The position numbers and the translations under genes are program-made. Shown piece after piece: positions 1 to 64,000 of a stretch of DNA of 64,000 nucleotides. The stretch is from Zygnema circumcarinatum SAG 698-1b. Lineage: Eukaryota > Plantae > Zygnematophyceae. The notes beneath the pieces were generated by a model that made no database searches, had not been told where the DNA came from, and saw only the letters and a list, made by a program, of their open reading frames with translations. How positions within the stretch are numbered: position 1 is the stretch's first letter; each line of letters begins with the position of its first letter. The stretch covers positions 1,736,001 through 1,800,000 of the forward strand of contig CM074821.1 of the NCBI GenBank assembly GCA_037447605.1. The letters run 5' to 3'.

Positions 1-235
1 AACACCACAACCTTGAACCTCAAAACCCTCAACCCTGAAGGCTAGAACCCAACCCCTTCAACCCTGGACCCAACTCCTAAGCCCTAAACCCGAACCTCTT
101 TCTGATTTGACCTTGAGCCTTAAACCCCGAACCCTAAACCCCGGCTCCTCTGTCCACGCGCCCCGCCACAAAAACCTCAACCCTAAACCCTGAACCCTAA
201 ACCCTAAACCCTAACCCCTTCCCCACCTCAACACC
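1..235. repeat. Degenerate plant telomere-like (CCCTAAA) repeats, in the first intron of the left-edge gene
   Basis: Repeated AACCCTAAA/AACCCTGAA units, e.g. ccctaaaccctgaaccctaaaccctaaaccctaaccc at 181-220. Confidence 0.8.
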
Positions 236-295
236 CTTGGTGGTCAATTTTTATAATTTTGCAAAGCCCACATTTTGCGGTTTATACATACATAC

Positions 296-401
296 CCTGT
301 GCGCTGATCCGACCCGCGTGGTTTCTAGTTCGCACGTGCGGACTGCCCTGAACCCTAATTCCCAGAAAGGATGGGCCCGCAAGAGCGCCCATGGCCGCCA
401 T
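296..401 (-). CDS. First coding exon of a gene running off the left edge; encodes a chloroplast-transit-peptide-like N-terminus
   Basis: ATG at 401 reads MAAMGALAGPSFLGIRVQGSPHVRTRNHAGRISAQ(G) (Ala/Ser/Arg-rich, no acidic residues), then a good donor CAGG|GTATGT at 295. Product not identifiable. Confidence 0.55.
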
Positions 402-477
402 GGCCCGCTTTGGATATCGTAGGGACCCGTCGTTGGATGCGCATGTTTTAAAACCGTTCGATGCAAAACAGGTTTTC

Positions 478-843
478 ATCTAACGGTCAGTACACGCCCT
501 CCGTATGTGCTGAATGAATCCGACGGTGGGTGTGAAGCCAACAGAAGATGTCAAAATCCAACGGCTCATGTGGGCCTTCCTTCAGCAACATGCCATATCT
601 AACGGCTCTCGTGGAACCACTCATTCCTGCGGAATCCAACGGTAGCTATGCGCCATCACGAATTGTGAAATCCAACGGCTCCGATTGAGTGCAAGTATAA
701 GTGTCACATCTAACGGCCTCTGTGCTACTTGGATTTCCGCAGGATCCAATGGCTCCTGCATGCCCTGCAGGACCTGCACGGAAGAGCTCTTCGAAGCCGT
801 TGGATGATTACCGTTAAGGAGGACGTGATGAGAGCCGTCGGAT
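478..843. promoter_or_regulatory. Array of MSA-like ATCYAACGGY motifs at ~38-bp spacing, upstream of the left-edge gene
   Basis: Forward copies start at 478, 518, 556, 597, 634, 670, 708, 744; inverted copies at 795-805 and 833-843. The core resembles the MSA consensus YCYAACGGYY bound by 3R-MYB factors. Function is inferred. Confidence 0.55.
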
Positions 844-1484
844 GCCGTGGGCAGCATTAACCGTCCGATGCGGATGCATTTCTCATACGGATATCCCAAG
901 CATTTTTCGCCATTTTCCTTCGTTTTTTTTTTTTCGTTTCCAACTGCGGCGTGACTGAACTAGCATCTGGACATGCCACACATTGACATTTTTTTTGTGA
1001 TGCATTTTTTCCTATGAAGCCTTCACACTCCTCTTTCACCAACCCTTCTAGAGACTGCATCAAGAAGCTTCACTTTTGTACCAGTAACTATTTGGTTTGC
1101 AAAACAAATCAATGCCAAATGGCAAACCACCCACAATCGCTAGACAGCATTAAGAGCAGAGACACCTCCCAACCAATATACTCGCCAGTATTCCCTTTAC
1201 CAGAACATACATATCGAAAGTTGGCACCTCTGTTTGTCGCCAGCAATCAAACTAGTCATGAACTGGAGTCATCTGTCTCTGAATCCGCACCTTTGAGTAC
1301 GCTGTGAACGAACTTCTCCCTCTCCCTCCCTCTCCCTCCCTCTCCCTCCCTCTTAACTTACATCGAACAACACGCCACTGTTGGCATCACTACATTTACA
1401 TTTATTATAGATAACATACGTCCCTCCATATTTCGTCCCATTTTGTTTGAAACCTCCCTATAGTCAACAACAAGGAGAGGAACC

Positions 1485-2919
1485 TCAATGCATGAATCCG
1501 AAAAAGCCTCCTCCCTTGTGGTCCTTGTGGCCATGGCCTTCCTTCGCCATCTCCTCATACATCTGCTTGAGCAGCATGGTGATGCCGGAGAAGGAGGGCC
1601 GCTTGGAGGGGTCTTGGGCCCACGAGGAGGAGATCAGAGAGACCAGATTTGGGCTCATTCCATGTGGCAGTTTGGGCCTCAGTGAACCGTCCGCGACTCC
1701 AACGGCCATCTGCACTCCCACCATTTAACCAACAGAGAGGGAGGGAGGGGAGGGAGGGAGAGAGGGAGGGAGGGGAGGGAGGGAGAGGGGGAGGGAGGGG
1801 AGGGAGAGAGAGAGGGAGGGAGGGGAGGGAGAGAGAGAGAGGGAGGGAGAGGAGGGNNNNNNNNNNGAGAGAGAGAGAGGGAGGGAGAGGAGGGAGAGAG
1901 AAAGGGAGGGAGGGGAGGGAGAGAGAGAGGGAGGGAGAGGAGGGAGAGAGGAGGGAGGGGAGGGAGAGAGAGTGGGAGGGACGGGAGGGAGAGAGAGAGG
2001 GAGGGAGGGGAGGGAGAGAGAGAGTAAATAGTTGCTGCCAGCTACAGTTGGAGGAAAAACTAAAAGCACAGAGGGATATCCAAAGGAGCACCTCTCTGCC
2101 AGAAACCCTAAAAGCTGTACGGCCCTAAAGAGAAGCGCACCTGCATTGGCGTCAGGAACGTTTCTATGTACGGAGGGTTTCCCGTCATCAGTTCGCACAA
2201 CATGATGCCATAGCTGCACCAATTTCCGCATTCCAACAATAATACGTTAAAAAAAAGAGAAAAATGGAAGAGAGACACGTTCAAGAGCATGCTGCGGGAT
2301 CAAAGCAAAAAAAAAAAAAGGAGCTTTTGAGAACTGAATTCGACGCTACTGTTGAAAGAGAAAGCAGAAGTTTTAAATTCATTTAAACTGAAATTACAGT
2401 AGTGCAGAGGAGTACATGAAGCAAATGCCCATATACACGCAAGACTAAGACATGGAAACAGGCATTGATGAGAACCAACTCAACCTTAAAAAACCCTAAC
2501 CCTAACCCTAAAAGCTCAAACAAACCCAATAAACCCACGATTTGAACAGCACCTGTAGATGTCACACTTTTCGGAATAGTGCTCGTGCTTCACCACTTCA
2601 GGGGCCATATACATGTAAGTGCCTGAAAAAAGAAAACGATTAAGAAATGGGTTGGATAAGGTGATAGAATAATATATACTTGCACTAGAAGTCCTCGTTT
2701 CTGAAAATGACGTTTTGTTGAAATAGAAAAAAGTAAAAAAATCCTCTAGAAACCTTTGCAAACCTTTCAACTTCCACGGCTCTAAAGTCCTTAAGGGATG
2801 GACCTCCCTAGACATAGAGAGAAGAAGAGATGATAAGAGACGACGAGGGAAGGAAGAGAGCAAGGTAAAGAGACAGAAGGAGAGGAAACAGATCGAGGGG
2901 AGTGGGCGAGAGAGAATGG

Positions 2920-2950
<31 letters not shown>

Positions 2951-3725
2951 GGAGAGAGAGAGAGAGGGGGAGAGAGAGAGGGAGAGAGAGAGAGGGAGAG
3001 AGAGAGGGACGAGAGAGGGAGAGAGAGGGAGAGAGAGAGGGAGAGAGAGAGAGAGGGTGAGAGAGAGGGAGGCAGAGAGAGAGAGGGAGAGAGAGAGGGA
3101 GAGAGAGAGGGAGAGAGAGAGGGGCGAGAGAGGGAGAGGGAGAGGGAGAGAGAGAGGGAGAGAGAGAGAGGGAGAGAGAGAGAGAGGGAGAGAACCTGTT
3201 TCCCCTGTCATTGCGGCTTCCTTTCCCTCTAGAAAGCGGGCCGATCCAAAGTCCGCTACGCGCACATGGAAGCTGCCGTCGAGGAAGACATTGCTCGGCT
3301 TCAGATCGCGGTGAACGACCATCGGCGACTGCTCGTGGAGATGCTGCATACAGGGTTTTTTCCGGCGGGATAAAAACAGAAAAAGCAAAGAGAGAGAGAG
3401 AGGGAGAGAGGGAGAGAGAGAGAGAGAGGGAGGGGGAGAGAAGAGAGAGAGGCACGGAAAAATAATTTGAATTGTGTCGCAGAAAGTTCAATACGAGACA
3501 TTTCGCATGGACCCTCGACCCTGTAAACTATGGCCTATGGACCCTGAGAAAGCATTGTAAGATTCGCTTCTCCCTCTCCCTCTCTCGCCTATTCGTCCTT
3601 CCCCTCACTCTCTCTCTCTCTCGCTCTCTCTGCCCTTGTGTCTCTTGTACACTAAGGAGGCAATTTTAGATTCTCTTCTCCTCTCGCTCTCCACGTCTCT
3701 CCCTCTCACCCTCCCTCCCTTGCTC

Positions 3726-3786
<61 letters not shown>

Positions 3787-4447
3787 GCCCTTGTATCTTT
3801 CCTCCTTACCTGCATTGCCTGCGAGACTTCCAGCGCCATCCTTATCCTCTCTTTGAGCGGCGGCAGCGGCGTTTTCCGTTGCCACGAACGGCTCTTGTCT
3901 CCATGGAGCCATTCCGTTAGGGTTGCGTTCGGCAGCAGTTCCGTTACAATCCAACACTTGTCGGGGTAACATAGGGACGCTCCCAGCAGACGGATCACAA
4001 AGGGGTGCCTTTGACGGGACAACAGCTCCGCCTCTTGAATGAAAGATTTCAGCCCCGCCTGCATAAAACTAGCAGATTTCTATACCATCAATAAAATGTA
4101 AAATGGAATGCAGGTTTTCAGGTGGTCTTTCAGCATGTACAGGGTTGACGATGGAAAAGCTAATTTTGTCAGAGGGAAAGATGGAAAAGTGACAAAGAAT
4201 AAGGGAGGGAGAACTCACGGGATCGCTTTTGAAATATGAGGGTCGGAGACATTTTACCGCCACATCAAGACCATGCCACGTGGCCAAATAGATATCCGCA
4301 GTGGCTCCGGATCCAATTTTTTTCCCTAAAGAGAGCTGTTTGCAGAAAACTGAGAATTAGGGTTCGAGCCCGATGTTGCCAAACAGAAAGCAGATTGAAG
4401 ATCCCAAGAGAAATATCTAGTGGCTGCTCTCTCCCTCTCCAACTCTT

Positions 4448-4482
<35 letters not shown>

Positions 4483-5458
4483 ATCCCTCTCTCTAGCCCA
4501 TCCGCCTCCGCACCTCATCCGCCGCCACCAGCCACCCGCACTCCCTCGCCCTCAACTCCAACGCCGCCAGCTGTGGGAGAAACCTCTCTGAACCCCCTTC
4601 CTCTCCCTCTCCCTCTCCCTCCCCTCCCTCTCCCTCCCCCCCTCTCTTCCCGTGCTTCTCCTCCATGGCGAAGGAGTCCTGCAGGTCCACCCCCCCCAGG
4701 TCCTCCGCCCCCATGTGCTTCTGCGCGGCCACTTCGCGCACACGCTTGAGAGTGCTGCCAAGCCATTGGCTGTGCTTCTGGAAGGCATCGCGCTCGGCAG
4801 AGACCTCCATCACCTGGGGGAGGGAGGGAGGGAGGGAGGGAGGGAGGGAGGGAGGGAGAAATTTCAAGGGCTCAATCCTCCTAAAATTTTAAACAATGTC
4901 GCCATCCTGATCCCTAACCCTAACCCTAAAACCAGAACCCTAACCGTAAATCCTGCAATGCAGGATGCAGCATCCTGCATCCTGAGCTTCAAACCCTAAC
5001 CCTAACGCTATACCATGAACCATCATCCCTTAACCCCAAACGCTCAACCATCACCCTCAACTCTAAAGCCCCATTCTCTCAATCCAAACCCTAAACCCTA
5101 AAACCTGAACCCTAGGCCCTGACGCCGGCACTGACCTGCAGGCTGAGGCGCTTGATCTCCGCCTCCAACTGCTCATTTCCAATTTCCAGCGCCTCCACAT
5201 CGTCCGCATACACTTCCCCCTCCTGTCCGCTAAAACTAATAATATTAATATTAATATTAAATGTATAAACGTATAAATAAAAGGAGAAGAAGCAGAGTAA
5301 AGCATGTTGCTTTTGAAATGCAGCATCTTTACAAAGATCTGCAGCGCTTCGCTTTGTCTTTCGAAGTGTACCTTTTTGAGCAAAATGTCGCTGACTTGCT
5401 CCGTCGAAAGCGCTTTAAGTCTTTTTTCCACCTCCCCAACGTCTCTGCTTTCCGCCAT
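1485..5458 (-). CDS. Raf-like (STY-type) Ser/Thr/Tyr protein kinase with N-terminal coiled coil, ~464 aa, 9 exons
   Basis: Exons 5458-5333, 5222-5136, 4813-4514, 4335-4219, 4058-3810, 3343-3196, 2622-2553, 2213-2141, 1709-1485; all GT-AG, phases consistent. Motifs: GKKIGSGATADIY, DVAVK, HRDLKPSN, DFG, TGETGTYMYMAPE, RPSF. Confidence 0.92.
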
Positions 5459-6358
5459 TCTTCTTTTTCCCTCTATTAACTAATTTTATTTTTAATTCTT
5501 CTTTCTCGCGCCCCTTCCCCCGCACAAAGAAAAACAGCCTGCTTCTTTCAGCCCCTGTCTCTTTGAAACTCAGTTCTGCTTCCAGTTCCGTTCCGTTCGC
5601 ATAGAAACTCGCATAACAGCGAACTGCGAACCCTAGCGTTGGACACAGAACGGCCCTTGGAATGTGCGGGTGCTTTAGTTGTTGAAGGTCAGAAACTGAA
5701 CAGTGAAAATGGCGAGTAAGCAGTCACAACTGACCTCGGACATGGATGGGGGGTTGTACGGGTTTGCGTTCTATGTTGGGTGTAAGCTTGAAGTTGCCAG
5801 TCTTAAAGTCTTAAAGTCTTGCCCCTTCCTTCGCGTGCCGCGCCACATATTGGCGACCTTCGCGGCTACTTCTAGTGCCGTGTTGTTGAGCCTAGGAGTA
5901 GACATCCGTTTTGAAGCTTTTTCAATGTCCTTTCGTCCTTTGTGACCGCTCCTTTTGGTTCCCGATGTTGATTTCCTTCATGTACGTTTGATGGCTTTGC
6001 CATCGTGAGTTCAATATACCATTCTCTTTTCCTTCCCTTGATGTAAAAAAAAAGCACCTTTGTGTTTTCTTTGTACGGTACCAACATTGTTTGCATTGTT
6101 TGTATGGTGGACACAACTCCCTGATGTGGAAGAAAAAATCAATTACCGTTAAAATTTGAACAGGTTGCGAAATTGAACAATTTTCTTTTTCTCAATGTTC
6201 AACTCAGTTCAGTAGGGTAAAAAAATGCACAGTAGAGGTCGGAATTTTTGAATAGAACCCCTCGCGGGGAGAGAGTTAAACTACGGGGAGCCTCGTTGAA
6301 GCCGGTCTCATTTGAGAGGTCCTGCGAAGGATTCCAGGACCACTCAAGTACCTGTACT

Positions 6359-6360
<2 letters not shown>

Positions 6361-6430
<70 letters not shown>

Positions 6431-7270
6431 TCCCTCTCCCTCTCCCTCTCCCTCTCCCTCTCCCCTCCCTCTCCCTCTCCCTCTCCCTCTCCCTCTCCCT
6501 CTCCCTCTCCCTCTCCCTCCCTCTCCTCTCCCTCTCTCTCTCCCTCTCCCTCCCTCTCCCTCTCCCTCCCCTCTCCCTCTCCCTCTCCCTCTCCCTCTCC
6601 CTCCCTCTCCCTCTCCTCTCCCTCTCCCTCTCCCTCCCTCTCCCTCTCCCTCTCCCTCTCCACTCTCCCTCTCCCTCTCCCTCTCCTCTCCCTCTCCCTC
6701 TCCCTCTCCTCCTCTCCTCTCCTCTCCTCTCCTCTCCTCTCCCCTCCTCCCTCCCTCTCCCTCTCCCTCCCTCTCCCTCTCCCTCTCCCTCTCCCTCTCC
6801 CTCTCCCTCCCTCCCCTCTCCCTCTTCCTCTCTCTCTCTCTCTCTCCCTCTCCCTCTCCCTCTCCCTCTCCTCTCCCTCTCCCTCTCCCTCTCCCTCTCC
6901 CTCTCCCTCTCCCTCTCCCTCTCCCTCTCCCTCTCCTCCCCCTCTCCCTCTCCTCTCCCTCTCTCCCTCTCCTCTCTCCCTCTCCCTCTCCCTCTCCTCT
7001 CCCTCTCCCTCTCCCTCTCCTCTCTCCTCTCCCTCGCCCTCTCCCTCTCCTCTCCCTCTCCCTCTCCCTCTCCCTCTCCTCTCCTCTCCCTCTCCTCTCC
7101 CTCTCCTCTCCCTCTCCTCTCCTCCTCCTCCTCTCCTCTCCTCTCCTCCTCTCCTCCTCTCCCTCTCCCTCTCCTCTCCCTCTCCCTCCCTCCCCTCTCC
7201 TCTTCCTCTCCCTCTCTTCCCCTTCTCTCTCTCTCCCCCCTCTCCCTCTCCCACTCCCTCTCCCCTCTCT
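6361..7270. repeat. ~900-bp almost pure polypyrimidine (CT/CTC/CTCC) tract
   Basis: Continuous C/T sequence with very few purines, lying between the coiled-coil gene 3' end and the kinase promoter. Confidence 0.95.
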
Positions 7271-7718
7271 TTCACACACACGCATACGGCAGTCTCCGTT
7301 CAGCTCAGTTCACCACAGAACGACATACATGAGTTGGACAATGTAACCTGAAAGAGCGAATGGCAGTCGATGAAATGTACCCCCTCAGTTCATCAACACA
7401 ATTGAAAAAATAAATATTAACCTCTACTCCCTGTTCCGTTCCCTCCCCTTCCCCTCAGAAGAAAATAAAAAAATATAATAGGGCACCTCCAAATCCGACA
7501 AAACTTAAAGCTCGTTTGAAAAGACCTCCCTCATCCCGTTCACTCCTCCCCTCCCTCCCTTCCTCTCTCCTTCACACTTCCAAAAGCTTTTCACAGCCTG
7601 CAGATGATTCCAAGACGGACTTCCTGTGACTAAATCCGTTGACAAAAAGTTCAATCGCCTGCTTTACACCCGCCTTTCAGTCCCTCTCTCTCACTCACTC
7701 TCTCTTCCTCCCCCCCCA

Positions 7719-14919
<7,201 letters not shown>

Positions 14920-15259
14920 CTCCTCAGCCTGCCCAGCCTTCTTCTCTCAACTTGTTCAAAAGCTCCCCTAAAGAATAAGGTTCAGTTCTCTCTTTTTTTT
15001 TCTTAAAGAAGAAAATATATCTATATCGAAAAATGGCTTTCCTCTACTAAATAAATAGATAAGCAGATCTCAGCACAGATCCACTACCGTACAAATGCAG
15101 CATTTGGAGCCGAATGTAAGAAATGTAAGAAATATTCTCTCCAACAAGTGAAGTTGGGGACTGTCGGTAGTGAGCAGTTTCCCGCTCCGAAGACCACTCA
15201 CACCTTGCCCAGAGACCAAATTTTCTTTCTCCATTTTTTTGCGAAATACAGTAGAGTCG

Positions 15260-15350
15260 ATGGTTGAGAAACATTGGCCGTCCAACCATTGCCATCCAAT
15301 GGTTGGCCAATGGTTGGCCAATTGGTTGGCGATCCAATGGTCCGACAATG
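15260..15350. repeat. CCAATGGTTGG-based repeat patch, homologous (inverted) to 28509-28565
   Basis: Reverse complement of ccgtccaaccattgccatccaatggttgg...gatccaatggtccga aligns with tcggaccagtggatcggcaaccattggacaaccattggatggcaatggttggacg at 28509. Confidence 0.75.
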
Positions 15351-16368
15351 GTGCAAGATTTCAATAAACCATTCAAGTGCCAGTTTGTAAATTTATGACG
15401 ATCTAATGACGTCATTGAAAACTTGACGTCCCCGGTTTCTGCCCGTCTTGCCTTCCCAAAGTGTGATCCTCGTACCAGCTTTGGCAGTTCGAAGTTCGAA
15501 CTAAATAGGGGTTAGACCAGTCGATACGGACCGTCCAGGTCTTCCGTAACATGCGGAGAGCCGTCCGATCGACCTTCCTTTTGGGCCCCCCAGGGGGTTT
15601 TAGGGAAAGCCTCTCCCAATCGTGGTCCTTTTCCTGCCCTCCTCCAGCAAGGTGAGCAGCCATGGTGGTCTTTGGGCGGGTCTGCATAGAGGCTAGTGTA
15701 TCCTGATGGGCATGGTTGATCACGTATTGACATCTACACTTTTTTTCCTACGTATCGAGATCTGATTTAGTTATGATTTACAGTGTACCCTCAATGGAAA
15801 CCCACCATATGGCGGATGTTTTTGGGACGAGAAATGTGAATCATAACAGCAGTTTTTGTGGTTATGAGGCGTGTTATTGTTTGAATGATTACTGAAGAGT
15901 TTTTTTTTCTCATTACATGTACCTTTAGGTATTTAGGGTTTCACGTAATTTTAGGGTTGTGAATTTCTTGATTCTTTGTTAGGTTTTCGAAATGTTAGCT
16001 GGATGCAGAGTGCGTACGTCTTTGATGTAGGTTTTGAAACGATGTTAGGCCTGCGGATTTTATGAACTTCCAGAAGGATTCTTGAATCTTAGTAAGGCAT
16101 GTAATGCGTAGAAGTACTGAAACCGTTCATTTTTTCTCTCATTTCCGGTCTGTTATGCGATAATTGAGAAGGGAATGCCTCAGTTCAGCTCATGATTCTA
16201 TGTTCCTCAAGGAATTGCTTCTGTTCCGTTCAGTAATGCCATATGTCACATGGAATCCCTGCAGTTCCGCCCAGCAGTGATGCTATTGCTAACGAGTAAT
16301 TCCCTCATTGCTTTGCCCTTCGGAGAGAGCGCGTCTTTGTCTGCAGGCGGCTTGCGAGCGGGAGCAAG

Positions 16369-19300
16369 ATGAGCTCGCAGGGCGGCAGCGTGGTGCCCGA
16401 GTCCATTCTGAAGAAGCGCAAGCGCGACGAGCAGTGGGCCCAGGCCCGCACGGAGCAGCTCAAGGCCGCCAAGAGCAAGGCCCGGGAGGGCCGCAGGACC
16501 ATCTTCAAGAGGGCTGAGCAGTACATCAAGGAGTACCGCCAGCAGGTGAATATCAGTTACTTCATATGTACGCTATTCTATGTACAGTATTCTATGTCTA
16601 TAGTATGTATACTCTCTCTCCCTCTCTCTTTCTCTCTCTCTCTCCCCGTATAGTAAGAGGTATGTGTATCGTCGTTCTATGCCTGCATGAGGTTTTCAGC
16701 ATGATTTAACATCCGTATTTCTGCCCAAGCTCGGAGGGGCGGTCCCTGGAGCGTAACTCTGTATATAGCATATACTATGTGTTGTATATATACTCCCTCT
16801 CTGTCTTTCTCTCTCTCTCTATCGGTTTAGTAAACGGTCGAGATAATGAGTAAGGAGAGAGTAGCCGAACATCATATTGGAGACTTCTGGAGACAGTTAT
16901 TGTATTAGACTGTACGCTATATATGACTTTACATCATACATCTGTTATCCTGTCCAATATAACTACATTAGTATCAGCATTGTAGTGGCGAGCAGAGCAC
17001 CGCCGTAGTTAGAGTGAAAGTAGCGTAATAGCTGAGAATAGTACAGTATTGTAAATAGTAGCATAAGGATTTTTATCGTGTGATACTGTTATGTCTATGC
17101 AGTCATTTCGGGCAATGGTGGAGTCCCACATTTGGATGAAACTCCTGAGAGAGAAATAAAAGTGCTCGATTGATGCTGCTCTGATATGGCAACAAGGCGA
17201 CCTCGTTGCATGCCATTCTAGCCGACTAGTTGACTATTTTTCATGTAGTTTGTAGACTACGCCATATACCATATACTGTCACCTTTTAGGTTTTATTAAT
17301 AGAGTATAATCCATAACAGCCGTTAAGTTCTAGAAGTACGAATCTGAAGGAAGGCATCAGAAGATGCTCGACTGTAGCGCTCAGCCACAGCGGGTGAGAG
17401 GAAGAGAGAGATGAATAGTATCTCGCGCTGACTCATAGATCGAGAGTGATGCAGTGTTACATGCTGAGTCAGGGGAGAGGTAAATTGTGAAGGGCAGAGG
17501 CACATGTTCCCTATTCGTAGACTTTGAGAGTGTTTAGTTCTACACGGTTCCCCCCCCCCTCAAAAGTCACATGGTTCGGGAAGTGAGTGGAAGACGAAGA
17601 GGGGGGTCGTAGACGTTTCTTTTCCTAAAGAAAGCGTGTCTGTATGCATCACGAAAGCACATTCTCACATGTTGGGACAAGTGCCGTCCTTTTAAAGGTT
17701 TTTTTTTTTTGCGATGGTTTCCAGGAATCAGACCTTATCCGCATCAAGCGGGAGGCGAAATTGAACGGAGGGTTCTATGTGGAGCCAGAGGCAAAACTCT
17801 TGTTTGTGATTAGGATCAGAGGGTAAGCAGCAGGCTCTCTAAAAGATGATATATCTTCTAGCTTTGTAGTGTTTCAATAAGTGATGTCATAATAATACGG
17901 TGAGTTAAGGCAAGTGAGAGCTATCTTCGTTTGCTTCGTTTGCTTCGTTTGCTTCAGTGTGCTTATGGCACTGGCTCTAACTGTACCATTCCTTCTTTGT
18001 TTCCTCCTTGCTTTCAGAAGCATCGATGTAGATATCTGCATATGGCTGCCCCATTCCTTAAATTGGGGTTTTTGCACTTTATATTGCGATCAAGTGCTAT
18101 ATTGAACTCTTCTCTATTGTTATTGCTGGATGCAGTATCAACGACTTGCATCCGAAGACGAGGAAGATTTTGCAGCTTCTTCGCCTTAGGCAGGTAGAGC
18201 TCTGCCCAGCGTGGAGTGGAGAGATATGTTGTTTGACCTTATGTTGGGAAAGTGATGTTCAAGCTGGAGAATTTTGAGAAATGGTTCTTTAAACTCTTTT
18301 AACAAACGAGTCAGTACATTTCCTGATGACCCACAAGTTAACAATAGACGAGTTGATATTTTTGACTGAATAGTTATGAAACAGGTTGGATTGCCTCATC
18401 TTAAGGTCTTGAAAAATAGTCTTTGCCATGGATACTGATGCGGAATAAATCCAGCGAGTATCAAGGAAGCTCAATGGGTACATTTGAACAGGAATTTTAA
18501 TGTTTTTCCTTCTCAACTCATGTTTGCGCTTGTGTTTATGTGCAAGTAGATCTTCAATGGAGTGTTCATGAAGGTGAACAAGGCCACTCTCAACATGTTG
18601 CACAAGGTGGAGCCTTATGTGACCTACGGGTGAGTCTACAAGCACCAGGGGCTGTTGAGTAAAAATGGATAAAGAATCAAGCAATACGCATAGCAGCAGG
18701 AAGTAAGTGCACGTCGCTTTGTTTCTCTTTGTGGTGGCCTTGTTTTATATGACAAATGTGCTTTAGTGAGCTTTTACATTGTCTTATCTGGATTCTTCTC
18801 TCAAGTCATGTTTGTTCACTTGCGAGAAGTAGTAAGCTTGCAAGGTAGGGTGTGTAGAGTTGCTAAGCAAGTTGTATTTTATCTGATGGTCATATGCCAT
18901 TCCGTGGACTCCAGATATCCCAACATGAAGAGCATCAAGGAGTTGATATACAAGCGCGGTTATGGCAAAGTGGAGAAGTCACGCATTGCTCTCACAGACA
19001 ACTCCGTCATTGAGAAGGTGAGAACATCTGCGAATCCTGCTGGGTTGCTTGGGCTCCTTACTCCTCCCTTAGAATGTAGAAAGCATTGTTACCAGGGCTG
19101 ATAGAGGCCAAGAATCGCTATGGTGAATCGTCTCAAGCATGTTGTTCTGGGGGGGAAACTACAATGGGGAGGGGATGTGCAGTGGCAGAGAGACGGCAAA
19201 AGAGTGGGCAGGCAGAGACAGAGGGCATTTACGTAGGCAATTTCGTCCTTGGCTTGATGCTCTTGCATGGGCCATGGATGGGGACAGGCTCTGGGCAAGT

Positions 19301-19503
19301 TCGGCATCATCTGCATAGAGGACCTTATTCACGAGATCCATTCCGTGGGGCCCCACTTCAAGGAGGCCAACAACTTCCTTTGGCCCTTCAAGCTGAGCGC
19401 TCCCAAGGGTGGCCTCGTTATGAAGCGCCGCCACTTTATCGAGGGTGGGGATTCCGGAAACCGTGAGCTTAAGGTCAATGCCCTTATTCGCCGGATGAAC
19501 TAA
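16369..19503 (+). CDS. RPL7: 60S ribosomal protein L7 (uL30), 243 aa, 6 exons
   Basis: Exons 16369-16545, 17725-17822, 18136-18193, 18550-18629, 18915-19017, 19288-19503. Motifs: [68 protein letters not shown]. Confidence 0.97.
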
Positions 19504-20719
19504 GTTGGAGTGAGGAAGAGAGAGAGGGAGGGTGAGAGAGAGACTTTGCTCCTGCCGGCCGGGGAGGGAGGGAGGGAATGATCGCTTGAAGCTCCAAGCA
19601 GCGGCAAAATATGGGAAGGTGCAGTTGTGCACTGCCGTGCCATAAATGGTTTTTTGGGGCGACCATGAGAGATGTGGTTCCTGTGTACGTCGTCGAGTCT
19701 TGCAGGTCACAGTCTCTTCTTTTTGTGAGGTGCCTCCATGCAGCATGTGTCATGCATGCTGTTCCATGTGTGCATGTGTTTCCATGTTCCACGTTGCATT
19801 GTTGGCAGCAGCGTGGGATTGCTCCAATAGGGAGTCGGAATCGATCTGAGAGGGAGAGAGAGAGACGCGGGAGAGAAAAGGAGACGCTGAGAGAGAGAGA
19901 GAAGGATAGAGACGCTGAGAGAGAGAGAGAGGGATAGAGAGACGCCGAGAGAGATACAGGAGAGCCGGGGAGAGGGGGAAAGATACGTGACGTGGAAAGA
20001 GAGCATAGAGGAGGTTGCGGGAGATACGTACCGAGAGTTGACTCGAGGGAAAGAGAGGGAGGGAGATGTAGTGAGGGGATGTGGGAGAGGGAGTGTAGGA
20101 CTCGGGATAAACGTTTCCGTCTTTCAAAATTCAAGACGGCAACATGGGTTCTGAAAGGCAGAAACGTTTGTCTATTGGAGGGGTGTGGCGGTGCCTATCT
20201 GCGGCACAACAGAGGGCCACATCGTGCCTTTATTCGGACCAATGTGCACACAATGAGCTGACAACAAACGATACCTCAATATGACTTAAAATAATGTCAG
20301 TTTGCAAAAAAAGTTCTAAAAGAACATCGAAGTGTGCGAACAAAAAATGAGAGAAAAACTTTTTTACTTCTGTGGATGTCACCATGATTTCATCGCTATT
20401 GTCCGTTCTGATGTTGTTTTTTACTTTTTCTAAATGCGAAAAGAATTTGATGAGATTATCAAAGAAAGTAAAATACGCGGAAGCGATTTCAAAGTACAAA
20501 CGTAGTTCTGCAATCCCTAAGCATTTCATTACACGAAAGAGAGTCGTCTTCATTCCAAAACTAATGAAGGAAAAGTGGCTCCACACGTCTGCTGTACTTG
20601 AAGCCCTCTTTCTTTTTGTATTTGTTGGGCGTGAAGATAAGGAGAGGGGGAGGGAAAAGGGGGAAAAGAGGGAGGTGGGAAACAGCACAGGAATGATTGA
20701 AGGTCACATCACGCCTCCA

Positions 20720-22824
20720 TCAAAAATACAAGAGGCTGTAAACCAATATCCACGTCAACTGCACATAAAATCAAAACAAAGCCATGTTAAGTAAAGAGTG
20801 GGAGTAGTTAGTGGGTGTGGAGAGAGGAAGTTAGGAAAGTTAGGGAGAGAGGGAACGGGAGGGAGGGAGTGGGAGGAGATGAGATGGAGAGCGAGACAGG
20901 GACGGAGGGAGCGGGAAGAGGGATAAAAAGGGAGGGGGAGAGGGAGTGGGAGAGGAAGAAGGGTGGGAGGGAGGGAGTGAGAGGAGTGATGGAAGGGGAG
21001 GCGGAGTGAGGGAGGGAAGGAAGGGAGTGGTAGGGAGATTGGAATGGGAGGGAGAGTGGAGAGGAAGGAGGGAGTGGGAGGAAGGATCGAAGGGGAGGGG
21101 AGGAGGGAGAGCGAGAGAGGGAGAGAGGGGGGCGGCTGAGGGGAGGGGAGAGGTGGGGGGAGAGACAGAGAGAGGGAGCACACACCAAAAACAGTCCAAC
21201 TGATGGCATCATGCCCTCCTGTATCAACGCCGCGTGGCCTCCAAACTCCTCCTCATCCACCTTGAGGATGACGGAGTAGTACACAAACGCTATCGCTACA
21301 CTCAGCACCGTGAATCTGCACCCACTCGACCCGGCAGGGAGCATTGGGATGCGTGTGCCGCGGAGAGATGGGAGTGCAAGCGAGAGCGAGAGAGATAGAG
21401 GGGTGGAGGGGCAAAATGGAAAGCGGAATAGCGTGAAATGGGGGAGAGGAGGCGAGTGGGGTTGAAAGGATAGAAACGGATGAGAAAGGGGACGAGGGAG
21501 AGAGAGAGAGTGGGGAGGCGAGAAACAGGTGAGTTGGGAGGAGGTTGAGAGGACAAGGAGGAGGGTGGGGAGATGGGAAGAAAATTCATGCCTTAAAGAA
21601 ACTGTCACTGCAAACAAAATGTTCTACTTGTCCCTCCCGCCCCCCTCTCCCTCCCTCCTTCCCTTTTTCATTTTCGGAAAGAGCAATTTCAACTTCAGCA
21701 GAAATTCGCGACCGGAAAATGTCCAGAAAAAGAGAAGTCTTTGTTTGGAAAGTAAACGCACACCAAAAACCAGAGCCCTCCAACGAGCGGAACGAGCCCC
21801 CAAATGACGCCACATGTGACTCCCACCGTTTGACGGATCCAGTGCAACACATCCAACAGCTCATCCTGCATGTAAATTCACCATGCCACTGAAGATTAGA
21901 AAACAATTCAATACCAATTTAAAAACCCTAAAAATCCTAAAAACAAAAAAAAAGTGACGCAAAGAAACTAAAAGCTAAACGCAACACACTTAGACGCCAC
22001 TCTGTAGGATAAGATTAGTGTAATTTAAGCATAGCCCTAGAGAATTTCCGGCGCAAAAAAATATGGTAAAGAGAAAGCAATGGAGGATGTAAGCTTATTG
22101 ATGTAATGTAGATACGATGCAATGAGAAATACTGAAACTGAAAGTGAGACCAAAACTGAGAATGCTGTGTTTAATATCTCAGAAAGCTGAAGCGCAAGCT
22201 AGAATGCAGCTACCTGACTTTGCGGGCAAGAATTTCCGAAAGGCTCACTCCAGGGATTAAAAAAGAACGACAGAAGATTTTGCCTGTCACGAACCCTAAT
22301 CTGAGAACCTGAGACGTTCTAAAACTCTGAGAACCTAAGCACTTTAAGAAACCAAACCTTAATAACATACAGAAGTTTGAAAACCCAGTCAATCTAAGAA
22401 AGCTAAAAGCATGACCTTGAAAATCTCAAAAAACCAAAAATATTCTGTAATCTTAAAATCTAGTAACCAGAAACCAGAAACGAAAAATCTCTGAAGCTGA
22501 TAGGACCAGGAAAAGCTCCAAACAAGAAATATGAACTTCATGTAGGGACTTCACAATGCCAGATAATTTTTCCCTTTTGGTTTTTTAAATCTTCAAAGAA
22601 AGTCTCAAGGTCTTCCGAGTTTTTAGATCCATTATTCGATTGTTGAACCTTCAAATTGGCCATTTTTGTTAGCATTATTCGGTATTACAAATAATTCATG
22701 TAGGGTTCAGAGAAATTTCGGGGTTTTAAAGAGTTACAAAATTCTGGGTTTCTGAGATGTTCAGAGTTTTAAGGAGATTTAGGGTTAGAGAGGGGAGTCA
22801 CAGCATCGACGAGAGTAGGGGGGA

Positions 22825-22873
<49 letters not shown>

Positions 22874-23044
22874 CGGGAGGGAAGATAGAAAATGGTAAAT
22901 TGTGAGGTTGAGAAGAAGAAATAGGGAAAATAGACAAGGCGAAAGAGGGAGAGGGAGAGAAGGACGGAGGAAGGGCGAGGAGTCAGAGGGAGAGAGCGGC
23001 AAGGAGGGAGTGAGGCGATAGAAAGGGAAGGAAGCGAGAGAGAT

Positions 23045-23084
<40 letters not shown>

Positions 23085-23390
23085 GACAGCAGGCGAGGAG
23101 ATAGAGGCGACAGGACGAGGGAAAGCGAAAGGGAATGAGAGTGGGAGAGAGGGCGAGGGGGAGGGGAGAGAGCACGAGACAGATCGAGGGGGAAAATGAG
23201 AGAGAGAGTGAGAGAGAGAGAAAGGGCGCACTCTCTCCCACTCGCGTTCTGCGTCGAGCAGCGACTTGGCGTACTGCCAAGTTCCCTCCCTCCCCTTCTC
23301 TCCTCCTCCCCCTGTGACAGCTGTCACGCCCGCCCCCACCCCGCTGCTTGACGTCTCCCCCCCCTTCTTCCGCGCCTTCACAGATGTCAT
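20720..23390 (-). CDS. RAB5IF: Rab5-interacting (Rab5ip / RAB5IF-OPTI) family small membrane protein, 143 aa, 4 exons
   Basis: Exons 23390-23232, 21865-21762, 21315-21186, 20758-20720. Motifs: DELLDVLHWIRQ, GVIWGLVPLVG, YYSVILKVDEEEFGGH, LIQEG, WILVYSL. Confidence 0.88.
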
Positions 23391-23871
23391 GCCGACAGCC
23401 TGCCACGTGGCACCCTCACCGCTCGATCCGCCACGTGTCTCTCTCGCCACGTGGCAGCCAAGCAAATACTTCCGTCACGAGAGAAAGAGAGAGAGGAGAG
23501 GAGAGAGCGAGAGGAAGGGGAGAGAGAGAGAGAGAAAGAGGGAGAAAAGAGAGGGAGGGGGGGAAACAAAACCCTAAACCTACAAATGTACCGTAAAACC
23601 GAAGAGGTTGAAAAATTGAGCAACAAGTTTACTGAATTTCTCAATTCTCAATCATACTGAATTTGGGTACTTACTTCTGGTTCATTTTTTGACGTTACTG
23701 GTTACGGACGGTAACCGCGGTGGGCCAATCAAACAGACCACGTGACGACCGCTGATTGAAAACGACAGTCCTCATGGAAACGCATTCCCGACGACGCAAC
23801 GTGAAAACTAGACACACCCTATTCATGTAAATAAGTTCGTACAATCGTACAGACGTACGAACGTCCGTCCA

Positions 23872-24851
23872 AAGGTAGTGCTAAATTCACACCTTTTTTG
23901 TCTAGACACAGTCCATTTTTCGCCGGGCAGATTTTTAGAAATTGACAAAAAAGGATTAAAAACGGCAAATGCTTTTTTCACACCTTTTTGGAATCGATAC
24001 ACACAAACCGAACAAACCCCTGATTTTTTTTCTTAGTGAGAAAAAAATATCGGCCTGCCCGAATCCGCTCGGAGTGGAAGATCCGTCCGCCACGAGATCG
24101 TTCGCGGGTGTGCGTCCTTTACACGTGCGATTAAATTCCGCCGTCGATTCTCTCACAGATCGCACCGCGGCAGATCACTTAACGATCTGCTGCAGGGCCC
24201 GGTCTCAGCGAATGACTCGTGCCCACGTATCCCGCCAAAGCCGGCTCGCATGTGCGAGTGCGTACGTCCCTCGGCCCGAGATCTCCGCAAAATTATGAGC
24301 TGGACCGGCCAGCCTGCGGCGGCTCGCCATTGTCAACTGGCAGCCAATCACCATCTACCACGTGTCGTTTTGTACAACATGGCAAATTGTGATTGCTTTA
24401 GGCATTCAATGTACGGTATTTCGCCTTTCCTCGAAGCTGTGACCGTACCACTTCTGTACAAAAACACTCTCAGCCGGCTTTGGCGGGACACGTGGGCACG
24501 GGTCATTCGTTGGGACCGAGCCCGGCTGCCGATCGAACGGTGATCTGTGACGGAGAATCTGCGAGAGAATCGACGGCGAGATTCACCGCACGTGTGAAGG
24601 GGGCAGACCCGCTAGCGATCTCGTGGCAGATGGATCGTTTACTCCTAACGGATTCGGGCAGGCCGATATTTTCTTCTATAGAAAAAAAAATCAGGGGTAA
24701 ATTCTGCCCGACAGAAAACGATGTGTATCGATTCCAAAAAGGTGTGAAAAAAGCATTTTCCGTTTTTAATCCTTCTTTGTCAAATTCAACTCTGCCCGTC
24801 GAAAAAAGGTCGGTGTCTACACAAAGAAAGGTGTGAATTTAGCACTACCCT
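23872..24851. mobile_element. Non-autonomous fold-back / MITE-like element (~980 bp) with ~370-bp imperfect inverted arms
   Basis: Left arm 23874-24246 (ggtagtgctaaattcacacctt...gccaaagccggct) mirrors right arm 24472-24849 (agccggctttggc...aaggtgtgaatttagcactacc). Flanks CCA/CCA (23869-71, 24852-54) are a possible 3-bp TSD. No transposase ORF. Confidence 0.85.
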
Positions 24852-25105
24852 CCAGCAGTAATCATTACCGTACGGTCAGCCCTTACCGTACGGTTGCCGA
24901 CATTTTTAGTGCTCAGTCTCCTGCAGACGGCAGTGCCCTCCCCTCCTCGCTCCTTTCCGGTCAGTGAGAGGAGGGAGGAGGGAGGAGGGAGGAGGGAGGA
25001 GGGAGGAGGGAGAGGGAGGGAGAGGGAGGGAGAGGGAGGGGGAGGGAGAGGGAGGGAGAGGGAGAGAGAGGGAGGGAGAGGGAGGGAGAGGGAGGCTACC
25101 TCGCC

Positions 25106-27669
25106 ATGGCGAGCTGCAGCAGCTGCTCGCAGTCGGGGACATGGGCAACCGCCCTCCTCGTACTCTCCTGCATTCTGATCTATCGAGTGACGGATCTGCT
25201 AACAGTGGAGGAGCCCATGTACCTACTCCAAGGCGAGCCCGGCGGTTCGAAGCTTGAGGAGGTAGAGGGAGTGCAGGGCGGCAATAGCGGCGTCATTTCG
25301 AGGGGAGCGGAAAATCCAACGCAGCAGGAGAGTATCAAGAGTCAAGAACATAAATCAGAGTTTGAAAAACGGGTGGGCAGCATGCTTGCTCTGCTGCCAC
25401 ATCTCTTTCCATATTCACCTCCCCCACCCTCTCCTCCCCCGCCCTCCCCCCCTCCTCCCTCTCCTCCCCCGCCCTCCCCTCCCCCTCCCTCTCCTCCCCC
25501 GCCCTCTCCCCCTNNNNNNNNNNCCCGCCCTCTCCTCCCCCTCCCTCTCCCCCCCCGCCCTCCCCTCCCCCTCCCACTCCTCCCTCTCCCCCTCTCTCTC
25601 TTCTTCCCCTTCCAGAACCTCCATGGCGGAGCGGGCGTGGGGAGGAGCATTTCGACAGAACTCAAAAGTACCTTATGTATGAGCGAAATGGCCGCGACTT
25701 TTGGGCCGGCGTGAGCCATCGCACATGGAGCCTCACCTGCATGCTGGGGGAGGCCATGCTGCTGCGGCGTATTTTTGTAATGGACATGGAAATTGGTATT
25801 GTTTTTGTACATAACAATGGTGTGAACGCCATCAACAAATATGGGCAGTACTTTGACCTCGAGAGTCTGCACAGGTTCGTAGGGCCGATACTCAGCTCCA
25901 ATGTGTTGTCACATTGTGTATTGTAAATATCAAAGCGTTTCAGATGGATTACTGTAAGTGCGCTACAGCACTTATAGGAAAAGTAGAATGATGGGAGGAT
26001 GAGTTGGTTAGGGTTTGTTTACATGCAGGCTGTGACCTTCACTTTTTTAAAGGAAGGAGCCCACCATACCCCCCCAAGTTGATTAATTGCTTTAGAGTCT
26101 CCAAAAGGGTATTTGAGCATTTCGCAGAGCCGTGCCCATCATCGAAATGGCGACATTATTGTCAGAGTGGGAAGAGTGGGACGGCAGTCATCCTAACAGA
26201 CCGGTCTCCGTTCTGAAAGTTCCAATCGAAGATGGACCCCTTGTAGAGGACCTTGAACGCAGCAATGCAACCATCATCATTCGGCAATACGTAAACGAGA
26301 CGGGCTATGGGTTTACGACCTGCTCAAGGAATCCGGTAAGGAGGCAAGATTTTTCCATGTTATGGAAATTGGGGTTGCTTTGAAGCTCTTCTGCAGAGTT
26401 ATTTTGGGTCCCAAAGACCCTTGCAGGAGGAATGGGGGGGGGGGGGAGGGAGGAGGAAGGAGGGAGGAAGGATGGGGGTGGGAGAGAGAGAGAGGGGGGG
26501 GTTGGGTGAGGTGAAAGAGAGAGAGAGACGCGAGAGGAAAAAGAAAAGGGAGAGGAGAGAGAGGAGAGTGACGAAGAGGATGACAGAGAGGAGAGAGGAG
26601 AGGAGAAAGGCGAGTGTAAGGAGAAGAGGAGAGTGGAAGACAGGAAAGGAGAGGAGAGGGAGAAGCAAGAGGAGAGGTTTTGTTTCGCTTACATTAATAA
26701 TGTGTTTGTGTGTATCTTTTGCTTTTCTTGATCCTTTTCTCAGCAAATTCAAAGGCTATATAAGGCAATTCCATTTTCATCCTCGCTCAAAATGCTAGCG
26801 AACCAAATTTTCGACAATTTGACTTACCCTTTTGTCGCCGTTCACGTCAGACGAGGGGATAAAGTAAATCCAAAACGATGGCCCCACCTCGACAATGATA
26901 CTCGACCCCCCCAGTGAGCCTCTCCTCTCTTCACCCTCTCTCCACTCACTATGTGGTGCTCGTACCCTCCTTACAGTCTGCTTCTCTATGCTTGTGAAGG
27001 TCTCTCTCGGTCCCTTTTCTTCCTTAAAGAGCAAGGCTCTCTCCACTCCCTTTCTCCCTCCGACCTCTCCTCTCCCTTCCTCTCGTCCCCTCCCTCCATC
27101 TCCCTCCTCCCGTCCCTCTCCACGCTCTCCTCCTCTTCCCCTTCTCGTGACCTCCCTTTCCTCTCGCTTCCTCCTTTCCTCCTCCCCCCCTCCCTCTCCC
27201 CACTCCCTCCCTCCCTTCCTCCCCCCCTCCTCCCTTCCTCTCTCTCTTCTTAATTCTCCCCTCCTTTTCCTCCCACTCCATCCCCTCTCCTTTTCTGCCT
27301 ACCGGCCATCCCCACTCCTTTCCTCTCTTCCCCTCTCCCCCCTCTCTCTTCCTCCCTCCCTTTCCCCTCTTCCTTCCTCTTCAGAAGGGGCTGTTTGTTT
27401 CTCCCATGCGTCTGCTTATGGCGACTGTCCCTTCATGACAATGCAGCTTGTTGGAAGTATTGCAACAAAAAGGGGTCTCCAATAAAACCACAATTTATAT
27501 TTCAACAAACGAGAAGGAAGTTGGGTTTTTTACTCCGCTTTCCGCTTACTATAAAATCAAGCAATTGAGAGACTACGCGTATTTATGGGCCAATGGATCA
27601 GATTGGTGGTGGCAGCAGAAAAATATCACAGGGGATTCGAAAGACCCTCAATTTGATGGAATCATGGAG
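25106..27669 (+). CDS. SUB1-family (O-fucosyltransferase-like) type II membrane protein, paralog A, with Ser-Pro4 stem; last exon not visible
   Basis: Exons 25106-25874 (spans N gap 25514-23), 26128-26335, 26744-26913, 27447-27669. Motifs: KYLMY, CMLGEAMLLRRIFVMD, VAVHVRRGDK, WPHLDNDT, IYISTNE, FDG. Same intron positions and phases as paralog B. Confidence 0.8.
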
Positions 27670-28607
27670 GTAAGGGACCTCTCAACTTCCTTTTAAAACC
27701 TTCAACTTTCAAACCTTAAGAGTGAGTCATGGACCATATTATAATAGTCAGGCAGTACTCAGAGGCTGCTTTTTCCCTCCTACTCAATCGTTGCTCGTGG
27801 CATGTGATCCTATCCAATTGTCTCCAATAGCTGACCCGCCATGGTTGTGCTCGTAGAGCCTCCTCCCTGTTGCTTACTTTTCAAGGTTGCAGCAGTGAGG
27901 GATTTCAGAGACTACTTTTGTAGGCTATTTGGCAAATGTCTATTGTACTGAATGTTTGTTTTGAAAGATACTTTGTCGACACATGCGAGGACTGCTGCGC
28001 TCATGTGGAGCATTGCATGCTTGCAGTGCTGCCAATGAGATAAGTGGGAGGCTCTGAGGTCTAAGCTCTACAGGCTCATGTGCCCTCTCTCTCTCTCCTC
28101 TNNNNNNNNNNCCTCCCTCCTCCCTTCTCCCTCCTCCCTCCTCCCTCCTCCTGAAGAACGTTCTGTCAGGGTGCCTCCAGCTACGTAGGTGTATCTATAC
28201 TTTAGTCTCTAGATTAGATGTAGCTAGTTTTGTAGCTTCTAGGCTTCAAATGGCTAGTCGGCTAACCTAGTGTTGCTATGTTTACCGCCTGCTGCCTCTG
28301 TTTCTGTGTCGCGCATCTTACCACGTTTTTAGGTTTTTATTTTGTTTTATTGTAGTTTAGTTTAGGTACTGTTAAAGTTGCTGAATTCAGGAAAATTTTG
28401 ACTTTATTTTACAGTCTCAGTTTTAAGCTGTACCTTTCCCTTTCCCTTTCCTGCACCTGTACAAAATATTTACAGAGCTGGACCAAGTTTCGAAAAGCAT
28501 TTCACAGTTCGGACCAGTGGATCGGCAACCATTGGACAACCATTGGATGGCAATGGTTGGACGTCTACTGGTTGGCAACCAGTCGACTAGTTGCCAACCA
28601 GTGGCAT

Positions 28608-28760
28608 CCACTGGTTGGCAACCAGTCGAATGGTTGTTTCGGTCCGCAACCACTGGTTGGCAACCAGTCGAATGGTTGTTTCGGTCCGCAACCACTGGTT
28701 GGCAACCAGTCGAATGGTTGTTTCGGTCCGCAACCACTGGTTGCCAACCAGTCGACTGGT
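28608..28760. repeat. 42-bp tandem repeat, 3.5 copies, each containing a 17-bp palindrome
   Basis: Unit ccactggttggcaaccagtcgaatggttgtttcggtccgcaa starts at 28608, 28650, 28692, 28734 (partial); palindrome actggttg-g-caaccagt. Confidence 0.92.
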
Positions 28761-28939
28761 TTGTCTAATGGTCCGATCTGTGCATTTAGATTTAATCGTG
28801 GTAAATCTGTGAGCAATTGATTGATCTATTTTGTCCGATATATTGCCAATATCGAATATCCGGGATCACGATATTTGCGGATATCGATCAAGCTGGAAAA
28901 TATTCTGATTCGGTCACTTTCAGGCGAAAAGTCCACTAA

Positions 28940-29260
28940 ACGACAAGCCTAAATGGCTTCGGACCGTCGGATCAACTACTGGATCGACCGTTGGATCAAC
29001 CGTTGGAATGGCTGCGAACCGTCGATTCGCGCCCCGAGCAAACCATTGGCGTCGAACCAAATCAACCATTGCCAATGGTCGCAACCATTGATTGGAAGGC
29101 AATGGTTGTGACCATTGGCAATGGTTGTTTTGGTCGCGAATTGAATGGTCCAGACCATTGGCAATGGTTGGCAATCATTGAATCCAATGGCTGCGACCAT
29201 TCGCAATGGTTGGCTGGTCTGCGAATCAATGGTTGGCAATCAATGCAATGATTGATCCGA
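28940..29260. repeat. Degenerate ACCATTGGCAATGGT / ACCGTTGGAT repeat patch
   Basis: Many copies of accattg/caatggt in both orientations, plus accgtcggat and accgttggat at 28960-29010. Confidence 0.75.
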
Positions 29261-29891
29261 CCTGTGCAGCAGTACCGTACGATATTAGCGTCTACAGTGC
29301 TGAATATGTTTCCAGTGGAAATCGTCCACGTGTACAACCGTCCACGTGGCACGTTCTAATTGGGGTCATCATCGATCACCTCCCACTATGCACTCTCTCG
29401 CTCTACTCTCCCGCTCTACTCTCCCTACCTCTCTCCCTCTCCTCTCTCTCCCTCTCCCGCTTTCTCTCTCTCCCTCTCTCCCTCGTCTCACGCTTTTCTA
29501 TCTCTCTCTCTCTCTTTCCCTCTTCTCCCTCTTCTCTCATCCCCTTCTCCCCCTTCTCTCTTTCACTATCTCCCGCTTCTCTCTCTCCCTCGTTTCTCTC
29601 CCCCTCTCTCTCCTACTTTACATTCTCCCTCTCCCACCCTTCTCTCACGCTTAAACCCGCATTGATTTCAGTCCATTGGCGTTCGTGACATGCGGGTGAT
29701 ACCTCCTTACGCGAAAGACCTAAACCTTTCAAGGCCCAAATTTCTCATAGAACCTTCTAAAGCTAAAGCACCTCTATAACCTTAAACCTTAAAGCCCTAC
29801 AAAACCCTAAACTTTCGCCCTTGTTTCCGTACGTCCGTACATGCTGTCTGCCTCCCCCCATGGCCGCCCTCCCGCCCTCCTCCCCGCCTGG

Positions 29892-32800
29892 ATGGTGCAC
29901 CGCCGCCTCATGTCACGTCTCCTCCCTCCCTCCCTCCGCTCTCGCTCCTCCCTCCTCCTCCTCTCCCTCCTCTCTCTTTCTCTCCTCCACTCCTACCACT
30001 CTTTCTTCCCTGTCTCACACCCCTCCCGCAGCCTTCCCCACTCTTACATCCTCCGAGAAGACGGATCCATGGCGGAGGTTGTAGAGGAGGAGGGAGTCAT
30101 CTCAAGCGGTGGAAGAGGAAGGGGGGAGGGAGAGGGAGGGAGAGAGAAGGAGATGGTTCAGGGGGAGGGAGGGTTTTTCCGGCCGGGAAGGCCGTGGTAT
30201 GATACGGAGGGCGTCCCCATAGAGGCACATGGGGGGGGTGTGCTCGTAGACGAAAGGAGGGGGCTCTATTACTGGTACGGAGAGAACAAGGGCGGGGACA
30301 CCTATGTGAAGAACGGCTCGCTCGCAAGGGTGAGTGGGAGTGAGGGAATGGAGAGGAAGAGGGAGAGGGGGAGGAAGAGTCAGAGAGCGGGAAAGGGAAC
30401 GAGAGGGGGAGAGGGAGAGGGAGGGACAGGCTGGGAGGGAAGAAGGAGAGGGAGAGAGAGGAGAGAGGAAAATGGGGGGGAAGGAGGAGGGGCGGGAGAG
30501 CGAGGCAGAGAGAGAAGGAGAGAGGGAGGAGGAAAGGAGAGGGAGAGGACGAGAGAGGACTGGGGAGAGAGGGAATGCGGGAGGGGGAGAGAGAGAGCGA
30601 GAGAAAAAGCGAGGGGTGTGGGAGGAGGGGCGGGAAAGAGGGAGTGGGAAGGGGAGATGGAGGGAGGCCGGGAGAGAGGGAGAGAGAGAGGGAGCGAAAG
30701 GGATGGGAGATAGAGGGGGTGGGGGAGAGCGGGAGAGTTGGGGAGGGGGGAAACACAGAGAGGGAGAAGTTGCAGATTCCTTTTTTCCACATTCCTCTCT
30801 CCTATTTCAGTCACCCCAACCCTAACTCCGTGATTTCCCCTCATTCATCAAACTTATTTTCATTTCTTCCCTTTTCTTTTTGCCTATTATATTCACAAAA
30901 GCCAGGTTGACTTTATTGGAATAAACTGCTACGAATCCCGCGATTTAATTTCTTGGAAGAATCTCGGTTTGGTCCTTAAGGCGGAGCAAGACGACCCTGA
31001 AAATGATTTGCACCCCTCAAAAGTGGTGGAACGCCCAAAAGTAATTTTTAATAATCGCACACAAACTTATGTGATGTGGATGCACGTCGATAATTTCACA
31101 TATGAGCTCGCATCGGTCGGTGTGGCGGTAAGCGCAAGTCCGGGCGGCCCATTTAAGGTGAGTGTACGGAAACCCCCATGGCTGAGTCAAGACTGATTGG
31201 TCTCTCTCGCTCCCTCTCCCACTGCCTATCCCTCTTTCCCTCTCTCCTCCCCTCTCCTCCTCCCTCTCCTCCCCTCTTCGCCACTTCCCCCAAACCCCCT
31301 TCTCTTCCTCCCTCACCTCCCCTCTCCGCCACTCGCCCCAACCCCCCCCTCTCCTCCTCCCTCTCCTCCCTCTCCCCTCTCCTCCTCCCTCTCCTCCTCT
31401 CTCCGCCACTCCCCCAACCCCCCCTCTCCTCCTCCCTCTCCTCCCCTCTCCTCCTCCCTCTCCTCCCCTCTCCGCCACTTCCCCCAACCCCCCCTCTCCT
31501 CCTCCCTCTCCTCCCTCTCCTCCCTCTCCTCCCCTCTCCGCCACTTCCCCCAACCCCCCCTCTCCTCCTCCCTCTCCTCCCTCTCCTCCCTCTCCTCCGC
31601 CACTTCCCCCAACCCCCCCTCTCCTCCTCCCTCTCCTCCCTCTCCTCCCTCTCCTCCCCTCTCCGCCACTTCCCCCAACCCCCCCTCTCCTCCTCCCTCT
31701 CCTCCCTCTCCTCCCTCTCCTCCCCTCTCCGCCACTTCCCCAACCCCCTCTCCTCCTCCCTCTCCTCCCTCTCCTCCCTCCTCCGCCACTTCCCCAACCC
31801 CCCTCTCCTCCTCCCTCTCCTCCCTCTCCTCCCTCTCCTCCCTCTCCACCACTTCCCCAACCCCCCACTCCTCCTCCCTCTCCTCCCTCTCCTCCCTCTC
31901 ACTCCCCTCTCCGCCACTCCCCCAACTCCCCTTCTCCTCCTCCTCTCCTCCCTCTCCTCCCTCTCCTCCCTCTCCGCCACTCCCCCAACTCCCTTCTCCT
32001 CCTCCCTCTCCTCCCTCTCCTCCTCTCCTCCCTCTCTCCTCCTCCCTCTCTCCTCCTCCCTCTCCTCCCTCCTCCCTCTCCTCCCTCTCCGCCACTCCCC
32101 CAACTCCCCTTCTCCTCCTCCCTCTCCTCCCTCTCCTCCCTCTCCTCCCCTCTCCGCCACTCCCCCCAACTCCCCTTCTCCTCCTCCCTCTCCTCCCTCT
32201 CCTCCCTCTCCTCCCTCTCCTCCACTCTCCGCCACTCCCCCTCCTCCCCCCCCCGCTCTCCCTCTCAAACCTCAGTACATTACAGGACATTGTTTCTGCA
32301 AGCATCTTCGAGAATCTCTGACTTCGTTGACTTCTTCCTTGTCAGTATCTGGGAAGGTTCCGGCCGCACGGGTACGAGAGCCGCGATTTGACCCTCTTCA
32401 AGGACGAGGACGCGGCGGCCTACGTGGCGTACTCCTCCGAAGACAACAAAGTGCTGCACGTGGGACCCCTCGCAGAGGACTATCGCGCTCCTTTGGGACC
32501 CATGAAACGAATCTTTGTTCAACAAGAAAGGGAGGCTCCGGCCATCTTCAAGCACAAAAAAGTGGGGTTCCAAACATCCTAATTTCAAAATAGGATTTTT
32601 TTATGATTTATTTAAAAATTATGGGTTTTTTTCATTTTTTATTGGGGTTTGATCGCAGCTGTATTACATGATCACGTCGGGCTGCACCGGATGGAAACCG
32701 AACCAAGCGATGGTACATGTGGCCAGTTCCGTCATGGGCGACTGGCACACAATCGGCGATCCATGCACGGGCGGCAGTTACGCATTCCGTAGAACTACGT

Positions 32801-33075
32801 TCAACGCACAGGGAACCTTCGTGTTTCCCGTAATTGGGTCTCCGGGAATGTACATTTTCATGGCGGACAGATGGAACCCGAAAAATCTGAAAAGTTCTCA
32901 GTACGTTTGGCTGCCGCTCTTTGCGGAGGAGCCGCAGGGGAGGGAGCCCGTTGGGCTGTTGGCGGTGGCGGAGGCGGAACTGGGGGCATGGAACAGCGTT
33001 ACCATAGAATGGCAGGACCAGTGGCGGCTGCCAACCATTGGGTTAAACAAGAGGAGGGCCGGAAAATGGCTGTGA
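29892..33075 (+). CDS. Glycoside hydrolase family 43 (plant GH43, exo-beta-1,3-galactanase-like) with N-terminal signal anchor, 440 aa, 4 exons
   Basis: Exons 29892-30329, 30906-31157, 32346-32561, 32659-33075. Motifs: WYDTEGVPIEAHGGG, YYWYGE, VVERPKVIFN, YVMWMHVD, ESRDLTLFKD, REAPAIFK, YYMITSGCTGWKPN, MADRWNP, YVWLP. Confidence 0.92.
31290..32250. repeat. CT-rich minisatellite (~55-60-bp unit containing ctccgccactYccccaac) filling GH43 intron 2
   Basis: The ccgccactYccc...aac anchor recurs about every 45-70 bp, roughly 15 times. Confidence 0.85.
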
Positions 33076-33938
33076 TTGGGGGGGGGGGGGGGGGGGGGGG
33101 GGNNNNNNNNNNGGGAATAGGTTCGTTATTTTAATGTAAAGTTTTTGTTTTGAATTTAAATTTGTTTTTTCTCTCTTTTTCCGATGTAAATATGTATATA
33201 CATTCGCGGTGGAGAAGGTGAAGGCCTACTGCAGCCTTGACCTTGTTCCATGTGACTTGGGAGCAGTTGTGTGTGACGGAACTGATAGATTCCATGGGCG
33301 GTGCACAGTTCCTCCCTCCCAAGTCTACATTATCCGTATCGTGAGAATATATTGGCTATATATTCGATATATATATCGGAATATGTCGGTGTCAACTTAT
33401 ATTAGTGGGACGATGGGCACGTGTGACGCAACAGCGTCACACGTGCGAGCCTCACGCTGGACTTGGGAACTCAATTCTACTGCCATACATGTGGCGCAAC
33501 TTACAACTAACGATAAACAACTAATAACTAACTACTAACTAAGTAATAACAGCGTCACATGTGGCCCCCTCCGTTTAGCGTGAAATTGTTGGGCTTTACG
33601 GGTTTTCCCGTTGAACGGGGCGTGGAATGCAGAAGAACATGGAACAGCGGCCCAAAGGAGGTGTGGGCTCACCGTAGAGTTAGGGAAATTTCTTAGGGCC
33701 GTGGTCCGTTGACGGCGGGGTTCCATGGAGCGTTTTAGCGCTCTGCATAACGTGTTGCCAGGTTCTGTGCACCGGCTGCAGCGAGGCTCCCCCCCTCCCC
33801 ACCGTCGATCGCCACGATCGGAATTGCTGCAGCTCCCCGCCCCCCGGCCGCCCACCCGCCCTGCAGCGTCCTCCCAGGTACGGCGCAGCGCCCGAGCGTT
33901 CGACGCCGGCCGAGCGCGCGGTCACCGCGGTGCCGATT

Positions 33939-34016
33939 GCCACGTAGATGCCACGGTGGCGCCACGTCTGCCACGTCGATTCCACGTCTACATGTCCATC
34001 CACGTCGGCGCCACGT
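33939..34016. promoter_or_regulatory. Dense cluster of CCACGT (ABRE/G-box-like) motifs
   Basis: GCCACGT at 33939, 33961, 33970, 34010; TCCACGT at 33981, 33999; GCCACGG at 33950. Target gene unknown; could be the interior of a transposon. Confidence 0.45.
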
Positions 34017-34169
34017 CATTTAAAACCACTGAAATTGAACTTCGGGTGTGCTCGCCGCCGCTTGCCCACNNNNNNNNNNNNNNNNNNNNNNNNNNNNNNN
34101 NNNNNNNNNNNNNNNNNNNNNNNNNNNNNNNNNNNNNNNNNNNNNNNNNNNNNNNNNNNNNNNNNNNNN

Positions 34170-34472
34170 AGATACGGCTACAGTATGAATGTGGGAGGAA
34201 AAAATCCATATGATGGGTCTATGTATGACTTCATGAGTACGGATGTGGATGAAGCCGCAAGTTTCTTTTTGGATGTGCCTTCATCCATGGCGTCTTTAGA
34301 GGGGTTGGGTTCAGAGGAGGGTCTATTGGGAGGAGTCCCTCCTTCTAGGGAGGGAGAGGGAGAAGGAGAGGGAGGAGGGGGGGGAGGAGGAGGAGGAGGA
34401 GGAGAGTCACTGTTATTTACTTCCGGAAATGTGTTTAACGACATGACTTGGGAAACTATGATGGGACGATAA
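34170..34472 (+). CDS. Possible terminal coding segment of an unidentified gene, immediately after a 100-N gap
   Basis: Open frame RYGYSMNVGGKNPYDGSMYDFMSTDVDEAASFFLDVPSS...FTSGNVFNDMTWETMMGR* with protein-like composition; no family recognised. Confidence 0.3.
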   Translation, partial: RYGYSMNVGGKNPYDGSMYDFMSTDVDEAASFFLDVPSSMASLEGLGSEEGLLGGVPPSREGEGEGEGGGGGGGGGGGESLLFTSGNVFNDMTWETMMGR

Positions 34473-34665
34473 AGCCGCCCCCCCGTGAGAGAACCGTCAC
34501 ATAGAAACTGTCAATAGAAGGCAGTTCCGTTTAACGGTTACGGAACGGAACGGGAGAGAAACGGCGATGTTTGGGGGGGTGATGAGCTCCCCTGTTTTGC
34601 GGAACCTCATTTTGGGTGGGAGGATGGAGTATGTAGGAGGGAGAGAGAGAGGGGGAGAGAGAGAG

Positions 34666-34700
<35 letters not shown>

Positions 34701-36620
34701 GAGATATGAGGAGCTGAATATAAGGAGTTTTGTGGAATATGAGGCGTAAGAGGTTTGAGCTGCTGAAAGATGTAGGTCTGAGCTTTTGGTGTATTTGGAA
34801 ACGGAAATGAAAATTAGGGTTAAGCTTGGCAGCTTAGCGCGAGGAGAAGGGAAGAAGCTGCAGAGACTGAGAATTAGGGTTAAGTTCAACGGAACGGCTC
34901 AACGGAAAAGAAACGGAGAGGACGCAGTTTATATGTGTCATAAAAGTGAGTAAAAAAGCTTCTCCTAGGATGCGCGCTTGCATCAAATAGTTTTCAAATC
35001 TGCCCTCATTCCTAACAGAGGAGTTCCATGCTTCCAGTTTCGGCTTGTTTGTAATTTAAGCCGGCGGAGGCTCGCATGGAAATGCTTTTGGTAGTTGTAC
35101 GGAAATTTTCGGCGAGTATTTTCCGTTTCGGGAAAAGCGTCTTTTTTCTCAGCGATTGGGAGGAATTTAAGCGGGTTTGCGGCACTCCTGAAATGCGGCA
35201 ATGCAAAATCGTCGTCTGCTGAAAGTCAGGGTTTTGTTCTGATTAAAGGATAAGACAGAGGCTTGACGATTTAGGGTTAGGGTTAGGGTTAGGGATAGGG
35301 TTCAAGTTCTAGCCCATGAGGCGAGTTCTAAACTATGAAGAGGTTTTATTCTTGTTTTGTGCTTTTTAAAAATAGCCCTTGGCCTGTCGGCAGATGGGGT
35401 ATAAATGGGGTACAGTGTGCAGGCGGACGTACATCGATTCAGGTAGCCAGAGGTGACAGTTGGCTCAACTCCAATTTTGGAACTTGGAACGTTATGGAGC
35501 CGAGTGGCGGCCTTCACTCGCGTGTGGAGTATTGGACATGTGGCGAATGGTGCTTGCGATTTAGGGTTTTTGTGGTTTCATTTGATGGAGGGTTTAAGGT
35601 TTATGTGGGTTTGGATGGCGGAATTGGACATGAGGTACGGAATGATGGATGGTTGAAGGAAATGGTTGAGTATGACATCAATGGTGATGATCGTGGTCAT
35701 GGGCATGGTGGACATGCCACGGTTATGGTCATGGTCACGGTCACGATCACGGTGAAGGTCCTGGTCATGGTCATGGTTACCAATCTTTAAGTGTTGTATG
35801 ATGGTAATTTTCTGCAGGTTCATTCCTATGGCATGGGCATGGGCATGGGCATGGGCATGAGCATGGAGCATTGTGCTCAGACCCAACAATAGTGTACGAG
35901 TGCAAATGGTGCTCTTGGGAAAGAGACGTTCTATGGCTCGTAAAGCCGTCCAGGTGCAATTCTCCAACGAACTATAAATCGCGCATCAGACTCGACACGC
36001 TGTGCACGTAGCGAACGGCAGTAATTATAATAGAGGTGATGCCCACTAACAGTTACACAACAGAGTGTCAATTACGCAAATGGGGTGTGCCCGAAACGCG
36101 TAAAAGTGCGCACGTGGCAAGCCATTATTGGCAAATGGCCCGTTGAACTGACCGAGCACTATGCAGAAACCCGTAAAAGTGCCTGACCTTGAAAATCTGG
36201 CCGTGGTTTGCCACATGGCGTGATCTCATTCGCTGATGTCGCTGTACACGTGGCATATTCGACAGTAGACCCCTTCCTGCAGTTCCCTGATTGGCTCTGA
36301 CAGCCACGTGGCACGATTCCACTGGTTCACTAACCGTTCCTGGCCTCATTCCGATTGGTCGGTCGTCAGTCCGCGGCTTCTCATTGGCTGCTGCGCTCAC
36401 CGCACGTGCGAATCTGCTGCTCAGAAAATACCCAAACGGCTCTCTCGCAGATATTGCGGTACGGTACGCGGTACGAGGGAGAGAGGGAGACGGGGAGAGC
36501 GAGGGAAAAGGCGAGGAAGGGAGGAGAGAGGAGAGGGAGAGAGGGGGGAAGGGAGGGGGAGGGAGTGCGAGAGAGCGAGAGGGAGAGGGGAGGGAGAGAG
36601 AGAGAGAGAGGGAGAGAGGG

Positions 36621-39600
36621 ATGGAGACGGCGGGGGAGCCTCTGCTTCGCCCGCCTCCCAAGAAGCTGCCTCTGACCTGGGTCGACATCCTCGTCCAGTT
36701 CCGATGGCTCATCGTGGTGCCCGTCGTCCTCCCGATCTCCTTCCTCTTCGAGTGCTGGAAACGTTTCATAGACTTCCTCTCCGACCGCAAATCTTTCGCT
36801 CAGAAGGAGGCGGAGCACGCGGCGGCGGTGGAGAAGGTGCTCGCCCGCCTCCGTTCCCGCGATCCCTCCCGGGACGGGCTCGTCTGTACGGCGCGGCAGC
36901 CATGGCTGGCGGTCGCCATGCGGAACTCGGACTATAAGAGGGCGCGCCGCTTCGAGGTCGACCTCTCGTCTTTTCGGCAGATCCTGAACATCGACAAGGA
37001 GAACATGATCGCACGTGTGGAGCCTTACGTTTCCATGGGACAGCTGTCGGCAGTTACAGTTCCGTTAGGGCTCGCGCTGGAGGTCGTCCCCGAGCTCGAC
37101 GATCTGACCGTCGGCGGTTTGATCAACGGATACGGCATTGAGGGGAGTTCTCACATCTATGGATTGTTCCAAGACACAGTATCTGCTTACGAGATCGTTC
37201 TTTCCGACGGGGAGCTCGTGCGTGCAACGAAAGATAACGAGTATTCGGATCTGTTCTATGCCATTCCTTGGTCTCAGGGAACTTTGGGTCTCCTTGTGGC
37301 GGCGGAAATTCGCATGATCACTGTGAAGGAGTATATGAAGTGGAACTATAAGCCGGTTAGGGGCACTCTGCGGGAGCTGGCACAGGCTTACAGCGACTCC
37401 TTCATTCCAAGAGACGGTGATCAAGACAACCCCGATAAAGTACCTGACTTTGTCGAGGGGATGGTCTACAGCAAGACGGAGGGAGTGATGATGACCGGTC
37501 GCTACGCTTCCAAGGAGGAAGCGAAGCTTCCTGGAAATGTAATTAACGAATGTGGGTGGTGGTGGAAGCCATGGTTTTACCAGCACGCGGCAACCTCCCT
37601 TCAGAGAGGCGAATTTACTGAGTACATTCCTACGAGGCAATTCTATCACAGGCACACGAGGTCCCTCTATTGGGAGGGGAAGCTCATCCTCCCTTTCGCC
37701 GATCACATCATTTTCCGCGTCCTGTTGGGATGGATGATGCCTCCCAAGGTTTCCTTTTTGAAGTTCACTCAGGGGGAGGCCATTCGGAAGTACTACCACG
37801 AGCGGCACATGTGTCAGGACATGCTCGTTCCTGTCTACCGCGTGGGAGAGGCGCTCGAGCTCTCTGAGGAGGAGTATGAGGTGAGAGGGAAGGGGGAGTG
37901 GGGGTGGAAGAGGGGAGGGAGTGGGAGTGGGAGCGGGAGCGGGAGTGGGAGAGGGAGTGGGAGTGGGAGTGAACGTGGGAGAGGGAAGGGGGAGTGGGAG
38001 TAGGAGTGAGGGAGTGGGAGTGAACGTGGGAGAGGGAAGGGGGAGTGGGAGTAGGAGTGAGGGAGTGGGAGTGAACGTGGGAGAGGGAAGGGGGAGTGGG
38101 AGTGGGAGTGGGAGTGGGAGTGGGGTGGGCAGTGGGAGAGAGGGAGCAGGGGAGTCAGGAGGCAGGAGGTGAGGAGTGAGGTGGGAGTGGGAGGTGGGAA
38201 TTGGGAGTGGGAGTGGGAGTGGGAGTGGGAGTGGGAGTGGGAGTGGGAGTGGGAGTGGGAGTGGGAGCGGGAGGGGGAGTGGGAGTGGGAGTGCGGTTGG
38301 GTTTGTTGGAGTGCGGGATTCTGTGATTTTCAGGGTTTCGGGTTTTATTTCGAGGTTTGGATTTTGGGTGAACATTCGGGTTTTACGTTTCGGGTTGAGG
38401 CTGCTGGGTTCTGGTTTAGGGTTTCGGGTAATGCGGAGTTTTTTGAGATGTTGGGGTTCAGAGTTTTGGGGGTTCATGGGGTGTGGGGTCTTTAAAGACT
38501 TTTTCCGTTGTGGATGTTTGTTGGTTTGTTTACTATAGTTTTGGGGGTTTTAGTTTCGTGGTTTTCTAAGGTGACAACCTTTTTCTATGGATAAATGAGT
38601 CTGTGATAATATTTAGGGTTCTGAAAAAAGTATTGGAGGGTAGGCTTTAGGTTTTATGAGGTCTATGACGAGTTTCGATTATTGTCTTGACGGTTTAGGG
38701 ACTTATGAGAGTTCAAATTAAGGTGTTTTATTCGGGGCCTTTTTGGGTGAAAAGATTGGGGTTGGATCCCCTCTCCGTCTGCCTCTCCTTCTTATCTCTC
38801 TTAGAACCGCATCTTCTCTCCTCCCCCGCTCCTCCCTCTGCCTCAGTTTTCTCTTTCTGATTCCCAACCCCATCTATCTTTTCCTCACGCCCACTACTAC
38901 TGAGTCGTCCCTCGCCTTCTTGGTACCGCCGCCTCTCCTTCCCATCTCCTCTCCTCTCTCCCACACTCTCTCTCTGCCCTCCGTTGACACCCCCCCTTCA
39001 GTATTCTTCCTCTTTTCTCTGCTGTGGTGAATTCGCCTCTCCCGCCCTCCCCTTTCTCTCTGTATCTCCTCCTCCCCTCTCTCCCTGTCTCTTTCCGCAC
39101 ATTTTCCCACCTTTAACTTCTCTCTTCCCCCCATCTCTCCTTCCCTCCCCTCGCTATCTTTCCCTACCCCCCACTCTCTCTCCTGCTCTCTCTCTCCCCC
39201 CCTCCCCCCCCCCACCCCGCCCTTTACCACCTCCCCCCTCCCGCCTCCCACCCTCTTCCTCTCCCATCTCAATTCCTCACCTCCCCCCCCCCCTCGCCCC
39301 CCTCCCCCGCACTTCCTCTCCCATCATCTCAACCGCTCCCCTTTTCTCCCACCTCCCACCCCCTTCCTCTCCCCCCAGGTGTACCCCATCTGGCTGTGCC
39401 CCCACCGCGTGTTCAAGTACCCCTACCGCGCCATGATCAAGCCCGAGCCCGGCTACGAGCACTACCAGCGGCCTGGCGACACACCCTACGCGCAGATGTT
39501 CACGGACGTGGGCATTTACTACGCGCCGGGGCCCGTCCTCCGCCGCGAAGAGTACGACGGGGAGGGGGCCGTCGCGCGCATGGAGAAGTGGCTCATCGAG

Positions 39601-40222
39601 AGGCACTCCTTCCAGGTGGGTGGTCTCTTGATAAAGTAAATTGGTTGACTTTAACAAGGGTTAAACAAGATTTTTAACAAGCTTTAACAAGGCTGTTTGG
39701 GCTTCTTGTTTAAGTCAGTTCACTTTAGCGGGGATTGATAATTGGACCTCTTGCTTAAGTTGGTTGACTTTACCAAGGGTCGGTGAATGTTCCTCTTCTC
39801 AAGGTAATTTCAATTTACTTTCTCAAGAAATGTTGGATATGGCTGTTTGATACAGTAAAGTTAGTTGCCTTTAGAGAAGGTTGATGGCTAGTGTCAATTG
39901 ATAAAGTAAGGTTAGTTGACTTTTAGCGAGGGTTGATGAAGGTCCGAAGAAAGGTGGGGATACGAGGGTTTCATTTTTCTTTCTTTTTTTTTTTTGGTGG
40001 GTTTTTTTTATTTAGGCACTGTACGCTGTGACGGAGCTGAACGAGCGCGACTTTTGGAAGATGTTCGACGCAGACCTTTATGTGAAGTGCCGCGAAAAGT
40101 ACAAAGCGGTGGGCACCTTCATGGGGGTCTACTACAAGTCCAAGAAGGGGAAGAAAACGGAGGCGGAAGTCAGGGAAGAAGAGCAGAAAGTGAAGGACGT
40201 GGCCTTCGTGGAAACCGCATAG
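36621..40222 (+). CDS. DWF1: Delta(24)-sterol reductase DWARF1/DIMINUTO (FAD-dependent), 567 aa, 3 exons
   Basis: Exons 36621-37880, 39379-39615, 40016-40222. Motifs: [95 protein letters not shown]. Confidence 0.96.
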
Positions 40223-40939
40223 AGGGAGAGATAGAGAAGGTGGGTGGGTCAGAGGGAGGGAGGGGGAGAGAGAGGAGAAAGGGGAGAGGCGGGAGAGTGG
40301 GGGGGGGAGTGAAGGGAGAGGAAGTGTATGTGAGAGAGGGAGAGGAAGGCGGAGAGCGAGAGGTAGTAGGGCTGACAGAGAGGACGAGAGAGAGGGGGAA
40401 AGAGGAGGGGAGAAAGAGGAGAGGGAGGTAGGCGGAGGGGGAGGGGGAGGGCAGCGATAGAGAGAGAAGGTTAGTGGAGACACTGGGTTTTGGTGTGATT
40501 GGTTTTCAAGTTTTTAGGATAGGAAAGGAATTGAAAAATCCGTTCGACAAGAGATTCATTCACTGGAGGATTTCAGAAAAAATGTGGCGTGATGCAGGGG
40601 AGGGAGAGATAGAAGGGAGATATTTTTTGGAACTGAAAATCTTTTTCAATCACCTTCCCGGCAATTGCAGCGATTTTCTGTTCTTTGTAAACAATGTGAA
40701 ATCCGATTTTCATTCTAAAACCTTCTCGAAATGGTATGAAAGGACTCCAACTAAATAATTTTACTATTTTCTGGACCACGAATTCAAAAAAAAGAATTTG
40801 GGGATGGGGGGGAGAGGGAGAGGGAGAGGGAGAGGGGGGGAGGGAGGGGAAGAGAGGCCACATCTCACAGTCTCGCCCTTCCTTATGGATCCTTGTGGAC
40901 AAAACGGCAGGGTTTAGGATTCTTGAGGAAAAAGGTACA

Positions 40940-41758
40940 TTAAGGGTTTACATTGTTTGAGCTCCATTTTTCAGAGTCATCTTTGCTGTAAAGAACGCGC
41001 TGATTCTCCTTCAAGTGAAGATAGTCCACCTGCAACAAGAAATGTAAACAATCCTCTTTATTTTTAGACCGACGGAGAGAAGAGAGTGGGGATTGAAGAA
41101 GAAGAGCGGAGGGAAAAGAGAGAGAGGGAGAGAGGGAGAGGGAGGGACAGAGAGAGAGTGAAAGAGGGACCGAGAGATAGAGAGGGAGAGCGAAAGAGAG
41201 AGAAAGTGAGAAAGAAGTGAGAGCGAGAGAGAGAGAGAGAAGAGGGAGAGAGGGAGGGAGAGCGGGAGGGAGGGGCCTGACCTGTATGGGATCCAATGTG
41301 AGCAGAGCGAAGGTCGGAAGCGGCCCCGCATTTTCATTCATCAGATCTTTCGGAAAATTTTCTTCCGCTGCCCGGGGCTGCCCGGGCGGAGGATTTAAAT
41401 ATTGCGCTCTCTGCCGAGACGAAGTTTTGAGCCATGCCTCGTCTCTCATCTGTACCCCTCCCAAAAAAAAAAGGGGGAGCTGTTGCCCGAAAAAAAAAAA
41501 AAAGTATCTAAATCCGCAAAGTGGAGTTGGTGTATATATAACTTTACTATGTTTTGGAGCCTAGGCTCTAAATAGTGGGCTTAAATTTATAGATAGTTGG
41601 GGGAAGTGAGATGTTTGATTGAACAAACAAACATTGGGGGAAGAGGTGTATAGGTCTATAGACTATACGTATATATAGAATATAGTAGGTCTGTAGGTCT
41701 ATAGGTACCTATACCTATACCTATACCTATACCCATACCCATACCCATACCCATACCT

Positions 41759-41817
<59 letters not shown>

Positions 41818-42588
41818 TATACCTATACCTATACCTATACCTATACCTATACCTATACCTATACCTATACCTATACCTATACCTATACCTATACCTATAC
41901 CTATAACTCTTTAGGTACCTATGCCTATACTTATAGGTCTACAGGTACCTATACCTACACCTATATTTATAGGTCTATAGGTACCTATATGTATAGGTAC
42001 AGGTATACCTATAGTACCTAGAGGCCTACCTGCACTAACACGTGGTTTGGCTCGTTTGGACCAATCACGTGCAAGCGTCCCGAGAATCGGAATTGTTGCC
42101 ACGTGTCAACAAAATACCAGCACACCTGAAATCACGCCTTCGGGCAGCACCAACAAACGAATGAATGAATATGGAAAAGAAAGGAAAAAAAAAAGACAAG
42201 AAAAAGTTAGCGGGAAAGGTGAGTTTTGCAAGTACAGGAGTTTAAATGATGGCTATAGCTAAAAACGAAAAAAAAAAAAAAGGAAAGATATCATAAATCC
42301 AATTGAGAAAATTAAATTTCTGAAAACTGCTCACCTCTCCCCATGGATTCCGCTCAATTTCTTCGACCTGCCCAGCCAATATGGAGCCGATAAAAAATAG
42401 AAATTAGACATTGTAGGTTGTAAAAATATTTGCATATTTACACCAGTTCAGAAAAATGTCGCCCCTTTGGCTATTTTCAAAATCAAAGTTTGAATTTTGC
42501 AGGAAAAGAAAAGGAGAGAAAAAAAAACACCTTATGGCTTCGCATGTCGGTATGAAACTGGAGCTGATTTGTTCCTTCCACAAAACCC
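40940..42588 (-). CDS. Pyridoxamine 5'-phosphate oxidase-related FMN-binding protein (PPOX2-like); first exon not found
   Basis: Exons 42588-42531 ([19 protein letters not shown]), 42367-42335, 42125-42030 ([16 protein letters not shown]), 41449-41282, 41029-40940 ([11 protein letters not shown]...VNP*). The expected N-terminal QLAT...GRP.NRTVVFR segment is absent from the readable sequence. Confidence 0.82.
41708..41905. repeat. (ATACCT/ATACCC)n hexamer microsatellite in a PPOX intron
   Basis: About 33 tandem ATACCY units, flanked by ataggtacctat-type palindromes. Confidence 0.95.
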
Positions 42589-43151
42589 CTGGAGAGAGGG
42601 AGAGAGGGAGAGAGGAAGAGAGGGAGAGAGGGAGGGAGAGAGGGAGAGAGGGAGAAAGGGAGAAAGGGAGAAAGGGAGAGAGGGAGAAAGGGAGAGAGGG
42701 AGAAAGGGAGAGAGGGAGAGAGGGAGAGAGGAAGAGAGGGAGAGAGGGAGGGAGAGAGAGAGAAAGGGATTGAGGGAGAGAGGGAGAGAGGGAGAAAGAG
42801 AGAGAGGGAGAGAGGGAGAGAGGGAGACGGAGAGAGGGAGAGAGGGCGAGAGGGCGAGAGGGAGAGAGGGAGAGAGGGAGAGGAAGGAGGGAAGGGAGGG
42901 AAGGGAGGGAAGGGAGGGAAGGGAGGGAAGGGAAAGAAACTGAGGCTGTGCCGTTTCAAAATGTTGTATTTCTTGAGTTTAGTTTCATTGCATTCATGTT
43001 TTGTGATTGTATTTTTGGCTTTCGCAGCAGGAAGCAATTGCAGACAATCAANNNNNNNNNNNNNNNNNNNNNNNNNNNNNNNNNNNNNNNNNNNNNNNNN
43101 NNNNNNNNNNNNNNNNNNNNNNNNNNNNNNNNNNNNNNNNNNNNNNNNNNN

Positions 43152-43792
43152 ACCACAAAATAGAGATAAGCAAAATTTTCACAAATATGGTTAAGGAAAA
43201 ATGATAAAAAAAAATATTGCCTTTGGTATTAAGGAAGAGCTCTAGGTAGAGAGTAGTCATACCTTAAGCTTCTTTAACCTTTCTCTACTCATCACATGTT
43301 CAAACAAGAAAAAAAGTAACAATGTAAATACTTTGTCACTTTTTTTTACTCATGTCACTTTACAATTTCTCAAAACAAGAGTCTTTCTTATATAACTTGC
43401 AAGAAAGAAAAGAAAAATTTCACGAGTTTCTCGTATTCGATGAAAAAACACCGTTTCCCCACTTGAAAGCACTGGAGAAACGGCATCTTTTCACATGCTG
43501 AATACGAGAAACGGGTAAAATTTCTCTTTTCTTTCTTGCACGATATATGAGAGAGACTTTAGTTTGGAGAAATTATAAAGTAACATAAGTAAAAAAAAGT
43601 GACATAATACTTACGTTGATACTTTTATTCTTGTTTGAACTTGTAATGAGTACAAGAAGAGTTAAAGAAACATAAAATATGACTATTCTCTACCCATAAC
43701 TCTTCTTTTATACCAAAGGCAATATTTTTTTTGCCATTTTTCCTCAATTATATTTGTGAAAATTTTGCTTATCTCCTTTTTGTGGTTAGGCC
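43152..43792. mobile_element. AT-rich fold-back MITE (Tourist/PIF-Harbinger-like); left terminus lies in the N gap
   Basis: Near-full-length palindrome: accacaaaatagagataagcaaaattttcacaaatat... (43152) mirrors ...atatttgtgaaaattttgcttatctcctttttgtggt (43786); loop near 43461-74. Right end ...ggttaggcc followed by TAA fits a GGCC terminus with a TWA TSD. Confidence 0.8.
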
Positions 43793-43884
43793 TAACACAC
43801 AATCAGGGCATTGGAAAAGCTCGAGCCAACAGAATTTTAGAGTTGCGGCAGAAAAATCCGTTTAATAGGGTAAATGAGAGATTC

Positions 43885-44086
43885 TCACTTGTCAAGACGA
43901 CAAACTAAAAAATGTCTGCAAATAATTGAGAGACTTACCCGATGTTGAAGTTCTAACTTCATAAAGATTTCGTAGTACGGCACATTAGTCTTCCTATGGT
44001 GCACGCCTATCTTGCACGACTGCCAAACCTTCATAATATCCACTTTATTGCCACAAAGGACAATAGGGATGATGGAGTCACATACT
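43885..44086 (-). pseudogene. RAN: Degraded fragment of a Ran GTPase exon
   Basis: After acceptor GTGCAG it reads RVCDSIIPIVLCGNKVDIMKVWQSCKIGVHHRKTNVPYYEIF, matching Ran RVCENIPIVLCGNKVD...HRKKNLQYYEIS. Similarity then decays; no other Ran exons nearby. Confidence 0.8.
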
Positions 44087-44519
44087 CTGCACATAACAAC
44101 ATGCAAACCCCTCTACTCAATAAACAGAATTGAGCTCCGGTGTCTTAGGGGACATACGAAACAACTGCAGAGGCTGCTTCCCATTGCCTGAAAAAGATTA
44201 ACTTGAACCACAACTGTTGCCTCACCAATCATAGCAGCATCAAACGACCGAGACTGTGCCTTTCCAAGGCGCTCTCTCACCTTACGCCAGCAATGCCGAT
44301 GCATTCCTAAGACTAATCTACCACACTCATAAGGGGAGAGGGAAGAGGGGAGAGAGGGGAGAGGGAAGAGGGGAGAGGGGAGAGGGAGAGAGGGGAGAGG
44401 GGAGAGGGGAGAGGGGAGAGGGGAGAGGGAAGAGGGAAGAGGCAACGGCAGGAAGAATATGGTGTTGCATCACATAGGCAACGTGTCGCCAATCTCTTCT
44501 CCTTCGACTCCTCCGTCGC

Positions 44520-45455
44520 TAGGGTTGGGGGCACGGTCCCCCTCCGACCCGTGCCCAGGGGCACGTGCCCCCCCCCCCTTGGGGGGGGGGCATGCCCCTT
44601 TTTCGTGCCCCGTGACGTGACTGCATTGAGCAATTCAAATCGGCCCAAAAAAGAATATAATATTTTAAAAATCGGTACGGATGAAGGTACGGAAAGTACA
44701 GATGAATGTACTACAGTCAACAGTCCTCATATTTTCGCCATGGTTTTGGCAAATATGAGGCGAAAATATTGATTTTTGCAAATAGAAGGTTCGTGTTACC
44801 AATAGACGGGCGGTATTGTTAGAGTTCATGTTAGAGTTCATGTTGGACCGTACATATCGTACCGTACCATATCGTACCGTATCGTACCGCGTCGTTCAGT
44901 ATCGTATCGTATCGTGTCGAAACGGAGCCAAGAAGGTGGAAAGACGAGCGAGCGCCTCTTACGGCGGCACGTGCGGGAAGATTCGGTGAGTTTTGCTGAA
45001 GCCCGTAACGGCTAGTACAGCAAGTACGGCAAGTACGGCTAGTACTGCTAGTACGGTTTGTAGGGTTTCTAGGGTTTTAGGGTTTTAGGGGTACGGATAG
45101 TACGGGTAGTACGGCTAACACAGGGTTACTGTACAAAAAGGTGGTTTCGGCAAAATCGGGGCGAATTTCTTGGGGACGCACTGTACAGGGTGGAAAATAT
45201 GAGGACTGTTGACTGTAAATGTACGGATAAAGGTACAAATGTACGGAAAATATGAAAAGTACGGACAGTACTCAACACAACAATCGTCACCGGCCCGGGC
45301 CCGGTCGCTCGAGGTAAGCGTCACGTGACAGGGGGCACGGGGGGGCACGAAATATATGGGGAAAATTTTTGGAGGCGTGCCCCGGGCACGGACGGTCAAA
45401 AATGGGGGGCATGCCCCCCCCCGGGCATGCCCGTGCCCCCGTGCCCCCAACCCTA
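44520..45455. mobile_element. Non-autonomous TIR element (~936 bp)
   Basis: Perfect 17-bp inverted termini TAGGGTTGGGGGCACGG (44520-36) / CCGTGCCCCCAACCCTA (45439-55). Internal inverted match acagtcaacagtcctcatatttt (44713) vs aaaatatgaggactgttgactgt (45194). The terminal TA could be a TA TSD; no 8-bp TSD. Confidence 0.8.
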
Positions 45456-46055
45456 CCGCCCACCCATTGCTGGCCGGCAGAATCTTTTCCGACCGATGGA
45501 CATTCACTAGTCTGCGGCGTGAAACTGACCATCGATCCGGAGAAATCGGACAGTCCAGATTGTCCCGACTCATCGGCCAAAATCTTGGCGGCTGCCTCTA
45601 GAGCCGTGTTGTTGTTGTTGTTGTTGTTGGCGGTGGGCCCAGAAGCGAAGTTGCGCTCATGCCTTGTTGTTGTCGTCCCTACAGGTCCACCCGTAGGAGC
45701 TCCTCGTGGTTCCTCACGCGGTGGTTGTCCGTACGCATGCGATGGCATCGCCATGCGCGCGACCCATGCTCATGCCCATCCCCTTCCCGGACCGTACCGT
45801 ACCGTACTTTGGCGGTCGGAGTCGGAAAAGCCGTTTTCCGTTTTCCGAAAAGCCCTTTTCCGACTCGGTGTGAGGCCCACTGGTCGGAATACAATTCCGA
45901 ACTTTGATTCCAGTAAGTGACGCCAATCGGGGACTCGCACGTGCGATGTCGCCTCTTCGCCAATCGGAGGCGACTTGCGCTCTGGCGCTAAAGGCCAAGG
46001 GCCGGCGAGGAGAGGACCTGCGCTTGCATCCAGCCCTTTCTGCCTCAAGTTCCCC

Positions 46056-48615
46056 ATGTCTGCTTGGAGGGGGTCGCCATGGCTCTCTATTTGGATGGCC
46101 CTAGCGGTAGGGTTCAGCATCGGAGTGTGGTTCTGCCATATTATAGAACATGATTGGAACTCGATGCAGCTCGCTCCTCCAGCTGTCAGAGGAGGAGCCC
46201 TACCTGAACCCTTCGAGCTGCTTGCTTCAACTTCCATCTCTCCCTCTCCTCCTCCCCCCGCCCTCAATGCTCCGTCTGACACTGCAGAAATCTCCGGAGA
46301 CATCACTCCGTCTAGCACTGCTCCCTCTCCGCCCCCTCCTCCCTCTCCCTCTCTCTCTCCCCCTCCGGCCGGCCCGAACCCTCCATGGCGGACTGGCCGT
46401 GGGGAGGATTCGTTCGACCCGGATCAGAAGTACTTGTTCTATGAGAGAAATTCGCGTGATTTTTTCGCGGGAGTGAGTCACCGGCGGTGGAGCTACACGT
46501 GCATGGCGGGGGAGGCCCTGCTGCTTCGGCGAATCTTCGTGCTCGACCTGGAGGTGGGAGTCGTGTTCGTGCACAACGACGGCAATAATTCCATCACTCC
46601 CTTCGCGCTCTACTTCGACTTGGAAAAAGCGCGCAAGTAAGTGCTAATGGCCTGTCAAAACATAATGAGTATGATGTTTTTCTAAAAAATAAAATGTGCA
46701 GGGGGTATTCAGTTGTCACTAGGCCAAAACTGGTGTTATTTTTTGTTTTTTTATTCAAAACTTGGAAGAAACTTTCAGTTGGGGATGATGGGTATTCCTG
46801 AGGTAACACAGCGAATAAAAAATAAAAGAAAGGTAAGCCGAGGGGGAAGTGCGGCTAAGCGTGAAGAAAAATGAAGATGAGTATGGCTGTGAGCCAACGG
46901 CTGCTTGAGCTGCAAGTCTTCCCCACATATGCCCTTCCGCTTTCTTAGTCGAGGTTTGGCGGAACTGTTTGGCACACGTTCTATGCAGAACCCTCCCAAT
47001 AATTGACATGAAAGTGTTCCTAGACGGATGGGCGAAATGGGTGGCCCTTCGGCCAGAAAATAACCGCTCTGTTTTGGAAGCTCCAATCACAAATGGGCCG
47101 CCTTTTGAAGAGATTCAGAAGAGCAATGCCCCCATCGTTTACCGCTCCTATGGAGAGAGCAGCTACGCATTTGACGTGTGCCTGCAGAACCCGGTGAGGC
47201 AGAGAGACTTGCCTAAAAGTCGCATTCTTTTCTACAAAGATGTTTCAAGGATTTTTTTTTTTTTTTGTTTCACTGACCTTTTTAGAGTATTCTTAAAAGT
47301 CACGAGCGTCTGGAAAGGGGGAGGGAGGGAGGGAGGGAGGGAGTGAGGGATGGGAAAAGAGAAGTGAGTGACGAAAAGTAGAGGAGAGGAGAGAGAGAGA
47401 GAGAGAGAGAGGAAGGAAGGAGGGTAACGCATAGAGATGCAGGAAAGGAGAGAGGACAGGAGAGAGAGAGAGAGGAGAGAGAGAGAGAGGAAGGAAGGAG
47501 GGTAACGCATAGAGATGCAGGAAAGGAGAGAGGACAGGAGAGAGAGAGAGAAAGGAAGGAAGGAGGGTAACGCATAGAGATGCAGAAAAGGAGAGAGGAC
47601 AGGAGAGAGAGAGAGGAAGGAAGGAGGGTAACGCATAGAGATGCAGGAGGGAGAGAGGACAGGAGAGAGAGAGAGAGAGAACAGGAGAGAGTGAGAGAGA
47701 GAGAGGAAGGAAGGAGGGTAACGTATAGAGATGCAGGAAAGGAGAGAGGACAGGTTGATGAAATCCAAACTATCTCATTTGCAAGCACTCAAGTCTATTT
47801 TCATTTCATGCTTTTCTTTCCTTTGCAGAACATTCAACGTCCTTATGGAGCTTTCCTATTTTCGCCATCCCTTTTAAAGATCGCGTATACAATTCTTGGA
47901 GATATGAAATATTACTTTGTGGCTCTGCATGTTCGGAGAGGCGATAAAGTAAAGCACCCAGATATGTGGCCCCACCTTGATGAAGATACGAGCCCACCTC
48001 AGTAAGTGCTAAAACGTCTCCTCAGTTTTACTTCAAACCTAACATAAAAACCTCAAATTGTCATCACTTAAAGTATGAACTCTTTAACCATCATGGAGTA
48101 GTAACTGATCTGTCTCGCCATCTGTATGGTGTGCAGTTTGTTAGAAGTTTTGCAGAAGAGAAATATCTCTACCGAGCGAACAATTTACATCGCCACAAAC
48201 GAGAAGCAGCCCGGATTTTTTGATCCACTTTCCGCTCATTATAGGGTCAGACAATTGAGCGATTTCAAGCACTTGTGGGAGAAGGGAAGTGAATGGTGGA
48301 ATGAAGCAAAGGCAATTGTTGGTGAGGAGAAGGAGCCGAAATTTGATGGAATGATGGCGGTAAGAACCTTCAAACAGGTCTCTCTCACAAACAGAGGGAG
48401 AGAGAAAGTGAGAGCGCGAGAGAGAGGGAGAGGGAGAGTTTGAAGGAATATCAGAGTCTAGTCATGCTGATGCTCATTCTTTCTTGATAATGCATACTTT
48501 CTATTGCTTGCAGGGAATTGTCGACTATACTGTTATGAGCTACACAAACGAGCAGATCGAAACGTTCAATGATTTGACCGATACTCCAAAACATGGCGTC
48601 CAAAGCTCCCAGTAG
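46056..48615 (+). CDS. SUB1-family (O-fucosyltransferase-like) type II membrane protein, paralog B, 427 aa, 5 exons
   Basis: Exons 46056-46636, 46989-47193, 47829-48001, 48137-48359, 48514-48615. N-terminal TM; motifs KYLFY, CMAGEALLLRRIFVLD, VALHVRRGDK, WPHLDEDTSP, IYIATNE, FDGMM, IVDY, IETFNDLT, as in the Arabidopsis SUB1 family (from recall). Confidence 0.88.
47411..47755. repeat. Minisatellite, 5 copies of ggaaggaaggagggtaacgcatagagatgcaggaaaggagagaggacagg, in paralog B intron 2
   Basis: Copies near 47411, 47489, 47553, 47614, 47705, separated by variable (GA)n. Confidence 0.9.
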
Positions 48616-49118
48616 TTATGCAATTTGCAGAGACAGTAAACCCTTGAATGTGCTTTCCCTGACCAGCCTTCCCATCCTCGCCATGGCCGCCATGATGTCC
48701 CGCGGCATCATGCATGGCCCGCTCAGCAAGCAGCAAGGCTCTATGTGTCCAGTTAGAGATGCCGTCCGTTCCGTGATTCCGTGTTACAGGATTAGTGACT
48801 GCGGCATGGAGTCAGTTCTGTTGCAGATTGTGTAAAAGGAAAAGGAAGCACAACCCTAAACTTAGTCCATAGAGCTTTCCTTCCTTCCCGCTACAGATAG
48901 CAGCAGGCTGCAGCAAGGCTCCATGTGCTCAGTTAACGACTTCATCCGTTCCGTTTTCACGGTTGCAGTAAGTGAGCGAGCAGAGAGCAGGTTTCGCTCT
49001 CACTTACTTTTTGGCGGCTGCCACTCGCTCTCTCTCCTTCCCTCAGCTGTAAGGGTGTGGGAGGTGGTGGAAATATGAAGGGGAAACATTGGGTGGGACG
49101 CACTGTACTTGGAAAATG

Positions 49119-49149
<31 letters not shown>

Positions 49150-49468
49150 AATGATGATGATGATGATAATAATGATGATGATGATGATGATGCGAGCGAG
49201 AGTGAATGTGATGCATGGTGATGCCACGCTCTAGGTAGAAGTTTTTCTTTTCTTAAACCAAAAAAAATCTTCTTTAAGGCTTTTATGGTATTTAAGGTTG
49301 ATCCCTCCAAACCAATATCAAATTGTCCCCTAAATAGTTTATTTACGACCCTAAGGTATATCCCTTACTTGACGAGGCCTGTTGATACTGTAACTCTGTT
49401 CTCTACGACCGTCGAGCCGTACAGCCTTACTGCCGTACAGTGGTACATTCGTACAACAGAATAAAGTT

Positions 49469-50210
49469 AGGGTGTGCTAAATTCACACCTTTTTTGTCTA
49501 GACACAGACCTTTTTTCGCGGGGCAGATTCTAAAATAGACCAAAAAGGATTTAAAACAGAAAATGCTCTTTTGATACCATTTTGGAATCGATACACACCT
49601 TGTTCCGTCCAGCAGATTTTATTTTACAATCCACTGCGTTCAATCTCCGCCGTCGATTTAATCGAAGATCGTACCATGACAGATCACCGTTAGATCTGCC
49701 AGCGGGGCTCAGTCCCAGCGAATGGCACGTTCCCACGTGACCCGCCAAAGCCGGCTCGCACCTGCGAGTTCGCGTCTCCCTCGGCCTGAGACCTCCGCAA
49801 AACTATGAGCTGGACAAGCCAGCCTGCGGAACACTGACAGCTAATCACCATCTGCCACGTGTTATTTTGTATGATGTAGCAAATTGTGATTGGTTCAGGC
49901 TCACAATGTACGGTATCTCGCCTTCCTGGAAGCTGCAAATGTACAGAGTTTGTACGGACTCGATTCGGTTACCAATATCCGTACGGACGCGTCCAGGTGC
50001 CGTCGCGTGCCGTCCGCGAACTTACGGTCTGTCCGTCTTACCGAGGACACGTGGGCGCGTGCCATTCGCTGGGACTGAGCCCGGCTACGGATCGGACGGC
50101 TGCCTTGGTGCGATCTGCGACAGAATCGACGGCGGGGATTCAACGCACGTGTAGAGGACGCGCACACTCTTCCTCTCCGAGCGGATTCGGGCAGGCCCTA
50201 ACATATTTTC
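49469..50210. mobile_element. Second, diverged and right-truncated copy of the 23872-24851 fold-back element
   Basis: Starts agggtgtgctaaattcacacctttttt gtctagacacag; shares the arm and the central spacer (gcaaaactatgagctggac...gcaaattgtgattg...aatgtacggtat); right arm ends at gcggattcgggcagg (~50195). Confidence 0.85.
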
Positions 50211-50633
50211 GCCTCTAAAAAGAAATTCAAAGGGGGGCGGGATATCCGAAATAGGGGAGGGATTATCATTTCCCTTTTTTTTCTTAGAGGTTTCCCGAAG
50301 AGGGCTAGTCCCTTAAGAACACGCAAAGTTCCATACTATATTTTCCTCGGCAACGAATCATAGTGAACCCATATAATAGAAAGAGCTCTTTGACTCCACT
50401 CACTAAACTCCTCCTCCTTGAGCCTTTAATCCTTGCAGACTCCAACCTAAGCATCAGCTGACAGACAGGACCTTTAACATATAAGAGAGGCCTTGCGAAA
50501 CACCAACAGACTCCACATCGACACTTCACCTTATGTGTTCCCACTAGCCTCTCTTCATTCTACGACTGTCAAGACTCCCTTTTGCTTCCCTTAAACTGAT
50601 GAATTTTTCTTTCTCTGCTAAAAAATCCAAATT

Positions 50634-53600
50634 TTAACTCGGAAGTGTTCCGCATTGATTTTTTCTGAAGTAATCCGGCTCCAAATACTGGAGGAGCATT
50701 GTCTGCAGGCGGGCCGTACCGGCTGTGGGCCTAAGCACGCGAGGGTCGCCCACCACCCGGCAGGGGTCCCTACCCGCCTCCTCCCCCACGCACCACCCCC
50801 CGGGTGTGAAGTAGCCCCGAGTGCGGTTCAAAAGCTCCCTGCATGCATAAACACAACATGAGAATCAATACCATGGCAAGGCATGCCATACACATGAGCT
50901 ACCATGCACAAACATGCAAAAAATCCGAGAAAAGTGGAGTTCCCATGCATGGTCTCTGCATGCCTTCATATGCATGGCAGCGCTGCGTGCAGAGAGGGCT
51001 CACTTGTCAATCTTGTCCAGAACTTTGCTCTCTGCCTTGAATTTTCTCGCAAAGGCATCTCCAGTTTCAACGAAACTATCGAAATTTTGAGAAATAAGAT
51101 ATTCCGGATGTTGCTGCCAAGGTCAAGCCCACCACGACTACTTATTCCAGATTAGAATTTATCAATCATTTCGCCGGTAACAACAAACTGCACGCTAGCA
51201 AATACAAAGCAACTTTTATACTTCACATGTGCAGAATGTGCTCCATTTTCCCATACCCCTTCGTATCACAACCCCTCCTTTTTTTTTCATTTTTTCCCTA
51301 TGAATGGAGTAATAGAGCAAGGGTCCAAGACTTGCCTGATCGCCCCACCAAAGGACGTATCGCAGGTCTTCATTCACAACCGTAGTATTGAACTCCTCCG
51401 AATTACAGATCACAGTTTGGAAGTAATGTTCGGGGGAGCTCACAAAATTTGCATAATACATGAGGGCAACGCGGGGGAGGTTGTCCCATCCCAAAATTAC
51501 AAACTCCGAAAAAGGGCGGGAAAGAATCACCCATGCTTCGCCTGCATGCAAAAAAGTCACAAAATGAAAAATGCATCTTTAGGTTTCGATTTTTCTGGAC
51601 TAGCGTATGATGAAGAGCTGTGAAACTATATGCTGATATGATTTTTAGAAGTGATCAATGGGGCAAGCCGCTGAAGGAGTTTCCAGAATAGGTTGGGTAT
51701 TACTGTGTTGATGGCAGCAATAAAAGCTGTAGGGAGTGGGAGGGAGTGAGAAGGTGAAAGTGGGAGTAGAAGAGTAAGGGAGGGAATGGGAGAGTGGAGG
51801 GAGCGGGAGTGTGAGGGAGGGAGTGGGAGGGTGTGGGAGGGAGTGGGAGTGTGTGGGAGGGAGTGGGAGGGTGTGGGAGGGAGTGGGAGAGTGAGGGAGG
51901 GAGTGGGAGGGTGAAAGAGGGAGTAGGAGAGTAAGGGAGGGAGTGGGAGGGTGAGGGAGGGAGTGGGAGTGGGAGGGTGAAAGTGGGAGTAGGAGAGTAA
52001 GGGAAGGAGGAAGAGAGTGGAGGGAGTGGGAGTGTGAGTGTCAGTGAGGGAGTGGGAGGATGAGGGTAAGGGAGGCACAGGGAGAGTGAGGGAGGGAGTG
52101 GGAGGGTGATGCGGGTGAGGGAGGGAGGGGAAGAGTGCGAGAGAAAGTGGGAGGGTGAAGAAGTCGACAGGGGGAGTGGGAGAGTATTGGAGGCAGTGGG
52201 AGGGCGAGGGAGGCAGTGTGAGGTCAAAAGGGAGTGGAGGAGTAAGGGACTGGGAAGGTGAGGGAGGGAGTGGGAGGGTGAAAGAGGGAGTAGGAGAGTA
52301 AGGGAGGGAGTGGGAGAGTGGAGGGAGTGGTAGTGTGAGAGAGTGGGAGGGTGGGAGTGGGAGGGTGTGGGAGGGAGTGAGAGAGTGATGGAGGGAGTGG
52401 CAGGATGAGGGTGAGGGAGGCAGTGGGAGAGGAAGGGAGTGGGAGGGTGGTGAGGGTGGGGGAGGGAGCGGAAGAATTGAAGAGTGGAGGGTGAAGATGT
52501 CGACAGAGGGAGTGGGAGAGTATTCGACGCAGTGGGAGGGCGAGAGAGGAAGTGGGAGGGTGATGGAGGGAGTGGGAGAGTAAAGAGGGAGTGGGAGAGT
52601 AAAGAGGGAGTGGGAGAGTGGAGGGAGTGGTAGTGTAAGGGAGTGGGAGGGTGTGGGAGGGAGTGAGAGAGTGATGAAGGGAGTGGGAGCGTAAAAGAGG
52701 GAGTGCCGAAAGGCAGCACGTATGATATTGGAGCAGGACAGGTCTCAGAGAAACTCACCGTGGTACATTGTGAAGATTTTTGGCAGTGTTCGATTGGCTT
52801 CTATTTCAATAATATCCGATTTTCTGTTTTCGTAAAGTGCGGGATCGAGAAATATCGGTTGGCCCCTCGCAGCTCTGCTCCACAAAGAAAATGCATAAAT
52901 AAAACTATATGTTAGTCATGTTATGTTCTTTTTTTCGTCTTGTATTCATAAAGCGGTTTCTAGCACATGAGAGGGGGCTCCTTCAAGCATGACTTTGTGA
53001 AGTATTGATGCTTGCAGAAAGACAAGTTAAAATAAAGGAAGAGCGAAAGCAGACATACGCTTTCCACCCAAGTCTCCTTTCATGTTGAAGAAAGTTGAGG
53101 TTTCTCGGAAGAGGAGCGAAGGCTTTCATCAGATCTGTGTGGTCGCCCCCTCGCACACTTATCAGTTCCGTTTCACTTCCTCAGTTTTCAACATAGAACA
53201 AGGCGTTTTACCCTGCAGATATGCTCAAAAAAATGGGGAGAAAAAGAAAGGAAGCCCTTCTAGCCCAACCTATGCTACATCGCAGACCCATGCAGAATTT
53301 TACATGCTACAACTACAACTACAACTACAACTACAACTACATGCTACAAATGAATGCTGCATGTAGCATGCTGAATGTATGTACCGTCCGGAGTGATGAG
53401 AGGGTAATCCGTGGCACTGAGATTGATGAACCAATCCCAGTCCTTGCTCTGCATCAAGTGCAGGGCCAAGCCGTGCAGGTAAGTGGAGAGCATGGTCACG
53501 CCCTTGTAGGTCACCGGATTGGCGGGCTCAATGATGCGGACATTCCCGACGGACTGAAAGATCGGCTCCTTTTCAACAAACTTTTTAAGCGCTTTGAACT

Positions 53601-54613
53601 CTTTTTTGGGGGCGGAAAGTTCGAGGTGGAGGAGATATGTGTTCCGCGGATGGTAGATTGCGTGCATGAGCCGCCTTATGCTCGCCAGGTCACCGGAACT
53701 GCCTGTGATCTCTCAAAGGAGAGAGGGGAGGGAGTGAGAGACAGAGAGAGAAGGGAAATAAGCAAGAAAATAAAGAGGGAGAAGTTGGAAGCCCGGGACA
53801 GACAATGCTTCCTCAAATAGCAGCACAGGTCAAGGCAAATATTGACTTTAAAACTTAGTAAGAAAAATTAGGGTTGGAGAAGGAACCGAGTCAATTGGAG
53901 GAACTACCCAATCCCTGCAAGAAATTGTAATTCTTTTCATCGTTGAAAGAAAAAGAAACAGGGTTAAGTTATTAAGGACAAGAATAAGTAGGGGAAGGGA
54001 GGGGACGGGAACGAATTTTCGAATTATTTCGAATCAATCAATCAATCTTCAACTAATCGACCCCCCTCTCTTTCTGTCCCTCTCCTTTTCGGCCCTCACT
54101 CTGTTCCTATACCTCTCGCGTCCTATCCCTGGTCCTATCTCTCTCGCCCCCGGATTGTCATCTCTCACTCTCTCTAACAATATCCATCCTCTCCAATCTC
54201 TTCTTTTAACTTCCATCACTCTGCTACCTCAACCCGCTAACCCCCTAATTTTCTCTCCCATTTTCTCTTACCTAATTCCTAAACTTCTCAGGCCCCACAC
54301 CCCTCCTCCCCAGCGCCCTTTCTTCCCTCACACTCTCCCCCTTCACTCCCTACTTCCCNNNNNNNNNNCCTCCCCTTCCCCCCCCACCTGTCACGAGGAA
54401 AGCGAACCGCGGAGGCGTGTTCTCCGCAGTCCCTCCGGGCGGCTTTGGCTGCCACGTGTCGAACGGCAGCACGCGGCCCGCGCGCCTCGCCCCCTCCCAG
54501 CTCCCCCGCCACATGGCCCGCCCGCCCGGCTGCATCACCAGCTCCCCCAGCAGCAGCAGGCACAGGGCCGCGCCCACCACCGCCGCCCACCCCTGCACCG
54601 CCCGGCAATCCAT
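50634..54613 (-). CDS. GT14 / core-2/I-branching glycosyltransferase (GlcAT14-like beta-glucuronosyltransferase), 418 aa, 7 exons
   Basis: Exons 54613-54388, 53702-53385, 53134-53059, 52874-52759, 51541-51336 (GC donor), 51113-51004, 50838-50634. Motifs: PRFAFLVTG, AIYHPRNTYLLHL, WDWFINLSATDYPL, GWDNLPR, SSPEHYFQTVICNS, FARKF, PGGWC, QC. Confidence 0.92.
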
Positions 54614-55444
54614 GGCCCCCCCGCCCGCCCGCCTGCGCGCCCACCGAGGAGGGGAATGCGATGCGGTACACGCGGGAGGATACGGAGGGAGAGAGGGCGG
54701 GAGAGGGAGAGAGGTCGGCAGAGGAGAGGACGGGAGAGGGAGGCAGGGAGGGAGGGAGAGGGAGGGACGAGTATCTGGGGGGTGTGGCAACCGGGGGAGG
54801 GCAGACCGTGCTAGGGATCCTCACGGTACGAAAATGGACGGTCGGGGAGGGAGAGAGTCAAAGAGGAATACTGTAGGGGACCGTGCGGTACGGACGTGAT
54901 ACGGACATGTACGGATCGACCTTGGCTAGGAGCGGGACCGGGCGGCGAAGTTTGAGTTGACTTGAGCCGTACGAATGGCGGGCGGGTGGATGACGTCATC
55001 CTTACAGAAACCAAGTTTCTGGTTTTTAGGGGCCCAAATCCCAGTGTGTACGGATCGAGTCGAGTCCGCCTCGCCCTCCCTTTGCATCAGCGGCGCGTTC
55101 ACGACTGCTGCTCGAGCCATGTTGTTGTTGTTGTTGTTGTTTAAACAGGCCTTGTGGTTGCTTGGGTGTGTCGTTCCTGCCTCGTTTTTTTTTTTTGCGT
55201 TCTTGGACTAGGGAACCTTGGCTTGCGGCTGTGGAAACCACGAGGGAAGCTGCGCTCTTGTGTTGAATTTCCCATTTGAATCGACTCAAGTCTACAAATG
55301 AAACAAGTTCAGGCATTTTGTTATGAATGACAGCATGGGGTGAACAACGAGTCGAACTCCCGTGCTTCATGCGTCGTCGCTAGACATGGCAGCAATGCTA
55401 AGAAAAACTGTCGTCGAATGCTACTACAGCACAAAAACTTCGTC

Positions 55445-55530
55445 CAAAAGTACAAACAATGTACCTCAAAGGTACAGAAAAGTACAAAACAAAGTACAAA
55501 AAAGTACAAAAAGGTACAGAAAGTATGAGC
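55445..55530. promoter_or_regulatory. Helically phased A-tract/GTAC array in the GT14-YAF9 divergent intergenic region
   Basis: GTAC at 55450, 55461, 55472, 55482, 55494, 55504, 55514 (spacing 10-12 bp), each embedded in A-runs. Confidence 0.5.
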
Positions 55531-56255
55531 CAAAAAAGTCCCCAAAATCCTGTAAATGAAACTCAAAATGGTCCCGCAAGTAGTAAAATACGGGAATTTC
55601 CGTAAATCCCGTATTTGACGAAGCCTGCTGTGGGCCCCACCGTTTGACTTCCACGTGACTCACGAGTAACTGTATGTGACGTCACATGGACTCCCCAGAA
55701 TTCGAGAAGGAAAATCTAAGTGACGTGTGCAAAAACCCGAAACCGAAAGTTTTTGAAGTTTTTTGTCCATGACCATTTGATGGCATCATCGCCATAGTGA
55801 GAGATCAATGAATGCCGCATCACTTTTTTTTTTTTTTTTTTTAAAGTTAGAATCCGGTGAAAAACCCTCCAGGGCCTGATGACGTCATAAAAGTGTTGGA
55901 GTACTTTTGACCTGACGAATTTCGGACGAGGTTTTTGGTTCGAAACTTTGAAGATTCAAACTTTCAAACCAAAGACTGGATTTGCTGACACCGGGAAGAA
56001 ACCAAAACGAGCAGTTCGGTAAACCAAAAAATGACTGAAGTTGGCTTGCCAAAGGGTTTTTAGGGTTTCGAGAAATTCGGGAGGTGCAGGTATTAGGGTT
56101 TTAGGGTTTTGAGCACTCGGAGAACTTAGGGTTTCGAGAATTCGGGACGTGCAGAAATTAGAGGTTTAGGGTTTCGAGCACTCGGAGGAGTTAGGGGGTT
56201 TTAGGGTTTCGAAAATTCGGGACGTGCAGGAATTAGGGTTTTAGGGTTTCGCAGT

Positions 56256-59200
56256 ATGGAAGAGCGCGCCGCAGACGAAGCAGGGGCCGTTCATGTGAAT
56301 GCAACAGAGCCGGTTGCGGCCGCTGCGACATCACCCTGCGCTGCCGCTACATCATCAATGGCGCCAGCTACATCACTGGTCCCCGCTGGCCCTACATCAC
56401 CAGGAGCTCCTTCTAAATCACCGGCCGCCCCCGCTACCTCATCAGTCGCCCCTGGTACATCACCGGGCCCAGCCGCTACATCACTCGGCGCCCCTGCTAC
56501 ATCATCTTTTGGCGCTGCTACATCATCTTTTGGCGCTGCTACATCACTCGGGGGAGCTGCAGGGCCGAAGAAAAAGCGGAGGTTGGCTGATTTGTCGCAG
56601 GAGGAGGTGAGCCTGCTCCGCGAAGTTCAGTCTTAAGATAAGATTTTGGGAAAGGTTTTGGGTTTTGCGGTTTTAGGCATTTAGGGTTTTAGGACTGTAA
56701 GGGTTTGAGGATTTTAGGTTTTTTGGTTTCAAGATTTTATTGCTGGAAAGGCTTTTTTTTGTGACTTTGGGGTTTTTAAGTCTGTCCCTGACAGAGGCTA
56801 TACACGGACTTAAAAACGCTGAAGACTTTAAGAGACCCCTAATACCCTAATTCCGACCTCTAAACCCCTAAACCCCCTAAACCCCCTAAACCCCCTAAAC
56901 CCTTGAACCCTTAATCTTAGGACGCACCCTACGACTTCAAAACCCTAATCCCCTGAACGCCTCTTAAACCCTCACACTCTGAACCCTCACTAACTCTACA
57001 ACCTTGAACTCCTTAAGCCTAAACCCCTAAATCTCTTACCCCTCTCCCTCTAGTCCCCCTCAACCTTAACCCCTACAGCCCTAAACCGTAGAACCCTGAA
57101 CTCCCAACCGCGTCACCCCCTTCACTCCACCCCTCCACCCTCAGCCCTTAACCTTTAACCTTACAACCCTAACCCTTAGGAAGCCCTAAGCCCTGAGGTC
57201 TGAGTCTTAAACCGCTTCACCCCGTCACCCGAAAACACTAACCTTCAAACCCTAAACCCTAAACCCCAAACCCTAAACCTGAAACCCTAAACCCTGAGCC
57301 CTTGCTCCTCACCAATCACCCCTCACCCCTAGTAAACCCTAAGCCCTAAACCCCAAACCCTAAACCCTAAGCCCTAAACCCTAAACCCTAAACCCTAAAC
57401 CCTAAGCCCTGAACCCTAAACCCTAAACCCTAAACCCTAAGCCCTGAAACCTAAACCCTAAACCCTAAACCCTAAACCCTAAGCCCTGAACCCTAAACCC
57501 TAAACCCTAAACCACAAACCCTAAACCCTATTAAACCCTAAGCCCTGAAACCTAAACCCAATCCTAAACCCTAAACCCTAAACCCTAAGCCCTGAACCCT
57601 AAACCCTAAACCCTAAGCCCTGAAACCTAAACCCTAAACCCTAAACCCTAAACCCTAAGCCCTGAACCCTAAACCATGGGCCCTGAGCCCCGCCCCCCCC
57701 CTTTGCGGCAGATCGAGGCGATCGTGGCGCTCCGCGGGAAGATGGCGCAGGCGGCCGTCGGGCGGCGGTACGGCCTCGAGCAGACTGACGTCAGCCAGAT
57801 TCAGCGCCTGCAGAGGGCGCGCGCGCCGCGGCCCGAGGACCGGAGGGCGCCTGTACGGACACTAGAGGCACCCCCCTGACGGCCGCTAGAGGCACCCCCC
57901 CCCCTAACTGACGCTAGAGGCATCCCCCTGACGGCCGCTAGAGGCACCCNNNNNNNNNNCCCCCCCCCCCCCCCCCCTAACTGACGCTAGAGGCACCCCC
58001 TTGACGGCCGCCACTGGAGTAGACATGGAAACCCCAAAAAAACGCGGAAGATTCTAGTAGCAGTGGAAACCCTTCAAATCCTGAAAACCCTGGAAATTCA
58101 AAATATTTTGAGAGAGCACAAAATACTTAAGATGCTCGACAGCCTTTTAGGCTGAAGCCCTAAATTCTCGAAACTAGAAAAGTCATGAAGGTCTTAAAGG
58201 GTCTTCAAAACTTAAAGGACCCAAAAACGTTAAGAAATACCAAAAACGCCATTTTCTTCAGGCCTGAGCTTAGTGAAGGTTTGGGGTGTGCTGGAAGCAG
58301 AGAGTGAAAGATGTCGAAGTGGTCCTTCCCATTGTGTATGGAACGATTTCATTTTGGCTCGGAAAGAAGGCGGACGAGTAAGTACCAATTTTTTTTCTGT
58401 TGTAAAGGGGCACGGTGGAATTTCTCACTCTCTCACTTCTCTCGCTGTGCCTCCTTCGCCCTCTCTTCCTCTCTATCAATCCTCTTCTCTCTATCTCGTT
58501 CACATTCTCCCCTCCGCGCCTCCCTCTCTCCCTCTCTCATTCACTCACTCACTCCCTCTCTCCCTTTCCCTCCTTCTCTCCCCAACTTCCCTCCCCCTCT
58601 TCCCTCTATTTCATCCCCCCCTTCCCCCCTTCCCTCCCCTCTTCCCTCTCTTCCCTTCTCTCCCCCACTTCCCTCTCTTCCCTCCCCCCCCCCTCCCCCC
58701 TTCCCTCCCCACTTCCCTCTCTTCCCTTCTCTCCCCCACTTCTCTNNNNNNNNNNAGGGGAGGGGAGGGAGGGGAGGAAGGGGAGGAAGGGAGAGGGAGG
58801 GAGAGGGAGGGACTAGGCCTGCTTTAGTCTGTCAGGTTTTCAAGCTTGTCTAACTTCAAGAAAGTCTTAGAATTTCTAGAGTTAATCATTTCGAATTGTT
58901 CAGTGTTTCAAGTTTTCATGATTTCAGATTCTAGGGTTTGGAGTATTGAACCTTGAAGTCTTTTTAGGGTTTTGCGAGACGGAACTGAGAGCATAGAACT
59001 CCTTTTTGTGGGCCCCTCAGCTTCCATGGGCTCAAGCTGTATCCGGAGGAGGAAGGCTCCCAGCCGAGCTCAACAAAGAAACCCGTTGTGGTCGAAAATT
59101 ACGACGAGTTGGTGTTCACAGAACCGTTAGACACATTTTTTCAGAGAGTTCGAAACAATCCGGCGGTGCATTTGTACGGAAGCAATTCCGCCCTAACTGC

Positions 59201-59837
59201 CGCAGCTCCAGGTGAGTTTTTCTTGCTTTTTTTTTTAGTATCATTATCATTTCTCTTTTCCTGTTAAGGAAAACCAAAAAGCAAAACCAAAAAAAAATGG
59301 CAAAATTATTGAAAAGTGTGAAATGTTTCGACGCTGATTTGATTCCGGTGAAGTACTTTCAATAGTTATCGTATTTACCTTGTGAACATTTTCTTTACGA
59401 AACAGTTGCGTCTTTAAGGATGACGAGTATGTTCCTTTTCCCTTTTTTTTTTTTTAATGTTTTTTCACATTATGAAGTTAATGATGTGGGAGGGAGCAGA
59501 AGAAGACGAAAAACCCACGAAGGGCGAGAGAGGGGACGCGAAAGCCCACCCCCTCTCCCAGTGGTTTGGAAACTTCTCCGATGCGGACGAGCTCGCGCGC
59601 CTCTCCGTCGCTCGGCAGCAAGTAACCCTACAACCCTAAAAACCTTAAAAAAAACCTGAATTTATTGTATTTAGAGAGAGGTTGTAGAGAGTGGGAGAGT
59701 GTATTAAAGATGTTAAGTGTGTTGAGAAACGTTTCGGTGCTGTAACGTGACAGGTCGCGTCTCTGATTGCGAAGTTGGAGCAGGACTATGCGGCGGCCGA
59801 GGCCGAGTGTCAGAGGCTCAGAGTTGCTATGTCGTAA
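56256..59837 (+). CDS. YAF9: YEATS-domain protein YAF9/GAS41 with Ala/Thr/Ser/Pro-rich N-terminal extension; middle YEATS exon(s) missing, probably in the N gap at 58746-55
   Basis: Exons 56256-56606 (ends [14 protein letters not shown]), 58301-58377 ([23 protein letters not shown]), 59021-59211 (HGLKLYPE...[14 protein letters not shown]), 59500-59621 ([16 protein letters not shown]), 59754-59837. Exon 1 assignment rests on phase match and the NLS. Confidence 0.82.
57248..57675. repeat. Interstitial telomere-like array (CCCTAAA)n with recurring CCCTAAG-CCCTGAA variant dimer
   Basis: Dense heptamer array; ccctaagccctgaa recurs about 7 times between 57400 and 57670. Confidence 0.92.
57860..58010. 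repeat. Short GC-rich tandem repeat (ctagaggcaccccc...tgacg), interrupted by an N gap
   Basis: At least 5 copies of ctagaggcaYccc at 25-30-bp spacing. Confidence 0.8.
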
Positions 59838-60475
59838 CCCTTCGTTCTCCTTCCCTCTAAGCAAAAGGGAGAGTCTGTACAGAAATTGAGAGTGCAAAGT
59901 GCGGAGATTCGACAAATTTCTCTTTTTAGTGACGGTAGGGAGAGAGGGGAGGTAGGGAGATGGGAGGGAACTGCCGTGAGTGGGACACACCCGGACGAAG
60001 GAATTGAATAAAGGGCGGACGCCAGCATTTTTCTTGTGCTTCAGAAAGGCATCTCATCTCTCGTCTCTCTCTCCCTGCCTCCCAACCTTCTTTCCTCCCT
60101 CCTCACCTCTCCCCTCCCCTCCCCTCCCCTCCTCCCCCTCCCCCTCCTCTCCCTCTCCCTCTCTCCCTTGCTCCCCACCCCTCTCCTCCGCCCCTTCCCC
60201 TCTCCCTTCTCTCCCTCCCACCCATCAATGGCCCAAGACTTCCACAAAAACGGTGTTCGCCGCAATTTTATTTCTGTACAGACGAGCGGCCCCGTCCGGC
60301 CACAGTTTAAGGATTTACTTACTTCGTATCCCCTCCTTAAACATGTTAGCTTTATTATTCAAAGGGCTCTGACCTATTGCCTTCTACCGCATATAATCCT
60401 TAATTCCCACCCCAACTTCCGCAGATTTAAATACGAAATAAGAATAAACAAAAAACGTAAAACAAGCGCTGCACC

Positions 60476-62753
60476 CTATGCATGCATGGAGCCCTCTCTC
60501 TCACTTCTCGTAATCAACGACGACAATTCCATGGCTCTCACGTTGACATTACAAGACGAGCTTCTTAGATCCATGTTGGCCTCCGGCTCCGTTGCGTCCG
60601 AGTCTGCGAACTGAGTCAGCTTGTTCCATGCGCCCTTGTCAAAGTACTGTTTAACGGATTTCCACTGACTCCCCTTTTCATGCGCTCCGGCCCTCCCCTT
60701 TGATCCGTACAGCACTTGTCGCATGTCCAGCGTCTCCTCGTCCGCCAAAGAGTCAAAGCAGGAGGGGTCGAGATGCTGCTCGAGAAGCTTGAACACGTCC
60801 CTCATGGAGGGCCGCTTGGAGGGGTCCTCGCGGATGCACTCTTTTGCGATTCCACCGAGGAGGGTCAACTCGCGTTGATCCACATCCCCGAGCCGCGCAT
60901 CCACCATCAGGATCAACATTTGGGGGTCGTCCAGAAAGGGGTTCGCCTGTGCAGATGGGGACACGACATGGAAATGTCAGCATGTGGGGGGGGGGGGGGA
61001 AGGGGGGCTAGTCAAGTCAGTCGTTAGCCAAGAGCCTTGCCTTGGCTAAAAGCTGACTTGGCCAAGAAAATGGCTGCACCGGCTGAGGCTGACTAATGAG
61101 TGCACCAAAGCAGGCCGAGCCAAGTCACTGCGACTAAGAACGGGACTAAACCATGCTTTCACGGTAATCGCCATCGCCAGTTTGCAGTGCATGCACCCTC
61201 CCTTCCTCATCATTCTTCTCTCTTTCTATCCCTCCTTCCCCCTCTCTCCCTCTCTCTCCATCTCTCCCTTGCTCTTGTTCTCTCCGCTCTCCCTCTCCTC
61301 TCCCTCTCTCCCTCTCCCTCTTCCTCACGCTCTCTCGCTCTCCAACTCTCCCTTGCTCTCGTTCTCTCCGCTCTCACTCCTCTCCCTCTCCCGCTTTTTC
61401 TCTCTCTCTCTCTTCCCCCCACGTACCAGGCTGGTGATGTGCACGTCCCTCATGACGGGCTGTCCCGAGAGCAGCTCTAGCAGCACCACTCCGTAACTGT
61501 ACACGTCGGACCGTTCCGTTGCAGTTTCGTTCTGTTCGAGGAGATCCGCCGCTCCATGCGCTCCTCTCGTCCGTTTTCCGTTGCGACTTTTTGAGCGTTT
61601 GGCGCTGCTCGGAGAATGTTCTTTGGAGGAAAAAGAGAACTCTCCCAACTGGGGAGGAGTTATATGCGAAAAAATGCAAACATCGGTCAGTTTTTATAAA
61701 ATATGGAAACACTATAGCATACAAAGCATTAGCAATCCTAAGCCCCAAAGAATTTAGCAATGGCGAAGAAACATTCAAGCCGATAAAATTCAACCCGAAG
61801 GAAGTTCGTCATCGTCAAACCCAAAACCCTAAAATCTAAACCATGGACCCTAACTCAAAACACTAACCCTTAACCCTACTCTCTAATACCCTGAACCCTC
61901 AAACCCTAAACCCTACAAACCCTAAAGTGTACCAAACATGAACTCTACCTTGGCCGAGTCGTCGTCTGCGAGAAAAATATTTGTTGAGTTGACCTCTCCG
62001 TGGATCAACCGCGGAGTGGATCCGTGGTGGAGGTGCTCAAGAGCAGCCGCAATGTTGATCGCAATCTTCACTCGAGCCTCCCATGGAAGTGGTTTTTGAT
62101 CCACTTCTGCAATTACCCAAGTTTACCAAAAAAATATGGTAACGAAGAAGGGGGGGGTGAGGAGAGATGAAGAAAATTTGATTTTAAAAAAAAGGTGATT
62201 TTATTTTTTGGGACGGAAATAAAGGAAGCTGCGATAAGAAAAACAAAGGAACTCGAAAGAAGTGAGAGCTTGGAATATGGAGCTGGATTTGTGGAAGTTG
62301 AGGGCCGATGGAAGGGGAGAAGGAGAGGGAGAGGGAGTGAAATGGGGGAGGAGGGAGAGAGGAAGACAGAGTGAGCGCGGGAGAACGAGGATGAGAGCGC
62401 GTAAGAGAGTGGTAGGACTGAAGGCGGGACAGGGAAAGAGAGAGGAAAAGGGAGTGGGAGTGGGAGTGCGACAAGGAAAGGCATAGGAAGAAGGAGAGGG
62501 AGTGGGGGGGGGGGGCAGGGGACGAGACGAAAAGAGTAGGTGCGAGATAGATGGATAGGGAAAAGTGGGCGAGAGAAACGGAGATGGCCATAGAGTGGGA
62601 GAGAGAGAGAGAGCGATGTAACGCGAGTTGGAAGGAAAAGAGAGTGAGAGAGAGCGAGAGACGAGAGTGGGGGAGACAGAGCGAGAGAGAAAGAGTGAGA
62701 GAGACTGAGGCGAGAGACGAGAGGGGGGAGAGAGAGAGGGAGAGAGAGAGGGA

Positions 62754-62784
<31 letters not shown>

Positions 62785-62910
62785 CGACGTAACGCGAGTT
62801 GGAAGGAAAAGAGAGCGAGAGTGAGCGAGAGACGAGAGTGGGGGAGACAGAGAGCGAGAGAGAAAGAGTGAGAGGGACTGAGGCGAGAGACGAGAGGGGG
62901 GGAGAGAGAC

Positions 62911-62963
<53 letters not shown>

Positions 62964-62964
62964 C

Positions 62965-62997
<33 letters not shown>

Positions 62998-63592
62998 GAG
63001 TCGGGGGCCCCTCACTATGCAGGCGATCGTAGAGCGTCCCTCTGGGCATGTACTCGAAGACCAGAATTCGCTCCCCCCTCGCGAGGCAGACCCCGCGGAG
63101 GCCCACGAGCGCGCGGTGCTGCGCGCGGGCCAACCGCTCCACGCGGCACTGGAAGAGGAGGGACCCACGCTCTGGGACACGGACACGCCCGTTATCCGTT
63201 TTCCGTTAACCGTTAACCGTTAACCGTTTTCCGTTTTCCGTTTTCCGTTTTCCGTTTTCCGTTTTTCGTTTTCCGTTTTTCGTTTTTCGTTTTCCGTTTT
63301 CCGTTTTGTCATACAAAAGTAGGCCGTTAGAACTCGCAAGGACAAGGACACGACGCTGCTCTCTCTGTACGAAGGAAGGGGCTACTGGAACAGTTTCGAG
63401 GGATTTAAGGGTCCTTGTTGGGTTTGGGGGAGTTTGGGAAGTTTAGGGTTCAGAATTAGGAAGGGTTTTGAGGGGTTGTTTAAGGATTCAAGAAGGGGTT
63501 GAAGGGAAGGGGAAGGTGGGGTAAGAAAAGAAAGAAGGGGCAGGAGCTGAGAGAAGAGAGAGAGAGAGAAGGAGAGAGAGCGAGAGCGAGCG

Positions 63593-63631
<39 letters not shown>

Positions 63632-63843
63632 CAGAGTGGGAGAGAGGGGGGGAGGGGAAGGAGAGGGGGAGAGATACTCACTTGTTGGATCGTTTTCTCG
63701 TTTCACGACTGCCCGACGGTCCAGTCGGTCAGTCAAAAGATTTTCAGCCAAATACCGCTTTCCAAAAGGTTCTTCTCCAATAACGGTTGTAAAATTTTTG
63801 GTTTGTTTTCGGATTGTGCTCAGACTGTATTCCTTTACTCCCA
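60476..63843 (-). CDS. Receptor-like (RLK/Pelle) kinase domain with degenerate catalytic motifs (pseudokinase); 5' part lies beyond the window
   Basis: Exons 63843-63682, 63171-63016, 62106-61949, 61648-61427, 60946-60476; phases consistent. Motifs: YSLSTIRKQTKNFTTVIG, LVFEYMPRGTLYDRLH, LPWEARVKIAINIAAALEHLH, SDVYSYGVVLLELLSG, RPSMRDV. Confidence 0.88.
63189..63307. repeat. (CCGTTTT/CCGTTAA)n heptamer array next to a 3' splice site
   Basis: About 17 tandem units, ending 17 nt from the acceptor at 63172-74. Confidence 0.9.
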
Positions 63844-64000
63844 CTGCGCCCAATCACCACATGTCACGTGAAAAAGTGCACATCTGAGTATGTCGATTGT
63901 TGGGAAACAGACAGAGAGACGGACAGAGGGGAGAGAGAGGGAGGGCAGCGAAGGAAGATCGGGAGAGTGGGCGATGTAAATAGGGCAAGGGAGAGAGAAG

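What the first reader, a model, noticed from the sequence alone, without database searches (positions are those of the whole stretch)
478..843. Repeat-spacer array: fixed 11-bp ATCYAACGGY motif every ~38 bp with unique spacers, flipping orientation at ~775
Seen: eight forward motifs spaced 40, 38, 41, 37, 36, 38, 36 bp, then two inverted copies 38 bp apart, placed symmetrically about ~775 (744/805 and 708/843). The ~27-bp spacers are unrelated to each other, so this is not a simple tandem duplication; motif and period are kept while spacers are free. Known: the core matches the MSA element YCYAACGGYY bound by plant R1R2R3-MYB proteins, which usually occurs as a few irregularly spaced copies. 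Inference: a rigidly spaced protein-binding lattice (enhanceosome, nucleosome-positioning or transposase-binding array) controlling the adjacent plastid-targeted gene (ATG 401), possibly making it cell-cycle regulated.
Basis: partly seen in the sequence, partly recalled or inferred. Interest (0 to 1): 0.75.

Follow-up and report, generated by a model that had tools for sequence, protein, structure and literature searches.

The report
Decayed minisatellite of Myb-type promoter sites
A 460-base stretch between two genes of a streptophyte alga is an old, worn-down tandem repeat in which only a short Myb-type protein-binding motif (the plant MSA / histone 'nonamer' sequence) has been kept, so it is most likely a cluster of transcription-factor sites for the neighbouring gene, one of many such clusters in this genome and not a new kind of element.

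Summary
ATCYRAYGG occurs 10 times in 478-843 (8 forward at 40/38/41/37/36/38/36 bp, 2 inverted), against 3.5 expected in the whole 64 kb. No simulated window gave even two phased copies. Weaker inverted copies at 430, 454 and 861 extend the cluster to about 407-870.

The spacers are not fully unrelated. They keep a faint but significant similarity and a longer consensus (AAATCYAACGGCTC.TGTG), so the array is an old ~38-bp minisatellite. Its core (88% pairwise identity) was kept while the rest drifted to near-random. Spacing varies by half a helical turn, so there is no rigid lattice.

The core matches the MSA consensus and the plant histone nonamer CATCCAACG. The array fills the ~540-bp gap between the 3' end of a minus-strand kinase gene and a leftward-facing promoter-like segment. 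That segment has site II motifs, a G-box, TATA-like boxes and telobox repeats, with a candidate ATG at 401. The target gene runs off the window edge and stays unidentified.

Plastid targeting and cell-cycle control are untested. Earlier, unchecked notes of this scan place similar arrays elsewhere in this genome, upstream of housekeeping-type genes, which weakens the G2/M reading.

Verdict: a real, selected homotypic Myb-site cluster of minisatellite origin, of modest interest.

The parts
478..752 (+). Eight forward copies of the core ATCYRAYGG, period 38.0 +/- 1.9 bp, with drifted spacers.
   Evidence: Core pairwise identity is 0.885; spacers are near-random but significantly above shuffles.
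797..869 (-). Distal inverted copies at 797-805 (exact CATCCAACGG), 835-843 (ATCCGACGG, which carries CCGTCG) and 861-869 (degenerate).
407..462 (-). Proximal inverted copies at 430-438 (exact nonamer CATCCAACG, one mismatch to the 9-mer) and 454-462, and perhaps 407-415; spacing 23-24 bp.
241..406 (-). Leftward-facing promoter-like segment. It holds site II TGGGCY at 265-270 and 372-377, a G-box at 333-338, and TATA-like boxes on the minus strand at 286-281 and 255-250. A candidate start ATG at 401 (minus strand) has 35 open codons up to a donor-like CAG|GTATGT at about 297/296.
   Evidence: CpG o/e of 241-870 is 1.02 against a window median of 0.71. The function is inferred.
1..240 (.). Degenerate interstitial telomere-type (AAACCCT)n / telobox array. 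It is probably the 5'UTR or first intron of the leftward gene.
Evidence: (171-219, period 7).
1485..1724 (-). Last exon of the right-hand neighbour, a protein kinase on the minus strand. Its stop codon at 1485 faces the array.
   Evidence: ORF; PF07714, profile positions 220-256 of 258, E = 8e-4.

Best explanation
The region at about 407-870 is a homotypic cluster of 11-14 Myb-type binding sites with core ATCYAACGG, which equals the plant MSA core and the histone-promoter nonamer. It arose by tandem amplification of a unit of about 38 bp. Selection then kept the binding core, while the spacers drifted by substitutions and small indels until they are almost random. The cluster fills nearly the whole intergenic gap. 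On one side is the 3' end of a minus-strand kinase gene. On the other is a leftward-facing core promoter with site II, a G-box, TATA-like boxes and telobox repeats. The cluster therefore most likely acts as the upstream activating region of the gene that runs off the left edge of the window, by recruiting several molecules of a Myb-domain factor (3R-MYB or a c-Myb-type R2R3-MYB). Shown here: the array, its excess over chance, the contrast between core and spacers, its minisatellite ancestry, the motif match and the position between genes. Inferred: protein binding, the identity of the factor, the target gene and any expression pattern.
For: There are 10 exact motif hits in 366 bp against 3.5 expected in 64 kb. 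The chain of 8 phased copies was not matched in 150 simulations. Core identity is 0.885, whereas spacer score is 0.357 against 0.309 for shuffles; neutral decay would not leave a 9-mer intact beside such spacers. The extended consensus is AAATCYAACGGCTC. The motif matches the MSA consensus quoted in PMC5405339 and the histone NON CATCCAACG plus CCGTCG pair quoted in PMC3603003. The region has no coding potential and no Rfam hit. The right neighbour's stop codon faces the array. Site II, G-box, TATA-like and telobox motifs lie in the order expected for a leftward gene; PMC3022908 describes the telobox and site II topology. CpG is not depleted here. The same window holds younger tandem arrays with related cores: a 42-bp unit x4.6 at 91% matches, a 42-bp unit x3.2 at 70%, a 12-bp ACCGTTGGATCA x3.8, and (CCGTTTT)17. 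Two further CCAAYGG clusters lie upstream of ATGs at 14919(-) and about 29841(+). That is a birth-and-decay series. An AT-rich eukaryote-like metagenome contig (L027) shows the same pattern: five ATCCAACGGT cores at 40-56 bp with half-decayed spacers, about 630 bp upstream of a minus-strand ATG. A known precedent for amplified MYB sites that raise promoter activity is the apple MYB10 R6 minisatellite (PMC5671642).
Against: The target gene is not seen, because only about 400 bases lie left of the array. No expression, binding or cross-species conservation data could be obtained. Three of the ten copies break the YAACGG core (CGACGG twice, CAATGG once) yet keep the invariant ATC. The bound factor may therefore read ATCC as much as AACGG, and need not be a 3R-MYB. 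Only one copy fits the full 11-mer MSA with the terminal A. CpG enrichment is modest, at the 86th percentile. The array could instead serve the kinase gene as a downstream element.
Confidence: 0.65

Rival explanations
1. It is a G2/M-specific MSA enhancer in the strict sense. MYB3R activators and repressors bind the array and make the left-hand gene mitosis-specific.
For: The sequence matches YCYAACGGYY in 6 copies. The MSA core AACGG reaches 18.8 per kb here against 1.8 per kb in the rest of the window. 3R-MYBs exist in algae (PMC5405339).
Against: The target gene is unknown. No E2F motif or other cell-cycle motif is present. The same core is equally the S-phase/meristem histone nonamer. Earlier unchecked notes of this scan place like arrays upstream of EMG1, BSD, SMN-like, PIN1/HIBCH and ATG9/SRbeta genes, which are not classic G2/M genes. 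The neighbouring telobox and site II pairing is typical of translation and 'cycling cell' housekeeping genes.
Confidence: 0.2
2. It is part of a mobile element, or a minisatellite carried by one. The repeated motifs would be subterminal transposase-binding sites, as in hAT/CACTA elements or foldback elements. This would also explain why arrays with the same ~38-bp period recur in the genome.
For: Copies occur in both orientations at the two ends of the cluster. Earlier notes report another 38-bp array of the same motif, as well as foldback elements and MITEs, in this genome. The Ac transposase site AAACGG shares the ACGG core (from memory).
Against: There are no terminal inverted repeats or target-site duplication. 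The only bracketing inverted pair (407-418 / 890-901) has unrelated flanks. No second copy of 240-1000 exists in the 64-kb window. The orientation pattern (3 minus, 8 plus, 3 minus) is not the two-armed layout of a transposon. The spacers are near-random, so any element would be ancient and dead.
Confidence: 0.1
3. It is a neutral relic. An old minisatellite is decaying without function, and the core is better kept for a non-selective reason such as recent partial homogenisation or mutational bias.
For: Minisatellites and microsatellites are very abundant in this window. The spacers retain a trace of common ancestry.
Against: Gene conversion would homogenise spacers together with cores. A CpG-containing core should decay faster than its surroundings, not slower, yet 7 of 8 forward copies keep the CG. 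The same core is kept in arrays of different period in this window and in L027.
Confidence: 0.07
4. It is a stereospecific protein lattice (enhanceosome or nucleosome-positioning array) in which the exact 38-bp period is itself functional.
For: The period is tight (sd 1.9 bp). Successive sites in the last five units fall on roughly alternate helical faces.
Against: Spacings of 36-41 bp shift the helical phase by up to half a turn. The flanking copies are 23-26 bp apart. Other arrays with this core in the window have 12-bp and 42-bp periods. A period inherited from tandem duplication needs no functional explanation, and 38 bp is unrelated to nucleosome spacing.
Confidence: 0.05

Closest known systems
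MSA (mitosis-specific activator) elements bound by R1R2R3-MYB (MYB3R) in plant G2/M promoters
   Same: The core and flanks agree: ATCYAACGGCTC here against (T/C)C(T/C)AACGG(T/C)(T/C)A. Copies work in either orientation, lie upstream of a gene, and occur in multiples.
   Different: This locus has 10-14 copies in a phased array descended from a minisatellite. MSA promoters typically hold a few irregularly placed copies: 3-7 AACGG cores per 2 kb in MYB3R promoters and 1.7 in random genes (PMC5405339). The A before TC is invariant here. The target gene and its cell-cycle expression are unknown.
Plant histone-promoter nonamer NON (CATCCAACG) with the paired CCGTCG motif
   Same: Exact CATCCAACG occurs at 431-439 and 798-806 on the minus strand. 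The variant copies ATCCGACGG carry CCGTCG on the other strand. Both motifs are described as proliferation/meristem elements that occur in pairs (PMC3603003).
   Different: No histone gene, Hex (ACGTCA) motif or Oct (CGCGGATC) motif is present nearby, and the copy number is far higher.
Apple MYB10 R6 promoter minisatellite (tandemly repeated MYB-binding motif that strengthens activation)
   Same: Both are tandem amplifications of a short unit carrying a MYB site in a promoter. More copies mean more trans-activation (PMC5671642 abstract).
   Different: R6 is a young, near-perfect repeat of six units with a different (anthocyanin R2R3-MYB) site. The array here is old, and only the binding core survives.
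Telobox and site II (TGGGCY) promoter module of plant ribosome-biogenesis and 'cycling cell' genes
   Same: Telobox repeats and site II motifs lie directly next to the array, in the order expected for a leftward gene.
   Different: That module does not include Myb-site arrays. The telobox tract here is a 240-bp degenerate array, not one or two boxes.

Membership tests
MSA element cluster (MYB3R target promoter) | Sequence fits (T/C)C(T/C)AACGG(T/C)(T/C)A | tested here: met
   Seven copies fit YCYAACGG, six fit YCYAACGGYY, and one fits the full 11-mer. The consensus is taken from PMC5405339.
MSA element cluster (MYB3R target promoter) | Lies in the proximal promoter of a gene expressed at G2/M | tested here: inconclusive
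   The array lies 6-470 bp upstream of a candidate minus-strand ATG at 401 and of TATA-like boxes. The gene itself is beyond the window edge, and no expression data are available.
MSA element cluster (MYB3R target promoter) | Bound by an R1R2R3-MYB protein | not testable with these tools
   This needs DAP-seq, EMSA or ChIP.
Plant histone promoter NON/CG module | CATCCAACG nonamer paired with CCGTCG | tested here: met
   NON lies at 431-439(-) and 798-806(-). CCGTCG lies at 427, 521(-) and 835. The definitions come from PMC3603003.
Plant histone promoter NON/CG module | Accompanied by Hex/Oct motifs upstream of a replication-dependent histone gene | tested here: not met
   No ACGTCA or CGCGGATC occurs in 1-1000, and no histone ORF lies nearby.
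Minisatellite (tandem repeat) | Head-to-tail units of constant period with similarity over the whole unit | tested here: inconclusive
   The period is constant at 38.0 +/- 1.9 bp. Whole-unit similarity is only a trace (z = 3.4; 0.357 against 0.309). TRF does not call the array. It is best described as a decayed former minisatellite.
DNA transposon / foldback element with subterminal repeats | Terminal inverted repeats, target-site duplication and multiple genomic copies | tested here: not met
   No TIR or TSD was found, and no second copy lies in the window. The genome-wide copy number could not be tested.
CRISPR-type repeat-spacer array | Repeats of 23-50 bp with spacers of similar length, in a prokaryote or its virus | tested here: not met
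   The conserved part is only 9-14 bp. The genome is eukaryotic, with spliced kinase exons, telomere-type repeats and microsatellites.

The most novel reading that the evidence does not exclude
This alga may use minisatellite-amplified arrays of one Myb-type motif (ATCCAACGG, often with a second box in a ~38-bp unit) as a common promoter architecture for many genes that are not mitotic. Arrays would be continually born by tandem expansion and then eroded to 'motif plus free spacer' lattices. If so, the MSA/nonamer motif would have a broad growth-related role in the closest algal relatives of land plants, earlier than its G2/M specialisation. The repeated 38-bp unit might even have been spread by a mobile element.
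Probability: 0.2. Interest if true: 0.6.

Novelty: new variant of a known kind. Interest (0 to 1): 0.3.

Why it matters
On its own this is one more promoter with clustered transcription-factor sites. Its value lies in being a clean natural example of two things. First, tandem repeats can give rise to binding-site clusters. Second, selection can be read directly from the contrast between kept cores and eroded spacers. If the many similar arrays noted in this genome are confirmed, they would define a large Myb-dependent regulon in a close algal relative of land plants. That would give a simple handle (array presence, copy number) for asking what the MSA/nonamer motif did before land plants.

Tried and rejected
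- Coding repeat: rejected, because the period is not a multiple of 3 and no long ORF is present.
- ncRNA or snoRNA: no Rfam hit at gathering level in the window, and no hit with E below 0.89 in 1-1700.
- Chromosome-end or subtelomeric element: I first thought this because the window opens with CCCTAAA-type repeats.
- Transposon or MITE: no TIR, TSD or second copy.
- True palindrome at 775: only the motifs mirror each other.
- Higher-order repeat structure: the unit-against-unit matrix shows none.
- Metagenome scan for phased motif triplets: at least 120 loci were returned. Nearly all are ordinary near-perfect tandem or coding repeats that happen to contain the 9-mer. Only L027 resembles this array, and Pfam could not identify its neighbouring gene.
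- Search by sequence in earlier findings: blank, which means nothing.
- The large protein searches were not used, because no claim here rests on a protein's relatives.
- The organism's name was not determined.

Full report
**Observation**

The window opens with degenerate telomere-type repeats (1-240; TRF calls (AAACCCT)7 at 171-219). From 478 to 843 the pattern ATCYRAYGG occurs ten times. Eight copies lie on the plus strand at 478, 518, 556, 597, 634, 670, 708 and 744. Two lie on the minus strand at 797-805 and 835-843.

- The whole 64-kb window has 19 hits, where dinucleotide-preserving shuffles give 3.5 +/- 2.1. No shuffle reached 19.
- The forward copies are 40, 38, 41, 37, 36, 38 and 36 bp apart, mean 38.0, sd 1.9.
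- None of 150 first-order Markov simulations of the window produced even two same-strand copies at 34-42 bp, against the observed chain of eight.
- Allowing one or two mismatches adds inverted copies at 430-438, 454-462 and 861-869, and perhaps 407-415, spaced 23-26 bp. The cluster therefore spans about 407-870 with an orientation pattern of minus x2-3, plus x8, minus x3.

**Spacers**

They nearly are, but not quite.

- The mean pairwise global alignment score of the seven full spacers exceeds all 500 shuffles (z = 3.4).
- After removing a 14-nt window around the core, the score is still 0.357 against 0.309 +/- 0.015, exceeded by none of 200 shuffles.
- The repeat finder recovers a 25-nt family with 64-72% identity and a 14-nt consensus AAATCYAACGGCTC.
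- Column counts show further preferred bases after the core, roughly CTC.TGTG...C.
- Pairwise identity of the 9-nt core is 0.885.
- TRF does not call the array, and the unit-by-unit matrix shows no higher-order structure.

The simplest history is a ~38-bp minisatellite that has decayed by substitutions and 1-3-bp indels almost to randomness, except for the core. A CpG-containing 9-mer would not stay intact through neutral decay beside such spacers, so the core is under selection. The post-core remnant (CATGTG, TCGTGG, CACGTC) may be an eroded ACGT or G-box. This is my inference, prompted by unchecked earlier notes of G-box plus MSA units with a 38-bp period elsewhere in the genome.

**What it is not**

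- It is not coding. The period is not a multiple of three and the ORFs are short.
- It matches no Rfam family.
- It is not repeated elsewhere in the window.
- It has no terminal inverted repeats or target-site duplication. The only bracketing inverted pair (407-418 / 890-901) has unrelated flanks.
- The symmetry about 775 concerns motif positions only. The mirrored units are no more alike than any other pair.
- The window is not a chromosome end.

**Surroundings**

To the right, the minus-strand ORF 1485-1724 is the last exon of a protein kinase (PF07714, profile positions 220-256 of 258, E = 8e-4). Its stop codon at 1485 points towards the array. An A-rich tract on that strand near 925-1010 is a likely 3' end (inference).

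To the left, read on the minus strand, these features follow the array in order:

- the proximal motif copies, including an exact CATCCAACG at 439-431;
- an ATG at 401 in a good context;
- a site II motif at 372-377;
- a telobox-like AATTAGGGTT;
- a G-box at 333-338;
- a donor-like CAG|GTATGT at 297/296;
- two TATA-like boxes at 286-281 and 255-250;
- a second site II at 270-265;
- the telobox array.

Two gene-start models fit. In the first, exon 1 starts at ATG 401 (35 codons, no acidic residue) and is spliced at 296 into a telobox-rich intron. In the second, transcription starts downstream of a TATA-like box at about 220-250 with a telobox-rich 5'UTR.

Both models give a leftward gene whose upstream region is the array. 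In Arabidopsis and rice, teloboxes concentrate in 5'UTRs and first introns, with site II motifs just upstream (PMC3022908). CpG o/e for 241-870 is 1.02 against a window median of 0.71 (86th percentile), which is weak support for an unmethylated promoter. The gene itself lies outside the window.

**The motif**

The MSA consensus is (T/C)C(T/C)AACGG(T/C)(T/C)A. AACGG cores number about 1.7 per 2-kb upstream region in random genes and 3-7 in MYB3R genes (PMC5405339). In 400-880 there are nine AACGG cores, or 18.8 per kb against 1.8 per kb in the rest of the window. Six copies fit YCYAACGGYY and one fits the full 11-mer.

The same sequence is also the plant histone-promoter nonamer CATCCAACG. That nonamer is described as pairing with a CCGTCG element, both proliferation or meristem elements (PMC3603003). 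Exact nonamers lie at 431-439 and 798-806 on the minus strand, and the ATCCGACGG variants carry CCGTCG on the other strand. No Hex, Oct or E2F motif is present.

YAACGG is the classic c-Myb-type site (established knowledge). The most likely binder is therefore a Myb-domain protein, but the invariant ATC prefix and the three copies with a broken AAC leave its class open.

**Context in the window and beyond**

Other tandem arrays with related cores sit in the same window at different stages of decay:

- a 42-bp unit x4.6 at 91% matches (28567-28761);
- a 42-bp unit x3.2 at 70% matches (29100-29233);
- a 12-bp ACCGTTGGATCA x3.8 (28963-29007);
- (CCGTTTT)17 at 63189-63307.

The CCAAYGG clusters at 15260-15350 and 28480-29260 lie about 350 bp and about 600-1350 bp upstream of ATGs at 14919(-) and about 29841(+). 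This fits a birth-and-decay series of promoter minisatellites.

A metagenome scan for phased motif triplets returned mostly ordinary near-perfect repeats. One AT-rich, eukaryote-like contig (L027) has five ATCCAACGGT cores at 40-56 bp with half-decayed spacers, about 630 bp upstream of a minus-strand ATG. Its gene was not identifiable.

This scan has already noted similar arrays on other pieces of the same genome. One follow-up (s1-321711) reached the same reading. Those notes are unchecked. They place arrays upstream of EMG1, BSD, SMN-like, PIN1/HIBCH and ATG9/SRbeta genes. If that is right, it argues against a strictly mitotic role.

**Mechanism and verdict**

The most likely reading (0.65) is a homotypic cluster of Myb-type sites of minisatellite origin that serves as the upstream activating region of the leftward gene. 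Several bound factor molecules would give strength or sharpness of response, as shown for amplified MYB sites in the apple MYB10 R6 promoter (PMC5671642).

The period is a relic of duplication. Its 36-41-bp scatter covers half a helical turn, and the flanking copies are 23-26 bp apart, so a rigid lattice is unlikely.

Strict G2/M control (0.2, a sub-case of the main reading), a mobile-element origin (0.1), a neutral relic (0.07) and a stereospecific lattice (0.05) remain as rivals.

This is a new variant of known kinds (MSA/nonamer sites; TF-site minisatellites), of modest interest by itself and of more interest as part of a possible genome-wide architecture.

The large protein searches were not used, because no claim depends on them.

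Noticed in passing
window:1-240, 2492-2511, 4912-4949, 35270-35300: Interstitial telomere-type (AAACCCT / CCCTAA) tracts are scattered through the window, next to long GA/CT and GGGA-type microsatellites such as 1734-2024 and 2908-3193. They seem to fill introns and 5' regions.
   Followed up: partly
window:28567-28761: A young 42-bp minisatellite (4.6 copies, 91% matches) is rich in CCAGTCGAATGG / ACTGGTTGGCAACC motifs. ARAGORN's only 'tRNA-Ala' call (28622-28718) falls inside it and is almost certainly a false positive.
   Followed up: partly
window:63189-63307: A (CCGTTTT)17 microsatellite, that is AAAACGG on the other strand, gives an AACGG core every 7 bp. It lies directly beside a GC-rich exon-like stretch at 63000-63190.
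   Followed up: no
window:15260-15350 and 28480-29260: Dense CCAATGG / CAATGGTTGG arrays lie upstream of the 1635-aa minus-strand ORF (ATG 14919) and of a plus-strand gene starting near 29841. CCAATGG is the CpG-decay product of CCAACGG and also a CCAAT-box-like site.
   Followed up: partly
window:36100-36450: The promoter of the FAD-binding-domain gene (ATG near 36622; PF01565 in ORF 36291-38003) carries several CACGTGGC G-boxes and inverted CCAAT boxes (GATTGG), followed by a GA-rich 5' leader.
   Followed up: no
window:10012-14919 (-): A 1635-aa uninterrupted ORF has no Pfam match.
   Followed up: no
window:1857-1866: An assembly gap (a run of N) lies inside the GGGA-type microsatellite in the kinase gene's last intron. 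The window holds 270 N in all.
   Followed up: no
L027:4468-4700: A metagenome contig (Ga0116229_10000744, AT-rich, eukaryote-like) has five perfectly kept ATCCAACGGT cores at 40-56 bp with half-decayed spacers, upstream of an unidentified coiled-coil-like gene. CCACGTG and CCACGTCA boxes lie just beyond the array.
   Followed up: partly
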